From a virus (taxonomy: Duplodnaviria; Heunggongvirae; Uroviricota; Caudoviricetes), in the IMG/VR virus record IMGVR_UViG_2778261689_000005: a DNA stretch of 10,179 nt. One strand, given 5' to 3'. The notes below the pieces were generated by a model. The model worked only from the letters and a program-made list of their open reading frames with translations, had not been told where the DNA came from and did no database searches. How positions within the stretch are numbered: position 1 is the stretch's first letter; every line of letters begins with the position of its first letter. Below are positions 1 through 10,179 of this stretch, piece after piece. Position numbers and translations under genes: made by a program.

Positions 1-1053
1 TTACGGGGTAATGCCAACCGCTGCCGCCACTTTGTCGCCACTTGGCAGCGTTGCCAGAGGATTGAAACGGAGCGCCGTTTCCAGATGATCCGGTGCCAGA
101 TGTGCGTAACGCATAGTCATTTTTATATCGTGGTGTCCGAGAATTTTTTGTAAGGCCAGAATGTTTCCACCCGACATCATGAAGTGCGCCGCAAACGTAT
201 GGCGCAGAACGTGTGTGAGTTGACCGCGAGGGAGCACGATAGACGTTTTTTCCATCACGGATAAAAATTGAAAATAGCAGTCTGTGAAGAAATTGAACCC
301 ATCAAGCGCCATGATCTCTTCGTAAAGCTCTTTACTGATAGGGATACTTCTGTTTTTCTTCCCCTTCGTTCTTACAAAGGTAATTCGGTATTTGGTCACC
401 TGTGAACGAGTAAGATTTACGGCTTCTCGCCAGCGTGCGCCTGTGCTTAAGCATATCTTAACTACCAGTGCTAGAATTGGGTCCTGACGTTTGCAATCAG
501 CCAGTAATTCAACAATCTGCTCATGGGTAAGCCATGCCATCTCTTTTTCTGCGATGGTGAATTTTCGCATGTTCTCCAGTGGGTTCGGATACGCCCATTC
601 GCCCAGACGGGATAGTTCGCTAAAAACACTACTTAGATAGCTTTGCTCCAGGTTAATGGTGACCGGGCTTGCTCCTTTCTTCCATTTCTCGCTGAAGTAG
701 ATCTCGCCTGTCAGGCGTTTATCTCGATAGTGGGCAAACATTTTAGAGGTGAGATCGGTTGCAAGAGGATTGCCCAGAGCGTCAACCATCAGCAGCAATT
801 TGTCATAGACATGCTGCCCAGCAGTCAGAGATTTACCATGTAGTTTGAACCATAGCTCAACCACGTCTTTCAGGGTTCGACGATCCACTGATTCGCCCAG
901 CCATGGCTTTGATTCGGTTTCTTCCATAGTGTGACGCTCAAAAGCCAGAGCTTCGCCTTTGGTGGCGAATTGTTTACGCACACGACGCCCACTTCGTCCG
1001 GCGGGGTAACATTCGCAAAGCCATTTCCCTGTGGTGAGTTTTCGTACTGCCAT
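1..1053 (-). CDS. int: P2/186-family tyrosine integrase (site-specific recombinase), about 350 aa
   Basis: Six-frame ORF 1..1209(-). Start placed at ATG 1051-1053 (minus) because the protein from there (MAVRKLTTGKW...GRRVRKQFATKGEALAFERHT) matches the N-terminus of P2 Int as I recall it, and GGAGGG lies about 7 nt upstream on the minus strand. C-terminal catalytic region has tyrosine-recombinase motifs (LSTGARWREA, HVLRHTFA, LGHHDIKMTMRYAH). The upstream 52 codons of the ORF are probably not translated. Confidence 0.9.
   Translation of the reverse strand: MAVRKLTTGKWLCECYPAGRSGRRVRKQFATKGEALAFERHTMEETESKPWLGESVDRRTLKDVVELWFKLHGKSLTAGQHVYDKLLLMVDALGNPLATDLTSKMFAHYRDKRLTGEIYFSEKWKKGASPVTINLEQSYLSSVFSELSRLGEWAYPNPLENMRKFTIAEKEMAWLTHEQIVELLADCKRQDPILALVVKICLSTGARWREAVNLTRSQVTKYRITFVRTKGKKNRSIPISKELYEEIMALDGFNFFTDCYFQFLSVMEKTSIVLPRGQLTHVLRHTFAAHFMMSGGNILALQKILGHHDIKMTMRYAHLAPDHLETALRFNPLATLPSGDKVAAAVGITP
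19..40. repeat. attL core candidate: 22-bp direct repeat CGCTGCCGCCACTTTGTCGCCA, inside the 3' end of int
   Basis: Matches 7325..7346 at 21 of 22 positions (C versus T at the 12th base). A match this long is not expected by chance in 10 kb. Flanking sequence on either side of the two copies is unrelated. Position (int 3' end on one side, just after the ogr stop on the other) is what a P2-like prophage boundary looks like. Confidence 0.6.
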
Positions 1054-1241
1054 AAAAAATGCCCTCCAGTAGAGAGCATTTTTACTGTATGTATAACCAG
1101 TGTCAATGTATGAAATCCTACGACCATACATCTCACTGAAGCCATAATGAAGTTGGCTATTCTTTTTGCTATGTGAGCATGTAACTTTTGCGGTTAACCT
1201 GCGGCTCATTTTTATTTTAGACGCAGATATAAAAGCAAAAG

Positions 1242-1433
1242 TTATCGTGAGTTTTTAGTACAGATTTTTTTGGATTTACTAATAGTTCCATCATTGCAAA
1301 CGAATTTGCCATCTGAGGTACAGTGAGAAACACCTCCCTTTTTCCCTGAGCAGGGATAATTTCTAGCATAGGTAGTTAGTGGGTTTAATAACAAAGAACA
1401 TGACAAAACCACAAAAAATACCTTACCAAGCAT
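1242..1433 (-). CDS. Small predicted secreted cysteine-rich, lysine-rich peptide (63 aa), unknown function; possible moron
   Basis: ORF with strong Shine-Dalgarno (GGGAGG about 5 nt upstream of ATG on the minus strand), beginning 15 nt after the cI stop and in the same frame and strand as cI. N-terminus [23 protein letters not shown] looks like a Sec signal peptide (positive n-region, hydrophobic core, TYA before a likely cleavage site). Mature part of about 40 aa has 4 Cys and many Lys. Local G+C is about 34% by my count over 1211..1440. No homolog recognised from memory. Confidence 0.45.
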
Positions 1434-1448
1434 AGTTTCCTCCCGGTA

Positions 1449-2018
1449 CTATTTAACATACTTGACTGTTAAACTTATAATTTTACCAATTATTTCAATG
1501 TCTTCTATCTTACATTCGAAGGCTCTGTTTCCACCCTCGACGAAGATTCTTCCACCGGGTAAACGAGTAATGTCACGGATCGTTACTTCGCCATCAATAC
1601 TTATTACCCATTTACCATCACGTATATCATCAAATTCTTTATCACAAATAAATTCAGAATTGTTATCTGTGATGACAAAAGGTTTTTTAAACGTAGAGGG
1701 TAAAAATCCCTTATCAAAAATATAAAAACCGTCTTCACGCAAGGCACCATCAGATAATACATATTTAGCAACTTCCATAGTATTTGTATTACCTGAAGTT
1801 TGCTTTGAACCATGTCCGGTTGTGAGCCAATTAAGCGAGGTGCCCGTTTCAAGGGCGCACTGGATTACCCATTCTGCTGGGAATGAGTCACGCATGTAGC
1901 GTGTGGCGAGTGTACTTTTAGAGATTCCTAAATGATCGCACAACGCCTGTCGAGTTTTGAATCCATAAGCTTCTACCATGCGCTCTATAGCGCCTCGTCC
2001 GCCTTTCTCCAAATTCAT
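1449..2018 (-). CDS. cI: Phage 186-type CI immunity repressor, about 189 aa
   Basis: Six-frame ORF 1449..2024(-) begins at GTG; the ATG two codons in (2016-2018) with GGAG about 5 nt upstream is the likelier start. Motifs EAYGF, ALETG..L.WL.TG.G, RLPGG and FEC.I.DI match what I recall of 186 CI. Divergent from the apl-cII operon, as in 186. Confidence 0.85.
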   Translation of the reverse strand: MNLEKGGRGAIERMVEAYGFKTRQALCDHLGISKSTLATRYMRDSFPAEWVIQCALETGTSLNWLTTGHGSKQTSGNTNTMEVAKYVLSDGALREDGFYIFDKGFLPSTFKKPFVITDNNSEFICDKEFDDIRDGKWVISIDGEVTIRDITRLPGGRIFVEGGNRAFECKIEDIEIIGKIISLTVKYVK

Positions 2019-2042
2019 GGTCACTCCAAGTGAACTTTTATC

Positions 2043-2071
2043 TTGACGATTTCATTGTGCGATCGTATGTT
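2043..2071 (+). promoter_or_regulatory. Candidate rightward early/lytic promoter (pR-like): TTGACG, 17-bp spacer, TATGTT
   Basis: -35 TTGACG at 2043-2048 and -10 TATGTT at 2066-2071 with a 17-nt spacer, in the 125-bp region between divergent cI and apl. Flanked by inverted hexamers GTGAAC (2030-2035) and GTTCAC (2078-2083) that could be operator half-sites. A GATC lies in the spacer (2062-2065). Leftward pL could not be placed with confidence. Confidence 0.4.
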
Positions 2072-2143
2072 TATGGTGTTCACAAAATACAAACGATCCG
2101 TATTCGTCCTGATTAATCATCATTAAACGAGGAATGTTGCATC

Positions 2144-2365
2144 ATGAGACCTAACATTTCAATCACTCTTACCACGCCTCATGTGACTATTGAGCGCTAT
2201 AGCGAGCTGACAGGGCTGTCCATCGATACCATCAATGACATGTTGGCTGACGGACGCCTTATCCGTCACCGTTTGCGCAAAGATAAAAAACGCGAAAAAG
2301 TGATGATCAACATAGCAGCCATGACCGTTGATGCGCTTTCAGAATGCAATCTAAACCTTAATTAG
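2144..2365 (+). CDS. Apl/Cox-like helix-turn-helix excisionase and switch regulator, 73 aa
   Basis: First gene of the rightward operon, GAGGAA about 9 nt upstream of ATG. HTH-like segment [25 protein letters not shown] and overall size and position match P2 Cox / 186 Apl. Confidence 0.7.
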
Positions 2366-2397
2366 TTCGATTCTGAAATACATCAGAGGCATTGACC

Positions 2398-2907
2398 ATG
2401 TTTGATTACCAAGTTTCCAAACATCCACATTTTGATGAAGCCTGTCGTGCATTTGCACTGCGCCACAATCTGGTGCAACTGGCAGAACGTGCAGGCATGA
2501 ATGTGCAGATTCTGCGGAACAAGCTGAACCCAGCTCAGCCTCATCTATTAACCGCACCAGAAATCTGGCTGCTTACCGATCTGACTGAAGATTCAACGCT
2601 GGTAGATGGTTTTCTGGCACAGATTCATTGTCTGCCATGTGTACCGATTAATGAGGTGGCAAAAGAGAAACTGTCACATTACGTCATGAGTGCAACCGCA
2701 GAGATCGGGCGTGTTGCTGCAGGTGCGGTATCTGGCGATGTAAAAACCAGTGCAGGTCGTCGTGATGCTATCAGCAGCATTAACTCTGTAACACGACTGA
2801 TGGCGTTGGCTGCTGTTTCATTGCAGGGCCGTTTACAGGCTAACCCTGCGATGGCGAGTGCAGTTGATACCGTGACCGGACTCGGTGCTTCATTCGGTTT
2901 GCTGTGA
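2398..2907 (+). CDS. cII: Phage 186-type CII regulatory protein, about 169 aa
   Basis: Six-frame ORF 2392..2907 starts at TTG; ATG at 2398 gives [20 protein letters not shown]..., which matches the 186 CII N-terminus as I recall it. AGAGG about 8 nt upstream. Confidence 0.85.
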
Positions 2908-2914
2908 GGTGCTT

Positions 2915-3211
2915 ATGCTGACGAAAGAACCATCATTTGCATCGCTGCTGGTAAAGCAAAGCCCGGCAATGCACTACGGTCACGGCTGGATCATGGGTGA
3001 GGATGGAAAACGCTGGCATCCATGTCATTCACAAGATGAATTGCTGTCTGAATTGACCACGAGGAAACGGAGAAAGTCAAAATGTATGCAGCGGAAAGTG
3101 AAGTGGTTTATCAGTTTTGTTACAGAGGGGAGAGTTATTCAGTACCTGAAGATGATTTGCTCTGTTGTTATCCGTCGTTGTCGGGCGATGGCAGTTACTT
3201 TTTCACGCTAA
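2915..3211 (+). CDS. Small early-region protein (98 aa as open), possibly Fil-like; 3' portion uncertain
   Basis: ATG 2915 with GAGGT about 4 nt upstream, immediately after the cII stop. N-terminal half (MLTKEPSFASLLVKQSPAMHYGHGWIMGEDGKRWHPCHSQDELLSELTT) is protein-like. The C-terminal 43 codons overlap the next ORF in another frame and look low-complexity. Confidence 0.45.
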   Translation: MLTKEPSFASLLVKQSPAMHYGHGWIMGEDGKRWHPCHSQDELLSELTTRKRRKSKCMQRKVKWFISFVTEGRVIQYLKMICSVVIRRCRAMAVTFSR

Positions 3212-3306
3212 AGGATGGGACGTTTTTACGGGGAGAGCAGGTTAAAGAGATGGTACGAAAAAATGTATCTCCCCTTGAGCGTTACCGTAAGAACAAAGAA
3301 CGATAG
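3082..3306 (+). CDS. Hypothetical early-region protein, 74 aa
   Basis: ATG 3082 with GGAG about 9 nt upstream. Protein-like composition. Overlaps the 3' end of the preceding ORF by 130 nt in a different frame. Confidence 0.4.
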   Translation: MYAAESEVVYQFCYRGESYSVPEDDLLCCYPSLSGDGSYFFTLKDGTFLRGEQVKEMVRKNVSPLERYRKNKER

Positions 3307-3328
3307 GTGCGTTTGGGGGATATGAAGT

Positions 3329-3670
3329 ATGGCAATTAATGGCGCTGCGGCGACTGTTCCATTAAGCCCCGGAGAACGCCTGAATGGACTTAATCACATT
3401 GCGGAATTAAGGGCGAAAGTATTTGGCCTGAATATTGAGTCAGAGCTTGAGCGGTTTATTAAAGATATGCGTGATCCACGGGATATCAATAACGAACAAA
3501 ATAAACGGGCACTGGCTGCCATATTCTTTATGGCAAAAATTCCAGCTGAACGTCATAGCATCAGCATTAATGAGCTGACCACTGACGAAAAGCGGGAGTT
3601 GATTAAAGCAATGAATCATTTTCGTGCAGTGGTGAGCTTATTTCCCAGACGGCTAACCATGCCGAATTAA
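3329..3670 (+). CDS. Hypothetical early-region protein, 113 aa
   Basis: ATG 3329 with GGGGGA about 8 nt upstream. Balanced, charged, helical-looking sequence with no internal low-complexity. Same strand and operon context as cII and dam. Confidence 0.6.
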   Translation: MAINGAAATVPLSPGERLNGLNHIAELRAKVFGLNIESELERFIKDMRDPRDINNEQNKRALAAIFFMAKIPAERHSISINELTTDEKRELIKAMNHFRAVVSLFPRRLTMPN

Positions 3671-3737
3671 CCAACCAATGAAATTAATGGCGTAAACCCG
3701 CCGGGCATCCCTTTATCTAAATTCAGGAGAATTGATT

Positions 3738-3971
3738 ATGCGTAATATTGAAACCCTCTCGACCAAAACCGGACCGGATGACGCAGGGCTTAATATTTTA
3801 CTGACAGAGGCTCGTCTGGAAGAACGCCGGGCAAGGGCTGAAGCAATGGCAGCTCGCCTTGATAGCCTGGCGTGTCATATCACATCCCGCCAGCTAACCC
3901 ACGTCGAAGCGGCAGAACTGCTTCGTGTGACTGCTGAAGCAATCCAGAACGAAGCGCAGGAGATCCACTAA
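3738..3971 (+). CDS. Hypothetical early-region protein, 77 aa (resembles a conserved P2-like early protein, possibly DUF2732-like; family name from memory only)
   Basis: Six-frame ORF 3732..3971 starts at TTG; ATG 3738 with AGGAGA about 7 nt upstream is preferred. Stop TAA overlaps the start of the next gene (TAATG at 3969-3973). Confidence 0.6.
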   Translation: MRNIETLSTKTGPDDAGLNILLTEARLEERRARAEAMAARLDSLACHITSRQLTHVEAAELLRVTAEAIQNEAQEIH

Positions 3972-4198
3972 TGGCTGATGCAATGGATCTCGTACAGCAG
4001 CGCGTTGAAGAAGAACGCCAACGCCATATCCGTGCTGCCCGTGCCAAAACGCCGGGCGTGTCCCGCGTGCTTTGCATTGAGTGTGAAGCGCCAATTCCGC
4101 CAGCACGCCGCCGTGCCATTCCGGGTGTGCAGCTTTGCATTACCTGTCAGGAAATCGCAGAGCTGAAAGGCAAACATTACAACGGAGGTGCTGTATGA
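3971..4198 (+). CDS. TraR/DksA-family C4 zinc-finger protein, 75 aa
   Basis: CxxC...17 residues...CxxC arrangement (CIECEAPIPPARRRAIPGVQLCITCQ) and size typical of TraR-like proteins of F plasmid and P2-like phages. AGGAGA about 8 nt upstream. Start overlaps the upstream stop and the stop overlaps the dam start. Confidence 0.8.
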   Translation: MADAMDLVQQRVEEERQRHIRAARAKTPGVSRVLCIECEAPIPPARRRAIPGVQLCITCQEIAELKGKHYNGGAV

Positions 4199-5052
4199 GC
4201 ACCATCCTGAAATGGGCGGGAAATAAAACTGCCATAATGTCCGAACTGAAAAAACATCTTCCTGCTGGCCCGCGACTGGTTGAACCTTTCGCGGGTTCCT
4301 GTGCTGTGATGATGGAGACGGATTATCCCAGCTATCTGGTTGCGGATATTAATCCTGATTTAATCAACCTCTATAAAAAGGTTGCCGCTGATTGTGAATC
4401 GTTTATATCTCGCGCCAGAGTTTTATTTGAGATCGCAAACAGGGAGGTGGCTTATTACAACATAAGGCAGGAGTTTAATTACTCAACTGAAATTACTGAT
4501 TTCATGAAAGCGGTATATTTCCTGTATCTCAATCGTCACGGTTACCGTGGTTTATGTCGCTATAACAAGAGCGGGCATTTCAACATTCCCTACGGTAATT
4601 ATAAAAATCCGTATTTCCCTGAAAAAGAAATTCGCGCATTTGCAGAAAAGGCCCAGCGAGCAACGTTTATCTGCGCCAGCTTTGATGAAACGCTGGCGAT
4701 GTTGAAGGCGGGGGATGTGGTGTATTGCGATCCGCCGTATGACGGTACGTTTTCCGGCTATCACACTGACGGCTTCACTGAAGATGACCAGTATCACCTG
4801 GCATCTGTTCTTGAACATCGGTCATCAGAAGGACATCCGGTCATTGTTTCTAACAGTGACACATCCCTGATCCGTTCGCTGTATCGCAATTTTACTCACC
4901 ACTACATCAAGGCAAAACGCAGCATCGGTGTGGCAGCTGGCGAGGGTAAATCAGCAACAGAAATCATTGCTGTTTCCGGGCCGCGCTGCTGGGTGGGATT
5001 TGATTATTCGCGTGGCGTGGATAGTTCTGCCGTGTACGGAGTACGTGCATGA
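4195..5052 (+). CDS. dam: Dam-family DNA N6-adenine methyltransferase, about 285 aa
   Basis: Six-frame ORF 4135..5052; start placed at ATG 4195 (GGAGG about 5 nt upstream, ATGA overlap with the upstream stop). N-terminal LKWAGNK, SAM-binding-like EPFAGSCAV and catalytic DPPY motifs in the order seen in Dam-family enzymes. Confidence 0.9.
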
Positions 5053-6308
5053 GTCATGCCGATATGAACAACTGCTGCGGCTTTAACGAAGCTGCCGCAT
5101 CGTTCTCATGGAACAGCCCGAAAAAGGCCATTAACCCTTATCTGGACCCGGTGGAAGTTGCGCCGGTTTCTACGCTTTCAAACCTGATCACTCTGTACGC
5201 TGCCGATAACGAGCAGGAACAGCTGCGCCGTGAGGCGCTGAGTGATCAGGTCTGGGAGCGTTATTTCTTTAATGAATCCCGTGATCCTGTCCAGCGCGAA
5301 ATGGAACAGGATAAGCTCATTAGTCGGGCAAAGCTGGCGCATGAGCAGCAGCGTTTTAATCCGAATATGGTCATTCTGGCGGACGTCAACGCCCAGCCTT
5401 CCCATATCAGCAAGCCGCTGATGCAACGTATTGAATACTTCAGCAGCCTGGGCAGGCCAAAGGCTTATTCCCGCTATTTACGTGAGACGATTAAGCCATG
5501 TCTGGAACGACTGGAGCATGTACGCGACAGTCAGCTATCTGCATCTTTTCGCTTTATGGCAAGCCATGAAGGGCTGGACGGCCTGCTGATCCTGCCTGAA
5601 ATGAGTCAGGATCAGGTGAAACGCCTGTCCACCCTGGTAGCTGCGCATATGAGTATGTGCCTTGATGCCGCTTGTGGCGATTTGTATGCCACCGATGACG
5701 TTAAGCCAGAAGAAATCCGCAATACATGGGAAAGGGTGGCAGCGGAAACCCTGCGTCTGGATGTCATCCCGCCTGCGTTTGAGCAACTCCGTCGGAAAAG
5801 AAACCGCCGTAAACCCGTGCCCTATGAACTCATTCCGGGTTCGCTGGCGCGTATGTTGTGCGCCGACTGGTGGTATCGGAAATTATGGAAGATGCGTTGC
5901 GAATGGCGGGAAGAGCAGTTGCGTGCAGTCTGCCTTGTCAGCAAAAAAGCATCTCCTTATGTCAGCTATGAAGCCGTGATGCATAAACGTGAGCAGCGCC
6001 GTAAGTCGCTGGAGTTTTTCCGTTCTCATGAACTGGTGAACGAAGACGGCGACACGCTGGACATGGAGGATGTGGTAAACGCCAGCAGCAGCAACCCAGC
6101 GCATCGCCGCAATGAGATGATGGCCTGTGTTAAAGGTCTGGAGCTTATCGCGGAAATGCGCGGTGACTGCGCCGTTTTCTACACCATCACCTGTCCGTCA
6201 CGTTTCCATTCCACGCTAAATAACGGCAGGCCCAACCCAACCTGGACAAATGCGACGGTACCCGCCGTGAAAAATCGTGGCATAAGACCACCGTCGGGGA
6301 AGTGGTGA
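5049..6308 (+). pseudogene. A: Truncated replication initiation gene A (P2 gpA family); N-terminal ~395 codons retained, catalytic domain missing
   Basis: ATGA overlap with the dam stop; GGAG about 7 nt upstream. Internal segments ([35 protein letters not shown]) align with the N-terminal half of P2 gpA as I recall it. The frame ends at 6306-6308 before the region that would carry the metal-binding histidines and active-site tyrosines. The last ~22 codons read gene D sequence out of frame. Confidence 0.8.
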
Positions 6309-7015
6309 AGGAAATAGCCGCGCGGCACAAGCTGAAGATGGCACTGGGTAAAGACCTGTCGGATAAGCCCGTGGAGCATATAGACCAGACTAATGAGAGT
6401 GACGGCAGTTTTCTGATGCGGCTGGCGCGACAGTACGGTGCCATCGCGTCGGTGAAAAATGGCAATCTGTTATTCATCCGGCAGGGGCAGGGCAAAAGCG
6501 CCACTGGTAAACCTCTGCCAGTGATCACTATCACACGCAAGGACGGCGACAGTCACCGATTTACCCTGGCAGATCGCGGAGCCTACACGGGCGTAATTGC
6601 CAGCTGGTTGCATACCCGCGAACCTGCGAAGAAAGAAAGCACCACGGTGAAGCGTAAGCGCAGAACTAAGAAGCAGAAGAAAGAGCCAGAAGCGAAGCAG
6701 GGCGATTATCTGGTGGGTACGGATGAAAACGTGCTGGTACTTAATCGCACTTATGCCAACCGGAGCAACGCCGAACGAGCGGCGAAAATGCAGTGGGAAC
6801 GCCTGCAACGCGGCGTTGCGTCATTTTCGCTACAACTGGCAGAAGGGCGGGCAGATCTCTACACGGAAATGCCTGTGAAGGTCAGTGGTTTTAAACAGCC
6901 GATAGATGATGTGGAATGGACCATTACGACTCTGACGCATACCGTCAGCCCGGATAACGGTTTTACGACCAGTCTGGAGCTTGAAGTGAGGATTGATGAT
7001 TTCGAAATGGAATGA
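6224..7015 (+). pseudogene. D: 3' fragment of tail gene D (P2 gpD family), about the C-terminal 250 codons, lacking its own 5' part
   Basis: Open frame from the stop at 6221-6223 to TGA 7013-7015; first in-frame start is GTG 6302. Segments SWHKTT, ESDGSFLMRLAR, SVKNGNLLF, ADRGAYTGV, GRADLYTEMPVKVSGFK and GFTTSLELEV are characteristic of gpD. Similarity appears to begin near 6255-6265, directly after gene A similarity ends, in a different frame. Confidence 0.75.
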
Positions 7016-7039
7016 TTCTTCGCAATGGAGAACTTTTAA

Positions 7040-7071
7040 GTTTGCAAAATGGAATAATGCGGTATCATTAT
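7040..7071 (+). promoter_or_regulatory. Possible ogr promoter (TTGCAA, 18-bp spacer, CATTAT)
   Basis: Hexamers at 7042-7047 and 7066-7071 upstream of ogr. Weak match; listed only as a candidate. Confidence 0.25.
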
Positions 7072-7105
7072 TGTGAATTTAGCAAAAATGGGGAGAACTC
7101 GAAAA

Positions 7106-7324
7106 ATGATGATTTGCCCACTGTGTGGAAGTGCAGCCCATACTCGCAGCAGTTTTCAGGTATCTTCATTGACCAAAGAGCGTTACAACCAGTGCCAGAA
7201 CATTAACTGCAGCCATACTTTTGTTACCCATGAAACTTTTGTTCGTTCGATTGCAACGCCAAAAGAGTCAAATCCGGTTCAGCCGCATCCAATGAAATCA
7301 GGACAGGTGGCGCTCTCTCTTTGA
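7106..7324 (+). CDS. ogr: Ogr-family zinc-finger late-gene transcriptional activator, 72 aa
   Basis: Six-frame ORF 7073..7324; start placed at ATG 7106 (GGGGAG about 9 nt upstream), giving MMICPLCGSAAHTRSS...KERYNQCQNINCSHTF..., which parallels P2 Ogr including the four zinc-ligand cysteines. Size matches Ogr. Confidence 0.85.
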   Translation: MMICPLCGSAAHTRSSFQVSSLTKERYNQCQNINCSHTFVTHETFVRSIATPKESNPVQPHPMKSGQVALSL

Positions 7325-7346
7325 CGCTGCCGCCATTTTGTCGCCA
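7325..7346. repeat. attR core candidate: 22-bp direct repeat CGCTGCCGCCATTTTGTCGCCA, immediately after the ogr stop
   Basis: Partner of 19..40, 21 of 22 identical. Marks the ogr-proximal end of the element; sequence beyond it is host intergenic DNA leading to the ybjL terminator. Confidence 0.6.
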
Positions 7347-7400
7347 TCGTTAAAAAACAGTGCTTCTAACATCATGATTTTAAACAGCTTAAATTTCAGG

Positions 7401-7447
7401 CAACAAAAAACCCATCAACCTTGAACCGAAATGGCGGGGTTGATGGG
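7401..7447 (-). terminator. Rho-independent terminator candidate downstream of ybjL
   Basis: Perfect 10-bp inverted repeat CCCATCAACC (7411-7420) and GGTTGATGGG (7438-7447), followed on the minus strand by TTTTTTGTTG (complement of 7401-7410). Loop is long (17 nt) but can pair internally. Lies about 113 nt past the ybjL stop. Confidence 0.4.
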
Positions 7448-7559
7448 CTCCACAAAATGGGGACATCAAAGAAAAGCAGTGGCACTAATTAAGACTGATG
7501 CCCTGCGGAAAAGTTCTGCGGTTGTGCAAAAAAATTTCATTTTCAGGGCAACTTCAGTT

Positions 7560-9245
7560 TTATCCTAATCCTGGCCATACCATGACGATGATTGTCCCTG
7601 CCAGCGTCAGCAGGACGTTGGCGATTGCATAGGTGCCCGCATAGCCCAGCGCCGGGATGTTACTGCGAGCTGTATCACTGATGATCTCCATTGCCGGCGC
7701 GCAGGTACGTGCGCCCATCATTGCGCCGAACAACAGCGCGCGGTTCATTCGCAATACATAAGCACCGAACAAGAAACAGATAACCACGGGCACCAGACTG
7801 ACAATCAATCCGGCAATCAACATCTGACCGCCAATCGCGCCCAGGCCGTTATTAATACCGCTACCGGCGCTCAGACCAACGCCTGCCATAAACACCATCA
7901 AGCCGAACTCTTTCACCATGCTTAATGCACCCTGCGGAATGTAACCGAAGGTCGGGTGGTTAGCACGCATAAAGCCCAGCATAATTCCGGCGAATAACAA
8001 CCCGGCAGCGTTCCCCATGCCGAAACTGAATGTGCTGAACTGGAAGGTGATCATCCCGATCATCAGCCCAATAACAAAGAAGGCGCAGAATGCCAGCAGG
8101 TCAGTGACCTGGCTGTGAATCGAGATAAAGCCGATGCGATCGGCGATGGTTTTTACGCGGCGGGCATCGCCGCTGACTTGTAAAACGTCACCTTTGTTAA
8201 GCACGACGTTGTCATCTATCGGCATCTCAATCTGGCTACGAATGACGCGGTTAAGGAAGCAACCGTGATCGGTCAACTTCAGTTGTGCGAGACGTTTACC
8301 TACAGCGTTATGGTTTTTAACGACCACTTCTTCAGTGACGATACGCATGTCGAGAAGGTCACGATCGAAAACTTCTTTACCGTTACGGAAGCTGGGATCG
8401 AGTCGGGCATGGGCGTCGGGATAGCCTACCAACGCTATTTCATCGCCCATTTGTAGCACGGCATCACCGTCTGGATTTGCCAGAATCCCGTTACGTCGAA
8501 TACGTTCAATGTAGCAGCCGGTTTGTCGATAAATACCCAGTTCACGCAGATTTTTGCCGTCGGTCCAGGCCACCAGTTCCGGGCCGACGCGATAGGCGCG
8601 GATCACCGGTAAATAAACCTTACGGTTGGCATCAGTGTCCAGGCCACGTTCGCGGGCGATTTGCTGGGCGCTGGTCTGTAAGTCCTGATGCTGCAATTTC
8701 GGCAAGTAACGCGCACCAACAATCAAACTCACCAGACCGATTAAATAGGTTAAGGCATACCCGAGGCTCAGATTATCCAGTGCCAGTGAGAGCTGCCTGC
8801 TTTCCATGCCGGAATGACGCAGTGTATCGCCAGCACCGACCAGAACCGGTGTCGACGTCATAGAGCCTGCTAACATACCGGCCGTCAGGCCAATATCCCA
8901 GCCAAACAGCTTACCTAACCCTAAGGCGATCACCAGCGCACTGCCAACCATCACCAGTGCTAACATTAGGTAATTTTTCCCATCGCGAAAAAAAATGGAA
9001 AAAAAGTTCGGTCCGGCTTCGACCCCGACGCAGAAAATAAACAGCATAAAGCCAAGATTAAGCGCATCGGTGTTAATGCTGAAATGTTGTTGGCCTAATA
9101 ACAGCGATACGACTAAAACGCCAATGGAATTACCCAGTTGGATCGAACCAAGTCGTAACTTTCCGAGACATAGCCCAAGCGCGAGGACCACAAATAATAA
9201 CAGAATGTAATTCCCATTTAACAATTCGGCGACGTTTATATTCAC
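7560..9245 (-). CDS. ybjL: Putative transport protein YbjL (AAE-family membrane transporter with two cytoplasmic RCK_C/TrkA-C-type domains), 561 aa
   Basis: Full-length ORF; sequence ([34 protein letters not shown]...) recognised as E. coli YbjL. GTG start at 9243-9245 (minus). Hydrophobic N- and C-terminal halves flank a soluble central region. Confidence 0.95.
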
Positions 9246-9514
9246 GGAGGCTAACTTCTTGTTTACTAGTAAGCTGTTGAAAGAAATGGTAATTTACGAT
9301 AATGTTTTTTACCAGAATTCAGGGCGCAGATTCATTCAGCGCACCTAAACGATAGTAAAGTAACAATATATTTTACTAGTGTAATCACATTAGGTATCAA
9401 CGGCTATATGAATTGCGTTGGCCTATATTAGCATGGAATGCGAAGCGGCTTTATCTTACTGAACGCCACACTGGCGAAAAATGTGTTCGATAGACGCAGT
9501 GTCAGGAGGAACGA

Positions 9515-9892
9515 GTGAAACATAAACAACGTTGGGCGGGGGCAATCTGCTGTTTTGTCCTCTTCATTGTGGTGTGCCTTTTTCTGGCGACGCACATGAA
9601 AGGCGCTTTTCGGGCTGCCGGGCATCCTGAAATCGGCTTGCTATTTTTCATTCTTCCTGGAGCAGTCGCCAGCTTCTTTTCACAGCGTAGAGAAGTCCTG
9701 AAACCTCTGTTTGGCGCAATGCTGGCGGCACCCTGTTCGATGCTCATTATGCGGCTGTTTTTTTCACCGACGCGCTCATTCTGGCAAGAGCTGGCATGGT
9801 TACTAAGCGCGGTGTTCTGGTGTGCGCTGGGGGCACTGTGTTTCTTATTTATCAGTAGTTTGTTTAAACCACAGCACAGAAAAAATCAGTAA
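9515..9892 (+). CDS. ybjM: Inner membrane protein YbjM, 125 aa
   Basis: GTG start at 9515 with AGGAGG about 5 nt upstream. Strongly hydrophobic sequence recognised as E. coli YbjM. Divergent from ybjL and convergent with grxA, as in E. coli. Confidence 0.9.
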   Translation: MKHKQRWAGAICCFVLFIVVCLFLATHMKGAFRAAGHPEIGLLFFILPGAVASFFSQRREVLKPLFGAMLAAPCSMLIMRLFFSPTRSFWQELAWLLSAVFWCALGALCFLFISSLFKPQHRKNQ

Positions 9893-9912
9893 AGCCCTCA
9901 ACGCGAGGGCTT
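9892..9912. terminator. Hairpin between convergent ybjM and grxA; likely grxA terminator, possibly bidirectional
   Basis: AAGCCCTC (9892-9899), 5-nt loop, GAGGGCTT (9905-9912). On the minus strand it is followed by a T-rich run (complement of 9881-9891). Overlaps the ybjM stop codon. Confidence 0.5.
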
Positions 9913-9921
9913 GTCAGACGA

Positions 9922-10179
9922 TCAGGCGTCCAGATTTTCTTTCACCCATGCAGCAAAATCGGTATAGCCGCCGATATGTTGCTGATCGACAAAAATCTGC
10001 GGCACGGTTTCTACGGGTTTACCTGCCTTTTGTTGTAGATCTTCTTTAGTGATCCCTTCCGCACGAATATCTACATACTGATACTGAAAATCATCGCGTT
10101 CATTGCTCAATTTCTCAGCCAGATCTTTTGCACGCACACAGTAAGGGCAACCCGAACGACCAAAAATAACGGTTTGCAT
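9922..10179 (-). CDS. grxA: Glutaredoxin 1, 85 aa
   Basis: Full-length ORF ending at the window edge. CPYC active-site motif (MQTVIFGRSGCPYCVRAKDLAEKL...) and overall sequence recognised as E. coli GrxA. Confidence 0.95.
   Translation of the reverse strand: MQTVIFGRSGCPYCVRAKDLAEKLSNERDDFQYQYVDIRAEGITKEDLQQKAGKPVETVPQIFVDQQHIGGYTDFAAWVKENLDA

Follow-up and report, generated by a model that had tools for sequence, protein, structure and literature searches.

The window analyzed here, a stretch of 10,179 nucleotides from the viral record IMGVR_UViG_2778261689_000005 (Caudoviricetes), carries phage genes enclosed by a direct repeat, which raises the question of whether this repeat marks the borders of an integrated element. 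The two copies of the repeat, CGCTGCCGCCA[C/T]TTTGTCGCCA, are located at 19-40 and 7325-7346 and are identical at 21 of 22 positions. Shuffled sequences gave on average 0.01 matches, and none of the 200 shuffles reached 2. The right copy immediately follows the stop codon of ogr (7322-7324), and the left one is contained in the 3' end of int, where it encodes G-D-K-V-A-A-A, 18 nt ahead of the int stop. A sequence-only reading of this DNA had described a compact, strain-specific P2/186-type remnant, delimited by the repeat and inserted next to ybjL. The repeat, its location and the strain-specific remnant were all confirmed, and phage regulatory genes are indeed found between the two copies according to RefSeq annotation, Pfam and PHROG. 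The borders, as described below, had to be moved.

The element is a decayed prophage of the 186/P2 type (Peduoviridae), located at the 3' end of the small RNA gene rybB. Its gene content is listed in the table. Compared with the phage 186 record by Pfam and PHROG, the genes int, cI, apl/cox, cII and fil of the lysogeny and early module are present in order, and the succession of the DUF5347, DUF2732 and TraR/DksA genes agrees with the 186 early operon. The Ogr/Delta (B) activator gene lies beside the att site and is preceded by a D fragment, an arrangement characteristic of 186-type P2-like (Peduoviridae) prophages. The integrase is wholly phage-encoded, with its stop codon at window positions 1-3, and shares 56% identity with phage 186 Int. 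Its N-terminus displays the 186-type residues W11, E14 and Y16 (GKWLCECYP, corresponding to GGWICELYP in phage 186); arm-binding residues of the 186 type are W, E and Y rather than Y, D and R (PMC3448106). Pfam returned no match for the 73-aa Cox/Apl-like ORF, which was assigned through PHROGs. Two genes are truncated. A' covers only positions 16-371 of the 852 in the phrog_91 profile, and its alignment to full-length relatives ends at 6260; RefSeq treats it as a pseudogene without C-terminus, and 'D as a pseudogene without N-terminus.

Table. Features of the rybB prophage remnant in window coordinates, with the basis of each assignment.
Feature	Position	Strand	Basis
int, 186-type tyrosine integrase, 350 aa	1-1053	-	Pfam Int_N and Phage_integrase; RefSeq integrase
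P' arm, two tandem 11-bp candidate Int arm-type sites, TGCCGCCACTT and TGTCGCCACTT	22-43	+	consensus match
Small ORF between cI and int, 63 aa	1242-1433	-	phrog_6000; RefSeq hypothetical or YdcA family
cI, 186-type immunity repressor	1449-2018	-	Pfam Phage_CI_repr and Phage_CI_C
Cox/Apl-like excisionase and repressor, 73 aa	2144-2365	+	phrog_575 'Cox-like excisionase and repressor', E = 6e-31
cII, lysogeny-establishment regulator	2398-2907	+	Pfam Phage_CP76
fil, 186 Fil family cell-division inhibitor	2915-3211	+	Pfam Phage_186_Fil
Three small early genes: DUF5347, DUF2732, TraR/DksA zinc-finger protein	3329-4198	+	Pfam
DNA adenine methylase (D12 class)	4195-5052	+	Pfam MethyltransfD12, E = 1e-76
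A', first 404 codons of rolling-circle replication endonuclease gene A, truncated	5049-6260	+	phrog_91
Deletion junction A'|'D, TA microhomology	6259-6260		BLAST against full-length relative
'D, C-terminal 251 codons of tail gene D, truncated	6260-7015	+	phrog_52 and phrog_12925, tail protein
ogr (B in phage 186), late-gene zinc-finger activator	7106-7324	+	Pfam Ogr_Delta
P arm, two tandem 11-bp candidate Int arm-type sites, TGCCGCCATTT and TGTCGCCATCG	7328-7349	+	consensus match
att core, attR copy, AACAAAAAACCCAT	7402-7415	+	four-way comparison of attB (K-12), attL, attR and attP (KP12)
rybB, host sRNA gene, intact, integration target	7405-7483	-	Rfam RF00110; exact match to the presumed 79-nt RybB

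The borders were established from the empty site. In K-12, the order is rcdA stop codon, 20 bp, rybB and ybjL. The insertion point of the prophage between rcdA and ybjL is precisely the 3' end of rybB, a gene that remains intact. The earlier statement that ybjL is flanked by rcdA in K-12, with no prophage, was correct, but the sRNA gene between them, which is the actual target, had been missed. The 79-nt sequence that we take to be RybB is found without mismatch and reproduces the K-12 rybB interval; the Rfam family matches at 7402-7480 with 105 bits, for a gathering score of 40. The same 14 bp, AACAAAAAACCCAT, are present in attP, attB, attL and attR alike. Base for base, attL consists of the left part of attB, the core and the right part of attP, and attR of the left part of attP, the core and the right part of attB. 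The attR copy overlaps rybB by the final 11 nt of the gene, and its attL counterpart falls outside the window, at -87 to -74 (74-87 bp left of position 1). Phage DNA extends 74 bp leftward beyond position 1. The whole element measures 7,489 bp.

These borders predict an attP with the order ogr, 22-mer, core, 22-mer, int, and this arrangement is contiguous in Klebsiella phage KP12, where the 717-bp predicted attP was recovered as a single piece (coverage 100%, identity 98.6%). Moreover, the annotation of Klebsiella phage 4LV2017 gives GCAGGCAACAAAAAACCCAT as both attL and attR; these sites carry the same core as the window element, and both 22-mers are located inside them. The core corresponds to the descending stem of the rybB terminator and its U-tract. 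A crossover within this identity would therefore regenerate rybB intact, and the alignments place it somewhere inside the 14 bp. The terminator hairpin overlapping the core has a predicted energy of -9 kcal/mol (z = -2.1), only modestly better than shuffled sequence. Identity between core and attB is 14 bp in E. coli and 19-20 bp in Klebsiella.

The 22-bp repeat is neither the att core nor the boundary of the element. A core of 22 bp duplicated by integration, with an element spanning 19-7346 and host DNA directly outside, would be in keeping with a repeat that is statistically real and located at the int end and right after ogr. However, the K-12 locus contains no match to the 22-mer, even allowing 3 mismatches, and the empty sites among 5,426 complete E. 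coli genomes are all K-12-like, none with the single copy that had been expected at a prophage-free locus. The site reconstructed from left flank, one 22-mer and right flank was contiguous in none of these genomes. Moreover, the DNA outside the repeats (left, 92 bp; right, 55 bp) is contiguous phage DNA in KP12 and is found inside the annotated att sites of 4LV2017. Window bases 1-18, previously taken as host flank, are the final six codons of int, and the earlier implication that no phage DNA lies left of position 1 fails on both the contiguous attP of KP12 and the annotated attL of 4LV2017. A 22-bp core is thus extremely improbable.

Concentric direct repeats, 14 bp outside and 22 bp inside, are also what a nested insertion predicts: an older rybB element might have left about 170 bp with a 22-mer, used as secondary attB by a 186-like phage that entered later. 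However, the intermediate (170-bp insert with one 22-mer) occurs in 0 of the 5,426 genomes, and in a free phage genome the interval from ogr to int holds the 14-bp core along with the two 22-mers. In other genera, the 22-mer accompanies int homologues that use other host sites. Such a succession is hardly credible. We consider it very probable that a 186-type phage integrated at rybB with the 14-bp core as junction, that the 22-mers are Int arm sites, and that a deletion followed.

The 22-mers are best explained as the P and P' arm-type sites of a heterobivalent Int, to which the integrase would bind. Each 22-mer, offset by 3 nt, becomes a pair of tandem 11-bp candidate sites, so that at least two direct arm-type repeats are found on each side of the core. 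The P' pair, which falls in the 3' coding end of int, is 92 bp away from the core, and the P pair 55 bp. The 186-type integrase arm-site consensus is tgccGCCActt (PMC3448106), and the work of Nilsson et al. also supports an arm-type reading. The phage 186 record gives the consensus YAYCGCCAYTY, in tandem 11-bp pairs flanking attP on both sides, and labels its own arm sites 'predicted'. In all relatives examined, the tandem pairs are confined to the two prophage ends. In the P arm of KP12, both octamers, TGCCGCCA and TGTCGCCA, are kept, and the spacer and 5' flank vary. By-eye inspection of the att arms revealed no convincing motif of the Apl/Cox or IHF type. Phased repeats are present between core and int (AAYAAGTTAG twice; TGGTGGT twice, 10-bp spacing); the pR-pL region has nothing comparable.

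Conservation of the 22-mer was assayed in species-representative genomes, where a scan for exact matches, blind to any change that the site tolerates, returned 25 loci; chance alone would give about 0.07. The int homologues that adjoin the exact 22-mer in Vibrio, Plesiomonas and Photobacterium have 48-55% identity, and the copy of Vibrio profundi is placed at the end of the int match. Shewanella and Rhodanobacter also contain it, with no int match in the stretch examined. The flanks of the loci in these five genera are unrelated. This conservation might result from the coding of the Int C-terminus only, the right copy being a chance or recombinational duplicate without function in cis; indeed, the left copy is in frame within int in Enterobacteriaceae and Serratia. 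However, in Vibrio rhodolitus, Plesiomonas, Photobacterium, Shewanella and Rhodanobacter the 22-mer is outside the matched int or has no int match beside it, and it persists without being joined to int in strain 2017.11.01CC, Escherichia sp. E1V33 and Klebsiella sp. R390. In 2017.11.01CC, a 350-bp insertion has come between int and window bases 1-44, yet all 44 bp are retained beside the core (44/44), which speaks in favour of a function in cis and against a coding one. The 11-bp periodicity and the two-sided layout also agree with phage 186. A coding role alone is therefore very unlikely, and arm-type sites remain the preferred reading.

The prophage has lost one large segment. BLAST against the full-length relative aligned window 2130-6260 with 3918-8049, and window 6259-7515 with 32284-33540. 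Relative to 4LV2017, 24,234 bp (24.2 kb) are absent. The missing DNA comprises the remainder of A, which is cut at codon 404, and the accessory genes downstream of it, together with cos and every gene for head, lysis and tail as far as nt 344 of D, which is thus without its first 344 nt. The element is therefore a remnant and not a functional member of the Peduoviridae prophages. The exact A'|'D junction was found in 2 of the 5,426 E. coli genomes.

The following history would account for these observations. A 186-type P2-like temperate phage would have inserted at the 3' end of rybB by Int-mediated site-specific recombination, with a crossover inside AACAAAAAACCCAT restoring the intact gene. 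The phage copy of the core may also serve as the 3' half of the terminator ending the lysogenic cI-int transcript. Integration would have moved one arm-site pair to each prophage end, where the pairs lie within the element at 55 bp and 92 bp from its borders. The DNA from mid gene A to nt 344 of D was subsequently lost through an illegitimate deletion at a 2-nt microhomology. The residue, with int, cI, cox/apl, cII, fil, the small early genes, dam, A', 'D and ogr, is incapable of replication or particle production. CI of the remnant may still confer immunity, and Int together with Cox could still excise the element.

Phage 186 (Eganvirus ev186) is organized in the same way, with the order int, cI, apl/cox, cII, fil, DUF2732, TraR/DksA zinc-finger gene and A, and with D and ogr/B on the opposite side of attP. 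Its arm-type sites are likewise tandem 11-bp CGCCAYTY repeats flanking the core, and its target is also the 3' end of a structured small RNA gene that is regenerated upon integration. The two phages differ in the target itself, which is the tRNA-Ile gene ileY with a 36-bp identity for phage 186 and the sRNA gene rybB with 14 bp in E. coli for the window phage. Unlike in phage 186, the end of the int coding sequence contains the P' pair, and the P pair adjoins the stop codon of ogr; the attP of the window phage is thus far more compact (about 165 bp between arm pairs). Accessory genes also differ, the window element having a dam methylase, and the window copy is a deletion remnant.

Closer relatives integrate at rybB itself. 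This gene is E. coli defence hotspot #29, occupied by 'Felsduovirus' prophages (Hochhauser et al. 2023), and K. pneumoniae has an island named Kpn38RybB (Hudson et al. 2014). These prophages, Kpn38RybB, 4LV2017 and KP12 share the int type, att core, putative arm sites and target gene with the window element. In their alignable parts, the rybB-integrating Peduoviridae relatives are 95-98% identical to it at the nucleotide level. However, they are full-length, at 33-38 kb, whereas the window element lacks 24.2 kb, including the variable-cargo region downstream of A. The attR junction was present in 1,105 of the 5,426 E. coli genomes, so that the site is occupied in about 20% of them. Both the rybB landing site of this phage group and 186-like arm-type sites were already known, and in this respect the finding is ordinary.

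For the annotation of P2-family prophages, a long near-perfect repeat at the int and ogr ends is not necessarily the att core; in 186-type phages, it would rather be an arm-site pair. Taking the 22-mer as border clips about 160 bp and hides the true target, an sRNA terminator. The 22-mer is found unchanged from Enterobacteriaceae to Vibrio and Rhodanobacter and can thus be used conveniently as a tag in searches for this integrase lineage.

The sole item possibly worth further work is the breakpoint in D. The break after nt 344, TA|CCCGCCGTG, is common to four different E. coli rybB remnants; in the others, the same 'D end is joined to cII', to terminase P' or to tape-measure T'. All four junctions run through TA, with G(G)T(T)A closing the left side. 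Given 86-96% identity among the left halves, and an immunity region of another kind in one form, the four are not simple derivatives of one another. Tentatively, nt 344 of D could mark a site-specific break or protected DNA end driving prophage inactivation, as opposed to random decay, although we hold this to be the less probable case. A pseudo-origin for gpA, the rolling-circle initiator, was rejected as the cause, no similar sequence being present in gene A or elsewhere in 4LV2017. A pseudo-cos was also rejected, as it matched cos at only 8 of 9 positions, which is chance level. A scan of species-representative genomes with a D-site 20-mer, for further junction types, gave 0 matches. The K-12 cryptic prophage PR-X (ogrK-yegZ) was considered as a further case and discarded because its breakpoint differs. 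PR-X lies at another locus, measures 629 bp, is without int and immunity region, and retains only the last 219 bp of D. Like the window element, it is a P2-family remnant that retains ogr and part of D and directly adjoins the 3' end of an sRNA gene, cyaR/ryeE; ryeE has been cited as a phage target (PMC3603311).

Except for base 9251, the window is identical to the reverse strand of 3060238-3070416 in the genome of E. coli L9, isolated from a chicken (NZ_CP142044.1), and to strain EC-07. L001 denotes the L9 locus with 8 kb added on either side; subtracting 8000 from its positions gives those of the window. Base 9251, just upstream of the start codon of ybjL, is C in the window and A in L9, and the window may thus derive from EC-07 or another strain almost identical to it. 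The 22-bp direct repeat described in the sequence-only reading, CGCTGCCGCCA[C/T]TTTGTCGCCA, proved to be real: its copies are identical at 21/22 positions, and dinucleotide-preserving shuffles gave a mean of 0.01 matches. The first base of the right copy directly follows the ogr stop codon, and the left copy lies at the end of int, within its reading frame (minus strand, 1053 to a stop at 3-1). Bases 1-18, previously taken as left host flank, are inside this frame and are therefore the final six int codons (V-G-I-T-P-stop).

In K-12, the rcdA stop codon is followed by 20 bp, the sRNA gene rybB (minus strand) and then ybjL. The 22-mer had been proposed as the prophage border, a single copy being expected in the empty site. 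It was absent from the K-12 rcdA-ybjL interval with up to 3 mismatches allowed. The attB reconstructed on this basis (left flank, one 22-mer, right flank) was found with the required 80% coverage at no place in complete E. coli genomes (0/5,426), where all unoccupied sites were K-12-like. Moreover, phage DNA extends to the left of position 1, attP being contiguous in Klebsiella phage KP12. The 22-mer was therefore rejected as an att core, since none of the empty sites in these genomes contains it and the KP12 attP contains both copies. Alignment of K-12 with L9 instead placed a 14-bp direct repeat, AACAAAAAACCCAT, at the two borders of the insertion; this repeat covers the last 11 nt of rybB (descending terminator stem and U-tract). 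With one core counted, the element is 7,489 bp long. This correction of the borders is the main result of the analysis.

The attP predicted by joining the ogr-to-core segment of the right end to the core-to-int segment of the left end is 717 bp long and gave a single contiguous match in KP12 (coverage 100%, identity 98.6%), located between the ogr and int genes of this phage. In the record of Klebsiella phage 4LV2017, which is in prophage orientation, attL and attR are annotated as GCAGGCAACAAAAAACCCAT, and both 22-mers fall within these marks. The 22-mers are phage DNA. The sequences of attL, attR, attB and attP satisfied the Campbell model base for base. Along attP, the P arm pair follows the ogr stop and is separated by 55 bp from the core; another 92 bp lead to the P' arm pair, in the 3' end of int. 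When read on the minus strand, the core forms the 3' half of a hairpin with a U-tract after it (AACCCGUUUACAUAAAUGGGUUUUUUGUU; -9 kcal/mol, z = -2.1). It is situated 50-80 nt beyond the int stop codon and therefore plausibly terminates the lysogenic transcript. The phage thus has a mimic of the end of the rybB terminator, and recombination inside this sequence restores rybB. Core identity to attB extends over 19-20 bp in Klebsiella versus 14 bp in E. coli.

Each 22-mer consists of two tandem 11-mers. The arm-site consensus of the 186 group is tgccGCCActt (Nilsson et al., PMC3448106). The GenBank record of phage 186 annotates predicted Int arm-type sequences with the consensus YAYCGCCAYTY, and in its sequence tandem 11-bp pairs flank attP on both sides. 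The window Int is 56% identical to that of phage 186 and has the same N-terminal residues W, E and Y, proposed to discriminate 186-type from P2-type arm recognition (PMC3448106). Tandem motif pairs were restricted to the two prophage ends in every rybB-type relative examined; the P-arm copy of KP12 keeps both octamers but differs in the spacer and 5' flank.

As judged from sequence, the strongest evidence on the nature of the 22-mer is a cross-species scan with one genome per species. The exact 22-mer, TGCCGCCACTTTGTCGCCACTT, was found at 25 loci versus ~0.07 expected by chance (computed on 596 Gb, both strands), in hosts including Vibrio, Photobacterium, Plesiomonas, Shewanella, Parashewanella, Aeromonadaceae, Rhodanobacter, Serratia, Citrobacter and Enterobacter. 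Visible int homologues adjoin it, with identities as low as 48-55%, and the flanking nucleotides are unrelated. This pattern is the signature of a conserved, putative protein-binding site moving with the integrase, and not of a host target; we infer that Int binds the 22-mer.

Among the species-representative loci (L012-L036), the exact 22-mer was mostly found beside 186-type int genes. It was present twice on one contig of Shewanella sp. OPT22. Another match came from a MAG labelled Bacillota, a contig that is probably enterobacterial contamination because its int is 98.9% identical to the window int. In strain 2017.11.01CC (locus L006), an insertion of about 350 bp (545-894), which carries a small ORF, splits window bases 1-44, kept beside the core (44/44), from the rest of int. 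Its position is exactly at the boundary of the P' arm-site pair and the remaining int, so that the int C-terminus is changed and the arm sites still adjoin the core. The sequence directly after the 22-mer is the same in Escherichia sp. E1V33 (L036) and different again in Klebsiella sp. R390 (L034), where int is also detached. This slot looks like a preferred place for extra genes.

Features of the element and junctions of related remnants (A', 'D, cII', P' of terminase and T' are truncated genes; positions refer to the window unless a locus is named).
Feature	Position or strains	Strand	Sequence or content	Support
22-mer copies	19-40; 7325-7346
P' arm pair (int side)	22-43		TGCCGCCACTT + TGTCGCCACTT
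P arm pair (ogr side)	7328-7349		TGCCGCCATTT + TGTCGCCATCG
14-bp core, left copy	L001 (L9 locus) 7913-7926		74-87 bp left of position 1
14-bp core, right copy	7402-7415
rybB	7405-7483	minus	intact	Rfam RF00110, 105 bits at 7402-7480
Gene order, first part			int, 63-aa ORF, 186-type cI, Cox-like excisionase/repressor, cII, fil	Pfam, PHROGs, RefSeq
Gene order, middle			DUF5347, DUF2732, TraR/DksA zinc-finger protein, Dam methylase	Pfam, PHROGs, RefSeq
Gene order, last part			A' (first 404 codons, replication), 'D (last 251 codons, tail), ogr	Pfam, PHROGs, RefSeq
Breakpoint TA/CCCGCCGTG	6259-6261; L006 12678/12679; L007 5005/5006; L008 5006/5007
A' junction	L9, EC-07		left side ...GACGGTA
cII' junction	L6-21, A134_1EC, EC06		left side ...GTGCGGTA
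Terminase P' junction	2017.11.01CC		left side ...GGTTGTA
Tape-measure T' junction	MB06234		left side ...TGCGGTTA

Pfam, PHROGs and RefSeq agreed on the gene order. At window 6259/6260, the alignment to 4LV2017 passes from 8049 to 32284 via a TA microhomology, and the deletion relative to this phage is 24,234 bp. The deleted part comprises the remainder of A, the accessory genes that follow it, cos and every structural and lysis gene, and the element is incapable of replication or packaging. With int, cox and both complete att sites kept, its excision would be conceivable. The exact A'/'D junction was found in only 2 of the 5,426 E. coli genomes; strain TUM12357 has this remnant too, minus another 456 bp spanning the junction.

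A 74-aa ORF (3082-3306, plus strand) that RefSeq does not annotate matched phrog_4312 strongly (E = 7e-53). This ORF overlaps fil (annotated at 2915-3211) at the 3' end of that gene, and sits where phage 186 has dhr. Window 3046-3329 gave no alignment with the APEC O78 relative. Larger remnants at rybB carry cargo (APEC O78, L005 9458-10806; L006 9061-11326; another E. coli remnant, L007 2030-3706), comprising genes for proteins with a TIR domain and with an RNA-binding domain and, between int and cI, a gene for a DUF4041 protein. The region downstream of A, which is the site of the TIR-domain and RNA-binding-domain cargo, has been lost entirely from the window element.

On the D side, the breakpoint (...TA/CCCGCCGTGAAAAATCG, following nt 344 of the gene) was nucleotide-identical in remnants with four different left partners, and the left sides of all these junctions end in G(G)T(T)A. 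A shared D end with varied partners is a nested-deletion pattern with one end fixed. The left halves of these remnants are not simple derivatives of each other: identity there between the window and 2017.11.01CC is 95.8%, and the immunity region of L6-21 differs. Their 'D-ogr parts show 7-15 substitutions per 1,141 bp. The breakpoint region was not intact in only ~19 of the 1,111 genomes with this D allele, and endpoints other than nt 344 also exist. No similarity to gene A, the origin of A or cos was found at the breakpoint site. The breakpoint might result from sequential microhomology deletions; a site-specific or protected DNA end in D is also possible.

The attR junction (ogr to rybB) was present in 1,105/5,426 complete E. 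coli genomes. Hochhauser et al. (2023) reported rybB as hotspot #29, with 'Felsduovirus' prophages as sole occupants (109 of their genomes), and Hudson et al. (2014) described a Fels-2-like island precisely within K. pneumoniae rybB. The K-12 remnant PR-X (ogrK-yegZ), which adjoins the sRNA gene cyaR, is a close analogue. Altogether, the element is therefore of an ordinary, already documented kind.

PR-X (5115-5821 of its locus, L011; K-12 2167114-2167820) comprises ogrK and yegZ, a 219-bp D fragment. It overlaps the 3' end of cyaR and is a second example of a P2-family remnant at an sRNA terminator. Another very compact remnant was observed in Serratia quinivorans (L035 1420-4300). In it, an int 3' fragment carries the arm pair at 1420, and a further pair comes after ogr, at 4276-4297, ~3 kb away.

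Follow-up and report, generated by a model that had tools for sequence, protein, structure and literature searches.

Why does a short reading frame of 63 codons stand between the repressor gene cI and the integrase gene int of a 186-like prophage, and what would its product do in the lysogen? The question arises from IMG/VR virus record IMGVR_UViG_2778261689_000005, a 10,179-nt stretch of caudoviricete DNA that is referred to throughout as the window. An earlier note, made from the sequence alone, had proposed that this frame, here termed ORF63, encodes a secreted cysteine-rich mini-protein made in the lysogen, with a role in lysogenic conversion or superinfection exclusion. The present analysis assigns ORF63 to a family that is already catalogued; its position is interesting, but it is no new kind of element. 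The proposed conversion or exclusion role is plausible and is supported by position.

Organisation of the cI-int interval and anatomy of ORF63

The window represents E. coli chromosome with a 186-like prophage remnant and, in the stretches compared with E. coli strain L9, shows 100% identity. The coordinates of the lysogenic operon, which is encoded on the minus strand, are shown in Table 1. The plus strand carries, in order, an apl-like gene, cII, fil, DUF5347, DUF2732, a TraR/DksA-like gene and dam, followed by a fusion of two truncated genes (replication gene A and tail gene D) and by ogr, beyond which lie the host genes rybB, ybjL, ybjM and grxA. The window and BL21 are two independent deletion remnants, and cI, the YdcA gene (ORF63, see below) and int are intact in both. 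RefSeq annotates cI as 'phage repressor protein CI' and starts int at the position equivalent to 1053. No RNA family was found by Rfam in region 900-2200, and no secretion-system genes are present in the window, which holds only 186-like prophage and E. coli chromosomal genes.

Table 1. Coordinates of features in the lysogenic operon of the window
Feature	Position	Strand	Evidence or remark
int (tyrosine integrase, P2/186 type)	1..1053	minus	Pfam Int_N 3.9e-32, Phage_integrase 7.2e-22; last lysogenic-operon gene
int-ORF63 spacer, 188 nt, non-coding	1054..1241	minus	promoter scan, inverted repeat, RNA fold, BL21 indel
ORF63 stop codon TAA	1242..1244	minus	sequence reading
ORF63 mature YdcA domain, codons 24-63, 40 aa	1245..1364	minus	NF007463, PHROG 6000, conservation
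ORF63 Sec-type signal peptide (predicted), codons 1-23	1365..1433	minus	predicted signal peptidase I cleavage after TYA
cI-ORF63 gap, 15 nt, holds Shine-Dalgarno GGAGG (1439-1443)	1434..1448	minus	sequence reading
cI repressor (186-type), first lysogenic-operon gene	1449..2024	minus	Pfam Phage_CI_repr 2.8e-33, Phage_CI_C 5.4e-29

ORF63 extends over positions 1242-1433 of the minus strand (192 bp, 63 codons plus TAA). Its ATG, at 1431-1433, is separated by exactly 15 nt from the cI stop codon (TAG, 1449-1451) and is preceded, 5 nt upstream, by the GGAGG motif. Read directly, these coordinates agree with the earlier description of a 63-codon frame on the cI strand, placed 15 nt after the cI stop behind a strong Shine-Dalgarno sequence. 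The low G+C content then reported (about 34%) also holds, with values of 35.1% for 1210-1448 and 35.4% for ORF63 compared with 48.2% for the whole window. The low-G+C tract spans approximately 1100 to 1800, taking in the 3' half of cI; it is wider than ORF63, and composition alone therefore marks no insert.

The N-terminus of ORF63, judged by inspection of its n-h-c layout, comprises an n-region MLGK (K4), a 12-residue hydrophobic core (GRAVY 2.86) and the segment NPLTTYA, which places T-Y-A at positions -3 to -1 of the predicted cleavage site. The same layout, with Ala at -1 before the conserved core, is common to 26 of 26 aligned relatives, while the signal-peptide sequence itself is variable. 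The mature 40-mer contains four Cys (C28, C38, C46 and C58) and seven Lys, presenting a net charge of +7 and a pI of 9.7, in comparison with a family-core average of +3.4. The signal-peptide-like N-terminus and the Lys-rich mature peptide with four Cys, both anticipated in the earlier note, were thus recovered. Sec export, cleavage after Ala23 and the formation of two disulfides are strongly predicted from these features. No transmembrane segment was found besides the signal peptide. The possibility that ORF63 is a lipoprotein was rejected, as residues 9-12 (V-L-S-C) form a poor lipobox and Cys12 is not conserved; it is missing in most relatives, which have an AxA-type site at the end of the signal peptide.

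ORF63 is a protein-coding gene under purifying selection

The pattern of substitutions establishes ORF63 as a real protein-coding gene under strong purifying selection. Over its full length, ORF63 differs from the BL21 allele by 11 synonymous and 1 non-synonymous changes (dN/dS about 0.02), and in a 29-codon core the respective numbers are 7 and 0. When the same core is compared with a paralogous E. coli allele of 69% identity, 19 synonymous (a saturated value) and 2 non-synonymous changes are observed. Variation in ORF63 tracks the third codon position in a four-way DNA alignment. Relatives from Escherichia, Moraxella, Haemophilus and Herbaspirillum share an almost unchanged mature peptide, with 11 invariant and 9 nearly invariant columns. 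All residues that are invariant in the family (K32, G33, G34, C38, F44, C46, D48, G49, S52, S54 and K55) are present in ORF63, and its C28 and C58 are nearly invariant across the family.

ORF63 belongs to the YdcA family

ORF63 is, by its sequence, a member of the YdcA family (PF27300, NF007463, PHROG 6000). It matched the NCBIfam model NF007463 (PRK10040.1-2) over its entire length (1-58/58) with 115.8 bits, the cutoff being 93, and PHROG 6000 at 1.9e-34, whereas the score against the sister model NF007462 (68.5 bits) is below the threshold of 118. The product is identical to RefSeq WP_000900883.1, which is annotated in part of the genomes as 'YdcA family protein' and in the rest as 'hypothetical protein'. 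The Pfam entry PF27300 ('YdcA') is precomputed on a 98%-identical cluster representative, on paralogs and on 57 of the 63 other matches. A GULLO2-like Pfam match of ORF63, obtained with a local Pfam set without PF27300, was sub-threshold and was discarded as unrelated. ORF63 also contains the four-Cys core of the family, PCSGxKGG(V/I)xxC...F(V/I)CxDGxxSxSKxxC, preceded by the predicted signal peptide. Protein and HMM searches, which the earlier note had named as a check, place ORF63 in a curated family by model score, PHROG match and RefSeq identity; that the note did not recognise the sequence does not make it novel.

A profile search of 1.84 billion representative proteins revealed only 333 clusters at E <= 1e-3, most of them of 55-130 aa. 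A few members display two or three tandem cores, while in a few others an N-terminal YdcA core is joined through a low-complexity linker to a secreted SNase, a PLD-type nuclease or a VasL domain. Nuclease fusions account for 3 of the 42 longer proteins scanned (two SNase, one PLD-type), and some YdcA genes adjoin genes for secreted SNases. The name has been used elsewhere: 'ydcA' in the literature on the gonococcal island and the F plasmid was read here as an unrelated alphabetical gene name, and the UniRef name 'Conjugal transfer protein' is without support from gene context. Literature searches on the peptide sequence, accessions and model names gave no match, and no experimental work on a YdcA protein borne by a phage came to light.

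Predicted structure and relationship to Legionella Dis2

The AlphaFold model of ORF63, based on a 26-sequence alignment, comprises a small β-hairpin core (mean pLDDT of 87-90 for residue blocks 31-50) and a helix extending over residues 3-15, which corresponds to the signal peptide. The only PDB sequence match was the Legionella protein Dis2 (Lpg0823; PDB code 7MUC, chain AN; phmmer E 3e-5), both lobes of which aligned to the YdcA core. Dis2 was also found by the profile search (E 7e-5) and was the top match of a Foldseek search against the PDB (probability of 0.97, E 0.11 and 38% identity over 39 columns), while hhalign gave a weaker result (E 1.9e-4, probability of 47%). PF27300 is precomputed on a Dis2 ortholog, and Dis2 orthologs carry two cores. 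Taken from sequence and predicted fold, homology between ORF63 and Dis2 is probable, and Dis2 is the only homolog with a solved structure. Foldseek against viral structures revealed nothing significant. Weak matches of PDB sequences, to lectins and Pin-II proteinase inhibitors (E 0.2-3.5), were put down to Cys composition and treated as noise.

Dis2 is a disulfide-stapled, periplasmic and outer-membrane-proximal subunit of the Dot/Icm secretion system (PMC8486379). Its two YdcA-like lobes are positioned directly beneath the outer membrane, where they clamp onto the lipoproteins DotC, DotD and DotK; the protein contains five disulfides and forms part of a 13-fold assembly (PMC8486379, PMC12716638). 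Assembly of Dot/Icm does not require Dis2, to which no function has been assigned (PMC12716638). In the papers that describe it, Dis2 is Legionella-specific and has no structural neighbours (PMC8486379, PMC12716638); the link between Dis2 and the YdcA family is not in the searchable literature.

Distribution and gene order

The ORF63 region was identified in 648 of 5426 complete E. coli genomes, BL21 included, and 592 of the 648 match at a coverage of at least 80%; some 11% of the genomes, or one in nine, thus carry it. Every E. coli row sampled has an annotated CDS at the place of the match. E. coli matches labelled as plasmids proved to be chromosome fragments. In IMG/VR, 484 viral contigs encode a relative. 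Among the best 80 of these 484 the mature peptide is 100% identical and the gene typically lies about 1.2 kb from the contig end, which is most likely the int end of the prophage because the order cI-YdcA-int is seen elsewhere. The matches in a 50,697-record phage collection are phages of Moraxella, Acinetobacter, Haemophilus and Pseudomonas, and none of the enterobacterial phages in that collection has a YdcA gene. Genes of the family are also carried on Acinetobacter and Rhizobium plasmids.

In phage 186, cI and int abut with nothing between them, and the YdcA gene is therefore an addition to the 186 plan, as the earlier note had held. The order cI-YdcA-int on one strand accompanies the ORF63 allele in E. 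coli. The 69%-identical allele belongs to further E. coli prophages inserted at the same site, where cI-YdcA is followed by a KAP NTPase gene. In Enterobacter hormaechei prophages the order is again cI-YdcA-int, the YdcA gene ending 2 nt before int, and it recurs in Yersinia, Citrobacter, Atlantibacter, Buttiauxella, Pasteurellaceae and Haemophilus parainfluenzae genomes as well as in the Haemophilus phages HP2 and S2. The HP2 homolog is an unannotated 60-aa ORF whose ATG overlaps the cI stop codon (TAATG), an arrangement that indicates, at the level of sequence, translational coupling of the two genes. A comparison of synteny in the cI-int interval, proposed previously, thus reveals the same arrangement in P2-family prophages of Escherichia, Enterobacter, Yersinia and Haemophilus. 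Neither the recurrence of this order across P2-family phages of distant hosts nor the unannotated, translationally coupled copy in HP2/S2 is in the searchable literature.

In a census of 80 species-representative loci, the gene upstream was most often that of a CI repressor and the gene downstream most often that of a phage integrase. Roughly 69 of these loci are in other, varied contexts that do not adjoin cI or int, and many of these are chromosomal single genes. There is no family-wide partner gene: HP2 orf1 is unrelated and the E. coli copy is without a partner. The genes downstream of a Moraxella phage copy and a Moraxella chromosomal copy encode a common N-terminal membrane anchor.

In further prophages at the same chromosomal site the cI-int interval holds other cargo, either an ASCH protein with two hypothetical proteins or a second CI-like gene with a KAP NTPase gene. 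The KAP NTPase encoded beside the YdcA paralog matches the PADLOC candidate PDC-S20 at 1.3e-171, and the integrase-to-primase interval is a minor defence hotspot of P2-like phages in a 2026 survey (PMC13586616). Because of this alternative cargo, the PDC-S20 match and the hotspot listing, ORF63 is assigned to a cargo slot of the lysogenic operon.

Transcription and the spacer upstream of int

The 15-nt gap has no room for a terminator or a promoter, and therefore any cI transcript includes ORF63. In phage 186, the lysogenic transcript passes through cI and int to a terminator beyond. Co-transcription with cI, as proposed at the outset, is structurally sound in view of this gap and of the overlapping ATG and cI stop in HP2, and there are strong grounds to expect that ORF63 is co-expressed with cI and made in the lysogen. 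No pL promoter was identified with confidence upstream of cI.

The spacer between ORF63 and int contains a -35/-10-like pair, TTGACA-17-AAAAAT, at 1106..1078 (promoter scan) and a 12-bp hairpin at 1055-1083 that includes the int Shine-Dalgarno sequence and ends in a T-run. RNA folding gave an energy of -18.5 kcal/mol (z -4.26), and the spacer is conserved in BL21 except for a 2-nt indel. A 402-aa ORF that would extend int upstream to 1209 was rejected, as this indel breaks its frame; the 188-nt spacer is therefore considered non-coding, and no conserved ORF was found in it. The segment of the window at ~1001-1111, which comprises the 5' end of int and the int-proximal ~58 nt of the spacer (1054-1111), is found again in prophages that carry no YdcA gene, with 96% identity in Klebsiella phage 4LV2017, which likewise is without one. 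The promoter-like pair and the hairpin with its T-run in the int-proximal spacer suggest that int may be partly uncoupled from cI-ORF63 here.

Proposed role in the lysogen

As a tentative explanation, which is a real possibility but falls short of a firm expectation, we propose that ORF63 is a passenger gene ('moron') of the 186-like prophage whose product is exported, docks in the envelope and possibly acts as an exclusion factor. A transcript starting at the lysogenic promoter would carry both cI and ORF63, and ORF63 would be translated from a strong ribosome-binding site of its own, 15 nt beyond the cI stop codon. Its product would be Sec-exported, cut after Ala23 and oxidised, giving a two-disulfide, strongly basic 40-residue periplasmic mini-protein that would be produced continuously in the lysogen. 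There it would act as a small docking module, binding a conserved, probably polyanionic or repeated, outer-membrane-proximal component of the periplasm and altering the envelope to the benefit of the lysogen; the likeliest benefit would be that entry of a superinfecting phage or other foreign DNA is hindered.

The steps of this scheme differ in strength. That ORF63 acts by binding, and docks in the envelope, is held with moderate confidence by analogy: binding is favoured over catalysis because the mature protein has 40 residues and no catalytic motif, because relatives are tandem or linker-tethered, and because the solved relative is a docking subunit. Tandem copies and linker-tethered fusions typically mark a module that docks on or targets a ligand of repeated or polymeric, probably anionic, nature. 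Exclusion of incoming phage or other DNA is a weaker suggestion. The best argument for it is positional, namely that the periplasmic protein Glo is encoded in the same cI-int slot of phage K139. The PDC-S20 candidate just downstream of the YdcA gene in sister prophages was likewise counted as positional support for exclusion. PADLOC-DB 2.0 assigned no defence family to ORF63 at E <= 0.1. Counted against the explanation as a whole are this PADLOC result, the lack of homology to Glo, and the ~69 of 80 species loci that are not beside cI or int, which favour a role in the envelope that is general and not specific to phages. The dispensability of Dis2, the moderate strength of the Dis2 homology, and the predicted nature of both signal peptide and disulfides were counted in the same way.

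The main rival to exclusion, in our estimate rather unlikely, sees in ORF63 a factor for envelope stress or fitness, with the prophage copy doing the job of chromosomal ydcA by stabilising the envelope or buffering acid or organic-acid stress. The lysogen would then gain in general fitness and not in protection against phages. The only phenotype of the family points in this direction, as an E. coli W ydcA deletion is sensitive to 300 mM 3-hydroxypropionate, and ydcA is reported to be acid-induced via YdcI (PMC7642389). A general role would also suit the many members that are single chromosomal genes in housekeeping neighbourhoods and the mature domain of ORF63, which is about 70% identical to that of K-12 YdcA, and the retention of the gene in defective prophage remnants fits a benefit to the host. 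However, the phenotype comes from a single report without a mechanism and is overridden by yieP deletion (PMC7642389). Such a role would leave unexplained both a second, cI-tied copy in E. coli that already have ydcA and the repeated occurrence of the gene within immunity operons of P2-family phages whose hosts are distant.

A broader version of the exclusion proposal, which we regard as improbable, is that YdcA mini-proteins are unrecognised but widespread periplasmic entry blockers borne by phages and plasmids, single-lobe relatives of Dis2 that would dock on an outer-membrane-proximal component or on incoming DNA and so exclude phages and conjugative or transforming DNA. If true, it would explain the fixed place of the gene behind cI in P2-family phages from Escherichia to Haemophilus.

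Lower still we rank a periplasmic nucleic-acid module, in which the YdcA domain would bind DNA or recruit and position nucleases, thereby interfering with incoming DNA. The fusions to secreted SNase and PLD-type nuclease and the neighbouring secreted SNase genes are consistent with it, as are the positive charge of ORF63 and of the family core, the frequency of phage and plasmid copies in naturally competent Haemophilus, Moraxella and Acinetobacter, and the fact that Dis2 belongs to a conjugation-derived secretion machine. Yet nuclease fusions are rare, no nuclease gene adjoins ORF63, the fold is not a known DNA-binding fold, and the contacts that Dis2 makes in its solved structure are with lipoproteins and not with DNA (PMC12716638).

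It is very unlikely that ORF63 encodes a secreted cationic antimicrobial peptide, defensin- or bacteriocin-like, directed at competitors. Its small size, four Cys, strongly cationic character and predicted signal peptide would suit such a product, and the Pin-II proteinase inhibitor matches could be cited in its favour, although these are weak and at chance level (E 0.2-2). In contrast, no immunity or outer-membrane export gene is located nearby, the downstream spacer holds no conserved ORF, and a Sec signal alone reaches only the periplasm. In addition, the homolog of known structure serves as a structural subunit within the cell envelope, and, unlike fast-evolving bacteriocins, the mature peptide is extremely conserved from genus to genus.

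The view that ORF63 is a chance ORF, or a spacer regulating int expression, for which its short length, its A+T-richness and the hairpin and promoter-like site upstream of int might be invoked, retains next to no probability, being already refuted by the substitution pattern and further opposed by the cross-genus conservation of the mature peptide, by a score above the curated family threshold and by the location of the regulatory-looking elements outside ORF63, in 1054-1111.

Significance of the envelope-docking proposal

ORF63 matters through its presence in about one in nine complete E. coli genomes, its position in an immunity operon and the very strong purifying selection acting on it. 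Assigning its role would annotate the whole PF27300 family, chromosomal ydcA included, and could give a first functional handle on Legionella Dis2. Should ORF63 prove to act in exclusion, the defence cargo of P2-like prophages would gain a mechanism that is periplasmic and non-enzymatic, one that current surveys miss because no defence model matched. The proposal is easily testable, since the gene is of 192 bp, the host is tractable and K-12 provides a natural knockout background.

Comparison with known systems

K-12 YdcA (b1419) belongs to the same family as ORF63 and displays the same architecture, a signal peptide followed by a four-Cys core of ~36-40 aa. The two genes differ in location and in model assignment: K-12 ydcA is chromosomal, lies between hokB and cybB, encodes a 57-aa product and falls under NF007462, whereas ORF63 is prophage-borne, tied to cI and falls under NF007463. 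The core of ORF63 matches a lobe of Dis2 in sequence and predicted fold. In contrast with Dis2, which has two lobes and five disulfides, ORF63 has a single lobe and four Cys, and its host is without a Dot/Icm system.

Small envelope-located proteins that are produced in infected or lysogenic cells and block a later phage at entry include Sp and Imm of T4, SieA of P22, gp15 of HK97 and Cor/Llp. ORF63 differs from the Cor/Llp lipoproteins in having no lipobox, and from Imm, SieA and gp15 in having no transmembrane segment beyond the signal peptide; homology to T4 Sp/Imm, SieA, gp15 or Cor/Llp was not detected in the searches run. The parallel with Glo is one of position. Glo of Vibrio phage K139, a member of the P2 family, shows no homology to ORF63 (BLASTP E 0.16, 7/30 identities) and, unlike ORF63, comprises 137 aa and is preceded by orf2. 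It is nevertheless a periplasmic protein encoded in the same cI-int slot and on the same strand, and is annotated as 'periplasmic protein; involved in phage exclusion', a role that is experimental for Glo and that we propose, by analogy, for ORF63.

Signals around ORF63 and int

The Shine-Dalgarno sequence of int lies inside a 12-bp hairpin whose T-run ends one base short of the int ATG, and a -35/-10-like pair, TTGACA-17-AAAAAT, overlaps the same structure (see table). The hairpin and the promoter-like pair suggest that int, downstream of cI and the YdcA-family gene ORF63, would be subject to attenuation or to separate control. Just past the ORF63 stop, the plus strand carries a terminator-like hairpin in antisense orientation to the lysogenic operon; it has no evident transcript to terminate and may be due to chance.

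Prophage remnant and its insertion site

In the window prophage, replication gene A is cut to its first 419 codons, the N-terminal part, and these are joined directly to what is left of tail gene D, its C-terminal 237 codons; the head, tail and lysis genes are thus all absent. This exact junction was found in only two of 5426 complete E. coli genomes. The BL21 prophage carries another deletion, from cII' to 'A, while cI, YdcA and int are intact in both remnants. RybB directly past ogr places the 186-like prophage between rcdA and rybB/ybjL, and its attachment site is probably the rybB 3' region.

Features of the window and of the compared loci
Feature	Location	Strand	Remarks
12-bp hairpin	window 1055-1083	-	-18.5 kcal/mol, z -4.3
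-35/-10-like pair	window 1106..1078	-	overlaps 12-bp hairpin
Terminator-like hairpin and T-run	window 1188-1215	+	just downstream of ORF63 stop
Gene A/gene D fusion, deletion remnant	window 5049-7015	+	
ogr gene of prophage	window 7073-7324		RybB directly beyond
RybB sRNA	window 7402-7480	-	Rfam RF00110, 105 bits
YdcA homolog, 60 aa, unannotated	L001 2920-3102 (Haemophilus phage HP2, NC_003315 record 2486-2668)	- (of record)	
Gene 3' of phage Mcat17 YdcA gene, Moraxella	L002 3126-3578		
Gene 3' of chromosomal YdcA gene, Moraxella	L016 4186-4884		
KAP-family NTPase, 443 aa	L010 5198-6529; also L011-L015		between YdcA paralog and int, sister E. coli prophages
Retron Ec67-family reverse transcriptase	L003 18170-19151		accessory region

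YdcA homologs and their genetic neighbourhoods

The YdcA homolog of phage HP2 has a predicted signal peptide and an ATG that overlaps the cI stop codon (TAATG); phage S2 presents the same match. The products of the two Moraxella genes downstream of YdcA share an N-terminal membrane anchor (57% identity over 53 residues). This downstream gene, a counterpart of which is absent from E. coli and HP2, is possibly a genus-specific partner. Other YdcA domains are fused to, or adjoin, secreted staphylococcal-type nucleases and one PLD-type nuclease (proteins P0145, P0204 and P0207; loci L093 4147-4836 and L104 2912-3805), and proteins P0082-P0086 contain two or three tandem copies. On a 3-kb contig from a "Bacillota bacterium" metagenome-assembled genome (L033, JAEWTL010000113.1), near-identical cI and int flank a YdcA gene whose mature peptide shows 100% identity to that of the window; the presence of this contig in that genome most likely reflects a binning contaminant.

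A full-length relative of the window prophage, in E. coli OkiPb01678 (L003), carries the retron reverse transcriptase. The KAP-family NTPase of the sister prophages gives a match at E 1.3e-171 to PDC-S20, a candidate defence system in PADLOC.

Follow-up and report, generated by a model that had tools for sequence, protein, structure and literature searches.

The Dam ORF of retron-Ec67 is reportedly 285 aa long and 44% identical to the Dam of Escherichia coli. The element that carries it is a 186-related prophage of approximately 34 kb that has 26-bp flanking repeats and encodes Dam (PMC7826664), and the title of Hsu, Inouye & Inouye (1990, PNAS 87:9454) names 'Dam methylase functions' of the retron-Ec67 element. 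The GATC-reading residues of E. coli Dam itself are K9, Y119, L122, R124, P134 and Y138 (PMC4417163). In phage P2, the genes Orf80-Orf81-Orf82-Orf83-A are transcribed from the repressor-controlled early promoter Pe. [quoted passage not shown]

The stretch of DNA analysed here (the window, 10,179 nt) matched the chromosome of E. coli strain L9 at 100% identity from end to end, and in that strain rcdA and ybjL flank a 7.5-kb remnant of a P2/186-like prophage. The remnant contains an intact Dam-family gene at 4195..5052 on the + strand, the product of which belongs to a clade of P2/186-like temperate phages (Peduoviridae) first described on the retron-Ec67 prophage. The best explanation, which we hold with good confidence, is that this gene encodes an orphan alpha-class D12 Dam of that clade, directed at GATC and probably translated in coupling with its upstream neighbour, and that it is probably a silent relic in this strain.

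What is left of the prophage is int, cI, an early operon that breaks off halfway through gene A, part of gene D, and ogr. At its left end is the integrase, a tyrosine recombinase (1..1053, − strand; Pfam Int_N and Phage_integrase; a RefSeq CDS in L9), followed by an intact 186-type CI immunity repressor (1449..2018, − strand; Pfam Phage_CI_repr and Phage_CI_C; RefSeq 'phage repressor protein CI'). Tail gene D (6260..7015, + strand) lacks approximately 115 N-terminal codons, as judged from BLAST and from its match to positions 93–302 of 305 of the Phage_GPD profile. The ogr/Delta late-gene activator (7106..7324, + strand; PF04606; RefSeq CDS) is intact, with no late genes left as targets; the gene D fragment and ogr are all that is left of the late region with its head, tail and lysis genes. 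A repeat search identified a 26-nt direct repeat, of which the right copy (attR) is at 7390..7415 (+ strand) and the left copy 74–99 nt beyond the window edge, between rcdA and int; the two copies (5901-5926 and 13390-13415 in the wider locus, L002) are 85% identical. Relative to phage Cartapus, BLAST indicated a deletion of approximately 24.6 kb, removing three quarters of the prophage genome. The junction lies at 6259/6260 within a 2-bp (TA) microhomology, the match to A ending at 6260 and that to D beginning at 6259.

A sequence-only reading of this DNA had assigned Dam to a prophage and proposed that, if its target is not GATC, it would add a new methylation mark on induction. The element is a deletion remnant and not an inducible prophage: it has no late genes, no functional A protein and no origin, and therefore no normal lytic programme stands behind a mark of that kind. 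The same reading had listed the ORF at 5049..6308 as gene A. This ORF consists of the first 404 of 804 A codons (5049..6260, + strand; BLAST break at 6260 against Cartapus) and 15 out-of-frame codons from the adjoining gene D remnant, ending at the TGA at 6306-6308. It matched only positions 1–215 of 321 of the Phage_GPA profile and lacks both the catalytic tyrosines of the YIAKYISK motif (Tyr498/Tyr502) and the ori-equivalent codon 674. Truncated A and truncated D are both labelled pseudogenes in RefSeq.

The dam gene itself is full length. Its 285-aa product, an N6-adenine DNA methyltransferase predicted to be GATC-specific from residue mapping, matched PF02086 over profile positions 1–253 of 253 (E = 1e-76; 258.5 bits, cutoff 22) and TIGR00571 at 321.9 bits (cutoff 114.85), so that the earlier description of an intact ORF stands. 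Against the housekeeping equivalog NF008152/PRK10904 the protein scored 288.1 bits, below the cutoff of 441; on these sequence grounds it is a phage xenologue and not an orthologue of the chromosomal dam. The gene was present at ≥90% nucleotide identity in 1239 of 5426 complete E. coli genomes, and the exact protein on at least 1000 contigs. A first search of viral contigs with the window Dam returned only sequences 98–100% identical to it, and the search was redone with the Dam proteins of Fels-2 and ESSI-2; residue conservation was assessed over 185 distinct relatives, 48–99.6% identical to the prophage Dam. The gene family, its slot before gene A in P2/186-like phages and its TraR-like neighbour are already known and routinely annotated, and dam is here an ordinary annotated feature rather than a new methylation system.

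Four ORFs (3738..3971, 3971..4198, 4195..5052 and 5049..6308) form a tightly overlapping block of the early operon, with the coordinates and overlaps previously reported. The first is a DUF2732 gene, a homologue of P2 Orf80 (+ strand; PF10809, E = 1e-28). The second (+ strand) encodes a 75-aa TraR/DksA-family C4 zinc-finger protein, a homologue of P2 Orf82 that scored 65.8 bits against TIGR02419 (cutoff 59.7) and 43.5 bits against PF01258 (cutoff 24.9), with PDB matches to TraR at E ~3e-9. Its four cysteines (C35, C38, C56 and C59) were invariant across an alignment with TraR and P2 Orf82, and D3 and D6 of the DxxDxA motif are present, with Val instead of Ala at position 8. The suggestion that this protein could act on RNA polymerase has an experimental precedent in P2 Orf82, to which it is 47% identical.

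The overlaps consist of TAATG between the DUF2732 and TraR-like genes (TAA 3969-3971, ATG 3971-3973) and ATGA both between the TraR-like gene and dam (ATG 4195-4197, TGA 4196-4198) and between dam and truncated A (ATG 5049-5051, TGA 5050-5052). Shine–Dalgarno-like (SD) elements lie 6–8 nt before the four starts (in order AGGAG, AGGAG, GGAGG and GGAG), those of the overlapping starts within the preceding coding sequence. Among 252 related loci, the upstream stop overlapped the Dam start in 251 (by 4 nt in 179 and by 10–11 nt in 66). Between the Dam stop and the ORF that follows, the overlap measured 4 nt at 140 loci and 10 nt at 70. The overlaps at dam are thus not due to chance. A gene other than the TraR-like one preceded dam in approximately 110 of the 252 relatives with the overlap unchanged, the alternatives being a DnaQ-like exonuclease, another methyltransferase and a group read as ASCH-like from sequence only. 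The TraR–Dam partnership implied earlier is consequently not obligate.

A predicted RNA hairpin spans the Dam start (4175..4214, + strand). In its core, 4184-4192 (GGAGGUGCU), comprising the Dam SD and the last TraR codons, pairs with 4198-4207 (AGCACCAUCC), comprising Dam codons 2–4, and the 5-nt loop contains the ATGA stop/start overlap. The fold of 4155-4235 had a predicted energy of −26.2 kcal/mol (z = −3.46), reached in 1 of 200 shuffles. A second predicted hairpin (GGAGAUCC/GGAUCUCC; 3960..3991, + strand) pairs the SD of the TraR-like gene, with the TAATG overlap in its loop and a GATC in both arms; the fold of 3950-4000 gave −15.2 kcal/mol (z = −2.17; 4 of 200 shuffles), and the hairpin was partly kept in relatives. 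In the proposed mechanism, the Dam SD within the last TraR-like codons would be sequestered by dam codons 2–4, and a ribosome ending the upstream gene would open the SD and could re-initiate at the start codon in the loop. Coupling of dam translation to the upstream gene is therefore plausible on the overlaps and the predicted hairpin. Of the coupled translation proposed for the whole block, the overlaps are real and conserved, but covariation support for the hairpin is absent.

Overlaps of 1 and 4 nt are the commonest class in the operons of bacteria and phages. They may accordingly reflect genome compaction only, each gene being translated from its own SD and the hairpin being a by-product of coding constraints, an explanation to which we assign a minor but appreciable chance. 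Independent initiation is possible because each of the four starts has its own SD, and the A-start hairpin was no more stable than shuffles (z = −0.77). At the Dam start, 86% of cells were paired in an alignment of 53 distinct junction sequences, compared with 42–53% when the partner was slid. The covariation test on the same 53 junctions was not significant (86.4% paired vs 86.2% in shuffles), and no covariation is claimed because the shuffles reach equal pairing; coding and SD constraints alone could be the source of the conservation. Compaction does not readily account for a Dam-start fold that is far more stable than its shuffles and that buries exactly the SD while leaving the start in the loop. 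Nor does it account for the upstream genes, since the unrelated proteins preceding dam all terminate in Gly-Gly-Ala/Val-x-stop, a peptide whose codons form the SD arm, and coding needs are hard to invoke for an identical arm at the end of unrelated genes.

The dam start thus appears to be built for translational coupling regardless of which gene lies upstream, which may be of interest for phage biology, and the arrangement moves with dam whichever gene precedes it. A stronger version, which we consider unlikely, is that the dam ribosome-binding site and hairpin constitute a portable coupling cassette that slaves Dam to its neighbour, and that the TraR–Dam pair of the remnant could be derepressed. 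Were this true, the 5′ arm would be written into the last four codons of any gene landing upstream and Dam synthesis would always be throttled by translation of the neighbour. Derepression of the pair would then provide the cell with a second, conditional supply of Dam and, alongside it, an RNA polymerase regulator that mimics ppGpp.

Returning to coupled but silent dam as the preferred reading, expression was considered from the position of the gene in the rightward early operon. A consensus scan identified a promoter-like site (TTGACG-17-TATGTT; 2043..2071, + strand) in the cI/cox intergenic switch region, with a GATC inside it at 2061-2064. By analogy with P2 Pe, this site is a candidate early promoter of the whole rightward operon including dam. 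The overall number of promoter-like sites was not above the shuffle expectation. Downstream of it on the + strand, Pfam, PHROGs and RefSeq identified a Cox/Apl-like gene (2144-2365), a CII gene (2398-2907), a Fil gene (2915-3211), a phrog_4312 ORF (3082-3306) and a DUF5347 gene (3329-3670). From 2072 to 4195 the consensus scan gave no + strand match that could serve as an internal dam promoter. A 186-type CI repressor would keep the rightward early operon, dam included, off in lysogens. Because the cI gene is intact and + strand promoter-like sites are absent between 2072 and 4195, dam in this strain is probably silent, an intact relic of a recent deletion. Counts of GATC gave no signal of depletion or enrichment (42 sites vs 37 ± 6 expected).

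In a complete phage, Dam would top up GATC methylation of fast-replicating phage DNA or, alternatively, would shield phage DNA in hosts with GATC-directed restriction. The supply of host Dam is limiting where DNA is present in high copy number, and overexpression of Dam sets off retron-Sen2 (bioRxiv 10.1101/2020.06.22.160242). An extra dose of Dam is thus not inert even alongside host Dam: high-copy DNA that is under-methylated can become methylated, and retron defence can be set off, so that the intact remnant dam may not be harmless if derepressed. Such physiological effects would be in keeping with selection having kept the remnant, with cI domesticated by the host for immunity and the TraR-like/Dam pair serving as a second conditional Dam or stress module, as would the intactness of int, cI, cox, cII, fil, the TraR-like gene, dam and ogr despite the loss of approximately 24.6 kb. 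The distribution and age of the remnant argue against domestication, which we regard as quite improbable. The whole window, including the deletion junction, was found in one piece at 100% identity in only 2 of 5426 complete genomes (L9 and EC-07); a third genome, TUM12357, matched 96% of the window at 100% identity, and other strains have larger or differently decayed prophage copies at the same chromosomal site. In addition, the block from DUF5347 through DUF2732, TraR and Dam to truncated A (3329-6260) shares 97% identity with Peduoviridae phages, Cartapus and Klebsiella 4LV2017 among them, so that the retained genes resemble those of live phages and a recent deletion would have left no time for decay.

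The target of the enzyme had previously been considered unreadable from sequence, which is too pessimistic. All six GATC-reading residues of E. coli Dam are conserved in the prophage Dam (as K6, Y117, L120, R122, P132 and Y136), and the equivalents of K9, L122, R124, P134 and Y138 were invariant in the 185 distinct relatives, in which the intercalating Y119 is Y or F (Y here). The catalytic DPPY motif lies at D179-P180-P181-Y182, aligned to D181–Y184 of E. coli Dam, and was likewise invariant. Matches of the prophage Dam with solved structures were E. coli Dam, DpnM and T4 Dam, all three of them GATC enzymes. The name 'retron EC67 DNA adenine methylase' is given both to the Fels-2 entry and to the cluster at 90% identity that includes the prophage Dam, and the family can be followed back to the Dam of the retron-Ec67 prophage. 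Because the GATC-reading residues and DPPY are conserved and the protein clusters with retron-Ec67 Dam, the prophage enzyme most likely methylates GATC, duplicating host Dam, and no strain-specific methylation motif would therefore be expected from it.

The protein departs from E. coli Dam at two DNA-facing positions (N120 to R and R137 to N). Across the 185 relatives, position 120 is R or N and position 137 is N, K or H, and a somewhat altered or relaxed specificity is conceivable. The further step to a target other than GATC, or to relaxed specificity that would yield a new methylation mark when expressed, is highly improbable. In its favour, some silent prophage adenine methyltransferases, M.EcoGII for example, are non-specific on expression (PMC5778455). 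It is opposed by the invariant base-specific contacts, by the GATC target of the nearest solved relatives, and by the retron-Ec67 name of the clade, an element credited with Dam functions at least in the 1990 title. Literature searches found no direct DpnI/MboI assay for a P2-like Dam or for Fels-2 STM2730, and nothing relevant on Eco67Dam/P21311. A link to M.EcoMIV, a silent prophage Dam homologue of the ST131 strain EC958 (PMC4659465), was unsupported, there being no dam in the two EC958 regions considered (core genes and a P2-like prophage). Papers on a Serratia P2-like prophage and on a Serratia BZS1 methyltransferase were rejected as parallels, as they concern host Dam or a different (MT-A70) family.

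SAM-binding motif I reads FAGSC (F32-A-G34-S-C36) in the prophage Dam compared with FVGAG (FxGxG) in E. coli Dam, the last glycine being replaced by Cys. Of the two motifs earlier described as intact, DPPY is, whereas the SAM motif departs from FxGxG. Every one of the 185 distinct relatives has this Cys, which therefore reads as a trait of the clade rather than a lesion and, on this conservation, is probably tolerated. That the methyltransferase is catalytically dead despite its open frame, for example through this replacement of the third glycine, is barely credible given that the relatives sharing the Cys include those from sequenced phage genomes, that comparison with Cartapus shows 17 synonymous and 5 non-synonymous codon differences, and that neither DPPY nor other checked positions, among them E33, D54 and F35, vary.

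The value of the analysis is corrective, in showing a decayed prophage with a truncated gene A and a methylase strongly predicted to target GATC, and it carries little weight as a discovery. Compared with E. coli Dam (PDB 2G1P, 4GOL and others), the prophage Dam has the same fold family and motif order, with 47% identity over 269 aligned residues (E = 2e-73) and 126 of its 285 residues (44%) identical. It differs in N120R, R137N, G39C, a 5-residue deletion after DPPY and the C-terminal tail, and is phage-borne and repressor-controlled, unlike E. coli Dam. The TraR-like protein shares with F-plasmid TraR and lambda Orf73 a length of approximately 75 aa, an N-terminal helix with D3/D6, a C4 zinc ribbon and a C-terminal KHY motif; at position 8 of DxxDxA it has Val where P2 Orf82 has Ile.

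Like the retron-Ec67 prophage Dam (M.Eco67Dam), the present enzyme is an orphan Dam homologue encoded by an E. coli prophage related to 186, and the 26-nt flanking repeats compare with the 26-bp repeats of the Ec67 element. This likeness is drawn from shared names and context, and the length of 285 aa and the 44% identity to E. coli Dam also agree with those reported for the Ec67 ORF. Unlike Ec67, there is no retron in the window and the dam copy lies in a 7.5-kb deletion remnant. The Dam proteins of Fels-2 (STM2730), SopEPhi, SEN8, Klebsiella ST15-OXA48phi14.1 and Cronobacter ESSI-2 show 48–73% protein identity. In these Peduoviridae, dam lies directly before A with overlapping stops and starts, as here, whereas the upstream partner varies (TraR-like, exonuclease or, by sequence reading only, ASCH-like) and the ESSI-2-type dam has a 10–11 nt overlap and a different predicted hairpin.

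In P2, the same 1-nt and 4-nt stop/start overlaps are present, and the order of a DUF2732 gene (the annotation of P2 Orf80), a TraR-like gene, one small gene and then A is shared. P2 has no dam, its Orf83 (DUF5405) filling the slot that dam occupies here, and has the extra Orf81; gene A is truncated here, and the immunity region is 186-type (CI/CII/Fil) compared with the P2-type C of P2.

The feature at window 4195–5052 (+ strand) is a phage Dam gene of a known kind, annotated as a matter of routine, whose product almost certainly targets GATC; the prophage that carries it is a defective remnant. The 285-aa protein matched the full Pfam profile of D12-class N6-adenine methyltransferases (E = 1e-76), scored 321.9 bits with the Dam family model of NCBIfam (above its cutoff of 114.85) but 288 bits with the housekeeping-Dam equivalog (below its cutoff of 441), and is classed on sequence as a phage xenologue of Dam. 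In a search of solved structures the best match was E. coli Dam (E = 2e-73), followed by DpnM and T4 Dam, all GATC enzymes; in a global alignment with E. coli Dam, 126 of the 269 aligned residues (47 %) were identical.

In E. coli Dam, R124 touches the guanine in base pair four and L122 and P134 touch the pair next to it, Y119 intercalates, N120 hydrogen-bonds to a base, and K9 and Y138 read the first base pair (PMC4417163). The aligned residues in the window protein were R122, L120, P132, Y117, K6 and Y136, with the N120 position changed to R118. Among 185 distinct Dam proteins (48–99.6 % identical to the window protein) from 252 loci in viral contigs and phage records, K9, L122, R124, P134, Y138, DPPY and R249 were invariant, with variation at Y119 (Y/F), N120 (R/N) and R137 (N/K/H). 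A GATC target is therefore strongly predicted, and the earlier view that sequence does not reveal the target was too cautious. The sequence-only reading of intact SAM-binding and DPPY motifs held for DPPY, while motif I ends in Cys rather than Gly (FAGSC, versus FVGAG in E. coli Dam); as this Cys is invariant across the clade, it appears to be a lineage trait rather than damage. Compared with the Escherichia phage Cartapus (Peduoviridae), 17 codons of dam differed synonymously and 5 non-synonymously.

The gene is widespread, being found in 1239 of 5426 complete E. coli genomes (at least 90 % nucleotide identity in nearly all matches), and the exact protein occurred on at least 1000 contigs. 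All 40 records listed from the E. coli sample were annotated 'DNA adenine methylase', and among these a TraR/DksA gene flanked dam in nearly all and a replication endonuclease in most. A homologue 54 % identical in Yersinia phage vB_YenM_42.18 (locus L092, 1501–2280) is split into small ORFs and carries no methylase annotation, which suggests that this sequenced phage has dam as a pseudogene.

The four ORFs at 3738–3971 (DUF2732 in Pfam), 3971–4198 (75 aa, DksA/TraR zinc finger in Pfam), 4195–5052 and 5049–6308 overlap exactly as had been described, by TAATG at 3969–3973 and ATGA at 4195–4198 and 5049–5052. The overlapping-gene observation is thus real but ordinary, and its gene A part was misread. 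The ORF at 5049–6308 matched only positions 1–215 of the 321-position Phage_GPA profile (Pfam), and in BLAST comparison with Cartapus the match to A stops at window 6260 and that to tail gene D begins at 6259. Gene A breaks off at codon 404 of its 804, is followed by 15 out-of-frame codons and is joined out of frame to codon ~115 of a D that lacks ~115 N-terminal codons; both fragments are pseudogenes in RefSeq. In Cartapus coordinates ~24.6 kb is absent, and with it every head, tail and lysis gene. At the 6259/6260 junction (window 6230–6290) there is a microhomology of 2 bp (TA), and some imperfect similarity (AAACGC..GA..TA) extends to either side, pointing to illegitimate recombination as the origin of this internal deletion.

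The YIAKYISK motif of P2 A is kept in Cartapus A. Tyrosines 450 and 454 of P2 A, which we take to be the active-site pair, correspond to Cartapus A 498 and 502, and the annotated P2 ori nick site in A codon 619 corresponds to Cartapus codon 674, all past the break. With these and the structural and lysis genes gone, the remnant is incapable of starting phage replication or producing particles. Intact relatives carry a DinI-family gene downstream of A, in the region deleted here; as the 186 antirepressor Tum is DinI-related, an SOS route to derepression may have been lost as well.

The chromosomes of E. coli L9 (chicken, China) and EC-07 were identical to all 10,179 bases, and no other complete genome contained the window uninterrupted, with its deletion junction, at that identity; a third genome, TUM12357, matched 96 % of the window at 100 % identity. 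At this site other strains have prophage copies that are larger or have decayed in another way. In the RefSeq annotation of L9, the left edge of the window is the stop codon of the prophage integrase adjoining rcdA, and the order is integrase, short phage segment, then host ybjL, ybjM and grxA. The remnant is bounded by a 26-nt direct repeat whose copies are 85 % identical, at window 7390–7415 and just left of the window (5901–5926 of the L9 region, L002), with the common core CAACAAAAAACCCAT, and measures ~7.5 kb between them. Window 3329–6260, which holds the overlapping gene block, was 97 % identical to P2/186-like phages of the Peduoviridae, among them Cartapus and Klebsiella phage 4LV2017. 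With int and cox intact, the remnant might still be able to excise. An IS30 transposase gene overlaps the annotated nfsA 3′ end in L9 (L002 17292–18443), ~7 kb right of the window.

Upstream lies a 186-type immunity region with intact CI, a Cox/Apl-like gene, CII and Fil. By scan and sequence, a promoter-like site was located at 2043–2071 in the cI/cox spacer, and the scan gave none on the + strand between 2071 and dam, so dam transcription most likely relies on the repressor-controlled early promoter. Two GATC sites fall in the cI/cox switch region (2043–2098), one of them (2061–2064) in the spacer immediately before the −10-like hexamer of the putative early promoter, and Dam methylation there could in principle touch the lysis–lysogeny switch. 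GATC content across the window was unremarkable (42 sites, 37 ± 6 expected). Window 3047–3328 is a ~280-bp segment lacking a counterpart in Cartapus or the E. coli NC19 prophage (~32 bp there); it extends the Fil ORF to 98 aa (versus 66 aa in relatives) and contains a 74-aa ORF (3082–3306) matching phrog_4312. Between int and cI, a 63-aa ORF (1242–1433, − strand) matched phrog_6000 and, at 115.8 bits (cutoff 93), NCBIfam NF007463 (PRK10040 'hypothetical protein'). It is hydrophobic at the N-terminus, contains several cysteines and resembles a small secreted protein of lysogenic conversion (a moron).

Each of the four starts has a Shine–Dalgarno (SD)-like element 6–8 nt upstream, within the preceding ORF. 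The 81-nt fold at the dam start was predicted at −26.2 kcal/mol (z = −3.46 against shuffled sequences, 1 of 200 as stable; z = −2.19 for 51 nt), with GGAGGUGCU, comprising the SD and last TraR codons, pairing with AGCACC(A)UCC in dam codons 2–4 and the ATGA overlap in the loop. A similar predicted hairpin (3960–3991, z = −2.17) buries the SD of the TraR-like gene; it is an inverted repeat with GATC in each arm (3962 and 3986), the second being GGACC in many relatives, which weakens the helix. At the A start the fold was indistinguishable from shuffles (z = −0.77).

The upstream stop overlapped the dam start in 251 of the 252 loci (by 4 nt in 179 and 10–11 nt in 66), and 142 of 142 TraR-like genes examined overlapped their own upstream stop by 1 nt. 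The gene upstream of dam was TraR-like in just 143 loci, the remainder including DnaQ-like exonucleases, another methyltransferase and several read as ASCH-like from sequence. Nearly all of these unrelated genes finish in Gly-Gly-Ala/Val-x-stop, the peptide of the hairpin SD arm, so the initiation region appears to be a property of dam that is forced on whatever gene is upstream. Across 53 distinct junction sequences the dam helix was paired in 86.4 % of cells, versus 42–53 % with the partner slid. Covariation was absent in these junctions (86.2 % after 3′-letter shuffles, two double-change cells only), and coding and SD constraints could account for the conservation of the hairpin. Coupling of dam translation to the upstream gene is accordingly rated plausible and somewhat favoured, rather than proven.

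The second, ESSI-2-type Dam subfamily (L175–L254, ~48 % identical, N-terminus MAVKTPLKW) deals with this junction through another structure: the upstream gene stops 10–11 nt inside dam (...GGAAWQ*), and the local hairpin is predicted to pair the AUG rather than the SD. In viral contig L034, dam starts with TTG for ATG, with the hairpin unchanged. At the other end of the gene, the NC19 prophage at the same site carries an 822-bp hypothetical gene between dam and A (L003 7797–8624), as do some relatives, in which the last ~80 nt of dam also differ; ATCC 8739 and others match just nt 1–776 of the window dam. The insertion and the divergent 3′ end mark the dam–A junction, on sequence comparison, as a cargo insertion point at which the overlap is not obligatory.

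Phage Dam enzymes in general provide the basis for two possible roles in an intact phage. Produced alongside the replication proteins, a GATC methylase would most plausibly keep fast-replicating phage DNA fully methylated or, alternatively, shield it in hosts with GATC-directed restriction. Surplus Dam is not inert in cells already having Dam: the endogenous enzyme does not suffice for high-copy DNA, and Dam, when overexpressed, methylates the msDNA of retrons and sets off the retron-Sen2 toxin (bioRxiv 10.1101/2020.06.22.160242). In L9 the operon is preceded by an intact repressor gene and belongs to an element unable to replicate, and the intact dam is best explained as a consequence of recent deletion, not domestication.

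The arrangement repeats the P2 early plan, in which Orf80 (DUF2732), Orf81, Orf82 (TraR-like), Orf83 and A overlap by 1, 1, 4 and 11 nt; dam occupies the Orf83 slot. The 75-aa TraR-like protein scored above the TraR-family model cutoff, matched TraR structures and was 47 % identical to Orf82, keeping D3, D6 and the four zinc-binding cysteines, with Val at position 8 of the N-terminal DxxDxA motif versus Ile in Orf82. P2 Orf82, driven by the early promoter Pe, can stand in for DksA in a dksA deletion and competes with it for RNA polymerase; its IC50 for inhibition of rrnB P1 is 250 nM (PMC9239242). With this precedent in the same phage group, the suggestion that the window protein could modulate RNA polymerase is reasonable.

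A named parallel to dam is retron-Ec67. According to PMC7826664, the Ec67 element, described in 1990, is ~34 kb, flanked by 26-bp direct repeats and encodes a Dam methylase, and it was subsequently seen to be a 186-related prophage; the title of the 1990 paper ascribes 'Dam methylase functions' to it. The remnant's 26-nt repeat has the length reported around that prophage. The Fels-2 homologue (73 % identical to the window Dam) is recorded as similar to 'retron EC67 DNA adenine methylase', and one of the 4038 members of the 90 %-identity cluster holding the exact window protein bears that name. The Dam ORF in the 1990 paper reportedly had 285 residues and 44 % identity to E. coli Dam, a figure equal to that of the window Dam (126/285).

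Follow-up and report, generated by a model that had tools for sequence, protein, structure and literature searches.

Defective ('grounded') prophages have in general been stripped by deletion of their lytic, replication and packaging genes but have retained the integrase (PMC7744054). The closest precedent for the locus described here is the cryptic prophage PR-X of Escherichia coli K-12, which consists of the yegZ pseudogene and of ogrK. Both are P2-type remnants in which a 3' fragment of the tail gene D is followed by an intact ogr-type gene at the right end. PR-X is, however, far more eroded: it comprises only ~630 bp, its whole left arm with int, repressor and A is gone, and it has kept 219 nt of D, compared with 756 nt in our case. 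In addition, it occupies a different chromosomal site. The remnant presented here, unlike PR-X, still possesses the complete early and regulatory arm as well as both att cores. Set against grounded prophages as a class, it shows no substantive difference; it is a very young example, and its scar can be read to the base.

Complete relatives of this element are Klebsiella phage 4LV2017 (NC_047818), Escherichia phage Cartapus and the near-complete prophage of E. coli strain 61, the last of which resides at the same integration site as the remnant. Their DNA is 95-99.8% identical to our sequence on both sides of the junction, and their genes follow the same order, but they carry the 24-28 kb that are missing here (the 3' half of A, a DinI/Tum-like gene, cargo, and the head, lysis and tail genes). 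The strain 61 prophage, which is the closest full-length relative at this site, is itself damaged: an IS1 element lies among its tail and baseplate genes, and its D gene is frameshifted. This is decay by a different route.

The DNA analysed (the window; 10,179 nucleotides) is a segment of an E. coli chromosome, the left 7.4 kb of which are phage DNA, whereas the right part consists of host genes. We regard the phage part as the cryptic remnant of a prophage of the P2/186-like type (Peduoviridae) that sits between rcdA and ybjL and lost 24-28 kb internally; the probability of this reading is, in our estimate, about 90%. Membership in the Peduoviridae is evident from the gene order, from the hallmark families and from the integration between att direct repeats. 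Phage_GPA, Phage_GPD, Ogr_Delta and the 186-type CI and CII families were all detected by Pfam far above the gathering scores, and PHROGs agrees. The GPA and GPD profiles were covered only in part. With P2 and 186 as prototypes, the cI, apl, cII, fil and ogr genes are of the 186 type. The coordinates of the features are listed in Table 1.

Table 1. Features of the remnant, its host flank and related loci. Positions refer to the window unless a separate locus (L number) is given.
Feature	Position	Strand	Evidence or remark
Integrase (350 aa), intact	1-1053	-	Pfam Int_N and Phage_integrase; PGAP CDS WP_000290946.1 in strain L9; no internal stops
Small ORF (63 aa), YdcA family by annotation	1242-1433	-	between int and cI
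186-type CI immunity repressor (189 aa), intact	1449-2018	-	Pfam Phage_CI_repr and Phage_CI_C
Apl/Cox-like excisionase and repressor, intact	2144-2365	+	phrog_575 'Cox-like excisionase and repressor', E = 6e-31
CII-like regulator, intact	2398-2907	+	Pfam Phage_CP76, E = 5e-42; PGAP
Dam-type DNA adenine methylase (D12 class), intact	4195-5052	+	Pfam MethyltransfD12, E = 1e-76; PGAP
Truncated replication gene A, codons 1-404 of 804	5049-6260	+	blastn breakpoints; protein alignment with intact A, P2 A and 186 A; motif positions; PGAP
Deletion junction, 'TA' on both parental sides (2-bp microhomology)	6259-6260	+	three-way base display with 4LV2017 and strain 61
Truncated tail gene D, codons 116-366 of 366	6260-7015	+	blastn; frame and codon count; PGAP
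ogr/B-type late-gene activator (zinc finger), intact	7106-7324	+	Pfam Ogr_Delta, E = 7e-22; PGAP
attR core AACAAAAAACCCAT (14 bp)	7402-7415	+	direct repeat of the attL core; prophage end
ybjL	7560-9245	-	host gene right of the prophage, followed by ybjM and grxA
Damage in the strain 61 prophage	L006 23579-24276 and 36780-37879		IS1 insertion; frameshifted D
IS30	L002 14183-15334; L003 13727-14878; L009 20292-21443		outside the window; three remnant carriers

The junction was mapped by comparison with the relatives. In a blastn alignment with 4LV2017, positions 2130-6260 of the window correspond to phage positions 3918-8049 and the match ends inside gpA; positions 6259-7515 correspond to phage positions 32284-33540, where the match begins inside gpD. 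The same breakpoints were recovered with the strain 61 prophage, the left arm of which is 99.8% identical. In the base display, identity with the A side gives way to identity with the D side at 6259/6260, and the two sides share in register only the dinucleotide 'TA'; no longer homology was found at the breakpoints in either relative, and the base-level comparison revealed neither an IS nor other foreign DNA at the junction. Since the identities amount to 95-99.8% over kilobases, chance can be excluded. A first-pass annotation made from the sequence had placed a deletion junction between 6200 and 6310 and had proposed an alignment with a complete P2/186-like genome; this alignment, carried out with both relatives, put the break inside that interval and disclosed the 'TA' microhomology. 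The beginning of D similarity (6259) lies where it had been expected (near 6255-6265), whereas the end of A similarity, given as near 6240, had to be shifted by ~20 nt to 6260.

As had also been noted, the two gene fragments lie in different reading frames, that of A running from 5049 and that of D from 6260. The open frame of A continues past the junction for 15 out-of-frame codons and reaches a stop at 6306-6308. In the truncated A protein, the Phage_GPA profile of Pfam is covered at positions 1-215 of 321 and phrog_91 at positions 16-371 of 852; in the truncated D protein, positions 93-302 of the 305 positions of Phage_GPD are matched. The PGAP/RefSeq annotation already treats both as partial pseudogenes, A being 'incomplete; missing C-terminus' and D 'incomplete; missing N-terminus'; in strain L9 both also bear the flag 'incomplete; partial in the middle of a contig'. 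A megablast search with positions 5049-7015 against 50,697 phage records gave matches to 50 of them; none of these spans both halves in one place, and the A-half matches always stop at query position 1212, that is, at position 6260 of the window.

In the complete relatives, the gene order is attL-int-cI-...-dam-A-(DinI/Tum-like, cargo)-Q-P-O-N-M-L-X-lysis-R-S-V-W-J-I-H-G-FI-FII-E-T-U-D-ogr-attR. The window is colinear with 4LV2017 and with the strain 61 prophage on both arms, and nothing in it matches their middle. Given this order, a single deletion from mid-A to mid-D accounts for the junction, as the first-pass annotation had supposed when it let one deletion extend from the catalytic domain of A to the middle of D. 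The breakpoints are separated by 24,234 bp in 4LV2017 and by 27,833 bp in strain 61, the latter interval, which is absent from the same rcdA/ybjL site in the remnant, including the IS1 element and a different cargo. Note that the loss of 24-28 kb is a measure taken in two relatives whose cargo regions differ, and that the cargo of the ancestor may have differed as well.

The consequences for gene A can be specified from the protein alignment. Intact A comprises 804 residues in the relative, 761 in P2 and 694 in 186. The truncated protein ends at residue 404, immediately ahead of the conserved 'RVAEPHHDGTPHWH' block with the HUH motif (HWH, residue 444 of the intact relative). Also deleted is the sequence YIAKY at residues 498-502, which corresponds to P2 Y450/Y454. 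These tyrosines of P2 (motif C) are described as the active-site pair in PMC3986222, where Odegrip & Haggard-Ljungquist 2001 is cited for this assignment. The remnant A therefore lacks both features of a functional HUH rolling-circle initiator, namely the HUH motif and the two tyrosines. The ori nick site lies inside A, at about codon 620 in the P2 record and about codon 611 in the 186 record. In the intact relative, the equivalent stretch comprises nucleotides 2008-2043 of A; the break is at nucleotide 1212, so that ori is located 3' of it and is lost as well.

Beyond A, the deletion took the DinI-like gene, which in the intact relatives follows A and matches phrog_189, the family annotated for 186 Tum; this gene is absent from the remnant. 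Further losses are the variable cargo genes and all genes for head, packaging, lysis and tail as far as mid-D. In P2-type phages, cos falls within the same interval, and judged from this position it should have been lost too. The post-A region resembles the slot in which P2-like phages carry variable cargo: in 4LV2017 (locus L001, 10905-12888) it contains a retron St85-family effector and a polymerase, in strain 61 (L006, 11464-14552) DUF2971 and DUF262 proteins. It is gone from the remnant.

What survives amounts to ~7.5 kb with intact int, cI, apl, cII, fil, dam and ogr genes and both att cores. Uninterrupted frames were found for int, the YdcA-family ORF, cI, the apl-like gene, cII, fil, DUF5347, DUF2732, a traR/dksA-like gene, dam and ogr, and the PGAP annotation of strain L9 lists the retained genes as normal CDSs without pseudogene flags. 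The intact state of int, cI, apl, cII, dam and ogr, which had been proposed from their frames, is thus borne out. Strain L9 carries the 14-bp core AACAAAAAACCCAT at each border of its prophage. In the window this core occurs as a single copy (expected by chance: 0), located where attR is annotated in 4LV2017 and where homology stops in tandem lysogens. The attL core lies ~88 nt left of the window start; it was found at position 2804 of the strain L9 locus (L002).

In order to assess the distribution of the junction, a 301-bp probe was compared with 5426 complete E. coli genomes, 1289 of which carry this A gene. Whereas 1264 genomes match one or other half of the probe, only two (L9 and EC-07) match across the junction. 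In metagenome contigs and in species-representative contigs (one genome per species), the exact junction was matched 0 times. A third genome of the same clone, TUM12357, has this remnant too, but with another 456 bp missing (window positions 6236-6689). This second deletion was joined at a 2-bp 'AA', again out of frame; it spans the first junction and erases it, which indicates that erosion of the pseudogene stretch continues. L9, EC-07 and TUM12357 have in common an IS30 element that lies at the 3' end of nfsA and immediately precedes rimK.

Within the remnant, the identity among the carriers is 100%, with zero substitutions. Over 18.3 kb, no difference exists between L9 and EC-07; between L9 and TUM12357 there are 4 SNPs plus the deletion. 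The sole base difference between the window and L9/EC-07 is at position 9251, which is C in the window, in TUM12357 and in strain 61 and A in L9 and EC-07. The window thus combines the ancestral base with the L9-type junction; consequently, the junction is older than the SNP shared by L9 and EC-07, and the window stems from a further member of the clone, outside the complete-genome collection. As the retained genes are intact and the carriers identical, the deletion is recent, and it is confined to one small clone. Of the two options that the first-pass annotation had left (a recent deletion or retention of the regulatory half), the first one is favoured by this rare, clonal junction and the zero divergence among its carriers. 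From strain 61, the remnant differs at 25 positions (11 in the left arm, 14 in the right arm). These differences separate two phage lineages and are for this reason uninformative on selection after the deletion.

When genomes were selected that contain at least 80% of window positions 1-7520 in one place, 179 were obtained, among them five special cases, namely the three remnant carriers and two tandem lysogens. Among the matches listed, all beyond these five carry the cI-to-A arm (1-6260). The two tandem lysogens, FDAARGOS_1248 and CFSAN061772, had been considered as candidates for independent A-D deletions of 7-8 kb with both arms. Their annotation reveals that D-ogr(-att) is directly followed by int-cI-...-A of a second related P2/186-like prophage, and both were rejected. 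CFSAN061772 additionally has a truncated tape-measure gene.

With respect to mechanism, the deletion would have occurred inside the integrated prophage, fusing codon 404 of A out of frame to codon 116 of D, and would then have become fixed in the clone, either neutrally or by removing the lethal liability of the lytic genes. The joining would have been illegitimate, by RecA- and homology-independent end joining or by replication slippage at the 2-bp 'TA'. A microhomology of 2 bp is barely above chance, and the 'TA' therefore does not identify the joining mechanism. There is one junction without inserted DNA, and its breakpoints are unrelated to ori, to att or to any IS. A break at the gpA nick site was ruled out by the distance between nucleotide 1212 and the ori equivalent. 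An IS-mediated adjacent deletion was likewise discarded: no IS is present at the junction, and the IS30 of the carriers is 6 kb away, between nfsA and rimK.

The properties of the remnant can be predicted by homology to 186 and P2. With the catalytic motifs of gpA, ori, and the terminase, capsid, tail and lysis genes gone, it is expected to be unable to replicate, to package its DNA or to lyse the host. Probably it is no longer SOS-inducible, since the Tum-like gene, a probable SOS antirepressor, has been lost. The CI protein probably still represses pR and confers immunity against homoimmune phages. Excision by Int and Apl at the att cores could still take place; an excised remnant would be lost, as it could not replicate.

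An alternative to a single event of 24-28 kb is stepwise erosion, in which at least two deletions in succession led to the present junction. The 456-bp deletion of TUM12357 shows that nested deletions do occur in this clone, and the last of a nested series would erase the earlier junctions. Moreover, the strain 61 prophage, with its IS1 insertion and its frameshifted D, shows that other forms of early decay exist. However, no intermediate form was found among the 5426 complete genomes, and a single event is the most parsimonious explanation. We consider a stepwise origin unlikely; both routes lead to the same anatomy with the same consequences.

A second alternative is that the regulatory half (CI immunity, Int/Apl, Dam, Ogr) has been domesticated, that is, selected because it protects the host from superinfection by common homoimmune phages, and that only the stretch between the truncated A and D genes was free to erode. 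In agreement with this proposal, all retained genes are intact, and the sole further deletion, that of TUM12357, took pseudogene DNA alone. The CI protein of the remnant (WP_001047327.1) is the same as that of the strain 61 prophage, and the cI-to-A arm recurs in the set of 179 genomes; taken together, these two findings suggest that homoimmune phages are likely to be frequent. Surveys also report that genes for lytic functions are lost preferentially and that integrase genes are enriched (PMC7744054). On the other hand, there are zero substitutions among the carriers, so that recency alone predicts intact frames, and the junction is limited to one clone. In addition, the cargo region, which encodes a retron-type effector and a polymerase in an intact relative, has not been retained. 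Domestication for host protection is thus an improbable explanation. The more specific statement that the remnant is a selected, host-serving module, supplying Dam and Ogr as well as CI-mediated immunity to the homoimmune 186-like phages that are common at this site, and not merely young debris, deserves somewhat less credence, and the same low credence applies to the notion that selection channelled erosion into the pseudogene stretch, as seen in TUM12357.

That the short A and the short D are instead in their native form and belong to a smaller functional element, for example a phage satellite, which was the finding named in advance as a refutation of the deletion, or that the junction is an assembly artefact, is practically negligible: phrog_12925 does represent the C-terminal part of D alone and short D-like ORFs are called elsewhere, but in relatives with 95-99.8% identity both A (804 aa) and D (366 aa) are full-length, at least 80% of this A gene is covered in 1220 of the 1289 E. 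coli genomes that carry it, the fragments are out of frame and the truncated A is without any catalytic motif, the element consists of P2/186 early genes plus ogr, none of them annotated as capsid, packaging or primase gene, and L9 and EC-07, whose complete assemblies are independent, have the identical junction, which excludes an artefact. Judged from gene content and colinearity, the attributes of a P4-like satellite (own replication, genes for helper exploitation, cos) are not found in it. The phrog_12925 profile (227 positions) matches only the C-terminal part of D, that is, positions 6338-7015 of the window or residues 27-251 of the truncated protein; short C-terminal D ORFs are consequently called often enough to form a family of their own.

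An internal deletion of a P2/186-like prophage is a routine and already known form of prophage decay, and it has little consequence beyond annotation: the ORFs at 5049-6308 and 6302-7015 are the pseudogene halves of A and D. The locus does provide a clean, base-resolved and very young example of such decay, accompanied by a second, nested deletion in a sister strain. The remnant could be used as a clonal marker for the L9/EC-07/TUM12357 lineage. Furthermore, it is a natural construct that could show whether the immunity half of a 186-like phage suffices to protect the host.

Several minor observations concern the regions around the junction. In the gap between D and ogr, a promoter scan, the number of hits of which was not above chance, marked a promoter-like site at 7041-7068, which is kept ahead of ogr. 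The IS30 element overlaps the 3' end of nfsA, which makes it a useful clonal marker, and it may alter the C-terminus of NfsA. The YdcA-family ORF encodes a protein with a hydrophobic N-terminus and four cysteines and is kept in intact relatives; it may be a lysogenic-conversion gene. The immunity region at 1112-2129, which contains this ORF and the gene of the 189-aa CI, has no DNA similarity to its counterpart in 4LV2017. There, a longer CI and an extra gene are found, whereas the flanks are 95-97% identical to the window. Judged from this alignment pattern, the segment is a mosaic swap of the immunity module.
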